A stretch of 64,000 bases of DNA, from assembly GCF_003334785.1 (NCBI RefSeq), contig NZ_QOWV01000007.1; one strand, written 5' to 3'. Below are positions 1 to 64,000 of this stretch, in pieces. This stretch comes from Escherichia coli. GTDB lineage: Bacteria; Pseudomonadota; Gammaproteobacteria; Enterobacterales; Enterobacteriaceae. The translations under genes were made by a program, and so were the position numbers. How positions within the stretch are numbered: the first letter of the stretch is position 1; each line of letters opens with the position of its first letter. The notes beneath the pieces are model-generated. The model saw only the letters and a program-made list of their open reading frames with translations, had not been told where the DNA came from and searched no databases.

Positions 1-170
1 AGCTACCGTTTCCAGTAGTTATCCCCCTCCATCAGGCAGTTTCCCAGACATTACTCACCCGTCCGCCACTCGTCAGCAAAGAAGCAAGCTTCTTCCTGTT
101 ACCGTTCGACTTGCATGTGTTAGGCCTGCCGCCAGCGTTCAATCTGAGCCATGATCAAACTCTTCAATTT
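1..170 (-). rRNA. rrsH: 16S ribosomal RNA, 5' end only (gene continues beyond window start)
   Basis: Reverse complement of 1..170 reads AAATTGAAGAGTTTGATCATGGCTCAGATTGAACGCTGGCGGCAGGCCTAACACATGCAAGTCGAACGG..., the canonical 16S 5' end; mature 5' end at window 170. Operon identity inferred from flanking gmhB. Confidence 0.95.
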
Positions 171-301
171 AAAAGTTTGATGCTCAAAGAATTAAACTTC
201 GTAATGAATTACGTGTTCACTCTTGAGACTTGGTATTCATTTTTCGTCTTGCGACGTTAAGAATCCGTATCTTCGAGTGCCCACACAGATTGTCTGATAA
301 A

Positions 302-313
302 TTGTTAAAGAGC
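302..313 (-). promoter_or_regulatory. rrn leader boxA antitermination element
   Basis: Minus strand reads GCTCTTTAACAA within TGCTCTTTAACAATTTATCAGACAATCTGTGTGGGCACTCG, the conserved rrn leader boxA context. Confidence 0.7.
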
Positions 314-354
314 AGTTGCGACGCGGCTTTCAGCTCACTGTCGCGAGGTGGCGT

Positions 355-382
355 ATATTACGCTTTCCTCTTTCAGAGTCAA
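355..382 (-). promoter_or_regulatory. rrn P2 promoter (-35 TTGACT / -10 TAATAT)
   Basis: Minus strand: TTGACT (window 377-382), 16-nt spacer, TAATAT (355-360), about 185 nt upstream of the mature 16S end. Confidence 0.6.
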
Positions 383-464
383 CCCTGAATTTCAGGATTT
401 TTCTCTTCAACCGAACCGGCTGTTTGTGTGAAGTGATTCACATCCGCCGTGTCGATGGAGGCGC

Positions 465-520
465 ATTATAGGGAGTCGGCTCAGGAAGACAAGCGGAAAA
501 ATGCATTTTTATTTCAACCG
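465..520 (-). promoter_or_regulatory. rrn P1 promoter with A/T-rich UP element
   Basis: Minus strand reads CTTGTCTTCCTGAGCCGACTCCCTATAATGCGCCTCC (-10 TATAAT at 465-470, -35 TTGTC near 487-492), with A/T-rich TTGAAATAAAAATGCATTTTT immediately upstream (496-520). Confidence 0.7.
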
Positions 521-532
521 CTCATCTTTTAA

Positions 533-1108
533 TCATTGTGCCGGTTTTTGCTGCTTTTTTATCGCTTGCGGCAGGTCTGCCAGGCTATTTAACACCCAAT
601 CCGCCGCGTTTTCTGCTTCAGGCGTAATAGGTTTACCCGTACGCACCAGCACTTTTGTTCCCACGTTCGCCGCAACCGCTGCCTGCATATCTTCTAATTT
701 ATCGCCCACCATATAAGAAGCGGCCATATCAATATGCAAATAATCGCGTGCTGACAAAAGCATCCCCGGATGTGGTTTGCGGCAATCGCAGACCTGGCGA
801 AACTCTTCAACACTACCCTGCGGATGATGCGGGCAATAATAGATACCATCCAGATCGACATCTCGGTCCGCCAGCGACCAGTCCATCCACTCGGTCAGCG
901 TTTCAAACTGTGCTTCGGTAAATTTACCGCGAGCAATGCCAGACTGGTTGGTTACTACCACCAGCGCAAAGCCCATTTTTTTTAGCTCGCGCATGGCGTC
1001 AATAACACCGTCGATAAATTCAAAGTTGTCGATCTCATGGACATAGCCGTGATCGACATTAATGGTGCCATCACGGTCAAGAAAAATTGCGGGTACGCTC
1101 TTCGCCAC
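533..1108 (-). CDS. gmhB: D-glycero-beta-D-manno-heptose-1,7-bisphosphate 7-phosphatase (HAD family)
   Basis: 191-aa ORF with HAD motif FLDRDGTIN near the N-terminus; length and position match gmhB upstream of the rrn operon. Confidence 0.93.
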
Positions 1109-1197
1109 CTTTTATAGCTCCTTAATAAGGCATGTGACGCTAGTATCGCATGTTTCGACCTGCAAGAAAGTGCTCTTCGCATAAACCTGATTGATTT

Positions 1198-1213
1198 AGA
1201 CGTCTGGATGCCT
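1198..1213. promoter_or_regulatory. Putative MetJ operator (tandem met boxes) upstream of metN
   Basis: AGACGTCT (perfect 8-bp met box) followed by GGATGCCT, about 90 bp upstream of the metN start. Confidence 0.45.
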
Positions 1214-1295
1214 TAACATCCATTTCATTGACGGCGTTGCCCGTTTCAGGCATTCGAGATGCCACGACTAACTTAATGACGATAATAAATAATCA

Positions 1296-2327
1296 ATGAT
1301 AAAACTTTCGAATATCACCAAAGTGTTCCACCAGGGCACCCGCACCATCCAGGCGTTGAACAACGTCAGCCTGCATGTGCCAGCTGGACAAATTTATGGC
1401 GTTATCGGTGCCTCAGGCGCGGGTAAGAGTACGCTTATACGTTGTGTAAACCTGCTGGAGCGCCCAACCGAGGGTAGCGTGCTGGTCGATGGCCAGGAAC
1501 TGACCACGCTGTCAGAATCCGAGTTGACCAAAGCTCGCCGCCAGATTGGTATGATTTTCCAGCATTTTAACCTGCTCTCTTCGCGTACTGTTTTTGGCAA
1601 CGTGGCTCTGCCGCTGGAGCTGGACAACACACCGAAAGACGAGGTCAAACGTCGCGTGACGGAATTGCTGTCATTGGTTGGTCTTGGCGATAAGCATGAT
1701 AGCTACCCGTCGAATCTTTCCGGTGGGCAGAAACAACGTGTGGCAATTGCCCGTGCGTTAGCCAGCAATCCCAAAGTATTGCTGTGTGATGAAGCCACCA
1801 GCGCGCTGGACCCGGCAACGACACGTTCTATTCTCGAACTGCTGAAAGACATCAACCGCCGTCTGGGGTTGACGATTCTGTTGATCACCCACGAAATGGA
1901 CGTTGTGAAGCGCATTTGTGATTGCGTGGCGGTCATCAGCAATGGAGAACTGATCGAGCAGGACACGGTAAGTGAAGTGTTCTCGCATCCGAAAACGCCG
2001 CTGGCGCAGAAGTTTATTCAGTCGACCCTGCATCTGGATATCCCGGAAGATTACCAGGAACGTCTGCAAGCGGAGCCATTTACTGACTGCGTGCCGATGC
2101 TGCGTCTGGAGTTTACCGGTCAATCGGTCGATGCCCCACTGCTTTCTGAAACCGCGCGTCGTTTCAACGTCAACAACAACATTATTAGCGCGCAGATGGA
2201 TTACGCCGGTGGCGTTAAGTTCGGCATCATGCTGACTGAAATGCACGGCACACAACAAGATACGCAAGCCGCCATTGCCTGGCTGCAGGAACACCATGTA
2301 AAAGTAGAGGTACTGGGTTATGTCTGA
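1296..2327 (+). CDS. metN: Methionine ABC transporter ATP-binding protein
   Basis: 343-aa ORF with Walker [10 protein letters not shown] and ABC signature [15 protein letters not shown]; 8-bp overlap with metI. Confidence 0.95.
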
Positions 2328-2973
2328 GCCGATGATGTGGCTGCTGGTTCGTGGCGTATGGGAAACGCTGGCAATGACCTTCGTATCCGGTTTTTTTGGC
2401 TTTGTGATTGGTCTGCCGGTTGGCGTTCTGCTTTATGTCACGCGTCCGGGGCAAATTATTGCTAACGCGAAGCTGTATCGTACCGTTTCTGCGATTGTGA
2501 ACATTTTCCGTTCCATCCCGTTCATTATCTTGCTTGTATGGATGATTCCGTTTACCCGCGTTATTGTCGGTACATCGATTGGTTTGCAGGCAGCGATTGT
2601 TCCGTTAACCGTTGGTGCAGCACCGTTTATTGCCCGTATGGTCGAGAACGCTCTGCTGGAGATCCCAACCGGGTTAATTGAAGCTTCCCGCGCAATGGGT
2701 GCCACGCCGATGCAGATCGTCCGTAAGGTGCTGTTACCGGAAGCGCTGCCGGGTCTGGTGAATGCGGCAACTATCACCCTGATTACCCTGGTCGGTTATT
2801 CCGCGATGGGTGGTGCAGTCGGTGCCGGTGGTTTAGGTCAGATTGGCTATCAGTATGGCTACATCGGCTATAACGCGACGGTGATGAATACGGTACTGGT
2901 ATTGCTGGTCATTCTGGTTTATTTAATTCAGTTCGCAGGCGACCGCATCGTCCGGGCTGTCACTCGCAAGTAA
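2320..2973 (+). CDS. metI: Methionine ABC transporter permease
   Basis: 217-aa hydrophobic ORF, translationally coupled to metN (ATGTCTGA overlap). Confidence 0.95.
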
Positions 2974-3012
2974 CGTTCAACACAACATAAATAATTGAAG
3001 AAGGAATAAGGT

Positions 3013-3828
3013 ATGGCGTTCAAATTCAAAACCTTTGCGGCAGTGGGAGCCCTGATCGGATCACTGGCACTGGTAGGCTGCGGTCAGGATGAAAAAGATC
3101 CAAACCACATTAAAGTCGGCGTGATTGTTGGTGCCGAACAGCAGGTTGCAGAAGTCGCGCAGAAAGTTGCGAAAGACAAATATGGCCTGGACGTTGAGCT
3201 GGTAACCTTCAACGACTATGTTCTGCCAAACGAAGCATTGAGCAAAGGCGATATCGACGCCAACGCCTTCCAGCATAAACCGTACCTTGATCAGCAACTG
3301 AAAGATCGTGGCTACAAACTGGTCGCAGTAGGCAACACTTTTGTTTATCCGATTGCTGGTTACTCCAAGAAAATCAAATCACTGGATGAACTGCAGGATG
3401 GTTCGCAGGTTGCCGTGCCAAACGACCCAACTAACCTTGGTCGTTCACTGCTGCTGCTGCAAAAAGTGGGCTTGATCAAACTGAAAGATGGCGTTGGCCT
3501 GCTGCCGACCGTTCTTGATGTTGTTGAGAACCCCAAAAATCTGAAAATTGTTGAACTGGAAGCACCGCAACTGCCGCGTTCTCTGGACGACGCGCAAATC
3601 GCTCTGGCAGTTATCAATACCACCTATGCCAGCCAGATTGGCCTGACTCCGGCGAAAGACGGTATCTTTGTTGAAGATAAAGAGTCCCCGTACGTAAACC
3701 TGATCGTGACGCGTGAAGATAACAAAGACGCCGAGAACGTGAAGAAATTCGTCCAGGCTTATCAGTCTGACGAAGTTTACGAAGCAGCAAACAAAGTGTT
3801 TAACGGCGGAGCTGTTAAAGGCTGGTAA
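3013..3828 (+). CDS. metQ: Methionine-binding lipoprotein (ABC substrate-binding)
   Basis: 271-aa ORF with signal peptide and lipobox LVGC; NlpA-type binding protein. Confidence 0.95.
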   Translation: MAFKFKTFAAVGALIGSLALVGCGQDEKDPNHIKVGVIVGAEQQVAEVAQKVAKDKYGLDVELVTFNDYVLPNEALSKGDIDANAFQHKPYLDQQLKDRGYKLVAVGNTFVYPIAGYSKKIKSLDELQDGSQVAVPNDPTNLGRSLLLLQKVGLIKLKDGVGLLPTVLDVVENPKNLKIVELEAPQLPRSLDDAQIALAVINTTYASQIGLTPAKDGIFVEDKESPYVNLIVTREDNKDAENVKKFVQAYQSDEVYEAANKVFNGGAVKGW

Positions 3829-3865
3829 TTTTTAGGCTGTTTCCACAATTTGTAATATCATTCAG

Positions 3866-3893
3866 GACGGGCGCTTGCCCGTCTTGTCATTTT
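3866..3893 (+). terminator. Intrinsic terminator after metQ
   Basis: Hairpin GGACGGGCGCTTGCCCGTC followed by a T-rich run. Confidence 0.5.
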
Positions 3894-3945
3894 TACAAGC
3901 TCCTGATTCAATATTGACGTTTTGATCATACATTGAGGAAATACT

Positions 3946-4350
3946 ATGCGTGCTTTACCGATCTGTTTAGTAGCACTCATGCTAAGCGGCTGTTCCATGT
4001 TAAGCAGATCCCCTGTCGAACCCGTTCAAAGCACTGCACCCCAGCCGAAAGCGGAGCCTGCAAAACCGAAAGCGCCGCGCGCCACGCCGGTCCGAATTTA
4101 TACCAATGCAGAAGAATTAGTCGGCAAACCGTTCCGCGATCTCGGTGAAGTCAGTGGCGACTCTTGCCAGGCCTCTAATCAGGACTCTCCGCCGAGCATT
4201 CCAACCGCACGTAAGCGGATGCAAATCAACGCCTCTAAAATGAAAGCCAATGCTGTATTACTGCATAGCTGCGAAGTCACCAGCGGTACGCCAGGCTGCT
4301 ATCGTCAGGCTGTATGTATCGGTTCTGCGCTTAACATTACGGCGAAATGA
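3946..4350 (+). CDS. rcsF: Outer-membrane lipoprotein sensor of the Rcs phosphorelay
   Basis: 134-aa ORF with lipobox LSGC and a Pro/Lys-rich linker; 4-bp overlap with tsaA. Confidence 0.93.
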   Translation: MRALPICLVALMLSGCSMLSRSPVEPVQSTAPQPKAEPAKPKAPRATPVRIYTNAEELVGKPFRDLGEVSGDSCQASNQDSPPSIPTARKRMQINASKMKANAVLLHSCEVTSGTPGCYRQAVCIGSALNITAK

Positions 4351-5054
4351 GCAGTTTCCAGTTCGAGCAAATAGGCGTTATTCGCTCGCCCTATAAAGAA
4401 AAGTTCGCCGTTCCGCGCCAGCCAGGTCTGGTAAAAAGCGCCAACGGCGAACTGCATCTCATTGCTCCCTACAACCAGGCCGACGCCGTTCGCGGCCTGG
4501 AAGCGTTCAGCCATTTATGGATCCTTTTCGTCTTTCATCAAACGATGGAAGGCGGCTGGCGTCCGACTGTGCGTCCACCGCGCCTCGGCGGTAACGCCAG
4601 AATGGGGGTTTTCGCAACACGCTCTACTTTCCGCCCTAACCCAATTGGCATGTCGCTGGTAGAGCTGAAAGAGGTTGTTTGCCATAAAGACAGCGTGATT
4701 CTGAAGCTCGGCAGTCTGGATCTGGTCGATGGTACGCCGGTAGTGGATATCAAACCGTATCTCCCCTTTGCCGAATCGCTTCCCGATGCCAGTGCCAGCT
4801 ATGCGCAAAGTGCGCCAGCTGCAGAGATGGCGGTGAGTTTTACCGCAGAGGTCGAAAAGGAGCTTTTGACGCTGGAGAAGCGTTATCCGCAGTTAACGCT
4901 GTTTATCCGCGAAGTACTGGCGCAGGACCCGCGCCCGGCCTATCGTAAAGGTGAGGAAACGGGCAAAACCTATGCCGTCTGGCTACATGATTTTAACGTT
5001 CGCTGGCGCGTCACCGACGCAGGTTTTGAAGTCTTTGCGCTGGAACCGCGTTAA
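4347..5054 (+). CDS. tsaA: tRNA (adenine37-N6)-methyltransferase, YaeB/TrmO family
   Basis: 235-aa ORF matching the YaeB family; position between rcsF and proS. Confidence 0.9.
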   Translation: MSSFQFEQIGVIRSPYKEKFAVPRQPGLVKSANGELHLIAPYNQADAVRGLEAFSHLWILFVFHQTMEGGWRPTVRPPRLGGNARMGVFATRSTFRPNPIGMSLVELKEVVCHKDSVILKLGSLDLVDGTPVVDIKPYLPFAESLPDASASYAQSAPAAEMAVSFTAEVEKELLTLEKRYPQLTLFIREVLAQDPRPAYRKGEETGKTYAVWLHDFNVRWRVTDAGFEVFALEPR

Positions 5055-5165
5055 ATTCACGCCCTTCTCTTTTGACATTTCTTTTGCACTGGTAAACTAA
5101 ATCACTTTTTTTTGTCCCAGGCTCGCCTTGAGCCTGTTCTACCTTCCAACTGGAACCGTAACAAC

Positions 5166-6884
5166 ATGCGTACTAGCCAATACCTGCTCTCCACTCTCAA
5201 GGAGACACCTGCCGACGCCGAGGTGATCAGCCATCAGCTGATGCTGCGCGCCGGGATGATCCGCAAGCTGGCCTCCGGGTTATATACCTGGCTGCCGACC
5301 GGCGTGCGCGTTCTGAAAAAAGTCGAAAACATCGTGCGTGAAGAGATGAACAACGCCGGTGCGATCGAGGTGTCGATGCCGGTGGTTCAGCCAGCCGATT
5401 TGTGGCAAGAGAGTGGTCGTTGGGAACAGTACGGTCCGGAACTGCTGCGTTTTGTTGACCGTGGCGAGCGTCCGTTCGTACTCGGCCCAACTCATGAAGA
5501 AGTTATCACTGACCTGATTCGTAACGAGCTTAGCTCTTACAAACAGCTGCCGCTGAACTTCTATCAGATCCAGACCAAGTTCCGCGACGAAGTGCGTCCG
5601 CGTTTCGGCGTCATGCGTTCCCGCGAATTCCTGATGAAAGATGCTTACTCTTTCCATACTTCTCAGGAATCCCTGCAGGAAACCTACGATGCAATGTATG
5701 CGGCCTACAGCAAAATCTTCAGCCGCATGGGGCTGGATTTCCGCGCCGTACAAGCCGACACCGGTTCTATCGGCGGCAGCGCCTCTCACGAATTCCAGGT
5801 GCTGGCGCAGAGCGGTGAAGACGATGTGGTCTTCTCCGACACCTCTGACTATGCAGCGAACATTGAACTGGCAGAAGCTATCGCGCCGAAAGAACCGCGC
5901 GCTGCTGCTACCCAGGAAATGACGCTGGTTGATACGCCGAACGCGAAAACCATCGCGGAACTGGTTGAACAGTTCAATCTGCCGATTGAGAAAACGGTTA
6001 AGACTCTGCTGGTTAAAGCGGTTGAAGGCAGCAGCTTCCCGCTGGTTGCGCTGCTGGTGCGCGGTGATCACGAGCTGAACGAAGTTAAAGCAGAAAAACT
6101 GCCGCAGGTTGCAAGCCCGCTGACTTTCGCGACCGAAGAAGAAATTCGTGCCGTGGTTAAAGCCGGTCCGGGTTCACTGGGTCCGGTAAACATGCCGATT
6201 CCGGTGGTGATTGACCGTACCGTTGCGGCGATGAGTGATTTCGCTGCTGGTGCTAACATCGATGGTAAACACTACTTCGGCATCAACTGGGATCGCGATG
6301 TCGCTACCCCGGAAGTTGCAGATATCCGTAACGTGGTGGCTGGCGATCCAAGCCCGGATGGCCAGGGTACGCTGCTGATCAAACGTGGTATCGAAGTTGG
6401 TCACATCTTCCAGCTGGGTACCAAGTACTCCGAAGCACTGAAAGCCTCCGTACAGGGTGAAGATGGCCGTAACCAAATCCTGACGATGGGTTGCTACGGT
6501 ATCGGGGTAACGCGTGTGGTAGCTGCGGCGATTGAGCAGAACTACGACGAACGAGGCATCGTATGGCCTGACGCTATCGCGCCGTTCCAGGTGGCGATTC
6601 TGCCGATGAACATGCACAAATCCTTCCGCGTACAAGAGCTTGCTGAGAAACTGTACAGCGAACTGCGTGCACAAGGTATCGAAGTGCTGCTGGATGACCG
6701 CAAAGAGCGTCCGGGCGTGATGTTTGCTGATATGGAACTGATCGGTATTCCGCACACTATTGTGCTGGGCGACCGTAACCTCGACAACGACGATATCGAA
6801 TATAAATATCGTCGCAACGGCGAGAAACAGTTAATTAAGACTGGTGACATCGTCGAATATCTGGTGAAACAGATTAAAGGCTGA
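5166..6884 (+). CDS. proS: Prolyl-tRNA synthetase (class II)
   Basis: ORF-track entry starts at an upstream in-frame ATG; the start at MRTSQYLL (5166) gives 572 aa with class II motifs and an editing insertion. Confidence 0.95.
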
Positions 6885-6890
6885 TGCCAG

Positions 6891-6921
6891 AAAGGGTCCT
6901 GAATTTCAGGGCCCTTTTTTT
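6891..6921 (+). terminator. Intrinsic terminator after proS
   Basis: AGGGTCCTGA...TCAGGGCCCT hairpin followed by TTTTTTT. Confidence 0.65.
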
Positions 6922-6937
6922 ACATGGATTGTATAAA

Positions 6938-7762
6938 ATGGATAAACCAAAGGCGTACTGCCGCCTGTTTCTCCCCAGCTTTCTTTTACTTTCGGCTTGT
7001 ACCGTTGATATCAGCCAGCCAGACCCATCAGCCACAGCAGTAGATGCCGAGGCAAAAACATGGGCTGTCAAATTCCAGCATCAAAGCTCTTTCACCGAAC
7101 AATCAATAAAAGAAATAACGGCACCTGATCTCAAACCCGGCGATTTGCTGTTCTCCTCAAGCCTTGGGGTAACCTCATTTGGAATCCGCGTCTTCAGCAC
7201 TTCCTCTGTGAGTCACGTTGCAATCTTTCTGGGTGATAATAACGTTGCAGAAGCGACAGGCGCTGGCGTCCAGATCGTTTCCCTTAAAAAAGCGATGAAG
7301 CATAGTGATAAGCTTTTCGTCTTACGAGTCCCGGATCTTACCCCGCAACAAGCCACAGATATCACCGCGTTTGCCAATAAAATCAAAGATAGCGGTTATA
7401 ACTATCGCGGCATTGTCGAATTTATTCCCTTTATGGTGACTCGCCAGATGTGCTCACTGAATCCGTTCTCCGAGGATTTTCGCCAACAGTGCGTCAGCGG
7501 CCTGGCGAAAGCGCAGTTAAGCAGTGTGGGCGAAGGAGACAAAAAGTCGTGGTTTTGTTCGGAATTTGTCACGGATGCCTTTGCCAAAGCCGGGCATCCA
7601 CTTACACTGGCGCAATCGGGCTGGATTAGCCCTGCCGATCTGATGCATATGCGTATTGGTGATGTCTCTGCGTTTAAGCCAGAAACGCAGTTACAGTATG
7701 TTGGGCACCTGAAGCCTGGGATTTATATCAAGGCGGGTCGCTTTGTTGGTTTGACCCGGTGA
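6938..7762 (+). CDS. yaeF: Putative lipoprotein, YaeF/YiiX family (predicted permuted papain-like hydrolase)
   Basis: Start chosen at MDKPKAYCRLF (274 aa); signal peptide with lipobox LLSAC; conserved Cys in WFCSEF. Confidence 0.85.
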   Translation: MDKPKAYCRLFLPSFLLLSACTVDISQPDPSATAVDAEAKTWAVKFQHQSSFTEQSIKEITAPDLKPGDLLFSSSLGVTSFGIRVFSTSSVSHVAIFLGDNNVAEATGAGVQIVSLKKAMKHSDKLFVLRVPDLTPQQATDITAFANKIKDSGYNYRGIVEFIPFMVTRQMCSLNPFSEDFRQQCVSGLAKAQLSSVGEGDKKSWFCSEFVTDAFAKAGHPLTLAQSGWISPADLMHMRIGDVSAFKPETQLQYVGHLKPGIYIKAGRFVGLTR

Positions 7763-7764
7763 TA

Positions 7765-7890
<126 letters not shown>

Positions 7891-7961
7891 AACGTGCAAA
7901 TTCAAAATGTTGAAATATATCCTTCTGGCCTGTTTTGCGTTTGTTTCTGTCTCAAGACGGG

Positions 7962-8672
7962 TTACTGCCCCAAACTACTGCAATCCTGGTTGGGGTAAAA
8001 TTTCCCTGCCGTATCGGGTGCCAATACTTTAGTCGGCGCACCGGTATCCGGATTACCCTCAAGCGTAAAGTGACCTTCTACTGACAGTAACACCGGTTTT
8101 TCACTGTGACCGCGCGCAGCCAGGTAGCTACGCTCCAGCTCTGCGTTATTCGCTACCATGAAACGTTTTCCGGTCGCGCAATCAGTGAAGGTCGCCGCAT
8201 CAGCCATATAAAAATACATGCCCCGCAGGGTCATCGGCGTCATAGGTAAACTGGATTGTGCCGCTTCCAGCGTATAGTTGAACTGCGATTCAATCGGATT
8301 GCCTTCACGATCGAGCATCTCCAGCGCATCGCCTTTCGCCCGATAATATGACTTTTCACCTTTGCTGTCGGTTAATACCAGCTTGTCAGCGGTTCGCGCC
8401 CATGTACCGTAGGAAGCGAAGGAGGAAGGTTCTTCACGAGCACCGAGATAACGCTCATTCATCACCCATGTTCCGTCTTTTTCGAGGAACAGAGAGGTTT
8501 CGATTCCTTCGCAATCGGCACACGGCAGCACGCCGCGCCAACTTTGCGGCATCGGTTTCAGTTCGGCAGCCTGCGCCGGAGAAAGCGTATCGACTTCGGC
8601 CCGATTATTACATCCCATCAGAGTAAAGAGGCTGATTACAGCCATCGCTGTCACTATCGCTTTTTTCACCAT
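7962..8672 (-). CDS. nlpE: Outer-membrane lipoprotein NlpE (Cpx-pathway surface sensor)
   Basis: 236-aa ORF with lipobox LMGC and a CxxC motif (LPCADCEG). Confidence 0.92.
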   Translation of the reverse strand: MVKKAIVTAMAVISLFTLMGCNNRAEVDTLSPAQAAELKPMPQSWRGVLPCADCEGIETSLFLEKDGTWVMNERYLGAREEPSSFASYGTWARTADKLVLTDSKGEKSYYRAKGDALEMLDREGNPIESQFNYTLEAAQSSLPMTPMTLRGMYFYMADAATFTDCATGKRFMVANNAELERSYLAARGHSEKPVLLSVEGHFTLEGNPDTGAPTKVLAPDTAGKFYPNQDCSSLGQ

Positions 8673-8685
8673 CCATTCCTTCTTT

Positions 8686-9108
8686 TTATTCCCGACCGCT
8701 GCGCACTTTGCCGCGCATCGCCTTCACGCTTGATTTTTGTGCTTTCGATGCCAGCCTGCGCTCTTTCGATGCACGGGTGGGCCGCGTGGGTCGTCGGGCT
8801 TTTTTTTCTGTTGTTAATTCTTTAATCATAGCCACCAGCCGGGCCAGAGCTGCTTCGCGGTTCAGTTCCTGACTGCGGTATTCCTGTGCCTTAATGACAA
8901 TCACGCCATCACTGCTGATCAAATGATGGCTGGCGGCGAGCAGACGCTCTTTGTAATACTCTGGCAGGCTGGACGCCCGAATGTCAAAACGCAGATGAAT
9001 AGCCGTTGAGGTCTTATTAACATGCTGCCCGCCCGCGCCCTGCGCACGAATGGCGGTGATCTCAAGCTCACCATCGGGAATAGCAACATGTCGGGAAATC
9101 ACAATCAT
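8686..9108 (-). CDS. arfB: Peptidyl-tRNA hydrolase ArfB (alternative ribosome rescue factor B)
   Basis: 140-aa ORF with GGQ motif ([10 protein letters not shown]) and a basic C-terminal tail. Confidence 0.93.
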
Positions 9109-9650
9109 GAAGGTTGTTGCCAGGCGGTTAAGTTCACTTCCAGATTATTCTTATCATCCGATAACCAGATCACGCCATCCTGAATCGTTGCCTGCAGCGT
9201 CATGGTACGATCGGCAAAGGCGCTTACTTTCGCCAGTTGTTCATCGTCCAGATACCAGACGGAAAGATTGGCAAACTGCACACATTTGCTCTGATTTTGC
9301 TGCCACCAGATTTGCGCCGCCCGACTATTATAGGTAAACAGCGCCACTTCTGCGGCCTGGGTGCAGGCTTTCTTAATCCGCCGCTCATCCGGCAGCCCCA
9401 GCTCAATCCACAAATCAATGCCCAGGTGATCGTTACGCAGCCACGCTTCCGGCTCATCATCGGCACACAAACCACGGGTAAATTGCAGACGTTCATCAGC
9501 ATATTTCAGCCACGCCAGCAAGCGCAGCATCATACGCTCCTGGGTTTCTGAAGGATGGCGCGCCAGCGTCAGAGAGGCATCGAGAAACTGGTTGCGGTCG
9601 AGATCGGCCACATTAACCGTCGCTTTATAAATTGTCGCTTTAAGCGCCAT
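9105..9650 (-). CDS. yaeQ: YaeQ family protein (function unknown)
   Basis: 181-aa ORF; its stop overlaps the arfB start by 4 bp. Confidence 0.9.
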
Positions 9651-9815
9651 AAGAAAACTCCTTTCGAATCAGGAGGCCATTGTAACGGAATACGTGCAGT
9701 TGCGGCGCTGATATTGCAGAAATGAGTGTGGTATAGTCACCTTGCGAAACAGAGTTTATCTTCGTAGGCTTAGACTTGCATCCACGGTTAAGTCAGAGTG
9801 CTGACAGGAGGGCAT

Positions 9816-10016
9816 GTGGAAAAATATTGTGAGTTAATACGCAAGCGGTACGCGGAAATCGCCAGCGGAGACTTAGGATACGTTCCGGACGCGCTGGGCT
9901 GCGTTTTGAAAGTGCTGAATGAAATGGCTGCCGACGACGCCCTTTCTGAGGCTGTCAGGGAAAAAGCAGCATACGCTGCGGCAAACTTACTGGTGAGCGA
10001 TTATGTCAATGAATGA
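9816..10016 (+). CDS. yaeP: Small protein YaeP (UPF0253)
   Basis: 66-aa product from a GTG start preceded by AGGAGG; ORF-track entry begins 6 codons upstream at an ATG. Confidence 0.8.
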
Positions 10017-10263
10017 TACGTATCAACCAATCAATTGTGATGATTACGATAATCTTGAGCTCGCCTGCCAGCATCATTTAATGCTGACACTTGAGCTGAA
10101 AGATGGCGAAAAATTGCAGGCAAAAGCCAGTGATTTAGTCTCCCGCAAAAATGTGGAGTACCTGGTCGTCGAGGCCGCTGGCGAAACCCGCGAGCTGCGT
10201 CTGGATAAAATTACCAGCTTTAGCCACCCGGAAATCGGTACGGTGGTGGTAAGCGAATCCTGA
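10009..10263 (+). CDS. rof: Rho-binding antiterminator Rof (YaeO)
   Basis: 84-aa ORF starting [17 protein letters not shown]; 8-bp overlap with yaeP. Confidence 0.9.
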
Positions 10264-10272
10264 TTGACTTTC

Positions 10273-10305
10273 GCCGGATGCGACGTTTGATGCGTCTTAT
10301 CCGGC
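10273..10305. repeat. REP-like palindrome, likely bidirectional terminator
   Basis: GCCGGATGCGACGTTTGATGCGTCTTATCCGGC between convergent rof and tilS. Confidence 0.7.
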
Positions 10306-10311
10306 TTTCAC

Positions 10312-11610
10312 TTAACTAAGCGTTTTCTGCCAGACAAAACTTACGCCATTCTCACCTTCAGCCACACCTTCTTGCGTCACAAATACCCCTGCCGCCGCAA
10401 TCAGCGTTTCGCCATAAAACAGCAGTGGCGTGGTGTCACGTAGCCACGGCGGCACGCCCAGCTCTTGCCAGATTTTCTTTAGCTTACGTCCGCCGTTACG
10501 CCCGACAATATGCAGCAATCCTGGCGCTTTGAAACGCACGCTGACCGCTTCGTCTGCACGCGGAGGGCGAATATCGCCTCCCGCATTAAGCTGTACACTT
10601 CCCAGCCCCGCCGGTAATTCCAGCGGTTGAAGCCACGTCTGCCACGGCACAATGTTTTCGCTTTGCCCGGTGACGGATTTAATCCACCACAGTTGCGACT
10701 GATAGCGTCGGATTTCAAACGCGCCCAAACGTAAACAGGGTGAGGCATCTTCCCGCGCCAGCGCCACTTCCTGCCAGATCCTCACCAACGCGTCGCGGGA
10801 AGGCATCGGTGCATTCTGCCCTGCCAGCCAGCGGCGGATAATCGCCGCGCGGCGGGCATCACTCATCGCCAGCATTGGCACAATCTGCAGCGTCCCCTGC
10901 GGCGATTGACAGTGTGCTAAATCATCTGCCAGCAGTTCATCCAGCAGGCTCTCTTGTTCAGCACAAAGTGCGGCGCTGCGGGCCGTTGCTTCGGCAAAAT
11001 GCGGCCAACGCTGCTGCAATAACGGCACTACGCGCAGGCGCAGAAAGTTACGATCGTATGAGTCGTCCTGATTACTTTCGTCTTCAATCCAGCGTAAATC
11101 ATACTGACGCGCCCACTGCACCAGTTCCCCCCGCGTGCGGGCGAGCAACGGGCGAATAAGCCGCGTTCCGGCAAACTCCGAGACTTCCGCCATAGCCGAA
11201 AGCCCGGCAGGGCCACTGCCGCGTTTTAGCGCCAGCAGAAAGGTTTCACATTGATCGTCGAGATGTTGCGCGGTGACCAGCACTTCACCGGGCAACAAGG
11301 TGCGGGCAAATGCCTGATAACGTGCCTGCCGCGCCTGGGCCTCAATGCCCAGTCCTTCTTGCGCAAGTTGTACGCGTTCGACCACCAGCGGCACCTGCCA
11401 CTGTTGGCAGACGTTTTCGCAATGCGTAACCCAGGCATCGGCATTGGCACTTAAACCGTGATGCACATGAATAGCGCGCAGAGCGACACCCGGATTTTCC
11501 GTCCGCCACTGCACCAACTGATGCAGCAGAACGGTGGAGTCAAGCCCGCCGCTAAAGGCCACCAGAATCTGGCGTGAGGTGAGAAGTTGTCTATTGAGCG
11601 TGAGTGTCAT
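10312..11610 (-). CDS. tilS: tRNA(Ile)-lysidine synthetase
   Basis: 432-aa ORF with PP-loop motif SGGLDS near the N-terminus. Confidence 0.95.
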
Positions 11611-11674
11611 GATGGTGCGATTTTACAGTAGCAATGCCCGGCACGTTACCGGGCAAATGCGGCGATGACAAGCC

Positions 11675-12064
11675 TTACTGCTCATACAGTTCCAACGGCA
11701 GCCCGTCCGGATCGTTAAAGAAGGTGAAGCGTTTTTGCGTGTATGGATCGACACGGATGGTTTCACACTTCACGTTATGGCTTTCAAGGTGCGCCACTGC
11801 CGCATCGATGTCATCAACGCTAAAAGCCAGATGACGCAGACCGCAAGCTTCCGGTCGGCTGGGTCGTTCCGGCGGGAACGGAAATGAGAAAAGCTCAATC
11901 ACATATTGCCCATTAAGCGCCAAATCCCCTTTCCATGAGTCGCGCGCTTCGCGATAGACTTCGCTTTGCAGCGTGAAACCAAGAATATCGCAGTAGAAAG
12001 CTGTGCTCACCGCATAATCCGTCGCAATAATCGCAATATGGTGAACCTGTTTTAAACCCAGCAT
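11675..12064 (-). CDS. yaeR: VOC/glyoxalase-family protein
   Basis: 129 aa from MLGLKQVHHIAI; ORF-track entry extended 9 codons upstream. Confidence 0.85.
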   Translation of the reverse strand: MLGLKQVHHIAIIATDYAVSTAFYCDILGFTLQSEVYREARDSWKGDLALNGQYVIELFSFPFPPERPSRPEACGLRHLAFSVDDIDAAVAHLESHNVKCETIRVDPYTQKRFTFFNDPDGLPLELYEQ

Positions 12065-12120
12065 AACGTCTCCTTTATTTGTTAACAGCACGTTACTCGC
12101 CCGGAAGCCGCTCTGGCAAG

Positions 12121-14262
12121 TTATCCCGCCATTTTTAGGACTCGTACGCGGTAAACGCCGTCTTCGTCCTGTTTCGCGCCGTGAATATCCGTTTCAAAAC
12201 CGGGGTAATGTTGCCCGACGGAACAAAGCATCAGTAGAAAATCGAGTACTGTGCGGCTCTCTTTGGTCAGCATTTCTCCAGGCATCAACAGCGGTACGCC
12301 CGGTGGATAAGGCAGGATCATATTTGCCGATACTCTACCGACCAGTTGTTCCAGCGCAATGGTTTCTACTTCGCCTTTAATTTGTCGTTGCCATGCCTGA
12401 TGTGGCGTCATGATCATCTCCGGCAAAGTATCGAATGCCCGCAACATCAAACCGGGAAGATCGTGTTTACGAATCAGCTTATGGATCCCTTGTGCCAGAT
12501 CCTGAATACGCATATTGCGGTAGAAATCGGGATCTTCTGCATAGAGATCGGGTAGCATATTTTTGATCCGCAGGTTGAGATCGTAAGAGCGTTTGAATTC
12601 CGTCAACCCACGCAATAATCCCATTGCTTTGGTTTTATCGATGCCAATACTAAAGAGAAACAGCAGGTTATAAGGGCCGGTTTTCTCTACTACGATCCCA
12701 CGTTCGTCGAGGAATTTTGCTACCAGCGCCGCCGGGATCCCCTCCTCGCTCATATTGCCCTGCTCGTCCATCCCCGGTGTCAAAATAGTGACTTTAACCG
12801 GATCGAGAAACATATGATCGGCATCCGCATCGTTAAAGCCGTGCCACTGTTCGCCAGGCGCAACGGGCCAGCATTCGGCTTCATCCACCTGCGGCGGTTG
12901 CCAGATATCGAAAAACCAACCGTCAGACTCTTCCCGCAGCCGCTGGACCTCTTTGCGAAAATGCAGAGCTCGTTCTACTGAACGGTTAATCAGCCGTTTG
13001 CCCGGATTACCACGCAGCATCGCCGCCGCCGTCTCAACCGAAGCAACAATGGGATAACTGGGCGAGGTGGTGGTATGCATCATAAAGGCTTCGTTAAAGG
13101 CCTCTTCGTCATACTCGCCTTTAATGTGGATCAGCGAAGCCTGCGATAACGCCGCCAGCATTTTGTGGGTCGATTGCGTTTCGAAGATCACTTTTCCCGC
13201 AACACGCTCGCCGCTCATACCACTTTTACCCTGGTAGATCGGATGAAAATGGGTGTACGGCACCCAGGCAGAATCGAAGTGAATCGACGGGACATCCAGC
13301 GTCTGTTTGATCCAGTCGGTGTTGTAGAGCAAGCCATCATAGGTGGAGTTGGTGATCACCGCATGAACCGGCCATTGTGCTTGCGTGGTAGCAGCGACTT
13401 TCTCTTCGATGCTGTCGCGAGTAAATTCACGGCGCGGGATCCCACCAAGAATCCCCAACGCATTACGCGTCGGTTTCAGCCAGACTGGCACTACATCGTT
13501 CATCATCAACAGATGCGCCAGCGATTTATGACAATTGCGGTCGATCAACAGCGTACTGCCGGATGGCGCGGCGTACATACCCACAATTTTGTTCGACGTC
13601 GATGTTCCGTTGGTAACGATATAACTCTGTTCCGCGCCAAAAGTCCGCGCGATGTACTCTTCCGCTTCCAGGTGTGGCCCGGTGTGGTCGAGCAACGAAC
13701 CAAGCTCGGTGACCGAAATAGAGACATCAGCCTTAAGAGTATTCCCGCCGAAAAAATCATAAAACAGACAGCCAACCGGGCTTTTTTGATATGCGGTGCC
13801 GCCCATATGCCCCGGCGTACAAAAGGTGTACTTCCGCTCTTTGACGTAGGTAAACAAGGCTTTCGTGAACGGCGGTGTAATGTTATCAAGATATTCGTCG
13901 GTGTACTGACGCATACGAATGGCGATATCTTCCGCCTGCCCCAGCGCATATTCAAAAAACCAGAGCGCCATCCGCATATCCTGCACGCTGACATCCATCG
14001 TCGAGTGGGTGTTGATGAAGGCATAAAGCGGGAGATATTCATTAAGCTGATTGATATCGCTACATAAATCGAGACTGTACTCATCCCAGTCAAAAATCAC
14101 GCCGCAAATTCGAGGGTTATGTTCGATAAATTTCAGCAAATCAACGCTGTTTTGTGGCCAGATAATCTGAAAGCCTTGCGCCACCAGCGCCGACTCCAGT
14201 TCTTTGATGGGCTCATCTTTATAAAAGACGCCATGCGGTCCCATAATGGCAATGATGTTCAT
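12121..14262 (-). CDS. ldcC: Lysine decarboxylase (PLP-dependent; constitutive paralog)
   Basis: 713-aa ORF with PLP-lysine motif STHK; located beside accA rather than in a cad operon. Confidence 0.95.
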   Translation of the reverse strand: MNIIAIMGPHGVFYKDEPIKELESALVAQGFQIIWPQNSVDLLKFIEHNPRICGVIFDWDEYSLDLCSDINQLNEYLPLYAFINTHSTMDVSVQDMRMALWFFEYALGQAEDIAIRMRQYTDEYLDNITPPFTKALFTYVKERKYTFCTPGHMGGTAYQKSPVGCLFYDFFGGNTLKADVSISVTELGSLLDHTGPHLEAEEYIARTFGAEQSYIVTNGTSTSNKIVGMYAAPSGSTLLIDRNCHKSLAHLLMMNDVVPVWLKPTRNALGILGGIPRREFTRDSIEEKVAATTQAQWPVHAVITNSTYDGLLYNTDWIKQTLDVPSIHFDSAWVPYTHFHPIYQGKSGMSGERVAGKVIFETQSTHKMLAALSQASLIHIKGEYDEEAFNEAFMMHTTTSPSYPIVASVETAAAMLRGNPGKRLINRSVERALHFRKEVQRLREESDGWFFDIWQPPQVDEAECWPVAPGEQWHGFNDADADHMFLDPVKVTILTPGMDEQGNMSEEGIPAALVAKFLDERGIVVEKTGPYNLLFLFSIGIDKTKAMGLLRGLTEFKRSYDLNLRIKNMLPDLYAEDPDFYRNMRIQDLAQGIHKLIRKHDLPGLMLRAFDTLPEMIMTPHQAWQRQIKGEVETIALEQLVGRVSANMILPYPPGVPLLMPGEMLTKESRTVLDFLLMLCSVGQHYPGFETDIHGAKQDEDGVYRVRVLKMAG

Positions 14263-14315
14263 GTGTTCCTCCTGGAAAATCCTTCCTTAATCATAGCCTG
14301 CTCAAACCGTGGCGA

Positions 14316-14346
14316 TAAAAAAGGGCCACCGAAGTGACCCTTTTTC
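14316..14346 (-). terminator. Intrinsic terminator after accA
   Basis: Minus strand AAAGGGTCACTTCGGTGGCCCTTTTTT hairpin plus U-run. Confidence 0.6.
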
Positions 14347-14360
14347 AGAACTTTTGCGAA

Positions 14361-15320
14361 TTACGCGTAACCGTAGCTCATCAGGCGCTGATAACGACGA
14401 TTTTTTAAATCTTCAGTGCTTAACACGTCGAGATCGGCCAGATCCGCCAGCAGTTGCGCTTTCAACGATGCCGCCATCGCTTCCGGGTTACGGTGAGCAC
14501 CACCCAGTGGTTCCGGGATGATGGAGTCGATCAGTTTCAGTTCTTTCAGACGCGGAGCAATGATACCCATCGCTTCAGCCGCCAGCGGCGCTTTGTCGGC
14601 GCTCTTCCACAGAATGGACGCACAACCTTCCGGCGAGATAACGGAATAGGTGCTGTATTGCAGCATATTCACTTTATCGCCCACGCCAATCGCCAGCGCA
14701 CCGCCAGAACCACCTTCACCGATAACCGTACAAACTACCGGTACGCCGAGGCGAGACATTTCACGCAGGTTGCGTGCAATGGCTTCAGACTGACCACGCT
14801 CTTCTGCGCCCACGCCAGGATAAGCCCCCGGGGTGTCGATAAAGGTGATGATAGGCATCTTAAAGCGTTCAGCCATTTGCATCAGACGCAGTGCTTTGCG
14901 GTAACCTTCTGGCGCTGGCATACCAAAGTTACGGCGAATTTTTTCTTTGGTTTCACGACCTTTTTGATGACCAATGATCATCACCGGACGACCATCGAGA
15001 CGGGCGATACCACCGACGATAGCTTTATCGTCTGCATACGCGCGGTCGCCAGCCAGTTCGTCAAATTCATCAAATGCCAGGCGAACGTAATCCAGGGTAT
15101 AAGGACGCTGTGGATGGCGTGCCAGTTGCGCAATCTGCCATGCACCGAGATCGGCGAAGATTTTACGTGTCAGTTCTACGCTTTTTTCACGCAGACGATG
15201 CACTTCTTCATCGATGTTAATATCCAGTTTCTCATCCTGACGGCTAACCGCAGTCAGAGAATCGATTTTCGCTTCCAGCTCTGCAATCGGCTGTTCAAAA
15301 TCAAGGAAATTCAGACTCAT
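14361..15320 (-). CDS. accA: Acetyl-CoA carboxylase carboxyltransferase alpha subunit
   Basis: 319-aa ORF; carboxyltransferase alpha sequence; 12 bp downstream of dnaE. Confidence 0.96.
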
Positions 15321-15332
15321 AGTATTCCTGTA

Positions 15333-18300
15333 TTAGTCAAACTCCAGTTCCACCTGCTCCGAACCAATGAGGCCACGGAGATCGTTTAATAAACGATCGC
15401 TCGGAGAGACACGCCACGTCGCGCCAAAACGCAACCGCGCGCGTGCATCCGCCCTCTGATAGTAGAGATGTACTGGAATTGTCCCAGAGCGGTGGGGTTC
15501 CAGAGACTGACGGAGTCGGTTTAAAAGCTGGTCATCAATTTGCCTGTCCGTCAGCGAGATAGCAAGCCCGCGAGCATATTTTTCCCGGGCTTCGTCAATA
15601 TCCATCACTTCGCGAGCGGTCATTTTAAGCCCACCGCTGAAGTCATCAAAGCTGACCTGTCCGCTGACGATAAGTATGCGGTCTTTTTCCAGCAATTGCT
15701 GGTATTTATCCAGGGCGTCAGTAAACAACATCACTTCCAGCCGCCCGGAACGGTCATCCAGCGTGCAGATACCGATACGATTGCCGCGCTTGGTGACCAT
15801 AACCCGCGCGGCAACAACGAGCCCCGCAGCCGTGATGACTTTACCACGTTCTGTCGGGTGCATGTCTTTCAGCCTTACGCCTCCGACATAACGCTCAATC
15901 TCTTTTAAATACTGGTTGATAGGGTGTCCGGTCAGGTACAGGCCTAACGTTTCACGTTCCCCATCTAATACCACCTGCTCCGGCCACGGTTGGCAGCTGG
16001 CGTAGGATTGTTCAATTTGTTCCGGCTCTTCGGCCAGCACGCCGAACATATCGGCCTGACCGATAGCTTCCGCTTTCGCGTGTTGATCTGCCGCTTTTAA
16101 CGCATCGCCCAGCGAGTTCATCAGCGCTGCGCGATGTGGCCCAAGACGGTCAAACGCCCCGGACATGATCAGTTTTTCCAGCACGCGACGGTTCAACTTT
16201 TTGGTGTCGGTACGGGCGCAGAGATCAAACAGTTCGCGGAAGTAGCCGCCTTTATTACGGGCTTCGATGATGGCCTCAATCGGACCTTCACCGACCCCTT
16301 TGATCGCGCCAATACCATACACGATTTCGCCGTCGTCGTTGACGTGGAAATGGTAAAGACCGGAGTTTATATCTGGTGGCAGGATTTTCAGCCCCATCCG
16401 CCAGCACTCATCCACCAGACCCACCACCTTCTCGGTGTTGTCCATATCGGCGGTCATTACCGCCGCCATAAACTCCGCAGGATAGTGCGCTTTCAGCCAT
16501 AACGTTTGATATGACACCAAAGCATAGGCCGCAGAGTGCGATTTGTTAAATCCGTAACCAGCGAATTTCTCCACCAGGTCGAAGATTTTCATCGCCAGTT
16601 CAGCGTTGATTCCGTTCTTTTCTGCACCTTCAGCAAATACAGAACGTTGCTTAGCCATCTCTTCCGGCTTTTTCTTACCCATCGCACGACGCAGCATATC
16701 CGCGCCACCGAGGGTATAACCAGAAAGCACCTGCGCAATCTGCATGACCTGTTCCTGATACAGGATAATGCCGTAGGTTGGCTCCAGTACCGGTTTCAGG
16801 CTTTCATGCTGCCACTGTACGTCCGGATAGGAGATCTCTTCACGACCATGTTTACGGTCGATAAAGTTATCCACCATCCCTGATTGCAACGGACCGGGGC
16901 GGAACAGTGCCACTAGGGCGATCATATCTTCGAAGCAGTCAGGTTGTAGACGCTTGATCAGGTCCTTCATGCCGCGCGATTCAAGCTGGAATACCGCCGT
17001 GGTTTCCGAGCGTTGCAGCATGTCGAAGCTTTTCTTATCATCCAGCGGGATCGCAGCGATATCCAGCGGCGGCTCGCCATTCTTCGCCCGCCGCTTGTTG
17101 ATCATCTCCAGCGCCCAGTTGATGATGGTGAGCGTACGCAAACCAAGGAAGTCGAACTTCACCAGTCCGGCGTATTCAACGTCGCTTTTATCAAACTGGG
17201 TGACCGGATGTTTGCCCTCTTCATCGCAGTAAAGCGGCGCAAAATCGGTAATTTTGGTCGGCGCGATAACCACCCCACCGGCGTGCTTACCGGCGTTACG
17301 GGTGACCCCTTCCAGTTTGCGCGCCATGTCGATCAGCGCCTTAACTTCTTCATCCGCTTCGTAGATTTCCGGCAGCTGCGGCTCGGCTTCAAACGCTTTC
17401 GCCAGCGTCATCCCCGGATCGGGCGGGATCAGTTTCGAGATACGATCGACAAAGCCGTACGGATGCCCCAGCACGCGGCCTACGTCGCGGATCACCGCTT
17501 TCGCCGCCATTGTACCGAAGGTGATGATCTGCGATACCGCATCACGACCGTACATGTCCGCTACGTGCTCGATAACCTGATCGCGTTTCTCCATACAGAA
17601 GTCAACGTCGAAGTCAGGCATGGAGACACGTTCCGGGTTAAGGAAACGTTCGAACAGCAGGTCAAATTCCAGCGGATCGAGGTCGGTGATTTTCAGCGCG
17701 TAGGCCACCAGTGAACCCGCACCGGAGCCACGGCCTGGCCCTACCGGTACGCCGTTATCTTTCGACCACTGGATAAATTCCATAACGATGAGGAAGTAGC
17801 CCGGGAAGCCCATCTGGTTGATAACCTGAAGTTCAGTCTCCAGACGTTCGTCATATTCCGGGCGGCGCTTAAGACGTTCTTCCTCATCAGGGAATAAAAA
17901 GGCCAGACGCTCTTCCAGGCCCTCTTTTGCACGCTTGACCAGATAATCTTCGGTGCTCATGTCCCCGGTCGGGAACTGCGGCAGGAAGTATTCACCAAGA
18001 CGCACGGTTACGTTACAGCGTTTGGCGATCTCAACGGTGTTGGCAAGGGCTTCGGGGATGTCGGCAAACAGCTCACACATCTCCTCTTCGCTACGCATAT
18101 ATTGCTGCGGCGAATAGTTACGCGGGCGTTTAGGATCGTCGAGGGTAAAGCCGTCGTGGATCGCGACGCGGATTTCGTGTGCGTCAAAGTCGCTGCTGTC
18201 GATAAAGCGCACGTCGTTGGTCGCCACGACGGGCAAACCGCGCGCTTCCGCCAGTTCCACCGCCGCGTGCAGATAGCTTTCTTCATCCGGCCTGCCGGTG

Positions 18301-18815
18301 CGGATCAGCTCGAGAAAATAGCGATCCGGGAAGTGTTCTTCATAAAACGCGACACACTCATCTACCAGCGCGCTGTTACCACGCAAAAGACTGCGTCCGA
18401 CGTCGCCCATGCGTCCGCCGGAAAGAAGGATCAACCCTTCGTTTAATTCGATAAGCCAGTCGCGATCGATGATCGGCCCGGCGGCACCGTACCCGCGCTG
18501 ATACGCTTTTGAGATCAGCAACGTCAGATTCTGATAGCCGGTATTGTTCGCCGCCAGTACCGTCAGGTGGGTTAACTCATCACCCAGCAGGTCGCACTGG
18601 ACGTTAAAATCTGCCCCGACGATAGGCTTAATCCCTGCGCCATGTCCCGCTCCGTAGAACTTCACCAGACCACAAAGGTTGGTGAAATCGGTGATCGCCA
18701 GTGCTGGCATACCCAACGCCGCCGCCTTTTTTACCAACGGTGCGGTTTTGGCCAGGCCATCGATCATCGAGTAGTCGCTGTGCACCCGCAGGTGTACGAA
18801 ACGTGGTTCAGACAT
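15333..18815 (-). CDS. dnaE: DNA polymerase III alpha subunit
   Basis: 1160-aa ORF with N-terminal PHP domain and Pol III alpha core. Confidence 0.97.
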
Positions 18816-18851
18816 CTTCAGATTCCGGTTTACTTAATCTCGACACAAGAA

Positions 18852-19448
18852 TCAGGACGCAAGTCCCAGTGCGCGTTTGACAGGCCCAAAGCTGCGCCGA
18901 TGGTGTTCGGTCGCGCCGTGTTCAGCCAGTTTTTCCAGATGAAAAGCGGTTGGGTACCCTTTGTGTTGGGCAAAACCATATTGCGGGAAAACAATATCCA
19001 GCGCCGCCATTTCGGCGTCACGCGTCACTTTCGCCAGGATAGACGCGGCACTGATTTCCGGTACGCGGCTATCGCCTTTCACCACAGCCATCGCAGGCAT
19101 CGGTAATTTCGGGCAGCGGTTACCATCAATCAACACATATTCCGGCGCAATATGCAGCCCAGCGACGGCACGCTGCATCGCCAGCATGGTCGCATGAAGA
19201 ATGTTCAGCTCGTCGATTTCGTGGGGTTCCGCGCGGCCCAGACTCCAGCTCAACGCTTTCTCTTTGATCTCTTCATAGAGCGCCAGACGGCGTTTTTCGC
19301 TCAGCTTTTTAGAATCATTCAGCCCGGCAATCGGGCGCGCCGGGTCAAGGATCACCGCAGCGGTGACGACCGCGCCAACTAACGGCCCGCGTCCGACTTC
19401 ATCCACACCCGCAACCAGCTGCGTGTGCGGATAAACAAATTCGATCAT
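18852..19448 (-). CDS. rnhB: Ribonuclease HII
   Basis: 198-aa ORF; 4-bp overlap with lpxB. Confidence 0.95.
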
Positions 19449-20593
19449 TGTGCTAACTCCAGAACGGCTTGTGCCGCCTGCTCATCGGCATTGCAGCGGA
19501 TCTGCTGATGCAGTTCACGGAAGGTATCGTGCATCGCGTGGCTGGTTTTCCCGTTCGCCAACAGCGGTAACAGCGCCGCAGCCAGTTTTTGCGGCTCACA
19601 CTCTTCCTGCAATAATTCTTTGACTAACTCTCTGCCCGCCAGCAGATTTGGCAGCGAGACATAATCAGTTTTCACCAGCCGCTTCGCCAACCAGAAGGTA
19701 AAAGGCTTCATGCGATATCCCACCACCATCGGGCATTTCGCCAGCATACACTCCAGGGCTGCCGTACCCGACGCCAGTAGCGCCGCATCGCTGGCGACCA
19801 TCGCCTCACGGCCCATCCCATCCAGCAAATGAACTGAAAGGTCTGGCGCGACTTCAGCTTTGATGCGTTCAAACTGCTCGCGGCGTTTGGCATTCACCAG
19901 TGGCACCACGATTTCGAGATCCGGATATGTCTGGCGCAAAAGCTGGGCCGTTTTCAGGAAATCGGCACTAAGCATTTCAACTTCTGCACCACGGCTCCCC
20001 GGTAGCAACGCCAGGCAGTGGGCATCGTGAGGGATCCCCAGCACATCACGGGCGGCATTTTTATCTGGATCTAATGGCATGGCATCAGCCATGGTATGAC
20101 CGATAAAGCGGCACGGTACGTTGTATTTGTCATAAAACGCTTTTTCGAAAGGCAGAAATGCGAGCACCAGATCGGTGGCTCTGCCTATTTTGAAAACACG
20201 TTTCTGTCGCCACGCCCAGACTGACGGACTGACGTAATGAATGGTTTTGATACCCTGCTTTTTGAGGTTACCTTCAAGAGTAATATTGAAGTCAGGCGCA
20301 TCAATACCAACAAAAACATCTGGCTTCAGTTCGCCAAAACGCTTTGTCAGATCGGCACGAATATGCAGTAAGCGACGCAGACGACCGAGCACTTCAACAA
20401 TGCCCATCACCGCCAGTTCTTCCATTTCGTACCAGGCTTCGCAGCCTTCAGCCTGCATTCGTGGCCCGGCAACACCAACAAAGCGGGCGTTGGGCACATG
20501 TTCTTTCAGAGCGCGGATTAAACCGGCCCCCAGGATATCGCCGGAGGTTTCTCCGGCGACCAGGGCAATCGTTAATGGACGCTGTTCAGTCAT
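19445..20593 (-). CDS. lpxB: Lipid-A-disaccharide synthase
   Basis: 382-aa ORF; start shares one nucleotide with the lpxA stop (TAATG). Confidence 0.96.
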
Positions 20594-21381
20594 TAACGAA
20601 TCAGACCGCGCGTTGAGCGTGCAAAGAAATCGGTAAAGGCTTTCACTTCCGGATATGTTTCCGCCAGTTCAGCAATTTCCGGTTTCACTTCATCGAGCGT
20701 TTTACCGCTACGATAAATCAGCTTATACGCATTGCGGATAGCGGTAATCGCCTCACGGCTGAATCCGCGGCGCTTCAGCCCTTCGATATTGACACCGAAC
20801 GGCGTTGCGTGGTTACCCTGCGCAATGACATAAGGAGGGACGTCCTGCGCCACACCGGAGCAGCCGCCAACCATCACGTGCGCACCAATGATGCAGAACT
20901 GATGGACTGCGGTCATGCCGCCGATGATCGCGAAGTCGTCAACCGATACGTGACCCGCCAGCGTTGCGTTGTTGGCGAGAATACAGCGGTTACCTACCGT
21001 ACAATCGTGCGCAATGTGCGCGTTGATCATCAGTAAGTTGTCGCTGCCCACCTTCGTCAATCCACCGCCCTGGACTGTGCCACGATGAATGGTGACGCTT
21101 TCGCGAATGCGGTTACGATCGCCGATTTCCACACGGGTCGGTTCGCCAGCATATTTCAGATCCTGGTTAACTTCGCCGATGGAGGCGAACTGATAAATCT
21201 CATTATCGCGGCCAATTTTAGTATGACCATTCACGACAACGTGAGATTTCAGTACGGTACCCTCACCAATTTCGACATGGGGTCCAACGATACAAAAAGG
21301 ACCAATGTGTGCGTTCGCGCCAATTGACGCGCCCTCTTCCACAATGGCGGTTGGATGCACAAAGGCGGATTTATCAATCAC
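20593..21381 (-). CDS. lpxA: UDP-N-acetylglucosamine acyltransferase
   Basis: 262-aa ORF with left-handed beta-helix hexapeptide repeats. Confidence 0.96.
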
Positions 21382-21384
21382 GTA

Positions 21385-21840
21385 TCAGGCCTCCCGGCTA
21401 CGAGCACACATCATCGTTGCTTCGCAAACTACTTTACCATCGACCAGAGCAACCCCTTTAAAACGGGTCAGGCCGCGGCGCGTTTTTTCGAAAGTGACTT
21501 CCATGATCATTTGATCGCCAGGCACGACCGGGCGCTTGAAGCGCGCTTCGTCAATACCAGCGAAGTAGTACAGCTCACCCGGTTCCAGTTTTCCTACGCT
21601 TTTAAACGCCAGAATACCTGTTGCCTGTGCCATTGCTTCCAGAATCAGCACACCCGGGAAAATCGGTTTTCCAGGGAAATGGCCCTGGAAGAATGGCTCA
21701 TTGACAGAGACATTTTTTACTGCGCGCAGAAAACGACCTTCTTCAAAATCCAGCACGCGATCCACCAGTAAGAACGGGAAACGGTGCGGCAGAAGTTCTA
21801 AAATCTCTTCAATCTGCAGAGTATGAGTGTTAGTAGTCAA
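21385..21840 (-). CDS. fabZ: 3-hydroxyacyl-ACP dehydratase FabZ
   Basis: 151 aa from a TTG start (rc of window 21838-21840), preceded by AGGAAGAG; ORF-track entry extends 31 codons upstream to an ATG. Confidence 0.9.
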
Positions 21841-21944
21841 GATACTCTTCCTGTCAAAATATAAGAAACGACAATAATAACACGGCCTGCCGCAATCGTA
21901 AGAATGAGACAGGCCGTAAAGTTTGGCGAACAAAAGATGGAACG

Positions 21945-40233: not shown

Positions 40234-40289
40234 CCCGAACTGACGGTTAATTCGGGCATTCCCCTCTACCCTTCGGGCTGAGGGGAATG
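40234..40289. terminator. Two adjacent hairpins between convergent yaeH and cdaR
   Basis: CCCGAACTGACGGTTAATTCGGG, then CATTCCCCTC...GAGGGGAATG (10-bp stem); no clear U-run. Confidence 0.4.
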
Positions 40290-40320
40290 AGCCAGCGCCG
40301 CCTCAACCTTAACGCATAAC

Positions 40321-41478
40321 CTACCGCTCTTCATCCAGTTGTAACGCCACATACAGCAGCAACCTGTCATCAAAATTGCCCAAATCAAGCCCGGTCAGTT
40401 CCGATATACGATTAAGCCGATACTCCAGGGTATTACGATGAATAAACAACGCCTTTGACGTTGCCAGCGGTTGCACATTGTGGCGAAACCACGCCGCCAG
40501 CGTTCGTCGCAGCAAGCCGTTATTGTCCATCGTTTTCAGCCGCGCCAGCGGTCGCGCCAGTTCGTTGGCCTGCCAGTCGCCACGCAAACTGTCGAGTAAC
40601 ACAGGTAACATCAGATCCTGATAAAAATAGCAGCGACTTTCTGGCATCCGCTGTTTACCCACCACCATCGTCGTTTTCGCCGTACGATAGGATCGGGCAA
40701 TACTGCCAGGACCGGTAAAATAGTTGCCCAGTGAAACGCGAAAACGCAGCTGGCCGTACTCTTTCATGCGGGTAATCAGTTGTTCAACTCGCTTACGATG
40801 ATCTTCTGCATCCCAGCGCCCAAAAGAGTTCAACGCCGGTTTCAACACCACCATTTCGGTTAGCGAGACAATCGCCACCAGATTATTACGCTCGGGCGTA
40901 GTCAGCGCGTTTTGCAGTTGTTGTAACTCCGCCATTGCGCTGTCCACGCCAAGCTGACCGCTGTCGACCTCAACAATAGCCACCACTCGCGGTTGATTGA
41001 GATCGATCCCCAGCCGTTGCGCCCATTCAGTAAGTGCGGGAGTATTCTCCTCTGCCTGAATCAGGTTCATCACCAGTTCTTCCCGCAAACGGCTATCCTG
41101 CGCCAACAAGTGCATCAACCGCGACTGTTCCAGCATCATTTCAGCCGTCATGCAAACCAGTTCGCCATATTTACGCAGATTCTCTGGTTCACCTGTCAGG
41201 CCAATTACGCCGACAATTTCACCTTCCAGCCGTAACGGTAGATTAATCCCCTGCCGCACACCGTGCAGATGACGTGCTACCGCGTCATCGATATCGACGA
41301 CTCGTCCCTGTGAAAGTACCAGCAATGCACCTTCGTGCAATTCACCAATACGCTCACGATCGCCGCTGCCGATAATTCGCCCACGGGCATCCATTACGTT
41401 GATATTGGTATCGATGATGCGCATGGTACGTGCCACGATATCCTGCGCCATTTTGGTATCAAGATGCCAGCCAGCCAT
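40321..41478 (-). CDS. cdaR: Carbohydrate diacid regulator CdaR (SdaR)
   Basis: 385 aa from MAGWHLDTKMAQ; C-terminal HTH; ORF-track entry extended 6 codons upstream. Confidence 0.9.
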   Translation of the reverse strand: MAGWHLDTKMAQDIVARTMRIIDTNINVMDARGRIIGSGDRERIGELHEGALLVLSQGRVVDIDDAVARHLHGVRQGINLPLRLEGEIVGVIGLTGEPENLRKYGELVCMTAEMMLEQSRLMHLLAQDSRLREELVMNLIQAEENTPALTEWAQRLGIDLNQPRVVAIVEVDSGQLGVDSAMAELQQLQNALTTPERNNLVAIVSLTEMVVLKPALNSFGRWDAEDHRKRVEQLITRMKEYGQLRFRVSLGNYFTGPGSIARSYRTAKTTMVVGKQRMPESRCYFYQDLMLPVLLDSLRGDWQANELARPLARLKTMDNNGLLRRTLAAWFRHNVQPLATSKALFIHRNTLEYRLNRISELTGLDLGNFDDRLLLYVALQLDEER

Positions 41479-41595
41479 AAGTCCTCCGTTATGCACGGCT
41501 TAGCATAAGGAAGTACGTAACGTACGGCATTGTGCAAATGCCTAAAGGATGATGAAGATGTATGGAGTTGTGGTGAAGTTCACAGATTGTAAGGA

Positions 41596-41626
41596 GAACC
41601 CCTTCCCGTTTTCAGGAAGGGGTTGA
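41596..41626 (-). terminator. Probable terminator after degP
   Basis: Minus strand CCCCTTCCTGAAAACGGGAAGGGG hairpin immediately after the degP stop. Confidence 0.45.
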
Positions 41627-41632
41627 GGGAGA

Positions 41633-43057
41633 TTACTGCATTAACAGGTAGATGGTGCTGTCGCCGCGCTGAATGTTGAGTGCCAGCACAGACGGTTTGC
41701 TGTCGAGAACTTTACGCAGTTCAGCGATGTTTTTCACTGCCTGCTGGTTCGCGCCAATAATCACATCACCTTTCTTCAGGCCGATCTGCGCAGCCGGAGT
41801 GCCCGTTTTCACGTTGTTCACTACCACGCCCTGATCTTTGCCTTTGTTGCTCATCTCAGCGCCTTCAATGCCGTTGAAGATGGAGCTGGAATCAACCTGA
41901 TTCTGGCTGCTCTGCTGCAGTTCCAGGTTCACGTTAACCTGCTTACCGTCGCGCAGTAAGCCCAGGGTCAGTTTGCTGCCTACCGGCATAGTACCCACCT
42001 GAGCACGCAGTGCGGCAAAGCTGCTGATCGGCTTACCGTTCAGTGAGGTGATCACATCACCCGCTTTAATGCCCGCTTTTGCAGCGGAGGAATTAGGCAG
42101 AACCTGGCTTACGAAAGCACCGCGCTGGGCGTCAACTTTCATCGCTTTCGCCAGTTCGGAGTTCAGCTCAGTCCCCATAATACCCAGCTCACCGCGTTTC
42201 ACCTGGCCGTATTCCACCATCTGCGAGGTCAGGTTTTTCACCATGTTACTCGGGATAGCAAAACCGATACCGATGTTGCCGCCGTCCGGTGCGAGGATCG
42301 CGGTGTTGATACCGATCAGTTCGCCGTTCAGGTTAACCAGCGCACCACCGGAGTTACCACGGTTGATCGCTGCATCGGTCTGGATGAAGTTTTCGTAGTT
42401 TTCGGCATTCAGGCCGCTACGCCCCAGCGCAGAGACAATCCCGGAAGTTACCGTCTCGCCCAGACCAAACGGGTTACCAATCGCTACGGTGTAATCACCC
42501 ACGCGCAGTGCATCAGAATCCGCCATCTTAATTGCGGTCAGGTTTTTCGGGTTCTGGATTTGGATCAGCGCGATATCAGAGCGCGGATCTTTGCCAACCA
42601 TCTTCGCGTCGAACTTACGGCCATCGCTCAGTTGAACTTTAATGACCGTCGCGTTATCAACAACGTGGTTGTTGGTGACGACATAGCCTTTATCGGCATC
42701 AATGATGACGCCGGAACCCAGCGCCATGAATTTCTGTTGCTGGCCGCCACCATTACCGCCCTGGCCACCCTGGCAGAACGGAGAGCTCTGGAACGGAGAA
42801 CCTTCCTGGCAGAACGGAGAATCATCACCGAAGAACTGCTGGAAATTACGCGGCATACGCGGCGTATTAACGGTTGTGCTACCTTCTACGTTAATGCTGA
42901 CCACTGAAGGCATCACCTTTTCGAGCATCGGTGCAAGGCTTGGCATCTGCTGGGCTGTCGTTGCTGAAGAAGTCTCAGCCGCCGTTGCAGAGAGCGGAGA
43001 TAACGCCAAACCTAAACTCAGAGCCAGTGCACTCAGTGCTAATGTGGTTTTTTTCAT
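41633..43057 (-). CDS. degP: Periplasmic serine endoprotease/chaperone DegP (HtrA)
   Basis: 474-aa ORF with signal peptide, catalytic GNSGGAL, and two PDZ domains. Confidence 0.97.
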   Translation of the reverse strand: MKKTTLALSALALSLGLALSPLSATAAETSSATTAQQMPSLAPMLEKVMPSVVSINVEGSTTVNTPRMPRNFQQFFGDDSPFCQEGSPFQSSPFCQGGQGGNGGGQQQKFMALGSGVIIDADKGYVVTNNHVVDNATVIKVQLSDGRKFDAKMVGKDPRSDIALIQIQNPKNLTAIKMADSDALRVGDYTVAIGNPFGLGETVTSGIVSALGRSGLNAENYENFIQTDAAINRGNSGGALVNLNGELIGINTAILAPDGGNIGIGFAIPSNMVKNLTSQMVEYGQVKRGELGIMGTELNSELAKAMKVDAQRGAFVSQVLPNSSAAKAGIKAGDVITSLNGKPISSFAALRAQVGTMPVGSKLTLGLLRDGKQVNVNLELQQSSQNQVDSSSIFNGIEGAEMSNKGKDQGVVVNNVKTGTPAAQIGLKKGDVIIGANQQAVKNIAELRKVLDSKPSVLALNIQRGDSTIYLLMQ

Positions 43058-43099
43058 GTATTTCAGTCTCGATTAACAGATAACGCAAAATTGCTGTGT

Positions 43100-43132
43100 T
43101 CTTCAGATTCGTTTTATAGCCTGAAGTTCCGA
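43100..43132 (-). promoter_or_regulatory. sigmaE-type promoter of degP
   Basis: Minus strand GGAACTTCAGGCTATAAAACGAATCTGAAG: -35 GGAACTT, 16-nt spacer, -10 TCTGA. Confidence 0.7.
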
Positions 43133-43186
43133 ACTAAAGTTTCTGCAAAAGGTAAAAATTTATTGTTCGTCTTTACAAAAGCCTGG

Positions 43187-44704
43187 TTATTGTTCTACGG
43201 CCATCAGACGTCGGTATTCATCCCACGCATAGAGGTCGGTCATACCGCTGATATAATCCTGCAGCAGGCGGCAACGGTAATAATATTCCCATAGCGGAAA
43301 CTCAGGAGAATCTGACGGTAATTTACTGACAGCCTCGACATAGGCCAGCCGATGGCGCGTCGAGAGTTTGTGGAATAAGCGCGATTCAATAGGGAAACGT
43401 TTCACCCGTTCTTTTTCTACCAGTTCAGTAAAGTCTGATAACGACAGGCTTAATAAAGGACGATAAATCTCTAATAATCCGCTAATGACCCGATAGCCCT
43501 GCAATTCAAGCTGCTCGACATCTGGATGGCTAAACACATGTTTTACAGCGACATTTTTATATAGCTTAAGAAGATCGCTGCATTCGCTGGCATCTTCCAA
43601 TAATGCATGATTAAACGTTCCGGCGAAAATCGCAGGCAGATTATCAATAAATCGTTGTGCCGCGTAGGGTACCAGTTTATTTAGGGTGTTTACCCGTAAA
43701 TACATAAAAAACTGATCTTCCGTACTGCGGCTTAAACTATTTGAGCGTGATTTTTCCCAGGCATTTTCAACCACCAGCGAAAAGAGCGAACCTTTCTCAT
43801 GCTGGCCCCACGCTTCGTGCAAATGATGATAAAGCTGCTCAACGGTAAATATTCTTTTCTCTACCGCATCTTCAAGGTCTGCCACACAATAGGAGATGTC
43901 GTCGGCAGCTTCCATAATCCACGTTAATGGAAAACGACTGTAAAGCGCCAAATTAAGTTCTTTACGCAACCGGGCAATATAGGCTTCTTCAGAAAGATAA
44001 TAACCCGGCTTTTTCATTAAATAGTGATGTGTCTCAGGCGTTTCGCCACGCCACCACGCCGGACGGGTATATTTTAAAATACCGCCAACCTGTGCCCAGG
44101 TGAGATTCATCCGCATCAATGTATGCACCAGGCGAATGCCTTGTGCATTCCCCTCAAAATGACATAAGTCCTGACGAATCTTGCGCCGCAGCTCGTTAAG
44201 CGGTTCTTCCCCGTCCCGTAAACGTAGTGCCGCCACGCTGCAGCGATCGTCAGTCAGAGGCTGGCTTTCGGCATCTTCCGGGTGCAAACGTTGGCGAAAC
44301 CAGTCATTTATCGCCGCTTCGCCAAAATGACCAAACGGCGGATTGCCGATATCGTGCATCAGGCATGACATCTCAACAATGCTTTCAAAGGGACCGGTCA
44401 GTTCATCCAGGCCGTATGCTTCCAGTAATTTAAGCTCTTTCAGACGGCTTAAAATTTCTTTGGCGATGTAGCGCCCCACCTGCTGGACTTCCATCGAGTG
44501 GGTAAGACGCGTGCGCACGGCGGCATTGCGCTCCAGTGGAAAAACCTGGGTCTTTTGTTGCAGACGACGAATTGCCGGAGAGTTGATGATACGCCCGCGA
44601 TCGCTCTCGAAGATCCGCAGGATCTCATGTTCGGTTTTAACGCCCTGCGGTGAACGGTAACGACGATGCCAGTTTATTTTTTTTCGGAAATCAATCTGTG
44701 CCAT
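43187..44704 (-). CDS. dgt: dGTP triphosphohydrolase
   Basis: 505-aa ORF with HD-domain motif [10 protein letters not shown]. Confidence 0.96.
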
Positions 44705-44787
44705 GTCCTCTCCCGCGTGAGAAATACGCTTCCCCGTAAGCGCATGGTAAACTATGCCTTCAAATCGGGCTTATCGCGAGTAAATCT

Positions 44788-45486
44788 ATGAAAATCGGCA
44801 TCATTGGTGCAATGGAAGAAGAAGTTACGCTGCTGCGTGACAAAATCGAAAACCGTCAAACTATCAGTCTCGGCGGTTGCGAAATCTATACCGGCCAACT
44901 GAATGGAACCGAGGTTGCGCTTCTGAAATCGGGCATCGGTAAAGTCGCTGCGGCGCTGGGTGCCACTTTGCTGTTGGAACACTGCAAGCCAGATGTGATT
45001 ATTAACACCGGTTCTGCCGGTGGCCTGGCACCAACGTTGAAAGTGGGCGATATCGTTGTCTCGGACGAAGCACGTTATCACGACGCGGATGTCACGGCAT
45101 TTGGTTATGAATACGGTCAGTTACCAGGCTGTCCGGCAGGCTTTAAAGCTGACGATAAACTGATCGCTGCCGCTGAGGCCTGCATTGCCGAACTGAATCT
45201 TAACGCTGTACGTGGCCTGATTGTTAGCGGCGACGCTTTCATCAACGGTTCTGTTGGTCTGGCGAAAATCCGCCACAACTTCCCACAGGCCATTGCTGTA
45301 GAGATGGAAGCGACGGCAATCGCCCATGTCTGCCACAATTTCAACGTCCCGTTTGTTGTCGTACGCGCCATCTCCGACGTGGCCGATCAACAGTCTCATC
45401 TTAGCTTCGATGAGTTCCTGGCTGTTGCCGCTAAACAGTCCAGCCTGATGGTTGAGTCACTGGTGCAGAAACTTGCACATGGCTAA
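44788..45486 (+). CDS. mtnN: 5'-methylthioadenosine/S-adenosylhomocysteine nucleosidase
   Basis: 232-aa ORF starting [13 protein letters not shown]. Confidence 0.96.
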
Positions 45487-46279
45487 GTCACTGTTCAGGG
45501 CGCTGGTCGCCCTGTCTTTTCTTGCGCCACTGTGGCTCAACGCCGCGCCGCGCGTCATCACGCTTTCTCCCGCCAACACTGAACTTGCCTTTGCCGCCGG
45601 GATCACGCCGGTTGGGGTCAGCAGCTATTCCGACTATCCTCCACAAGCGCAAAAGATTGAGCAGGTTTCCACCTGGCAGGGGATGAATCTGGAACGCATT
45701 GTCGCGCTGAAACCCGATCTGGTGATTGCCTGGCGTGGAGGTAATGCCGAGCGGCAGGTTGACCAGCTGGCTTCGCTGGGAATAAAAGTGATGTGGGTCG
45801 ATGCGACAAGCATTGAACAAATTGCCAATGCGTTACGTCAACTGGCCCCCTGGAGTCCGCAACCAGACAAGGCCGAACAAGCCGCGCAATCCCTGCTGGA
45901 TCAGTACGCGCAATTGAAAGCGCAATATGCTGATAAACCTAAAAAACGTGTTTTTCTGCAATTCGGCATTAATCCGCCATTTACCAGTGGAAAAGAGTCG
46001 ATTCAGAACCAGGTACTCGAAGTTTGTGGCGGAGAAAACATCTTTAAAGACAGCCGGGTTCCCTGGCCGCAAGTTAGCCGCGAACAGGTGTTAGCACGCT
46101 CGCCACAGGCGATTGTCATTACAGGCGGACCGGACCAAATTCCTAAAATCAAACAATACTGGGGTGAACAGCTCAAAATTCCCGTTATTCCTCTCACGAG
46201 TGACTGGTTTGAACGTGCAAGCCCACGTATTATCCTCGCTGCACAACAGCTCTGTAATGCGCTTTCACAGGTAGATTAG
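45479..46279 (+). CDS. btuF: Vitamin B12 periplasmic binding protein
   Basis: 266 aa from [23 protein letters not shown] (signal peptide); 8-bp overlap with mtnN; ORF-track entry extended 9 codons upstream. Confidence 0.93.
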
Positions 46280-46316
46280 CGCCTGACCTTTTCAGGTGCT
46301 CAGTGGGGATTGAACA

Positions 46317-46940
46317 ATGCTCGTCTATTGGCTGGATATAGTCGGCACAGCGGTATTTGCCATCTCCGGCGTTTTGTTAGCCGGAAAATTGCGTATGGAC
46401 CCTTTTGGTGTTCTGGTACTGGGCGTGGTAACCGCAGTAGGCGGCGGGACAATTCGCGACATGGCGCTGGATCACGGCCCGGTATTTTGGGTGAAAGATC
46501 CCACCGATCTGGTCGTTGCAATGGTCACCAGCATGCTGACCATCGTGCTGGTGCGCCAGCCAAGACGCTTACCAAAATGGATGTTGCCGGTGCTGGACGC
46601 CGTTGGTCTGGCGGTGTTTGTCGGCATTGGCGTGAATAAAGCCTTTAATGCGGAAGCCGGTCCGTTAATCGCGGTTTGTATGGGCGTCATTACTGGCGTT
46701 GGCGGCGGGATCATTCGTGATGTTCTGGCCCGCGAAATCCCCATGATTTTACGTACAGAAATCTACGCAACTGCCTGTATTATCGGCGGTATTGTCCACG
46801 CTACGGCTTATTACACATTTTCCGTACCACTGGAAACAGCCAGTATGATGGGCATGGTCGTGACGCTATTGATTCGGCTGGCGGCTATTCGTTGGCATCT
46901 TAAGCTACCGACGTTTGCGCTGGATGAGAATGGGCGTTGA
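46317..46940 (+). CDS. yadS: UPF0126 inner-membrane protein with internal duplication
   Basis: 207-aa hydrophobic ORF with two copies of a GGG[TI]IRD motif (VTAVGGGTIRDM and ITGVGGGIIRDV). Confidence 0.9.
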   Translation: MLVYWLDIVGTAVFAISGVLLAGKLRMDPFGVLVLGVVTAVGGGTIRDMALDHGPVFWVKDPTDLVVAMVTSMLTIVLVRQPRRLPKWMLPVLDAVGLAVFVGIGVNKAFNAEAGPLIAVCMGVITGVGGGIIRDVLAREIPMILRTEIYATACIIGGIVHATAYYTFSVPLETASMMGMVVTLLIRLAAIRWHLKLPTFALDENGR

Positions 46941-46946
46941 AGAGAG

Positions 46947-46975
46947 AAGATGTGCCGGATAGTTTATCCGGCACA
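46947..46975. terminator. Perfect palindrome between convergent yadS and erpA (bidirectional terminator candidate)
   Basis: ATGTGCCGGATA gtt TATCCGGCACAT. Confidence 0.5.
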
Positions 46976-46986
46976 TGAACAACAGA

Positions 46987-47331
46987 TTAGATACTAAAGG
47001 AAGAACCGCAACCGCAGGTGCTTTTCGCGTTCGGGTTGGTCACGATGAAACGAGAACCTTCCAGACCTTCGGTATAATCAACGGAACCGCCGACCAGATA
47101 TTGCAGGCTCATCGGATCAACCACCAGGCCAACGCCCTGTTTTTCGATGGTCATATCGCCTTCGTTCACCTGATCATCAAAGGTGAAACCATACTGGAAG
47201 CCGCTGCAACCGCCACCGGTGATATACACGCGTAATTTCAGATTCGGGTTATCTTCGTCAGCGATCAGGCTTTTAACTTTGTTGGCTGCTGCGTCGGTAA
47301 ACTCCAGCGGCAGTGCTACGTCATCACTCAT
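46987..47331 (-). CDS. erpA: A-type iron-sulfur cluster carrier ErpA
   Basis: 114 aa from [11 protein letters not shown]; C-terminal CGCGSSF motif; ORF-track entry extended 11 codons upstream. Confidence 0.94.
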
Positions 47332-47412
47332 ATTTTGCTCCAAACGACATCGGCAATTGGGCAAATTCTAACCCAATAATAATCGCCATTATCTAATACC
47401 CTGGTATTTCGT

Positions 47413-48852
<1,440 letters not shown>

Positions 48853-49058
48853 TCATACAAATAAGATGACGGCATTTTACTCGCACGTTCCATGAAAATC
48901 CTTTGCAAAGCGTAATGTTTCAAATGCACAAAACTTTTATACTCTAAGAAATCAGGATTGCACCAGTACAAGCAGCCTGATGTTTGACGAGTATTTAACT
49001 TGTTATGAATAACATAGAATAGCAGCCATTCACTTTTTCTACGAATCAGGAACCCTCC

Positions 49059-50339
49059 ATGAGTAAGTCTGAAAATCTTTACAGCGCAGCGCGCGAGCTG
49101 ATCCCTGGCGGTGTGAACTCCCCTGTTCGCGCCTTTACTGGCGTGGGCGGCACTCCACTGTTTATCGAAAAAGCGGACGGCGCTTATCTGTACGATGTTG
49201 ATGGCAAAGCCTATATCGATTATGTCGGTTCCTGGGGGCCGATGGTGCTGGGCCATAACCATCCGGCAATCCGCAATGCCGTGATTGAAGCCGCCGAGCG
49301 TGGTTTAAGCTTTGGTGCACCAACCGAAATGGAAGTGAAAATGGCGCAACTGGTGACCGAACTGGTCCCGACCATGGATATGGTGCGCATGGTGAACTCC
49401 GGCACTGAAGCGACCATGAGCGCCATCCGCCTGGCCCGTGGTTTTACCGGTCGCGACAAAATTATTAAATTTGAAGGGTGTTACCATGGTCACGCTGACT
49501 GCCTGCTGGTGAAAGCCGGTTCTGGCGCACTCACGTTAGGCCAGCCAAACTCGCCGGGCGTTCCGGCAGATTTCGCCAAACATACCTTAACCTGTACTTA
49601 TAATGATCTGGCTTCTGTACGCGCCGCATTTGAGCAATACCCGCAAGAGATTGCCTGTATTATCGTCGAGCCGGTGGCAGGCAATATGAACTGTGTTCCG
49701 CCGCTGCCAGAGTTCCTGCCAGGTCTGCGCGCGCTGTGCGACGAATTTGGCGCGTTGCTGATCATCGATGAAGTGATGACCGGTTTCCGCGTAGCGCTAG
49801 CTGGCGCACAGGATTATTACGGCGTAGTGCCAGATTTAACCTGCCTCGGCAAAATCATCGGCGGTGGAATGCCGGTAGGCGCATTCGGTGGTCGTCGTGA
49901 TGTAATGGATGCGCTGGCCCCGACGGGTCCGGTCTATCAGGCGGGTACGCTTTCCGGTAACCCGATTGCGATGGCAGCGGGTTTCGCCTGTCTGAATGAA
50001 GTCGCGCAGCCGGGCGTTCACGAAACGCTGGATGAGCTGACAACACGTCTGGCAGAAGGTCTGCTGGAAGCGGCAGAAGAAGCCGGAATTCCGCTGGTCG
50101 TTAACCACGTTGGCGGCATGTTCGGTATTTTCTTTACCGACGCCGAGTCCGTGACGTGCTATCAGGATGTGATGGCCTGTGACGTGGAACGCTTTAAGCG
50201 TTTCTTCCATATGATGCTGGGCGAAGGTGTTTACCTGGCACCGTCAGCGTTTGAAGCGGGCTTTATGTCCGTGGCGCACAGCATGGAAGATATCAATAAC
50301 ACCATCGATGCTGCACGTCGGGTGTTTGCGAAGTTGTGA
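49059..50339 (+). CDS. hemL: Glutamate-1-semialdehyde 2,1-aminomutase
   Basis: 426-aa ORF; class III aminotransferase. Confidence 0.97.
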
Positions 50340-50344
50340 TCCAG

Positions 50345-50480
<136 letters not shown>

Positions 50481-50496
50481 CCGTTATATGGAAAAA

Positions 50497-52479
50497 TTAA
50501 CGGCTCTGCTTTCTCAACAAATAGATAAAATATGGCGCGCCGATAAAGGTTGACAGCAGCCCCGCCGGGATCTGGAATGGAAACAGCACCATCCGCCCAC
50601 ACCAGTCAGCGAACACCAGCAGTAAACCACCCACCAGCGCCGAAATTACGATGTGTGGCATCGTCCGTCGAAAGCCCATCATCCGCGCAATATGCGGTGC
50701 CATTAAACCAACAAAACTCAACGGTCCAATAGTCATCGTCGCGGTCGCCGTCAGGCAAGCCGCTAACAGCAGCAGCGCAATTCGCGTCGGCGTCAGCGCC
50801 ATTCCTACGGCTCGGGCGGTATCACCACCCAGCGGTAAAATGGTCAGCCAGCGGCGGCACAGCGGGGTAATCGCCAGCAAAATCACCATCACAATTCCGG
50901 TGCGCCAGACCTGCGCATCGGTCGCGTTGTAGGTCGAACCGGAAATCCAGGTCAGCACTTGCGCCATTCGCGGGTCACCACTTGCCTGCAACATCATCAA
51001 AAGCATGGTGAACGCGGTGCTTAACGCCATCCCCGCCAGTAACATACGGTGTGGGGAAAATCCACCGCGGCCGGCGGCGATCATAATGATCAACAGCGTC
51101 ACCGCCGCGCCGAGACTGCCTGCAGGTAACAGCCAGCCAAAGGCATTACCCGGCACCAGAAACAGCATCAACACCACGCCAAACGCCGCGCCGGAGCTAA
51201 TCCCCAGCACTTCCGGGCTTGCCATCGGGTTTCCGGTCAGTCGCTGAATAATACAGCCCGCCACCGCCAGCATGACGCCCGCAAACAGCGCCGCCATAAT
51301 TCGCGGCCAGCGCCAGGGCATTAAATCCTCGAGCAACGCCCCGCTCGCCCACGTCCAGCCGTGCGCATCACGACCAAACGACAGCGCCACCACCACAGCC
51401 ATCAACAGCAGCACGCCGCCCGCGAGGGCAAACGCCAGCACATGTTGGCGTTCAGCCGCGACACGATCGTTGACCTTCATATCCGGCGCGCTAATGCTGC
51501 GTAAACGCGGCAACAGCCACAGTAGCAGCGGCGCACCGATCAACGCAGTGACCGAACCGGTGGACACTTCCATCCACACGCGAGTCAGCCAGAGGATGAT
51601 TTGATCGGAAAGCCAGAGGATCAGCGCACCAATCAACGACGCCAGCATCAGTCGTGGCAGCAGACGCCGCGCCCCCAGCATTTTTGCCAGCAGCGGCGCG
51701 AACAACCCGATAAAGCCGATAATCCCCACAGCGTTCACCAGCAGCGCACTGATGACAATCGCCAGCGACAGCGCCGCCAGACGCGCAAGCGACAAGGCCA
51801 GCCCGAGATTGCGCGCCACGCCATCATCAAGCCCCATCAGGGTTAACGGACGAAGTAGCAGCAACGTCAGCATCACACCGCCCAGCAGCTGCGGCCATAA
51901 ACGCTCAACGCCGCCCCAGTCGGTTTGCGTCAGCGTTCCAGTGCTCCACAGAAACATGCTTTGCAGTTGGTCATGATGGAAGATAACCAGTAACTGATTG
52001 ATTGCGCCGCAATAAAGGCTCACTACCAACCCCGCGAGAATCAGCGTTACCGGCGACAGCCGTTTCCCCCACGCGACGCCAAAGACAATTAAGCCAACAA
52101 CACAAGCCCCTGCCAGCGCAGCAAACTGGCTCGCCATCGCACCAGGGATCGCCCAGAGCGTAGTGACGGTAATCCCCAGTTGCGCGCCTGTAGCAACGCC
52201 AAGCGTCGTCGGCTCCGCCAGCGGGTTACGCAGCACTTGCTGAAACAGCACGCCCACCAGCCCCAGACCCGCGCCCACCAGCAGCGAAATCGCCAGACGC
52301 GGCAACAAGCTGTAGTGAAAAATCATCTGCTCGATGACGTCAATATCCGGCGACCAGGCAGCCTGCGCCCACTGGCTACGCGGCAGCGCCTGCGAGAAGT
52401 TCATCCAGGTGAGCGCCGTAGCGACAATCACTAACAGCGCCAGCAATAACGCCGGGAAAAGCGCAATTCGTTTACTCAC
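50497..52479 (-). CDS. fhuB: Ferric hydroxamate ABC transporter permease (duplicated-domain)
   Basis: 660-aa polytopic ORF; 4-bp overlap with fhuD. Confidence 0.96.
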   Translation of the reverse strand: MSKRIALFPALLLALLVIVATALTWMNFSQALPRSQWAQAAWSPDIDVIEQMIFHYSLLPRLAISLLVGAGLGLVGVLFQQVLRNPLAEPTTLGVATGAQLGITVTTLWAIPGAMASQFAALAGACVVGLIVFGVAWGKRLSPVTLILAGLVVSLYCGAINQLLVIFHHDQLQSMFLWSTGTLTQTDWGGVERLWPQLLGGVMLTLLLLRPLTLMGLDDGVARNLGLALSLARLAALSLAIVISALLVNAVGIIGFIGLFAPLLAKMLGARRLLPRLMLASLIGALILWLSDQIILWLTRVWMEVSTGSVTALIGAPLLLWLLPRLRSISAPDMKVNDRVAAERQHVLAFALAGGVLLLMAVVVALSFGRDAHGWTWASGALLEDLMPWRWPRIMAALFAGVMLAVAGCIIQRLTGNPMASPEVLGISSGAAFGVVLMLFLVPGNAFGWLLPAGSLGAAVTLLIIMIAAGRGGFSPHRMLLAGMALSTAFTMLLMMLQASGDPRMAQVLTWISGSTYNATDAQVWRTGIVMVILLAITPLCRRWLTILPLGGDTARAVGMALTPTRIALLLLAACLTATATMTIGPLSFVGLMAPHIARMMGFRRTMPHIVISALVGGLLLVFADWCGRMVLFPFQIPAGLLSTFIGAPYFIYLLRKQSR

Positions 52480-53369
52480 GCCTTACCTCCGATGGCGTTA
52501 TCCAGAACGCGCACAAAGTGCATTGCCGAGAGCGTCGCACCATAAAACCAGACTGCAGGTACGCGCTGAAAGCGTCCGGCGCGGACAAACGGCATGGCCT
52601 GCCACAGCGGCGTTGCCATTAGCGCATCCATGTCTTTGCTGTTGTCGTGATCAAAACAGAGCACATCAACGTCTTTATACGCCGCCAGACGATCGATACT
52701 GACGGCGGTACTGCCCCAGAAGTTGGTTTCCCCTTGCCAGGCATTTGGGATGCCGTACTCATCAAGAATTTCCTGGAACAAGCTGTTTGGACCGAAGACC
52801 AGCATATGGCGCGGATCGATAAGCGTCGTCAGCAATAACGGACGCGCACCACGCTTCACAAAGCGGGGTTTCATGCTGCGGATAAAGTCTTCATATTGCG
52901 CTAAATGCGTTTCCGCTGCGCTTTGCAGGTTAAGTAAATCTGCCATTTCCGTCAGCGATTTACGCGCCATCGCCAACGGCTGTTTGCCGTCACTGAAGTT
53001 AAATCCGCGACCCGGCGCAATACGAGCCAGCATTTCTGGTGAAGGGCCATATCCTGCCGACCAGACCATAAACGATGGTTTCATTTCGGTCAGCAGTTCA
53101 AGGTTAGGTTCTGTGCGCAAACCGACGTCGATCACTGAGTCCGGCAATGGTGGTTCGCTGACCCACAGGCGATAGTTGATGGTATCCGCCACGCCGTAAG
53201 GCACGATGCCGAGCGCCAGCAGTAATTCCACCGGCAACCACTCCAGCGCCACAATACGATTGGGATCAATAGCCGCCGCGTGGGCGGTATTCATCTGCCA
53301 TAACAACGGAGAAAGCGCCATCGCCGTTAACAGTCGACGGCGCGAAATAAGAGGTAAGCCGCTCATCAA
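52476..53369 (-). CDS. fhuD: Ferric hydroxamate periplasmic binding protein
   Basis: ORF with Tat-like signal (RRRLLTAMALSPLL); 4-bp overlap with fhuC. Confidence 0.95.
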   Translation of the reverse strand: MMSGLPLISRRRLLTAMALSPLLWQMNTAHAAAIDPNRIVALEWLPVELLLALGIVPYGVADTINYRLWVSEPPLPDSVIDVGLRTEPNLELLTEMKPSFMVWSAGYGPSPEMLARIAPGRGFNFSDGKQPLAMARKSLTEMADLLNLQSAAETHLAQYEDFIRSMKPRFVKRGARPLLLTTLIDPRHMLVFGPNSLFQEILDEYGIPNAWQGETNFWGSTAVSIDRLAAYKDVDVLCFDHDNSKDMDALMATPLWQAMPFVRAGRFQRVPAVWFYGATLSAMHFVRVLDNAIGGKA

Positions 53370-54163
53370 TAAACAAAACTCACAGGTGCAGCACCCGCCG
53401 GATGCGGCAAAATACCCATCGGGATGCCATAAATCATTTCGAGGGTTTCGCCGCGCATAATTTCCGCAGGCGTTCCCTGAGCAATCATTTCACCGCCGCG
53501 CAGGGCGACCAGATAATCACAGTAGCGTGCCGCCATATTGATATCGTGCAACACGGCAATGACCGTCAGGCCACGCTCCTGACTTAAACGGTGCACCAGC
53601 GACAGCACATCAACCTGGTGGGCGATATCCAGCGCCGAGGTCGGTTCGTCGAGCAACAGACAACGGCTATCCTGCGCCACCAGCATGGCGATCCACGCCC
53701 GCTGACGTTCGCCGCCAGAGAGACTATCGACCAGCCGATGCGCCAGCGGTTTTAAGCCAACCAGCGAGATAGCTTCCTCGACTTTTTCGCGATCTGCCGC
53801 CCCAAAGCGCCCCAGCGCGCCATGCCACGGGTAACGACCAATCGCCACCAGTTCACGCACGGTCATCCCTTCTGCCGGAGGAAGCTGCTGCGGCAAATAA
53901 GCCACTTTGCGGGCAAACGCTTTGCTGCTCCAGCTTTCCAGCGGTTGGGCATCAAGAAGAATCTCCCCTTCCGACGGCGGCTGATGACGGCCAAGCATTT
54001 TGAGCAGAGTGGATTTACCAGAACCGTTGTGACCAATCAGACCGGTCACTTTCCCGGCAGGAAAGGTTAACGACAGCGGATGCAAAAGCGTGCGCCCGGG
54101 CACACGAAAGGAGATATTACGCAGTGCAAAAGTGGTATCGGAATGATTCGTGTATTCCTGCAT
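53366..54163 (-). CDS. fhuC: Ferric hydroxamate ABC transporter ATPase
   Basis: 265 aa from MQEYTNHSDTTF; Walker A GHNGSGKST and LSGGERQRAWIA; ORF-track entry extended 14 codons upstream. Confidence 0.95.
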   Translation of the reverse strand: MQEYTNHSDTTFALRNISFRVPGRTLLHPLSLTFPAGKVTGLIGHNGSGKSTLLKMLGRHQPPSEGEILLDAQPLESWSSKAFARKVAYLPQQLPPAEGMTVRELVAIGRYPWHGALGRFGAADREKVEEAISLVGLKPLAHRLVDSLSGGERQRAWIAMLVAQDSRCLLLDEPTSALDIAHQVDVLSLVHRLSQERGLTVIAVLHDINMAARYCDYLVALRGGEMIAQGTPAEIMRGETLEMIYGIPMGILPHPAGAAPVSFVY

Positions 54164-54213
54164 AACAGCCAACTTGTGAAATGGGCACGGAAATCCGTGC
54201 CCCAAAAGAGAAA

Positions 54214-56457
54214 TTAGAAACGGAAGGTTGCGGTTGCAACGACCTGACGTTCTGCGCCCCAGAAGCAGCCATAAGTGTTAAAGCAGCTGGCGACGTATTC
54301 ACGATCGAACAGGTTGTTAACATGCAGCGCCACGTTGGAGCCAGCCATGCCGACTCGCGCCAGATCATAACGTACTAACGCATCCACGACCGTATAACTT
54401 CCCACTTTAAAGGAGTTAGCCGGATCACCATAACTGGAGCCAGTATAACGACCACCGGTGCCCAGCGTCAGACCTGAAAGCGGACCGTCAAAGAAGGTGT
54501 AGTCAGCCCACAACGAAGCCATGTGTTTTGGCACCTGTGCAGGCGTATTGCCTTTATAGGTAGTATCGGTGGTGTATTCCGCATCGGTGTAAGTATAAGA
54601 ACCGACTACGTTAACACTCGCCGACAGCGCCGCTTTCGCTTCGATTTCTACGCCACGTGCGCGGATCTCGCCACCTTCAACCGAGAAGAAGGAACCCTCA
54701 GGGTCCGCCATCAGGTTGTTGGTTTTAGTGAGATTATACACGGCACCAGTAACTACAATCGGACGATCTTCCGGTACATATTTCACGCCGACTTCATACT
54801 GCTTACCTTTAGACGGTGCGAAAATATTACCATCCTTCCCAACTTGCGAAGAAGGTTCAAACGATTCGCTATAGCTGAAGTAAGGTGTTACACCATTATC
54901 AAACAGGTAGTTAACACCACCACGCCAGGTAAACTGTTTGTCATCACGTTTATCGGTCGTCCCGGCAACGCGGTTAAGAGATTCTTGATCTGCCCAGTCA
55001 TAACGACCGCCTAGGGTGACCAGCACTTTATCCCACTGCGCCTGATCCTGAACATAAACGCCCGTTTGTTTCTGTTTATTCAGAATGCGGTAAGGGCCGG
55101 AGTTTGCCGGATCTTTGGCATTGAAGTCGAAATCGGTATTCACCGGATTGTACAGATTGAGCAGTGGCACAGAGTCGTCGTAACCAAACCAGGCGTTGAT
55201 GTCATTACGCATACGCATAAAGTCGACACCGGTCAGCAGGGTGTGGTCGATATCACCAGTGGCAAACTTGCTCTGCAACTGGGTATCAACGGAGAAGTTT
55301 TGCAGCTTCTCATCATCAACGACGTATTTACGTGCCAGATAATGGCCTTTATCCGCTGGCGCTAATGCCGCACACTGTTTGCTGTAAGCATTCGCCGGAT
55401 CGGAGCAGACGCCGTAACCATAAACGCTGTTTTGCGAGGTTTTGTTTTCAGCAAAGCGCAGGTTCTGACGCACAGTAAAGGTGTCGTTAAATTCGTGATC
55501 GAAGCTGTAGCCGACCATCTTCTCATTACGAGAATAGGTGTTGTTCTTCGCCCCTTCATTAAAGTCTGTCGGCAGACGCTTACCGTTCGGCAGCGGCTCA
55601 ACGGTTCCCTCTTTCGGCAACCAGCCGTAATAACCGGTTTCCGGCTCGTTCTGGAAGTAAGAAAGGAAGGTAAAATTGGTTTTATCATCCGGACGCCAGG
55701 TGAACGCCGGTGCAATAGCATAACGCTGCTCTTCTGACCCTTTCTGCTGGGCATTGGCAGAACGCGCAAGACCGGTCAGGCGATAAGAGTAAACACCGTC
55801 ATCATCCAACGAATCGCTAAAGTCAAAACCAGTCTGGAACAGGCTGTCAGTACCGGCTTTAAACTGAACTTCTTTCAGCGGTTCGGTGGTCGGACGCTTG
55901 CTGACCATATTCAACAGGCCGCCAGGACTGCTTTTACCGTAAAGCACGGAAACCGGGCCACGCATAATTTCAGCGCGTTCCAGCATATACGGGTCAATGA
56001 CCGCATCGTTATAGAAGTTGCCCTGCAACTTCAGGCCATTCAGATAGTTATTCTGGCTTTGGCCTTCTGCCGCAAAGCCGCGAATGATCAGGTGGTCATA
56101 GGTGTTGGATGCGCCACGCGTACCAACAGAGACACCCGGCGTGTAGCTAAGCGCTTCTTTTACCGACTTCGGCTGATGCAGCGCCATCTCTTCGGCGGTC
56201 ACAACAGAAATAGACTGTGGCACTTTTTGAATCGGCGTATCGGTTTTAGTGCCGGTAGCAGACTGTCGCGCCGCAATAGTTGCAGCAGGCCCCCATGCGC
56301 TTTCTTGCGGCGCAGGTGCAGCGGTAACGGTGATAGTGTCTTCTTTCGGTTCAACCGCTGCCTGTGCATAAACAGACATGCCGCTAACCGCTGTGGCTAC
56401 TACAACTGCGATTTTACGCAGTGAGTGTTTTGGCTGAGCAGTTTTGGAACGCGCCAT
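54214..56457 (-). CDS. fhuA: TonB-dependent ferrichrome outer-membrane transporter
   Basis: 747-aa ORF with signal peptide, TonB box DTITVTA, and C-terminal aromatic ...ATFRF. Confidence 0.97.
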   Translation of the reverse strand: MARSKTAQPKHSLRKIAVVVATAVSGMSVYAQAAVEPKEDTITVTAAPAPQESAWGPAATIAARQSATGTKTDTPIQKVPQSISVVTAEEMALHQPKSVKEALSYTPGVSVGTRGASNTYDHLIIRGFAAEGQSQNNYLNGLKLQGNFYNDAVIDPYMLERAEIMRGPVSVLYGKSSPGGLLNMVSKRPTTEPLKEVQFKAGTDSLFQTGFDFSDSLDDDGVYSYRLTGLARSANAQQKGSEEQRYAIAPAFTWRPDDKTNFTFLSYFQNEPETGYYGWLPKEGTVEPLPNGKRLPTDFNEGAKNNTYSRNEKMVGYSFDHEFNDTFTVRQNLRFAENKTSQNSVYGYGVCSDPANAYSKQCAALAPADKGHYLARKYVVDDEKLQNFSVDTQLQSKFATGDIDHTLLTGVDFMRMRNDINAWFGYDDSVPLLNLYNPVNTDFDFNAKDPANSGPYRILNKQKQTGVYVQDQAQWDKVLVTLGGRYDWADQESLNRVAGTTDKRDDKQFTWRGGVNYLFDNGVTPYFSYSESFEPSSQVGKDGNIFAPSKGKQYEVGVKYVPEDRPIVVTGAVYNLTKTNNLMADPEGSFFSVEGGEIRARGVEIEAKAALSASVNVVGSYTYTDAEYTTDTTYKGNTPAQVPKHMASLWADYTFFDGPLSGLTLGTGGRYTGSSYGDPANSFKVGSYTVVDALVRYDLARVGMAGSNVALHVNNLFDREYVASCFNTYGCFWGAERQVVATATFRF

Positions 56458-56477
56458 TGGTATATCTCTGATGTAAA

Positions 56478-56528
56478 GTGAATGATAACGTAAACGAGAA
56501 TGATTATTATAAAGATAAGATAATATTC
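56478..56528 (-). promoter_or_regulatory. fhuA promoter with Fur box
   Basis: Minus strand CTTATCTTTATAATAATCATTCTCGTTTACGTTATCATTC contains GATAAT/ATCATT-type hexamer repeats 20-70 bp upstream of the fhuA start. Confidence 0.6.
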
Positions 56529-56676
56529 GAAACGCTGGCGGGTTCGCAAGCGGTACGCAATCTGAGCGTTCCTGAAGGGTTAATAAACAACCAGATGAAA
56601 AGAAAGGGTTAATATCTTAGATGGGATGTTATTTTACCGGATGGCAACTCGCCATCCGGTATTTCACGCTTAGATG

Positions 56677-59211
56677 TTAATTACTACCAAACATATCCTT
56701 GATCCAACCGGCTACACCGTCGCTGTCTTTCTGCTCTTGCTGAGCAGGTTGCTGTTGCGGCTGTTGCTGCGGCTGAGAAGACTGATCAAACGGATTGCCT
56801 GACGGCTGCTGCTGCATCTCGCTCTGCTGGCACAGCGATTGCGGATCGCTGGTCCAGACCGGCAAGATACGCATGCCACCGCTGCAAACAAAGTTGCCGT
56901 CGTAGTCCACGCCCATATCTGCAATATCTTCTGGCGGAACAAGATTCAGCGGCGTTGGCGTCTGGTTAGCCAGATAACGCTGATAAATCGACATTGCCCC
57001 GCTGGCACCATACAGTTTGGTCGGCTGGTTGTTATCACGGCCGACCCAGGTGATGGTCACCGTGCTGCCGTCAATGCCCGCAAACCAGGTATCTACGTTA
57101 TTGTTGGTAGTCCCTGTTTTCCCTGCCAGATGCAGGTTCGGGTATTTCGCCCCAAGCTGACGACCCGTACCGCGTTGTACCACCTGCTGCATGGTCCATA
57201 GTGTCAGATACGCCGCCTGCGCCGGAACAGCGCGTTCCGCCTGCGGGAAGCTCTGATACAGCACTTTGCCATCTTCCGCGATTACCGAACGCAGCGCAGA
57301 AAGCGGTGCACGGTTACCACCGCTGGCGATGGTCTGGAATGCCTGCGCCACTTCGATTGGCGTTAAGTTCAACGCCCCCAGCAGCATTGCCGGAACCGGA
57401 TGCAACTGATCTTTCGGTACGCCCAGTTTAATCCAGGTCTCCGTAACCGCAGGCAGCCCCAGCGCCATCCCCAGATTTACCGTCGGCACGTTCATCGAAC
57501 GGGTCAACGCATCCACCAGCATCACTCTGCCGCTTTCGCTATAACGACGGTCATCATTCTGCGGTGACCAGACCTGGCCATTCGGCTGACGCAGCGCAAT
57601 TGGCGCATCCGCAATCCACGTATTCAGACGATAGATTTTCGGCTGGCTTAAGGCCGTCAGATAAGTCGCTGGTTTTGCAAGGGAACCAATCGAACGACGC
57701 GCCTGCATCGCACGGTTGTAGCCCGCAAACTGCGGCTCAGAACCTCCGACCATCGCACGAACTTCACCACTAAAGCGGTCGACGACCACAATCGCAGTTT
57801 CAAGATCGCTCAACTTACGCTGTTTCTTCAGTGCCGGAATGCCTTCCACGGCGGCTTTTTCTGCCGCGTCCTGGGCCACCGAGTCAAAGGTAGTGAAGAT
57901 CTTCACGCCGGAGAGATCTTTTACCTTATCGCCCAGTTTTGCCTGCAGCTCCTGACGCACCAGTTGCATAAAGGCTGGCTGAGGAGAGATCACCCCACCG
58001 CGCGGCTGAACCCCCAGCGGACGGGCACTCAACATGTCATAGAGTTCTTGATCAATAATCTGTTGCTGTTGCAGCAGACGCAGCACCAGATTACGTCGCT
58101 CCAGCGCCAGTTTTGGGTTACGCCACGGGTTGTAGATGGACGCCCCTTTCACCATACCGACTAACAGCGCCTGCTGGTCGAGGCTTAGCTCTTCTACCGG
58201 GCGACCAAAGTAATACAAGCTTGCCAGCGGGAAGCCGCGGATTTCGTTGTCGCCGCTCTGACCGAGATACACCTCGTTCATATACAGCTCAAGAATACGG
58301 TCTTTGCTGTAACGCGCGTCCATGATCAGCGCCATGTAAGCTTCGTTCGCTTTACGCCAGTAAGAACGCTCGCTGGAGAGGAACAGGTTTTTCACCAGCT
58401 GTTGCGTCAGCGTACTCGCACCCTGTACCGTGCGTCCGGCGGTCAGGTTTGCCAGCACCGCACGTCCGATTGAGTAGAGACTGATTCCATCATGCTCGTA
58501 AAAATGACGGTCTTCTGTCGCCAGCAAAGTATCCACCAGCAAATCCGGGAAACCACTGCGCGGCACAAACAGACGCTGCTCACCGTTTGGCGAAGAGATC
58601 ATGGTGATCAGACGCGGATCAAGACGGAAGAAACCGAACTGACGGTTGTTCTCCATATTGACGATCGTCGCCAGATGATCGCCATCAAAGGTCAGACGCG
58701 CGCGCACCTGTCCTTCTTTACTGTCCGGGAAATCAAACGGACGGCGAATCATCTCAATGCTGTTGGCCTGCACGGTAAATTCGCCAGGACGGGTCATTTT
58801 CGACACCTGACGATACTGGGTCGCCTCCAGCAGCTTCACCATCTCGTTCTTGCTGATGGTCATGTCTGGCTCAAGATTGACCATTCGGCCATAAACTGCC
58901 GCAGGCAGTTGCCAGACCTTGCCATCAATACGGCTACGAATTTTTTGATCGAGATAAACGCCGTAAATGGCGATCAGCACGGCAAAAACGATAGCCAGTT
59001 TTAGCAGTAGCCATAGCCAGCCGCGTTTGCCACGAGGCTTACGCCCTTTGCCTTTGCCCTTACCTTTGCGCGGCATCGGTTCTTCATCCTCATAGTCATC
59101 ATAATCGTCGTAATCATCGTCATCTTCGTAACGACGACGGCTTACCTTTTGTTTGACCGGACGCGTCGGTTTCCCTTTGCGTCCAATTGGCTCGCGGTCA
59201 TTCCCGGCCAT
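56677..59211 (-). CDS. mrcB: Penicillin-binding protein 1B (bifunctional transglycosylase/transpeptidase)
   Basis: 844 aa from [14 protein letters not shown]; second in-frame Met at [11 protein letters not shown] (short isoform); acidic [15 protein letters not shown] then basic tail before the TM helix. Confidence 0.96.
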
Positions 59212-59308
59212 GCTTTTTCTCCGCAATATTCAGGCGCAAAAGCCCGATTTTCTGTTCTTCTGTTACAAGACAGAAGAAGATATCTCTCAAAATTTGTGCT
59301 CGATCGGT

Positions 59309-59394
59309 CCCCTCTCCCTTGAGGGAGAGGGTTAGGGTGAGGGTGAACGTGCGCGCTGATGCCCTCACCCCGGCCCTCTCCCACAGGGAGAGGG
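59309..59394. repeat. GC-rich composite palindromic intergenic repeat (boxC-like)
   Basis: Three nested inverted repeats: CCCTCTCCCT tg AGGGAGAGGG; GGGTGAGGGTGAACG...GCCCTCACCC; CCCTCTCCC aca GGGAGAGGG. Family assignment is from memory. Confidence 0.6.
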
Positions 59395-59406
59395 AGAAAA
59401 CCAACC

Positions 59407-61836
59407 TTACGAATACTTTTTCGTCCGTCGCGTCGGTGCAGTATTTGCCGGGTCGTCCGGCCAGACATGTTTGGGATAACGCCCTTTCATCTCTTTTTGC
59501 ACCTCACGGTACGCTCCTTTCCAGAAGGCGCTCAAATCTCGTGTGATTTGTAATGGCCTTTGGGCAGGTGAAAGCAACTCCAGCACCAGCGGCACGCGCC
59601 CCTGGGCGATCGTCGGATTGGTGGCCTCGCCAAACATCTCTTGCATTCTCACCGCCAGCGCGGGCGGGTTATCTTCATGATAACGAATGGCGATCCGGCT
59701 TCCCGTCGGCACAGTGTAATGCGCAGGCAATTCACTATCCAGACGTTGCTGCATTCCCCAATCAAGTAATCCGCGTAGTGCCTGATAAATGTCGAGTGAT
59801 TTCAGGCCGCGTAGTGAATGTACGCCAGTCATATGTGGCAGCAGCCACGTTTCCAGCGCTGCCAATAAACTTTCATCATCAACCGCTGGCCAGTCATATT
59901 CCGGCAACCACTTTGCGGCGCATAACAAACGCAAGCGTAGCTGTTCCGCTTCCGCCGTCCAGTTGAGCACGCTTAAACCTTTATCACGGATGCCATTAAG
60001 CATCGCCTGATGCAACTCGTCTTCTGACGGTTTCGCCAGCGGCTGCACTTTCACCGTCAACTGACCGATTTGTAGCCGACGCCAGGCTTTCAGCGTACCT
60101 TGCGCGTCATCCCACTCCACAGTGTCAGACTGCTGTACCAGCTGCGGGCAGCGTTGTACTAACTCATCAATATCGACCAGCAGCGCCAGTAAAATCCGCG
60201 CATCCGGCGAGGCGCTGCCCTGCAATAATAACGGTGCGATCAACCATTCGTGGCGGCTTAGCGCGTCGTTGGCATCGAGCATCGCTCCCATGCCGTTTGC
60301 CAGTTGATAGCGTCCATCTTGCCCACGGCGACGAGCAATGCGATCGGCAAACGCCCCGGCAAGTAGCGGCGCGATAAGCGAACTGTCTGCCTCACCGCCA
60401 CGTACGTTTAAGCGTTTTAACAGTTGCTGACTACGTTGCTGCCAGGCTGGTTGATTGCGCGAAAACGCCACGCCCAGGTCACTATTGCCCATCCGTGGCG
60501 GCTCTTCGAGAATGGCGGCAATTTTTGCCGCGGTAGCAGCTTCGTCGTCGTTCTTCGCGCTAACCAGCATTGCCGCTAAACGCGGATCGTTACCCAGCGC
60601 TGCCATTTTTTGCCCTTGCGCACTAAGCCGTTCACCCTCCAGTGCCCCCAGCATTTGTAACAGACGTTTCGCGGCCAGTAGATTCACTACTGGCGGTTGA
60701 TCCAGCCAGCTCATCTGCGCCGGATCGCTGCATCCCCATTGCAGTAATTCCATCAGCAAACCGGAAAGATCGCTTTGTAAGATCTCCGGTTCACTTTGCG
60801 CCGCGGCGCGTTCTGCTTGTTCTTTGGCGATTAAATGCAGGCTGATACCCGGCTCCAGACGCCCGGCGCGCCCGGCACGCTGCGTCATGGATGCCTGGCT
60901 AACGCGTTGAGTAATCAGTCGCGTAAGCCCCGTGCGCGGATCAAAACGCGCCACACGCTCCTGGGCACAATCCACCACCAGACGAATACCTTCAATGGTT
61001 AAACTGGTTTCAGCAATATTGGTCGCCAGCACCACTTTACGCATCCCTTGCGGTGCCGGGAGGATCGCTTTTCGCTGATCGTTCAGCGACAACGCGCCAT
61101 ACAGCGGGCAGAGCAATACATCACTGCCGATGCGCGAAGCCAGTTGTTCCTGCACACGCTGAATTTCTCCGACGCCAGGTAAAAATAACAGTAATGATCC
61201 GCTTTCCTGACGCAGCATTTCAGCGGTGGCTACCGCAACGGCATCGTCAAAACGCTGATGCGCGGGCAGCGGTAAATAACGGCGTTCAACCGGAAACGAG
61301 CGCCCTTCTGAGATGACGACAGGCGCTTCTGGCAGCATTTGCTGCAAGCGGTCGTTGTCCAGGGTAGCCGACATAATCAGCAGTTTAAGGTCATCACGCA
61401 GACCTTGTTGCACATCGAGTAACAGCGCCAACGCCAAATCCGCCTGCAAGCTGCGCTCATGAAATTCATCAAGGATCACCAGTCCAACACCGCTCAGTTC
61501 CGGGTCACGCTGGATCATGCGCGTCAGCACGCCTTCGGTAACCACTTCCAGGCGGGTATTCGGCCCGACGCAGTTTTGCGCACGCATCCGGTAGCCAACG
61601 GTATCGCCTGGCTTTTCGTTAAGCAGCTCCGCCAGCCGTTGCGCGACGTTACGCGCCGCCAGACGACGCGGCTCCAGCAGGATAATTTTCCCGTTAATGC
61701 CGGGATGCGCCAGCAGTTGCAGCGGCAGCCAGGTTGATTTCCCGGCCCCGGTCGGCGCACTTAATAATACCTGCGGCGCACAATCGAGAGCGGTAAGTAA
61801 TTCAGGTAAGACGGCAGCAACGGGCAACGACGACAC
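59407..61836 (-). CDS. hrpB: ATP-dependent DEAH-box RNA helicase HrpB
   Basis: 809 aa from a GTG start (rc of 61834-61836); Walker A TGAGKST and DEFH; ORF-track entry extended to an upstream ATG. Confidence 0.9.
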   Translation of the reverse strand: MSSLPVAAVLPELLTALDCAPQVLLSAPTGAGKSTWLPLQLLAHPGINGKIILLEPRRLAARNVAQRLAELLNEKPGDTVGYRMRAQNCVGPNTRLEVVTEGVLTRMIQRDPELSGVGLVILDEFHERSLQADLALALLLDVQQGLRDDLKLLIMSATLDNDRLQQMLPEAPVVISEGRSFPVERRYLPLPAHQRFDDAVAVATAEMLRQESGSLLLFLPGVGEIQRVQEQLASRIGSDVLLCPLYGALSLNDQRKAILPAPQGMRKVVLATNIAETSLTIEGIRLVVDCAQERVARFDPRTGLTRLITQRVSQASMTQRAGRAGRLEPGISLHLIAKEQAERAAAQSEPEILQSDLSGLLMELLQWGCSDPAQMSWLDQPPVVNLLAAKRLLQMLGALEGERLSAQGQKMAALGNDPRLAAMLVSAKNDDEAATAAKIAAILEEPPRMGNSDLGVAFSRNQPAWQQRSQQLLKRLNVRGGEADSSLIAPLLAGAFADRIARRRGQDGRYQLANGMGAMLDANDALSRHEWLIAPLLLQGSASPDARILLALLVDIDELVQRCPQLVQQSDTVEWDDAQGTLKAWRRLQIGQLTVKVQPLAKPSEDELHQAMLNGIRDKGLSVLNWTAEAEQLRLRLLCAAKWLPEYDWPAVDDESLLAALETWLLPHMTGVHSLRGLKSLDIYQALRGLLDWGMQQRLDSELPAHYTVPTGSRIAIRYHEDNPPALAVRMQEMFGEATNPTIAQGRVPLVLELLSPAQRPLQITRDLSAFWKGAYREVQKEMKGRYPKHVWPDDPANTAPTRRTKKYS

Positions 61837-61909
61837 AAAACGCTCCAGAGGGTTAACATTCTTCGCGCCACATTGTAGCATCGCGGTAATTCATAACCGA
61901 GTGCCTCAC

Positions 61910-63159
<1,250 letters not shown>

Positions 63160-63336
63160 TAAAGTAAGTAACTGGTTAATTTACATTCTGGTCGCGTGCG
63201 CAAATACGCTTTTCCTCACACAGTTGTCAAGTGTTACGTTTAGATAATTGCTATCCGGAAAAGCATCTGCTATTTATAGCGGCCTCATTTTTCCCCCGAA
63301 CATGGGGATCGATAGTGCGTGTTAAGGAGAAGCAAC

Positions 63337-63792
63337 ATGCAAGAAGGGCAAAACCGTAAAACATCGTCCCTGAGTATTCTCGCCATCGCTGGGGTGGAAC
63401 CATATCAGGAGAAGCCGGGCGAAGAGTATATGAATGAAGCCCAGCTGGCGCACTTCCGTCGTATTCTGGAAGCATGGCGTAATCAACTCAGGGATGAAGT
63501 CGATCGCACCGTTACACATATGCAGGATGAAGCAGCCAACTTCCCGGACCCGGTAGACCGTGCAGCCCAGGAAGAAGAGTTCAGCCTCGAACTGCGTAAC
63601 CGCGATCGCGAGCGTAAGCTGATCAAAAAGATCGAGAAGACGCTGAAAAAAGTGGAAGACGAAGATTTCGGCTACTGCGAATCCTGCGGTGTTGAAATTG
63701 GTATTCGCCGTCTGGAAGCGCGCCCGACAGCCGATCTGTGCATCGACTGCAAAACGCTGGCTGAAATTCGCGAAAAACAGATGGCTGGCTAA
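63337..63792 (+). CDS. dksA: RNA polymerase-binding transcription factor DksA
   Basis: 151 aa from [12 protein letters not shown]; C4 zinc finger CESCG...CIDC; acidic coiled-coil tip. Confidence 0.96.
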
Positions 63793-63819
63793 TTACAGCC
63801 GTTCCATCACGTTTACCAC

Positions 63820-63849
63820 AGGCGGGAAATGCTCCCGCCTTATTTTTTG
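63820..63849 (+). terminator. Intrinsic terminator after dksA
   Basis: AGGCGGGAAATGCTCCCGCCT hairpin followed by TATTTTTTG, 10 bp before the gluQ start. Confidence 0.65.
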
Positions 63850-63858
63850 TTCAAAGAG

Positions 63859-64000
63859 ATGACAGACACACAGTATATTGGCCGCTTCGCCCCCTCTCCT
63901 TCCGGCGAGCTTCATTTTGGCTCTCTGATCGCCGCGCTCGGCAGCTATTTGCAGGCTCGCGCCCGGCAAGGTCGCTGGCTGGTACGCATAGAAGATATCG
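63859..64000 (+). CDS. gluQ: Glutamyl-Q tRNA(Asp) synthetase, N-terminal fragment (continues beyond window)
   Basis: Translation [47 protein letters not shown]; class I aaRS HIGH-like motif. Confidence 0.9.

Follow-up and report, generated by a model that had tools for sequence, protein, structure and literature searches.

A known Fur operator at the fhuACDB promoter in Escherichia coli: core site, conserved flanking block and overlapping gene junctions

The region at positions 56478–56528 of a 64,000-nt stretch of DNA (the window, that is, the whole stretch that was analysed) is, with a probability of about 95%, the operator for Fur at the fhuACDB promoter. We infer that it acts by occlusion of the promoter, and the exact transcription start and translational coupling within the operon are likewise deduced. 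Fur repression of fhuACDB has long been established, and prediction, gel shift and ChIP-exo mapping of this exact site have all been published. The sole mildly novel aspect of the region is an invariant block, TTACGTTATCATTCAC, located 3′ of the core Fur site.

The host DNA of the window is E. coli. The mrcB-fhuA spacer together with the first fhuA codons is identical to K-12 MG1655 at 330 of 330 positions, and in the fhu region as a whole 4 of 6342 positions deviate from MG1655, none of them in the promoter. A 351-bp query around the region matched 5,422 of 5,426 complete E. coli genomes, in which it is annotated as mrcB and fhuA. K-12 coordinates were calculated as 167484 + (56457 - window position). 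According to the open reading frame (ORF) listing and translation, the minus strand carries fhuA, fhuC, fhuD and fhuB in this order, with mrcB upstream and hemL convergent downstream. RefSeq annotation was taken from K-12 and from a strain that matches the 351-bp query without any difference:

54214–56457, minus strand: fhuA, ferrichrome outer-membrane transporter, 747 aa (ORF and RefSeq annotation)
53366–54163, minus strand: fhuC, ABC transporter ATPase, 265 aa (ORF and RefSeq)
52476–53366, minus strand: fhuD, periplasmic binding protein, 296 aa (RefSeq)
50497–52479, minus strand: fhuB, permease, 660 aa, GTG start (RefSeq)

With the fhuA ATG at 56457, the region 56478–56528 is situated 21–71 nt upstream of fhuA; on the minus strand it reads ...GAATATTATCTTATCTTTATAATAATCATTCTCGTTTACGTTATCATTCAC....

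Two structured elements lie at the borders of the operon. In the intergenic region where fhuB and hemL converge, positions 50348–50468 contain palindromes of the REP/BIME type with a sub-threshold Rfam match to naRNA4, a REP-derived RNA (46.6 bits versus a gathering score of 59.5). On the mrcB side, a perfect hairpin with a 10-bp stem, ACCGGATGGCgagtTGCCATCCGGT (56636–56660, minus strand), is positioned 17 nt past the mrcB stop codon and is kept among typical E. coli alleles. It is presumably a 3′-end structure of mrcB and, having no T-run, was not called by a consensus terminator scan. The sole match of that scan was a weak hairpin on the wrong strand in the fhuA coding region, which was disregarded.

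Identification and conservation of the Fur operator

The first-pass annotation, made from the sequence alone, had described hexamer repeats of the GATAAT/ATCATT type overlapping the likely fhuA promoter. Counting supports this description. The 51 bp of the region (24% G+C) contain seven hexamers that fit GATAAT or its complement ATTATC in at least five of six positions, and they form the only such cluster in 64 kb: seven hexamers per 51 bp were reached exclusively by stretches starting at 56474–56484, the mean of the window being 0.48. When the 51 bp were shuffled at constant composition, seven hexamers were reached in just 0.05% of trials (P = 0.0005), and the repeats therefore exceed the expectation from base composition. 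The upstream end of the stretch and the operator elements are as follows:

56514–56524, plus strand: hexamers GATAAG and GATAAT, 5 bp apart, upstream end of the hexamer-rich stretch
56493–56511, minus strand: core Fur operator TATAATAATCATTCTCGTT, 19-bp site of the 9-1-9 type, 20.2 bits, centre 56502 = K-12 167439
56487–56517, minus strand: 31-bp Fur site cluster, three matrix matches in 6-bp register

The core operator was scored with a 19-bp symmetric log-odds matrix of 21.9 bits information. The fhuA site was excluded from the training set, which consisted of 18 other proven K-12 Fur sites (footprinted or gel-shifted). Their K-12 positions were taken from Tables 3 and 4 of Chen et al. 2007 (PMC2189734) and their sequences from NC_000913.3, and the coordinate shift between genome versions was checked against gene starts at nine of the 18 sites. 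All extracted 19-mers fit the expected AATGATAATnATTATCATT pattern, and leave-one-out scoring of the 18 sites gave 8.6–27.2 bits with a median of about 21.

The centre of TATAATAATCATTCTCGTT is located 45 nt upstream of the fhuA ATG. In the matrix scan that the first-pass annotation had named as the decisive check of its Fur box, the site scored 20.2 bits, which is rank 1 in 64 kb and mid-range among the leave-one-out scores of proven sites. About 0.003 matches of at least this score are expected by chance per window. One of 200 dinucleotide shuffles of the window reached it, as did one of 2000 shuffles of the A+T-rich spacer. The three members of the cluster, centred at 56496, 56502 and 56508, scored 1.5, 20.2 and 6.5 bits, respectively, both flanking sites being weak.

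Two further matrix matches in the window deserve mention. The second-best, ATTGAGAATCATTCTGAAT (34342–34360, centre 34351 = K-12 189590), scored 16.5 bits with 0.04 such matches expected by chance. Located in the divergent map/tff-rpsB spacer, 84 nt upstream of map, it coincides with published Fur ChIP-exo peaks at 189588–189600 in MG1655 and W3110 and is therefore probably a genuine Fur site of a housekeeping gene that has been catalogued before. The third-best match (44787–44805, centre 44796, 13.3 bits), in the first codons of mtn (MKIGII), has no ChIP-exo support; with 0.27 matches expected it was set aside as probably due to chance.

Conservation of the operator was examined by an ortholog scan with one genome per species, which yielded 78 FhuA loci, 77 of them usable, from roughly two dozen named Enterobacteriaceae genera as well as Hafnia and Ewingella. 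In all 77 loci, the best matrix match within 350 bp upstream of fhuA was the orthologous site with at least 12.8 bits. It reached at least 15 bits in 73 of the 77 and was positioned at -43 to -49 from the start codon, again in 73 of the 77. Its sequence was YATAATAATMATTMTCGTT in most loci. The best Fur matrix match in the rest of each 11-kb locus mostly scored 3–13 bits. As anchoring on the best match could bias the comparison, 71 promoters were realigned with the ATG as anchor. The mean majority fraction in this alignment was 0.96 for the Fur 19-mer and 0.95 for the next 15 bp, compared to 0.80 for the remaining leader, 0.85 for the -35 to -13 region and 0.68 further upstream.

Within E. coli, seven divergent alleles are invariant over 56533–56475 except for positions 56518 and 56517, and the upstream spacer diverges. 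In two of the seven, a fimbrial gene cluster replaces mrcB as the upstream neighbour of fhuA. More broadly, homology of the spacer ends upstream of the fhuA promoter in about 566 of the 5,422 E. coli genomes. Inspection of two such genomes (L017 and L022) revealed fimbrial genes instead of mrcB directly upstream of fhuA; in L022 these encode an usher and a fimbrial protein. When both were compared over 56536–56680, homology resumed at about 56613 in one and at 56536 in the other. Promoter and Fur box were intact in both.

The same site is known from published work. Chen et al. 2007 (NAR 35:6762; PMC2189734) reported a fhuA site of 19.5 bits centred at K-12 167439, which corresponds to window position 56502 and is thus the identical site. 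Their Table 4 lists the fhuA cluster as three walkers over 31 bp, an oligonucleotide carrying the site was shifted in gels by 150 nM Fur, and the weakest member of their 11-site Fur model had 11.1 bits. Fur ChIP-exo peaks assigned to fhuACDB were found at 167456–167466 in MG1655 and 167456–167468 in W3110, in both strains under iron-replete conditions only; the MG1655 peak is flagged as also present in Seo et al. (2014) (Gao et al. 2023, Dataset 2, PMC10164565). The summit translates to window 56475–56485 and is displaced from the matrix centre by about 20–22 bp in the promoter-distal direction. The four narrow peaks at gpmA, sufA, ydiE and efeU were offset in the same direction by +9 to +16, compared to +22 at fhuA. 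Further ChIP-exo peaks flanking the promoter or inside fhuA (K-12 167218–254, 167641–672 and 169031–043) coincided with no strong motif, the best matrix scores within 25 bp being 7.2, -9.8 and -6.0 bits, respectively. Our literature search returned no DNase footprint of Fur on the fhuA promoter; the direct evidence consists of the oligonucleotide gel shift and ChIP-exo.

Expression data point in the same direction. Deletion of fur raised fhuA by log2 +1.09 in MG1655 and +5.0 in W3110, and fhuCDB by log2 +3.1–3.3 in W3110 (PMC10164565); the derepression of fhuA in MG1655 is only about 2-fold in one dataset. A fhuA promoter-lacZ fusion was repressed by Fur (Beauchene et al. 2015, PMC4676285). 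The ‘fhuA promoter’ expression system of PMC3621691 is based on a Vibrio cholerae promoter and is irrelevant to the E. coli site. Taken together, matrix score, chance controls, position at the promoter, the 77 orthologous loci, and published binding and expression agree on the Fur box proposed by the first-pass annotation.

Promoter geometry and the conserved block 3′ of the operator

The elements discussed in this section are:

56506–56511, minus strand: -10 hexamer TATAAT of the fhuA promoter, inside the Fur operator (read from the sequence)
56499 (K-12 167442), minus strand: putative transcription start, back-calculated from the HypT footprint numbering of PMC6397515
56520–56549, minus strand: second promoter-like pair, TTGCGA - 18 nt - TATTAT (consensus scan)
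56478–56493, minus strand: invariant block TTACGTTATCATTCAC, 3′ of the Fur 19-mer, mean majority fraction 0.95 in 71 promoters
56596–56610, minus strand: counterpart AACCCTTTCTTTTCA of the distal HypT footprint, at -111 to -97, sequence match to Salmonella AACCCTTCCTTTTCA

On the fhuA promoter of Salmonella Typhimurium, HypT footprints cover TTACGTTATCATTCA at +7 to +21 and AACCCTTCCTTTTCA at -111 to -97 (Jo et al. 2019, PNAS 116:3740; PMC6397515). The same authors describe the Salmonella and E. coli fhu promoters as nearly identical, and their start-site reference was taken from the Huerta & Collado-Vides 2003 compilation. The proximal sequence is the same in E. coli, where TTACGTTATCATTCA is found unchanged at 56493–56479, and the distal one differs by one base. 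Both footprint sequences are present in the window with exact spacing, which places +1 at 56499 and makes TATAAT (56511–56506) the -10 hexamer. This hexamer is conserved and reads CATAAT in most other genera. A literature search for primary start-site data on fhuA was negative.

Relative to this start, the Fur 19-mer would span -12 to +7. This appears to be a classic geometry for blocking RNA polymerase, with a start site that is second-hand, via the Salmonella paper. When iron is sufficient, Fe2+-Fur dimers would bind the 19-bp inverted repeat 56511–56493, probably with further, weaker Fur contacts in 6-bp register on both sides. Because the Fur site covers the -10 hexamer (56511–56506) and the transcription start (about 56499), RNA polymerase would be excluded and the four-gene operon switched off. 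When iron is scarce, Fur would leave the DNA and fhuACDB would be transcribed. The hexamers TTGCGA and TATTAT (56549–56520) are both conserved across genera, and fhuA may possess two overlapping promoters. If the second pair is used, the operator would come to lie just downstream of the start, at about +2 to +21, and repression would still be expected, with a slightly altered geometry.

The 33-bp block 56510–56478, near-invariant in roughly two dozen genera, extends beyond the 19-mer. It might constitute a larger, composite operator, with the iron regulator Fur and the hypochlorite regulator HypT sharing the DNA or competing for it, or it might include a non-canonical second Fur dimer site; we put this forward tentatively. 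A rival and likewise doubtful explanation considers the conserved element mainly an operator for HypT, a HOCl-sensing LysR-type regulator, or a composite of Fur and HypT sites, with TTACGTTATCATTCAC kept for HypT. This explanation draws on the Salmonella footprints, which cover TTACGTTATCATTCA and the distal site with its E. coli counterpart at 56596–56610 (PMC6397515), and on the fact that TTACGTTATCATTCAC varies as little as the Fur 19-mer (0.95 versus 0.96) and yet has no score above zero from the single-dimer Fur matrix. HypT binding was shown on the Salmonella promoter (PMC6397515), and the E. coli sites are putative counterparts by sequence. HypT control would add to Fur control and not replace it, as the 19-mer is a strong Fur site that is bound by Fur. 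The block is also open to Fur itself: its GTTATC keeps exactly to the 6-bp register of the core hexamers, and the summit of the Fur ChIP-exo peak (56475–56485) falls over the block, so that an extension of the Fur operator is equally possible. Finally, the distal site is far less conserved and, within E. coli, is altered in alleles with the fimbrial cluster.

Two other explanations fare much worse. The block occupies +7 to +22 of the predicted transcript and is invariant, as might be expected if it acted at the RNA level within the 5′ untranslated region of fhuA, for instance as an sRNA target or a structure. This is improbable: the leader folds with -7.4 kcal/mol and a z-score of 0.02, no better than shuffles, positions 50000–57000 gave no Rfam family match, and the remaining leader is less conserved (0.80). 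With an ordinary fold and no Rfam match, the RNA element was rejected. It is more improbable still that the hexamer stretch is simply A+T-rich promoter DNA (-10 box, UP-like) that resembles a Fur box by chance, with iron control being indirect. The low G+C content of the 51 bp (24%) and the core TATAAT -10 box, itself similar to a Fur hexamer, would suit such an explanation. In contrast, shuffled sequences attained the hexamer count in just 0.05% of cases and the matrix score in one of 2000 (spacer), the part of the site beyond the -10 box, CATTCTCGTT, does not vary between genera, and the published gel shift and ChIP-exo data represent direct Fur binding.

Gene junctions and the fhuA-fhuC spacer

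According to the first-pass annotation, the fhuC-fhuD and fhuD-fhuB junctions overlap by 4 bp each. The second overlap is correct: at ...GGAGGTAAGGCGTGAGT the GTG start of fhuB and the TGA stop of fhuD overlap by 4 nt (GTGA, 52476–52479). The first had to be revised to 1 nt, since at ...TATTGATGAGC the TGA stop of fhuC and the ATG start of fhuD given by RefSeq have a single nucleotide in common (TGATG, 53366). An overlap of 4 nt at this junction requires the in-frame TTG at 53369, one codon upstream, as start, as in the mechanical ORF list. This TTG is not conserved in other genera, and many loci have CTG or TTA there. Of 75 loci, 69 have the 1-nt form T(G/A)ATG at fhuC/fhuD and 73 the 4-nt form RTGA at fhuD/fhuB. 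The genes fhuA and fhuC do not overlap and are separated by a gap of 50 nt.

The two overlapping starts differ in their ribosome binding sites. fhuD has no Shine-Dalgarno sequence, its best anti-Shine-Dalgarno pairing being -2.2 kcal/mol, and fhuB is preceded by a strong GGAGG with a pairing of -10.8 kcal/mol. As fhuD is without a ribosome binding site of its own, its translation would most likely start by termination-reinitiation at UGAUG. Translation of fhuB would start at the GUGA overlap with the help of its strong Shine-Dalgarno sequence. The conserved overlaps and the missing Shine-Dalgarno sequence of fhuD make translational coupling of fhuCDB a reasonable assumption; coupling need not be obligatory at fhuB because this gene keeps a strong Shine-Dalgarno sequence. 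Our literature search found no experiment on fhuD/fhuB translational coupling.

The spacer between fhuA and fhuC contains a conserved structure:

54183–54202, minus strand: hairpin GGGGCACGGauuuCCGUGCCC in the 50-nt fhuA-fhuC spacer, -19.9 kcal/mol, z -4.2

Seven pairs of this hairpin are kept among 66 distinct orthologous spacers (98–100% paired), including one compensatory change (A-U to G-C or vice versa), and a U-run often follows. It matched no Rfam family. We consider it a candidate for a partial terminator or a 3′-end stabiliser. In a fur mutant, fhuA mRNA was about 6-fold above fhuC mRNA (tables of Gao et al. 2023, PMC10164565), an excess that would fit either role.

Comparison with known systems

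As a discovery, the operator carries little weight. It serves as a calibration point, a true operator having been recognisable from raw sequence. Besides revising the fhuC/fhuD overlap from 4 nt to 1 nt, the analysis yields two modest leads: the block that adjoins the Fur box on its 3′ side and is equally conserved, and the conserved fhuA-fhuC hairpin.

The site shows no material difference from the K-12 fhuA Fur site of Chen et al. 2007. Sequence and position are the same, both analyses give three sites over 31 bp, and the scores are 20.2 bits here and 19.5 bits there. The classical Fur-repressed siderophore-receptor promoters (fepA-fes, cirA, fecA, fhuF and iucA) share the 9-1-9 operator built from GATAAT hexamers with overlaps in 6-bp register. 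In these promoters the operator lies over the -10 box and the start, as it probably does at fhuA, and mediates repression under iron-replete conditions. Compared to iucA and fhuF, whose footprints are long and include many sites, fhuA has a compact cluster of one strong and two weak sites within 31 bp. Furthermore, the fhuA core departs from the Fur consensus in a conserved manner, with CGTT at the 3′ end and TAT/CAT where AAT would be expected.

The gene junctions resemble those of other ABC-importer operons with ATGA or TGATG junctions. TGATG at fhuC/fhuD and GTGA at fhuD/fhuB are typical of this group and are conserved across Enterobacteriaceae. Compared to such overlap operons, fhuACDB is distinguished by the strong Shine-Dalgarno sequence of fhuB's own and by the 50-nt fhuA-fhuC spacer with its conserved hairpin.

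Follow-up and report, generated by a model that had tools for sequence, protein, structure and literature searches.

The window, the whole 64,000-nucleotide stretch of Escherichia coli DNA that was analysed, includes the mrcB (ponB) open reading frame, with its ATG start at 59211-59209 and its TAA stop at 56677-56679 on the minus strand, a strand assignment that is absent from the original prediction for this DNA. The translated protein, 844 amino acids from MAGNDREP, is 100% identical to the MG1655 mrcB product WP_000918162.1 (844 amino acids, annotated start), which identifies the gene at the sequence level as E. coli K-12 mrcB/ponB. The features of the locus are as follows, all of them on the minus strand.

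59219..59222, minus strand: Shine-Dalgarno GGAG of the alpha start, 7 nt before the ATG (sequence; kept in 80/80 loci)
59209..59211, minus strand: alpha start codon ATG, Met1 (sequence and annotation WP_000918162.1)
56677..59211, minus strand: mrcB (ponB) CDS, encoding PBP1b alpha (ORF list and translation; 844 codons plus TAA)
59170..59208, minus strand: conserved N-terminal peptide, residues 2-14, reported FtsA binder (conservation; PMC13423804)
59128..59169, minus strand: basic stretch of the alpha-specific extension, residues 15-28 (charge; residues 1-28 net +8)
59080..59127, minus strand: acidic, Tyr-studded, alpha-specific block, residues 29-44, net -13 (sequence; predicted disordered)
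59087..59091, minus strand: GAGGA (codons Glu41-Asp42), Shine-Dalgarno-like motif for gamma, 10 nt before the ATG (sequence)
59074..59076, minus strand: gamma start codon ATG, Met46, the next in-frame Met (sequence; ortholog counts; literature)
59020..59073, minus strand: polybasic juxtamembrane stub, residues 47-64, net +10, common to alpha and gamma (sequence)
58951..59019, minus strand: transmembrane anchor, residues 65-87 (AF2 helix and Pfam PBP1_TM 1-79)
56680..58950, minus strand: periplasmic UB2H, glycosyltransferase and transpeptidase domains plus a Gln/Pro-rich C-terminal tail, residues 88-844 (Pfam, catalytic motifs, PDB constructs)

PBP1b, a target of beta-lactams, is one of the major peptidoglycan synthases. 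The protein matches the NCBIfam equivalog NF007061 over residues 1-843 with 1734 bits (cut-off 1120) and TIGR02071 with 1247.5 bits (cut-off 717.75), and its Pfam domains are found in the order PF14812 PBP1_TM (1-79), PF14814 UB2H (113-197), PF00912 transglycosylase (209-379) and PF00905 transpeptidase (473-714). The catalytic motifs are present, namely the glycosyltransferase Glu E233 within EDxxFxxHxG, SLAK at 510 (S510), SMN at 572 and KTG at 698. The identity to the characterised K-12 protein, for which structures have been solved (3VMA, 3FWL, 5FGZ), indicates that the product would have both glycosyltransferase and transpeptidase activity. The AF2 model includes a helix at residues 63-98 (block mean pLDDT ~80-94), and the PDB constructs of PBP1b span 53/58-804, with residues 1-52 included in none of them. 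An in-frame TTG located upstream at 59226 in the ORF list was considered as the start and rejected; it overlaps the ribosome-binding site and differs from the annotated start of WP_000918162.1. An Rfam scan of the gene and its flanks returned only sub-threshold miRNA-like matches on an intergenic hairpin, and a promoter and terminator scan gave counts at the level of shuffled sequence.

The original prediction had proposed that the upstream start at MAGNDREP and a second in-frame Met 45 codons downstream give rise to long and short PBP1b isoforms. The second Met is codon 46 (ATG, 59076-59074), and the two starts match the published alpha/gamma pair (Kato 1984; Ribo-RET; PMC13423804). A single mRNA with two in-frame starts would be translated from Met1 into PBP1b-alpha, of 844 amino acids, and from Met46 into PBP1b-gamma, of 799 amino acids, and both forms would share the polybasic stub (residues 47-64), the N-in transmembrane anchor and the periplasmic synthase domains. 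That both starts are used is taken from the literature. They were mapped in Kato 1984 (cited in PMC11005335) and Broome-Smith 1985, and PMC13423804 attributes alpha and gamma to two ponB/mrcB starts in its references 37-39. Ribo-RET peaks have been reported at the internal mrcB start in E. coli (bioRxiv 520783) and in Salmonella (PMC11005335), immunoblot bands of 94.2 and 88.9 kDa are given in PMC13423804, and the published alpha/gamma work includes M46L constructs. Around the alpha start the synonymous sites of codons 2-6 are almost invariant among 80 species.

The cytoplasmic tail consists of three charged blocks, residues 1-28 (+8), 29-44 (-13) and 45-64 (+10), and gamma begins directly after the acidic one. 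The acidic and basic runs noticed earlier do exist, at residues 30-44 and 49-64 (the latter before the helix), but they do not adjoin directly as had been described, P-M-P-R standing between them. Similarly, the segment between the two Met residues contains the acidic block (29-44) but is not acidic throughout, residues 1-28 being basic, and the basic run lies after Met46. Given how often D/E occur elsewhere in the protein (0.096), the chance that a stretch of 16 residues contains 13 or more of them is 2.5e-11 per window and ~2e-8 over the protein; the acidic block is beyond chance. In the AF2 model residues 1-62 are without secondary structure (pLDDT ~48-57, and ~48-51 within the acidic block), and a PDB search with the tail alone produced only chance low-complexity matches (DPF2 and mS33, E at least 0.036). 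The whole alpha extension has a net charge of -5 in E. coli.

Conservation of the acidic block had been suggested as a check of its relevance, with absence from close orthologs as the refuting outcome; that outcome did not occur, and the block was found in every Enterobacteriaceae species examined, with the same order of charge blocks in 79/79, and in 160/163 distinct Enterobacterales tails carrying the N-terminal motif, all counts in this work being made without regard to phylogenetic non-independence. The charge-block order is also observed in Yersinia, Serratia, Dickeya, Pectobacterium, Sodalis, Erwinia, Edwardsiella, Photorhabdus and Xenorhabdus, and the Xenorhabdus and Arsenophonus tails, read separately, have the same layout. 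The tails of Proteus and Providencia lie outside the set compared; Proteus is without the N-terminal motif according to a published statement. Over the 160 tails the median net charges are +8 for the segment 1-28, +7 for the juxtamembrane stub and -6 for the alpha extension, and the block is composed of D (50%), E (26%) and Y (14%), with every other residue at or below 2%. Blocks of 5 to 39 residues and alpha extensions of 37 to 72 residues occur, so that the acidic block cannot be considered a precise ruler. PBP1b-like proteins from outside the order have tails with a median length of 23 amino acids and a median net charge of +7, and such a block occurs in 1 of 124 representatives, which were collected by a 50%-identity search where Enterobacterales form one cluster represented by Hamiltonella. 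Within the order the block is decayed in reduced-genome endosymbionts (Hamiltonella, Serratia symbiotica).

A low-complexity stretch of this kind could be the product of replication slippage, a neutral expansion devoid of function, and the wide range of block lengths would agree with such an origin, as would the in-frame single-unit indels that segregate within E. coli. Two of these variants (213- and 207-nt matches to a 216-nt query) were read; both are in-frame and preserve the composition, and the changes seen are a shortening of DDDD to DDD and the loss of one KG unit. However, the block is kept across at least six families of one order and is lost only in reduced-genome endosymbionts, it is nearly confined to that order, residues other than D, E and Y are each held at or below 2%, and 5057 of 5425 E. 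coli genomes carry the tail-coding stretch with an identity of at least 99%. We therefore regard a purely neutral origin as very improbable. Taken together, the identity of the gene, its two-start isoforms and a tail module with a conserved acidic block are very probably the best explanation of the locus.

The border between the isoforms was also inspected at the nucleotide level. At the internal start position, 67 of the 79 Enterobacteriaceae species have ATG and 7 have GTG, and no start is found in the remaining 5 (Kluyvera, Pseudescherichia and Kosakonia sp. S29). In six further Val-bearing lineages the codon is always GTG, with a Shine-Dalgarno-like motif upstream, while GTG accounts for 56% of the Val codons elsewhere in this gene. 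In 152 of 160 tails the end of the acidic block has a Met or Val at most 6 residues away. The last acidic codons (GAG GAU) would double as the Shine-Dalgarno element for gamma, which would therefore place the isoform boundary exactly at the end of the acidic block. This arrangement raises the question of whether the block acts mainly in the mRNA, its purine-rich, unstructured GAN codons being an embedded ribosome-binding site for gamma and its amino acids a by-product. Consistent with this, GAGGA is found 10 nt before Met46, and we observed that 77 of 79 loci have a Shine-Dalgarno-like 4-mer upstream of the start at the boundary, where synonymous resampling predicts 50.9; the motif shifts among -15, -12 and -9 by clade, yet is retained. 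In the predicted mRNA fold around Met46, which has no special structure (z = 0.23), GAGGA is unpaired. The Shine-Dalgarno argument is nevertheless modest, because the acidic codons alone yield such a motif 64% of the time. The Glu41 codon is GAG in 86% of the species of the 80-species synonymous conservation scan, a scan that gave no signal around Met46 (normalised entropy 0.59, compared to a gene mean of 0.565). Moreover, a ribosome-binding site takes about 2 codons whereas the block covers 11-39 residues, the block is retained in the 5 species without a start codon at the boundary, and it is the Tyr enrichment and the D/E composition of the protein that are constrained while synonymous sites are free to vary. 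A role mainly at the level of the mRNA is thus improbable, although less so than the neutral origin discussed above.

At the opposite end of the alpha-specific extension, R6, P8 and R11 never vary among 40 diverse Enterobacterales tails, in which D5, E7, I9, G10 and K12 reach a conservation of at least 90%. The tail agrees at every position with the 1-60 peptide printed in PMC13423804. According to that 2026 Nature Microbiology paper, alpha is the only form with septal enrichment and activity, and only its N-terminus brings PBP1b to the division site, probably by an interaction of the residues around R6, which is critical, with FtsA; the septal isoform decides the survival of the division site under osmotic stress. 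The evidence described there for the link to FtsA includes bilayer competition, the POLAR assay, imaging and R6E controls; the PBP1b N-terminal peptide was predicted at the same FtsA site as FtsZ and displaced FtsZ from FtsA-coated bilayers, and an AlphaFold-multimer screen with residues 1-60 gave FtsA among the potential partners, contacted via the N-terminal peptide. [quoted passage not shown] In PMC13423804 the targets were R6 and the whole 1-63 peptide, and neither the acidic block nor the basic stretch was dissected.

The 45 alpha-specific residues could then be considered a disordered three-part module, consisting of an N-terminal peptide, a basic stretch and a polyanionic Asp/Glu/Tyr block, in which the peptide D5-R6-E7-P8-I9-G10-R11-K12 would dock on FtsA and bring alpha to the septum, as proposed in PMC13423804. 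The acidic block turns the alpha extension net negative, and we infer, as a reasonable candidate held at somewhat below even odds, that selection maintains it within the targeting module as an expanded, negatively charged spacer. Such a spacer would keep the basic FtsA-binding end off the anionic membrane and the basic stub, and since that end would not be collapsed onto either of them, the peptide could reach FtsA. More tentatively, the Asp/Glu/Tyr block might be an independently required septal-targeting element, operating either by electrostatic stand-off or by Tyr-dependent docking of another divisome partner, one of basic character. If so, one short stretch would set both the capability of alpha and the amount of gamma, a coupling conserved across Enterobacterales. 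The net charge of the acidic block and those of the flanking basic segments gave covariation coefficients of +0.57 and -0.45, with a net relation of -0.10; these values are confounded by phylogeny and were left unused.

The tyrosines themselves would be accounted for if the block were a second specific docking motif that becomes structured on binding a basic partner, such as the FtsN cytoplasmic tail, a basic surface of FtsA, or ZipA. The share of Tyr is 14% in the block as a whole and 59% among the residues other than Asp and Glu, 141 of 160 blocks contain at least 2 Tyr, and successive aromatic residues are most often 4 positions apart (122 cases), then 3 (50), 5 (35) and 7 (32), which fits one face of a helix. 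Spacings of 3 and 4 residues are, however, equally expected from slippage of 9- and 12-nt repeat units, and in-frame unit indels do occur within E. coli; furthermore, neither the register nor the number of Tyr nor the length of the block is conserved, AF2 predicts no helix, and in the available text of PMC13423804 the AlphaFold-multimer partners include FtsA, with the contact made through the N-terminal peptide. A specific second docking motif is for these reasons unlikely, and the negatively charged spacer is the reading that we prefer. A literature search on Tyr phosphorylation of the block found nothing relevant, and that idea was dropped.

The system described here is that of E. coli PBP1b alpha/gamma (Kato 1984; Broome-Smith 1985; Chalut 2001, PMC94866, cited through PMC13423804), with the same gene, sequence, starts and FtsA-dependent recruitment, and no difference from what is published. 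The two-start isoforms and the septal recruitment of alpha are already known; the story of the septal isoform has been published, and therefore nothing new is added at that level. The acidic Tyr-studded block, order-wide and located at the isoform boundary, is the most conserved feature of the alpha-specific tail left undissected in the literature. If it proves functional, the recruitment model would be refined, and it might show a low-complexity coding stretch doubling as an internal ribosome-binding site.

Other systems share parts of this organization. The Gram-positive class A PBP tails that bind GpsB likewise have a disordered N-terminus and a short Arg motif that contacts a divisome adaptor for septal targeting, an analogy drawn in PMC13423804. 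They differ in the partner, which is GpsB instead of the FtsA of PBP1b. To our knowledge, the GpsB-binding tails are without an acidic block and without a two-start isoform switch. FtsZ has a disordered linker with a conserved terminal FtsA-binding peptide. In FtsZ the linker and peptide are C-terminal instead of N-terminal and the sequences are unrelated, the PBP1b linker being a basic-then-acidic polyampholyte. An internal start preceded by a Shine-Dalgarno-like sequence within the coding region, which renders nested proteins, is also found in infB (IF2 alpha/beta) and clpB, grouped with mrcB in the Ribo-RET study (bioRxiv 520783), but the isoform-specific part in mrcB is a short disordered cytoplasmic targeting tail and includes no folded domain. 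A counterpart outside E. coli is the orthologous two-start gene for the long and short MrcB proteoforms of Salmonella Typhimurium (PMC11005335), where the disordered extension was described as running from a basic Lys/Arg stretch into an acidic Glu/Asp sequence. The Salmonella loci L006 and L071 have the same layout, differing from E. coli in a shorter block of 12 residues and an extension of 42 residues.

The mrcB gene (also known as ponB), which encodes PBP1b, is flanked by hrpB on one side and fhuA on the other. Over 2.8 kb the sequence has 100% identity to E. coli K-12 MG1655 and to strains related to it, in which the gene carries the annotation mrcB (WP_000918162.1). The predicted protein matches the NCBIfam PBP1b equivalog with 1734 bits (cut-off 1120), shows the Pfam domains PBP1_TM, UB2H, Transgly, and Transpeptidase in that order, and includes the catalytic motifs E233, S510-x-x-K, S572-x-N, and K698-T-G. 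A Shine-Dalgarno (SD) sequence, GGAG, is located 7 nt 5' of the first ATG, the start of the long isoform, alpha. An in-frame upstream TTG listed by the ORF tool was rejected as a start: it overlaps the alpha ribosome-binding site and differs from the annotated start. The first in-frame Met after Met1 is Met46 (ATG 59076-59074), the start of the short isoform, gamma, which lies N-terminal to the transmembrane helix.

mrcB and the charged blocks of the PBP1b cytoplasmic tail
ATG 59211-59209, TAA 56679-56677, minus strand: mrcB ORF, 844 codons
Residues 1-28: charged block 1, net charge +8
Residues 29-44 (59080-59127): charged block 2, acidic, net charge -13
Residues 45-64: charged block 3, net charge +10

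The original prediction had noticed two in-frame starts and read them as long and short isoforms. The observation is real and the interpretation correct; the ATG at codon 46 is that of the published alpha/gamma pair. [quoted passage not shown] The same paper predicts docking of the PBP1b N-terminal peptide in the FtsZ-binding pocket of FtsA, and reports that R6E removes the alpha effects and that M46L yields alpha only. The divisome role that had been suggested for the tail agrees with this account of the alpha N-terminal peptide, with septal enrichment probably via FtsA binding. Ribo-RET detected the internal site of mrcB, one of three E. coli genes with previously characterized internal starts (bioRxiv 520783), and both MrcB proteoforms were detected in Salmonella, where the extension was described as disordered and as running from a basic Lys/Arg stretch into an acidic Glu/Asp sequence, the same layout as in E. 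coli (PMC11005335). The charged-tail observation and its isoform interpretation are therefore already published; mrcB is the textbook case of two starts in one bacterial gene, and what the long tail does was published in 2025-2026. PMC13423804 makes no mention of acidity, charge, a linker role, or truncation of the tail, and a literature search on an acidic PBP1b cytoplasmic tail gave no match.

The tail had been described as an acidic run followed by a basic one. The dense acidic run and the basic residues before the helix are there, but the charged blocks are three, not two. Given the composition of the remaining protein, the expectation for so dense an acidic window is ~2e-8. In an AF2 model built with a 40-sequence alignment, residues 1-62 lack secondary structure (pLDDT ~48-57) and a helix spans residues 63-98 (block mean pLDDT ~80-94). 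Every solved PBP1b construct in the PDB begins at residue 53-58, and therefore the tail is outside all structures. A similar arrangement, a basic stretch, an acidic D/E/aromatic run, and then KGKGK, was found in human DPF2 (PDB 6lth_R / 9rl4_R, residues 147-189; E = 0.036) and is regarded as a chance low-complexity resemblance.

Conservation of the acidic block, which had been proposed as the check, was found throughout Enterobacterales. Scanning one genome per species of Enterobacteriaceae gave 80 loci, 79 with an intact N-terminus; all 79 have the start MAG(N/D)DREPIGRKG, a basic stretch, and an acidic block 11-19 residues long that contains 9-16 D/E and 1-3 Tyr. Searches that started from the Hamiltonella and Photorhabdus orthologs added many more taxa, among them Yersinia, Serratia, Chania, Dickeya, Pectobacterium, Brenneria, Symbiopectobacterium, Sodalis, Biostraticola, Erwinia, Edwardsiella, Photorhabdus, Xenorhabdus, and Arsenophonus; in all of them the tail parts come in an identical order, and the acidic block can be as long as 39 residues. 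When the Enterobacteriaceae loci were combined with the first of these searches, the block was present in 160 of 163 distinct tails bearing the N-terminal motif, with a composition of 50% D, 26% E, 14% Y, and at most 2% of any other residue; the three exceptions, Hamiltonella and two of Serratia symbiotica type, are reduced-genome endosymbionts. Across a 40-sequence alignment spanning the families, M1, R6, P8, and R11 are invariant and D5, E7, I9, G10, and K12 are at least 90% conserved. Outside the order, only one of 124 PBP1b-like representatives with a definable tail (50%-identity clusters) has such a block; tails there are typically 23 residues long and carry a net charge of +7. This makes the acidic block a feature of Enterobacterales that accompanies the N-terminal motif. 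Public gene calls for some orthologs (database proteins P0360, P0364, P0390, P0404, and P0444) start at an internal gamma-type Met (e.g. MPPRKG..., MSKKPRKKRRW..., MTKKGKN...), which could reflect inconsistent start annotation or real upstream loss in symbionts.

Within E. coli, 5425 of 5426 complete genomes carry the 216-nt tail-coding stretch; its identity is 99% or higher in 5057 and below 99% in ~7%. The two indel variants inspected, both in-frame, affect codons 29-56: TUM14759 (locus L089) is missing one Asp codon (DDDD to DDD), and LR14 (locus L088) has the same loss, lacks one Lys-Gly unit, and carries Asp42 to Glu.

The gamma start always lies directly after the acidic block. The boundary codon in the 79 Enterobacteriaceae loci is ATG in 67, Val encoded by GTG in seven, and no start codon in five, namely L038 and L054 (Kluyvera), L040 and L056 (Pseudescherichia-like), and L062 (Kosakonia sp. 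S29). These five keep the acidic block and the N-terminal motif, read KPRSR, APAPR, or STPRK at residues ~44-50, and are predicted from sequence to make the long isoform only. In E. coli an SD-like GAGGA, from codons Glu41-Asp42, lies 10 nt 5' of the gamma ATG; in other clades the motif is at -12 or -9. An SD-like 4-mer occurs in 77 of 79 loci with ATG or GTG at the boundary vs 50.9 expected by synonymous-codon resampling with the gene's own usage, which ignores relatedness of the loci; none of 20,000 simulations reached 77, and the background rate from acidic codons alone is 64%. All 12 unambiguous boundary Vals are encoded by GTG, compared with a 56% share of GTG among Val codons in the rest of mrcB; Biostraticola has two Vals there, the second being GTG. 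These observations support maintenance of the internal start across Enterobacterales; the support is limited to moderate by synonymous sites near Met46 that show no unusual conservation and by an RNA fold prediction without special structure there.

The positive-inside rule leads one to expect basic residues on the cytoplasmic flank of an N-in anchor. A scheme in which one mRNA with two starts would yield gamma, retaining only such a polybasic stub, and alpha, adding a disordered module of 45 residues with a conserved tip that would engage FtsA and concentrate the synthase at the septum, is well supported. As for the acidic block, it is possible, and our tentative reading, that it acts as a polyanionic spacer and insulator: it brings the alpha extension to a net charge of -5 in E. 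coli (median -6 in 160 tails), which would prevent an otherwise strongly basic peptide from being trapped at the anionic inner leaflet or at the stub. Its 3' codons may also serve as the gamma ribosome-binding site. Retention of the block where the internal start is lost, its strictly constrained, Tyr-enriched composition, the in-frame nature of both inspected variants, and the confinement of its loss to endosymbionts point to selection on the protein. A role at the mRNA level only seems improbable, and a neutral slippage product more improbable still. A specific Tyr-dependent docking motif is unlikely: the aromatic residues are spaced 4/3/7 (in 160 blocks, successive Tyr/Phe are 4 apart in 122 cases, 3 in 50, 5 in 35, and 7 in 32), but slippage of repeat units of 9 or 12 nt would account for this as well as a helical period would, and the AF2 model has no helix there. 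The new points are descriptive: the module is conserved across the order, the boundary lies at the block end, and the gamma SD is embedded in the block; none of these would surprise a specialist.

Synonymous sites in mrcB codons 2-6 (GCG GGG AAT GAC CGC; 59194-59208) are near-invariant in 80 Enterobacteriaceae species (normalized entropy 0-0.21 vs a gene mean of 0.565), which suggests that the region of alpha translation initiation is constrained at the nucleotide level. At the other end, the C-terminal tail (residues ~800-840, ~56690-56810) is low-complexity and Gln/Pro-rich, and falls outside the crystallized constructs, all of which stop at residue 804; its weak sub-threshold Pfam match to FtsA_C (E = 0.011) is most likely compositional.

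The hrpB-mrcB intergenic region includes a GC-rich imperfect palindrome of ~85 nt (59310-59394), with 81% complementary arms at 59317-59343 and 59362-59388. An Rfam scan of it gave only miRNA-hairpin matches, all sub-threshold. The palindrome is an unannotated, low-copy dispersed repeat found in 4217 of 5426 E. coli genomes at a median of two and up to five places per genome, a near-full-length copy anywhere in the genome being present in only 3481, and is probably a member of an already known class of intergenic repeats in E. coli.

Follow-up and report, generated by a model that had tools for sequence, protein, structure and literature searches.

Does the GC-rich palindromic element between hrpB and mrcB of Escherichia coli act on these genes, or is it a passenger in their spacer? 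The element, CCCCTCTCCCTTGAGGGAGAGGGTTAGGGTGAGGG-TGAACGTGCGCGCTGATG-CCCTCACCCCGGCCCTCTCCCACAGGGAGAGGG, occupies positions 59309–59394 of our window, which is the whole 64,000-nucleotide stretch of E. coli DNA analysed here. An initial annotation drew attention to it and likened it to BoxC, a non-coding palindromic repeat, rich in GC, that is interspersed in Enterobacteriaceae. It also named transcript stabilisation, binding of nucleoid proteins and small-RNA production as possible roles of such structured elements. In E. coli, BoxC repeats reportedly go back to Bergler in 1992 and to Bachellier, and the PIT elements are said to come from Hoyne and Maher in 2000.

Genomic context of the element

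In the window, the hrpB ORF (59407–61881, minus strand) precedes mrcB (56677–59211, minus strand, ATG at 59211) in the direction of transcription. The element follows hrpB and precedes mrcB (Table 1), and both the ORFs and the K-12 RefSeq record place it between these genes, as initially annotated. The same annotation took the two genes as divergently transcribed, which is wrong, because both lie on the minus strand in tandem; the ORFs, K-12 RefSeq and the table of Kaplan et al., 2016 (PMC5100583), in which hrpB and mrcB are shown in tandem, agree on this point. In E. coli K-12 (NC_000913.3; the window position equals 223941 minus the K-12 coordinate), hrpB (162105–164534) and mrcB (164730–167264) are tandem genes, and their spacer is free of any annotation. 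The element sequence is 100% identical in K-12 and many other strains. Its location is strictly intergenic, between the hrpB stop at 59407 and the mrcB start at 59211, and the paralogues examined are intergenic too.

As the initial annotation had pointed out, ORFs run across the element on both strands (59142–59468 and 59198–59404 on the minus strand; 59187–59546 and 59359–59553 on the plus strand). None of them is annotated in K-12 RefSeq, which has neither an ncRNA nor a CDS there, while one PLSDB record carries an automated 'hypothetical protein' across the element. These ORFs, that single annotation and the strong hairpin potential would fit a small-RNA gene or a protein-coding micro-ORF at the element. 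We find this scarcely credible. A promoter and terminator scan finds no promoter-like or terminator-like site at the element, and natural strains tolerate deletions of 12, 63, 64 and 102 bp, in which the reading frame is not respected. An Rfam search at a permissive E-value gives no family at threshold, the best match being mir-197 with 29.4 bits against 74; we rejected membership in an RNA family, as the sub-threshold matches are all generic miRNA-like hairpins. For annotation, it is useful to mark the element-crossing ORFs as spurious and to enter the repeat, which K-12 RefSeq leaves out.

Table 1. Features in and around the repeated unit, in window coordinates
Feature	Position	Strand	Description
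Whole repeated unit, 107 bp	59295..59401	.	BoxC inverted pair with conserved flanks, TGTGCTCGATCGGTC ... GGGAGAGGGAGAAAAC
BoxC unit A (TMECO no. 2, type A; HPGQ no. 6)	59310..59344	+	CCCTCTCCC-TTGA-GGGAGAGGG-TTA-GGGTGAGGG-T; regular expression, Holder 2015, Kaplan 2016
BoxC unit B (TMECO no. 1, type B; HPGQ no. 5)	59361..59394	-	CCCTCTCCC-TGT-GGGAGAGGG-CCG-GGGTGAGGG-C; regular expression, Holder 2015, Kaplan 2016
Central spacer GAACGTGCGCGCTGAT	59345..59360	.	Between the units; loop of the predicted long hairpin; marks the 'short-spacer' subfamily
Inverted repeat CCCTCTCCCT/AGGGAGAGGG	59310-59319/59322-59331		100% complementary; repeat finder
Inverted repeat GGGTGAGGG/CCCTCACCC	59335-43/59362-70		Within 27-nt arms 59317-59343/59362-59388; arms 81% complementary
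Inverted repeat CCCTCTCCC/GGGAGAGGG	59374-59382/59386-59394		100% complementary; repeat finder
Fourth pairing, outermost arms	59310-19 with 59385-94		100% complementary; repeat finder
Direct repeat CCCTCTCCC	59310..59318 (copy 1); 59374-59382 (copy 2)	+ (copy 1)	End-points of the 64-bp collapse deletion
Direct repeat AGGGAGAGGG	59322..59331 (copy 1); 59385-59394 (copy 2)	+ (copy 1)	End-points of the 63-bp deletion and, with the variant below, of the 12-bp deletion; direct-repeat family D1
12-nt-spaced variant of direct repeat AGGGAGAGGG	59334-59345		End-point of the 12-bp deletion, with copy 1 of the repeat
hrpB stop codon TAA	59407..59409	-	Separated from the repeated unit by 5 nt; RefSeq hrpB end 164534
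TTGAGA, proposed mrcB -35 box	59285..59290	-	Start of the conserved core; outside the repeat, with 4 nt between it and the unit

Identification as a BoxC pair

The initial annotation saw a resemblance to the boxC family, with its function given as unknown. The match is in fact exact: both halves equal published BoxC entries base for base. Judged by sequence, the element is an inverted (tail-to-tail) BoxC pair that has already been catalogued, and every testable defining feature of BoxC/PIT/TMECO/HPGQ is found in it. Holder et al., 2015 (PMC4666352) equate their TMECO with the BoxC repeat of the 1990s and with the PIT element of Hoyne/Maher, and count 23 units at 18 loci in MG1655, with five A+B inverted pairs. 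In their Table 1, no. 1 (CCCTCTCCCTGTGGGAGAGGGCCGGGGTGAGGGC, 164547–164580, sense, type B) corresponds to window 59394–59361 on the minus strand, and no. 2 (CCCTCTCCCTTGAGGGAGAGGGTTAGGGTGAGGGT, 164631–164597, antisense, type A) to window 59310–59344 on the plus strand. Kaplan et al., 2016 (PMC5100583), who name the HPG1/HPG2 HPGQ motifs, list both halves as G-quadruplex/hairpin motifs HPGQ 5 and 6. A BoxC length of 56 bp and 32 copies are given by Petrillo, 2008.

We scanned the window by regular expression for the three-block motif, which consists of CCCTC(T/G)CCC(C), a loop, (G)GGGAGAGGG, then TTA (type A) or CCG (type B), and then GGGTGAGGG. It occurs at 59310–59343 on the plus strand (TTA) and at 59362–59394 on the minus strand (CCG), and nowhere else in the 64-kb window. 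A search for other copies, proposed with the initial annotation, reveals that the element is not unique and belongs to a multi-copy family: we count 28862 matching places, spread over 4509 of 5426 complete E. coli genomes at a median of 6 per genome. The hairpin motif gives 0 matches in 100 dinucleotide-preserving shuffles of the window, and in a second comparison 0/200 shuffles match the element. Together with the published catalogue entries, these results lead us to discard a chance palindrome or a local quirk of one spacer, a reading that has only the small size of the element in its favour.

As a discovery the element carries little weight, for the family was already known in the 1990s, and the locus stands in two published catalogues. 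Our literature search found no functional follow-up of TMECO/HPGQ after 2016, and 'boxC' is absent from the main text of a 2026 paper on HusR. The additions of the present analysis to the catalogues are modest: the 107-bp copy unit, the predicted dominance of a long hairpin, the sharing of a slot with REP, and the occurrence of both orientations in that slot.

Extent of the repeated unit and related copies

The initially annotated extent, 59309–59394, is right for the palindromic core, but the repeated unit is wider and includes the flanks TGTGCTCGATCGGTC and AGAAAAC. In the phnD–phnE spacer of E. coli strain 5283, we observed a pair that is 95% identical over exactly 59295–59401, and nothing beyond. 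The similarity starts at TGTGCTCGATCGGTC and stops at GGGAGAGGGAGAAAAC, and therefore we define the unit as 59295–59401. By its sequence, this 107-bp pair behaves as a single copyable unit. In K-12, four other pairs align with the element, flanks included, and the four tail-to-tail pairs have a common left flank GTGCTCnnTCnGTC and the common right flank AGAAAAC.

The flank of unit A is GTGCTCGATCGGTC. Unit B with its flanks (gtgcggcctgatg...agaaaac) stands alone in the hrpB–mrcB spacer of Enterobacter, Leclercia, Lelliottia, Phytobacter and Huaxiibacter. In many genera, unit B with the flanks gtgcg(c/g)(g/c)ctgatg...agaaaac measures about 53–56 bp, which is the classical 56-bp length. We also considered units A and B as direct repeats defined by GTGC-type flanks and rejected this, as the alignment showed no real flank homology.

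The short central spacer is common to the pairs of E. coli E69, Lelliottia V86_10 and strain 5283 at phnD–phnE. Unlike this subfamily, the other K-12 pairs have spacers of 29–30 nt. Additional strain-specific copies are located at flgG–flgH and adjoining flgN, the latter in B-then-A order. Few genuine plasmids carry the element, and enterobacterial phages lack it; the PLSDB plasmid search is partly uninformative because many of its matches are mislabelled chromosomes.

Predicted fold of the pair

The three inverted repeats reported in the initial annotation were all recovered in place by our repeat finder. The outermost arms pair as well, so the whole element is a nested palindrome, and its terminal inverted halves are the two units. 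RNA folding of both strands, another check put forward initially, yields −70.6 and −67.4 kcal/mol (z = −6.6 and −7.0), and DNA folding of both strands yields −33.7 and −32.5 (z = −5.5 and −6.1 against shuffles). For either strand, the predicted lowest-energy fold is a single nested hairpin of about 35 bp (−66.6/−66.3 kcal/mol), in which outer arm pairs with outer, middle with middle and inner with inner. When only local hairpins are allowed, the fold reaches −47.2/−48.6 kcal/mol, so that the nested fold is about 18–19 kcal/mol better under an energy model that excludes triplexes. The term 'triple-hairpin' is thus apt for the three inverted repeats, but not for three separate hairpins as the preferred fold.

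Both published catalogues attach a non-B structure to these units. Holder et al., 2015 (PMC4666352) favour an intrastrand triplex, which they observed in vitro by CD and NMR on consensus oligonucleotides, and report increased variability around TMECO; Kaplan et al., 2016 (PMC5100583) favour a G-quadruplex/hairpin switch and observed an ion-dependent one by CD. An intrastrand purine-motif triplex or a switch between G-quadruplex, hairpin and duplex might regulate the mrcB promoter or have evolved to generate variation locally. Each unit has the G3N3G3N3G3N3G3 pattern and the C-block/G-block/G-block arrangement of a triplex, and the repeated unit ends 4 nt upstream of the proposed mrcB −35 box. 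However, no triplex was found in double-stranded DNA or by in vivo DMS footprinting (Holder et al., 2015, PMC4666352), and the third block in the pair is predicted to be Watson-Crick paired to the partner unit in the nested hairpin. In the G4 model of ViennaRNA, the G-tract alone (−12.6 kcal/mol) loses to the unit's own hairpin (−18). The G-quadruplex is not competitive in this model, because a G-quadruplex-aware fold left the minimum-energy structure unchanged. The element is furthermore dispensable and stands in either orientation beside the same conserved core. We consider a non-B switch at this locus very improbable.

Alleles and decay in E. coli

We defined allele classes with a 701-bp query across the spacer and sampled 59 evenly spaced rows. 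The full pair is present in about 60% of these rows, including K-12 and O157:H7, and an empty site in about 34%, whereas collapsed alleles account for about 5% of E. coli (3/59). A junction-specific query finds the uninterrupted empty-site junction in 1884 of 5426 complete E. coli genomes (34.7%). CFT073, Nissle 1917, NC101 and ST131 are among the empty-site strains. The element is dispensable.

The collapsed alleles show what is lost. In O111 08-4377, 64 bp are gone between the CCCTCTCCC direct repeats (59310 and 59374); in Combat11I9, 63 bp are gone between the AGGGAGAGGG repeats (59322 and 59385); and 99-3311 has lost the 12-bp unit AGGGAGAGGGTT. Similar collapses occur in Escherichia sp. 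E1V33, in SCPM-O-B-8794, which carries the opposite-orientation allele, and in TUM10828 at phnD–phnE. A single CCCTCTCCC copy and one hairpin are kept in O111 08-4377, E1V33 and TUM10828. All six examples, from two loci and both orientations, end in internal direct repeats. As the same types of collapse recur across strains, orientations and the phnD–phnE locus, decay is recurrent and intrinsic to the element. This pattern agrees with the 'palindrome effect' and the raised variability around TMECO sites that Holder et al., 2015 (PMC4666352) report independently.

Meanwhile, the comparison of filled and empty alleles at hrpB–mrcB, or of filled and alternative alleles at phnD–phnE, shows no target-site duplication. 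A few bases are replaced at the junctions between filled and empty alleles, and for this reason a clean insertion event is not reconstructable. For typing and assembly, the locus is best flagged as hypervariable, since empty, full, collapsed and inverted alleles occur.

The hrpB–mrcB slot across Enterobacteriaceae

We further compared 74 Enterobacteriaceae species for which both hrpB and mrcB were retrieved. The last 80 nt before the mrcB ATG, from TTGAGAGAT on, are invariant or nearly so across species. The region between the hrpB stop and this 80-nt core is variable and forms the only unconstrained slot of the spacer. It is 1–18 nt long in 11/74 species. In 27/74, it holds BoxC units, pairs, arrays or remnants (Escherichia, Enterobacter, Lelliottia, Leclercia, Phytobacter, Huaxiibacter, Intestinirhabdus, Kluyvera ascorbata and others). 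REP-like sequence fills it in at least 16/74 (Citrobacter, Salmonella, Superficieibacter), a count limited to the REP-only species, and the remaining species have other sequence. A class with both BoxC and REP is inflated, because the REP regular expression also matches the BoxC-B flank GCCTGATG. Leclercia, E. hormaechei and Phytobacter have, behind the BoxC unit and distinct from it, a hairpin that resembles a terminator and has a T-run.

The 93-nt empty spacer of B2-type strains recurs in Escherichia albertii and Escherichia sp. MOD1-EC7003, so the simplest reading is that the empty state is ancestral in Escherichia. A pair of the short-spacer subfamily is also present in E. coli E69 and Lelliottia V86_10, in the opposite orientation and between other outer flanks, which argues for at least two arrivals in the slot. 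A simple inversion of one ancestral insert, as the sole explanation of K-12 versus E69/Lelliottia, was rejected, since the unit-A sequence and the outer flanks differ. At phnD–phnE, the place of the BoxC pair of strain 5283 is taken in K-12 by a REP pair. Targeting could explain why BoxC is concentrated in the hrpB–mrcB slot, and so could purifying selection alone, acting at all other sites.

Could the element be selected as an intercistronic stem-loop of the REP/BIME type, which protects hrpB mRNA from 3'-exonucleases or attenuates read-through into mrcB? The REP/BIME at malE–malF is the functional equivalent cited for such a role. The modelled sense-strand RNA hairpin is very stable and would form close behind the hrpB stop, and BoxC and REP alternate in post-stop slots, between genera here and within E. 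coli at phnD–phnE. The latter site follows the binding-protein gene inside the phn ABC-transporter cluster. Farther along the hrpB–mrcB spacer in the direction of transcription, a covarying hairpin on the sense strand suggests that sense transcription runs across this spacer. Of the 19 K-12 loci in the table of Kaplan et al., 2016 (PMC5100583), 17 include at least one gene 3' end; loci between divergent genes are scarce (2/19), but this is not significant (binomial p ~0.11). Against this role, the element is missing in 35% of E. coli and in many genera with nothing instead (spacers of 80–93 nt), and its orientation in the slot is not conserved. In published assays, PIT elements lack terminator activity. 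We therefore judge a selected function of this kind unlikely, although the full pair kept in about 60% of E. coli and the presence of BoxC units in this slot in several genera could instead point to weak selection for some function.

Comparison with known repeats and terminators

The element resembles REP/BIME (PU) in many respects. Both are small GC-rich palindromic intergenic repeats, single or clustered, located just after stop codons and variable among strains, and both use the same slots, hrpB–mrcB in Citrobacter/Salmonella and phnD–phnE in K-12. Nevertheless, the element is not a REP, because the REP (PU) consensus GCC(G/T)GATGCG...CTTATC(C/A)GGCCTAC was not found in 59295–59401, and the REP-like sequences from Citrobacter, Salmonella and K-12 phnD–phnE do not align with the element. 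REPs stabilise upstream mRNA and have RAYT as a partner transposase. For BoxC, we know of no partner transposase and, unlike REP, of no binding of gyrase, IHF or Pol I. By analogy, the element works like REP/BIME in location and, probably, in RNA structure.

It also shares features with MITE-like repeats such as ERIC/IRU, Correia/NEMIS and RUP: a length of about 100 bp, inverted terminal halves, lack of coding capacity, strong RNA hairpin potential, presence/absence polymorphism and copies scattered among strains. In contrast to these repeats, it shows no target-site duplication at either of the two comparisons, and single BoxC units of 35–56 bp also occur. To our knowledge, BoxC has no related insertion sequence, transposase or cognate autonomous element.

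Like a Rho-independent terminator, the element is a GC-rich stem-loop directly downstream of a stop codon; unlike one, it has no U-tract, and its stem is far longer than usual. The terminator scan finds no terminator-like site at the element on either strand, and the sense strand continues after the stem as GACCGATCGAGCAC without a T-run. Because of the missing U-tract, the element is not an intrinsic terminator.

Probable origin and decay of the element

We consider it probable that the element is a selfish or neutral, dispensable and slippage-prone palindromic passenger with no locus-specific function. A unit would arrive, without target-site duplication, in permissive slots behind stop codons that are also used by REP/BIME. 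We suppose that the slot pattern reflects tolerance, since the slot is the only unconstrained place in the spacer, and targeting may contribute. Once single-stranded, as lagging-strand template or transcript, the pair is predicted to fold into the nested hairpin of about 35 bp, which would be more stable than three small hairpins and would tie up the third G-block that a lone unit needs for a triplex or G-quadruplex. The hairpin would bring internal direct repeats together, and replication slippage between them could delete 64, 63 or 12 bp and leave a single perfect hairpin. The deletions are seen in the alleles, and we infer that they arise in this way.

If transcription reads through from hrpB, the stem-loop in the RNA would begin about 12 nt behind the stop codon and may, like REP, stop 3'-exonucleases or slow RNA polymerase. 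The published assays, reported for single PIT elements, found neither promoter nor terminator activity.

On the other hand, BoxC inverted pairs (about 107 bp with flanks) might be a true mobile unit, a MITE-like hairpin element that leaves no target-site duplication. It would be copied by a single-strand-DNA mechanism, for example by a RAYT or IS200/IS605-type enzyme, or by template switching. If the same post-stop slots are targeted, BoxC and REP/BIME would compete and substitute for each other functionally at intercistronic stem-loop positions. Compatible with this idea are the occurrence of nearly the same unit at two unrelated loci, the two orientations found in one slot, the REP/BIME alternative allele at phnD–phnE and the lack of a target-site duplication. 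The comparison of alleles at hrpB–mrcB and phnD–phnE identified no partner enzyme, and we know of no transposition or copying mechanism of BoxC. We give a true mobile unit a minor chance and retain the selfish or neutral passenger as our preferred explanation.

The comparative picture makes two questions testable, namely how BoxC repeats spread and whether they act. Its parts are a slot with BoxC, REP or nothing, recurrent collapse, a 107-bp unit at two loci, and no target-site duplication in either comparison.

The conserved core upstream of mrcB

The core begins with the TTGAGA box 4 nt from the repeated unit. Table 3 of Shimada et al., 2014 proposes a promoter, TTGAGA-17-TGTAAC, in the hrpB>mrcB spacer on the basis of SELEX data. 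A literature search for mrcB transcription start sites or 3'-end data found this SELEX-based proposal only. In 75 Enterobacteriaceae sequences, TTGAGAGA is invariant, and the proposed −10 is not conserved.

Inside the core, we notice a hairpin at 59255–59278 on the minus strand (TTCTTCTGT/ACAGAAGAA, repeat I5). The proposed −10 box would fall in its non-conserved loop. Neither this hairpin nor a second small stem at 59231–59246 has a match in Rfam. Its covariation is clear: among 74 distinct sequences, 95% of the cells of the hairpin are paired, compared with 44–53% when the partners are slid. Changes on both sides occur in 6 of 10 pairs, and 0/500 shuffles reach the observed score. On the sense strand, 71 G·U pairs stand against 10 A·C equivalents, and this bias indicates an RNA structure on the hrpB/mrcB strand.

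Conserved segment upstream of mrcB

Each of the 74 Enterobacteriaceae species compared conserves the 80 nt that precede the mrcB ATG, and across these species the segment contains the invariant string TTGAGAGAT.TCTTCTT. Its hairpin carries compensatory changes at 6 of 10 pairs, is 95% paired vs approximately 50% when the partners are slid, and shows a bias towards G·U pairs on the sense strand (71 vs 10). A second stem is located in the same segment, and an Rfam search of the segment returned no match. We notice that the -10 box proposed from SELEX (TGTAAC) falls inside the non-conserved loop of the hairpin. We regard the segment as a candidate for a structured leader, a processing site or an attenuator of PBP1b expression.

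Arrangement and sites of BoxC pairs

At strain-specific loci, the BoxC units occur in the order B-then-A, approximately 25–30 nt apart. One such locus adjoins a glycosyltransferase/lysine-N-methylase pair near flgN, and another occupies the flgG-flgH spacer of a second flagellar cluster. In K-12, the lldD-trmL pair also has the B-then-A order; together, these loci indicate that BoxC pairs have two arrangements.

The phnD-phnE spacer is a second polymorphic slot, in which a BoxC pair, a single BoxC hairpin or a pair of REP (PU) elements is found. The REP pair is present in K-12 and most other strains.

Composite repeats and repeated flanks

In Enterobacteriaceae UBA3516 and Phytobacter diazotrophicus, a composite repeat of approximately 96 bp forms three tandem copies. 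In each copy, a BoxC type-B unit precedes a hairpin that resembles a terminator (aaagattttctc...gagaaaatctt) and a T-run. This composite is also present, as a single copy, in Leclercia, E. hormaechei and Phytobacter ursingii. In Enterobacter spp., two or three tandem copies of the type-B 5' flank, (a/g)gtgcggcctga, stand directly before the unit, which suggests local slippage or the scar of a copying process.

Coordinates of the features (window positions for mrcB; own coordinates for the retrieved comparison loci, L)
Feature	Position	Remarks
Conserved mrcB-upstream segment	59212-59291	minus strand
Hairpin in segment	59255-59278	minus strand
Second stem in segment	59231-59246	minus strand
B-then-A BoxC loci	L093 1205-1333; L094 1219-1348	
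phnD-phnE, E. coli 5283	L092 1201-1308	BoxC pair, 95% identical to hrpB-mrcB pair
phnD-phnE, K-12	L095 252-356	pair of REP (PU) elements
phnD-phnE, TUM10828	L096 252-311	single BoxC hairpin, collapsed
Tandem composite arrays	L071 4904-5282; L080 4904-5271	Enterobacteriaceae UBA3516; Phytobacter diazotrophicus
Tandem type-B 5' flanks	L043 4904-4945; L061 1552-1600; L077 3654-3710	Enterobacter spp.
Phage matches	A18a MG065686.1 13636-13677; A11a MG065691.1 160446-160487	
PLSDB matches of chromosomal origin		H92, H98, H103

Phage and plasmid matches

The sole phage matches to BoxC come from the Campylobacter phages A18a and A11a (174 kb each), where 43 nt with 95% identity to unit A occur at two places per genome; they may reflect contamination, convergence or real transfer. 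Among PLSDB, E. coli 'plasmid' records containing the chromosomal hrpB-mrcB locus, several of 4.8–4.9 Mb and others of 0.4–1.3 Mb, are chromosomes or chromosome fragments, and BoxC plasmid counts are therefore inflated. In one of them, AP026530.1, the 'hypothetical protein' annotated across the hrpB-mrcB BoxC element is a spurious ORF call.
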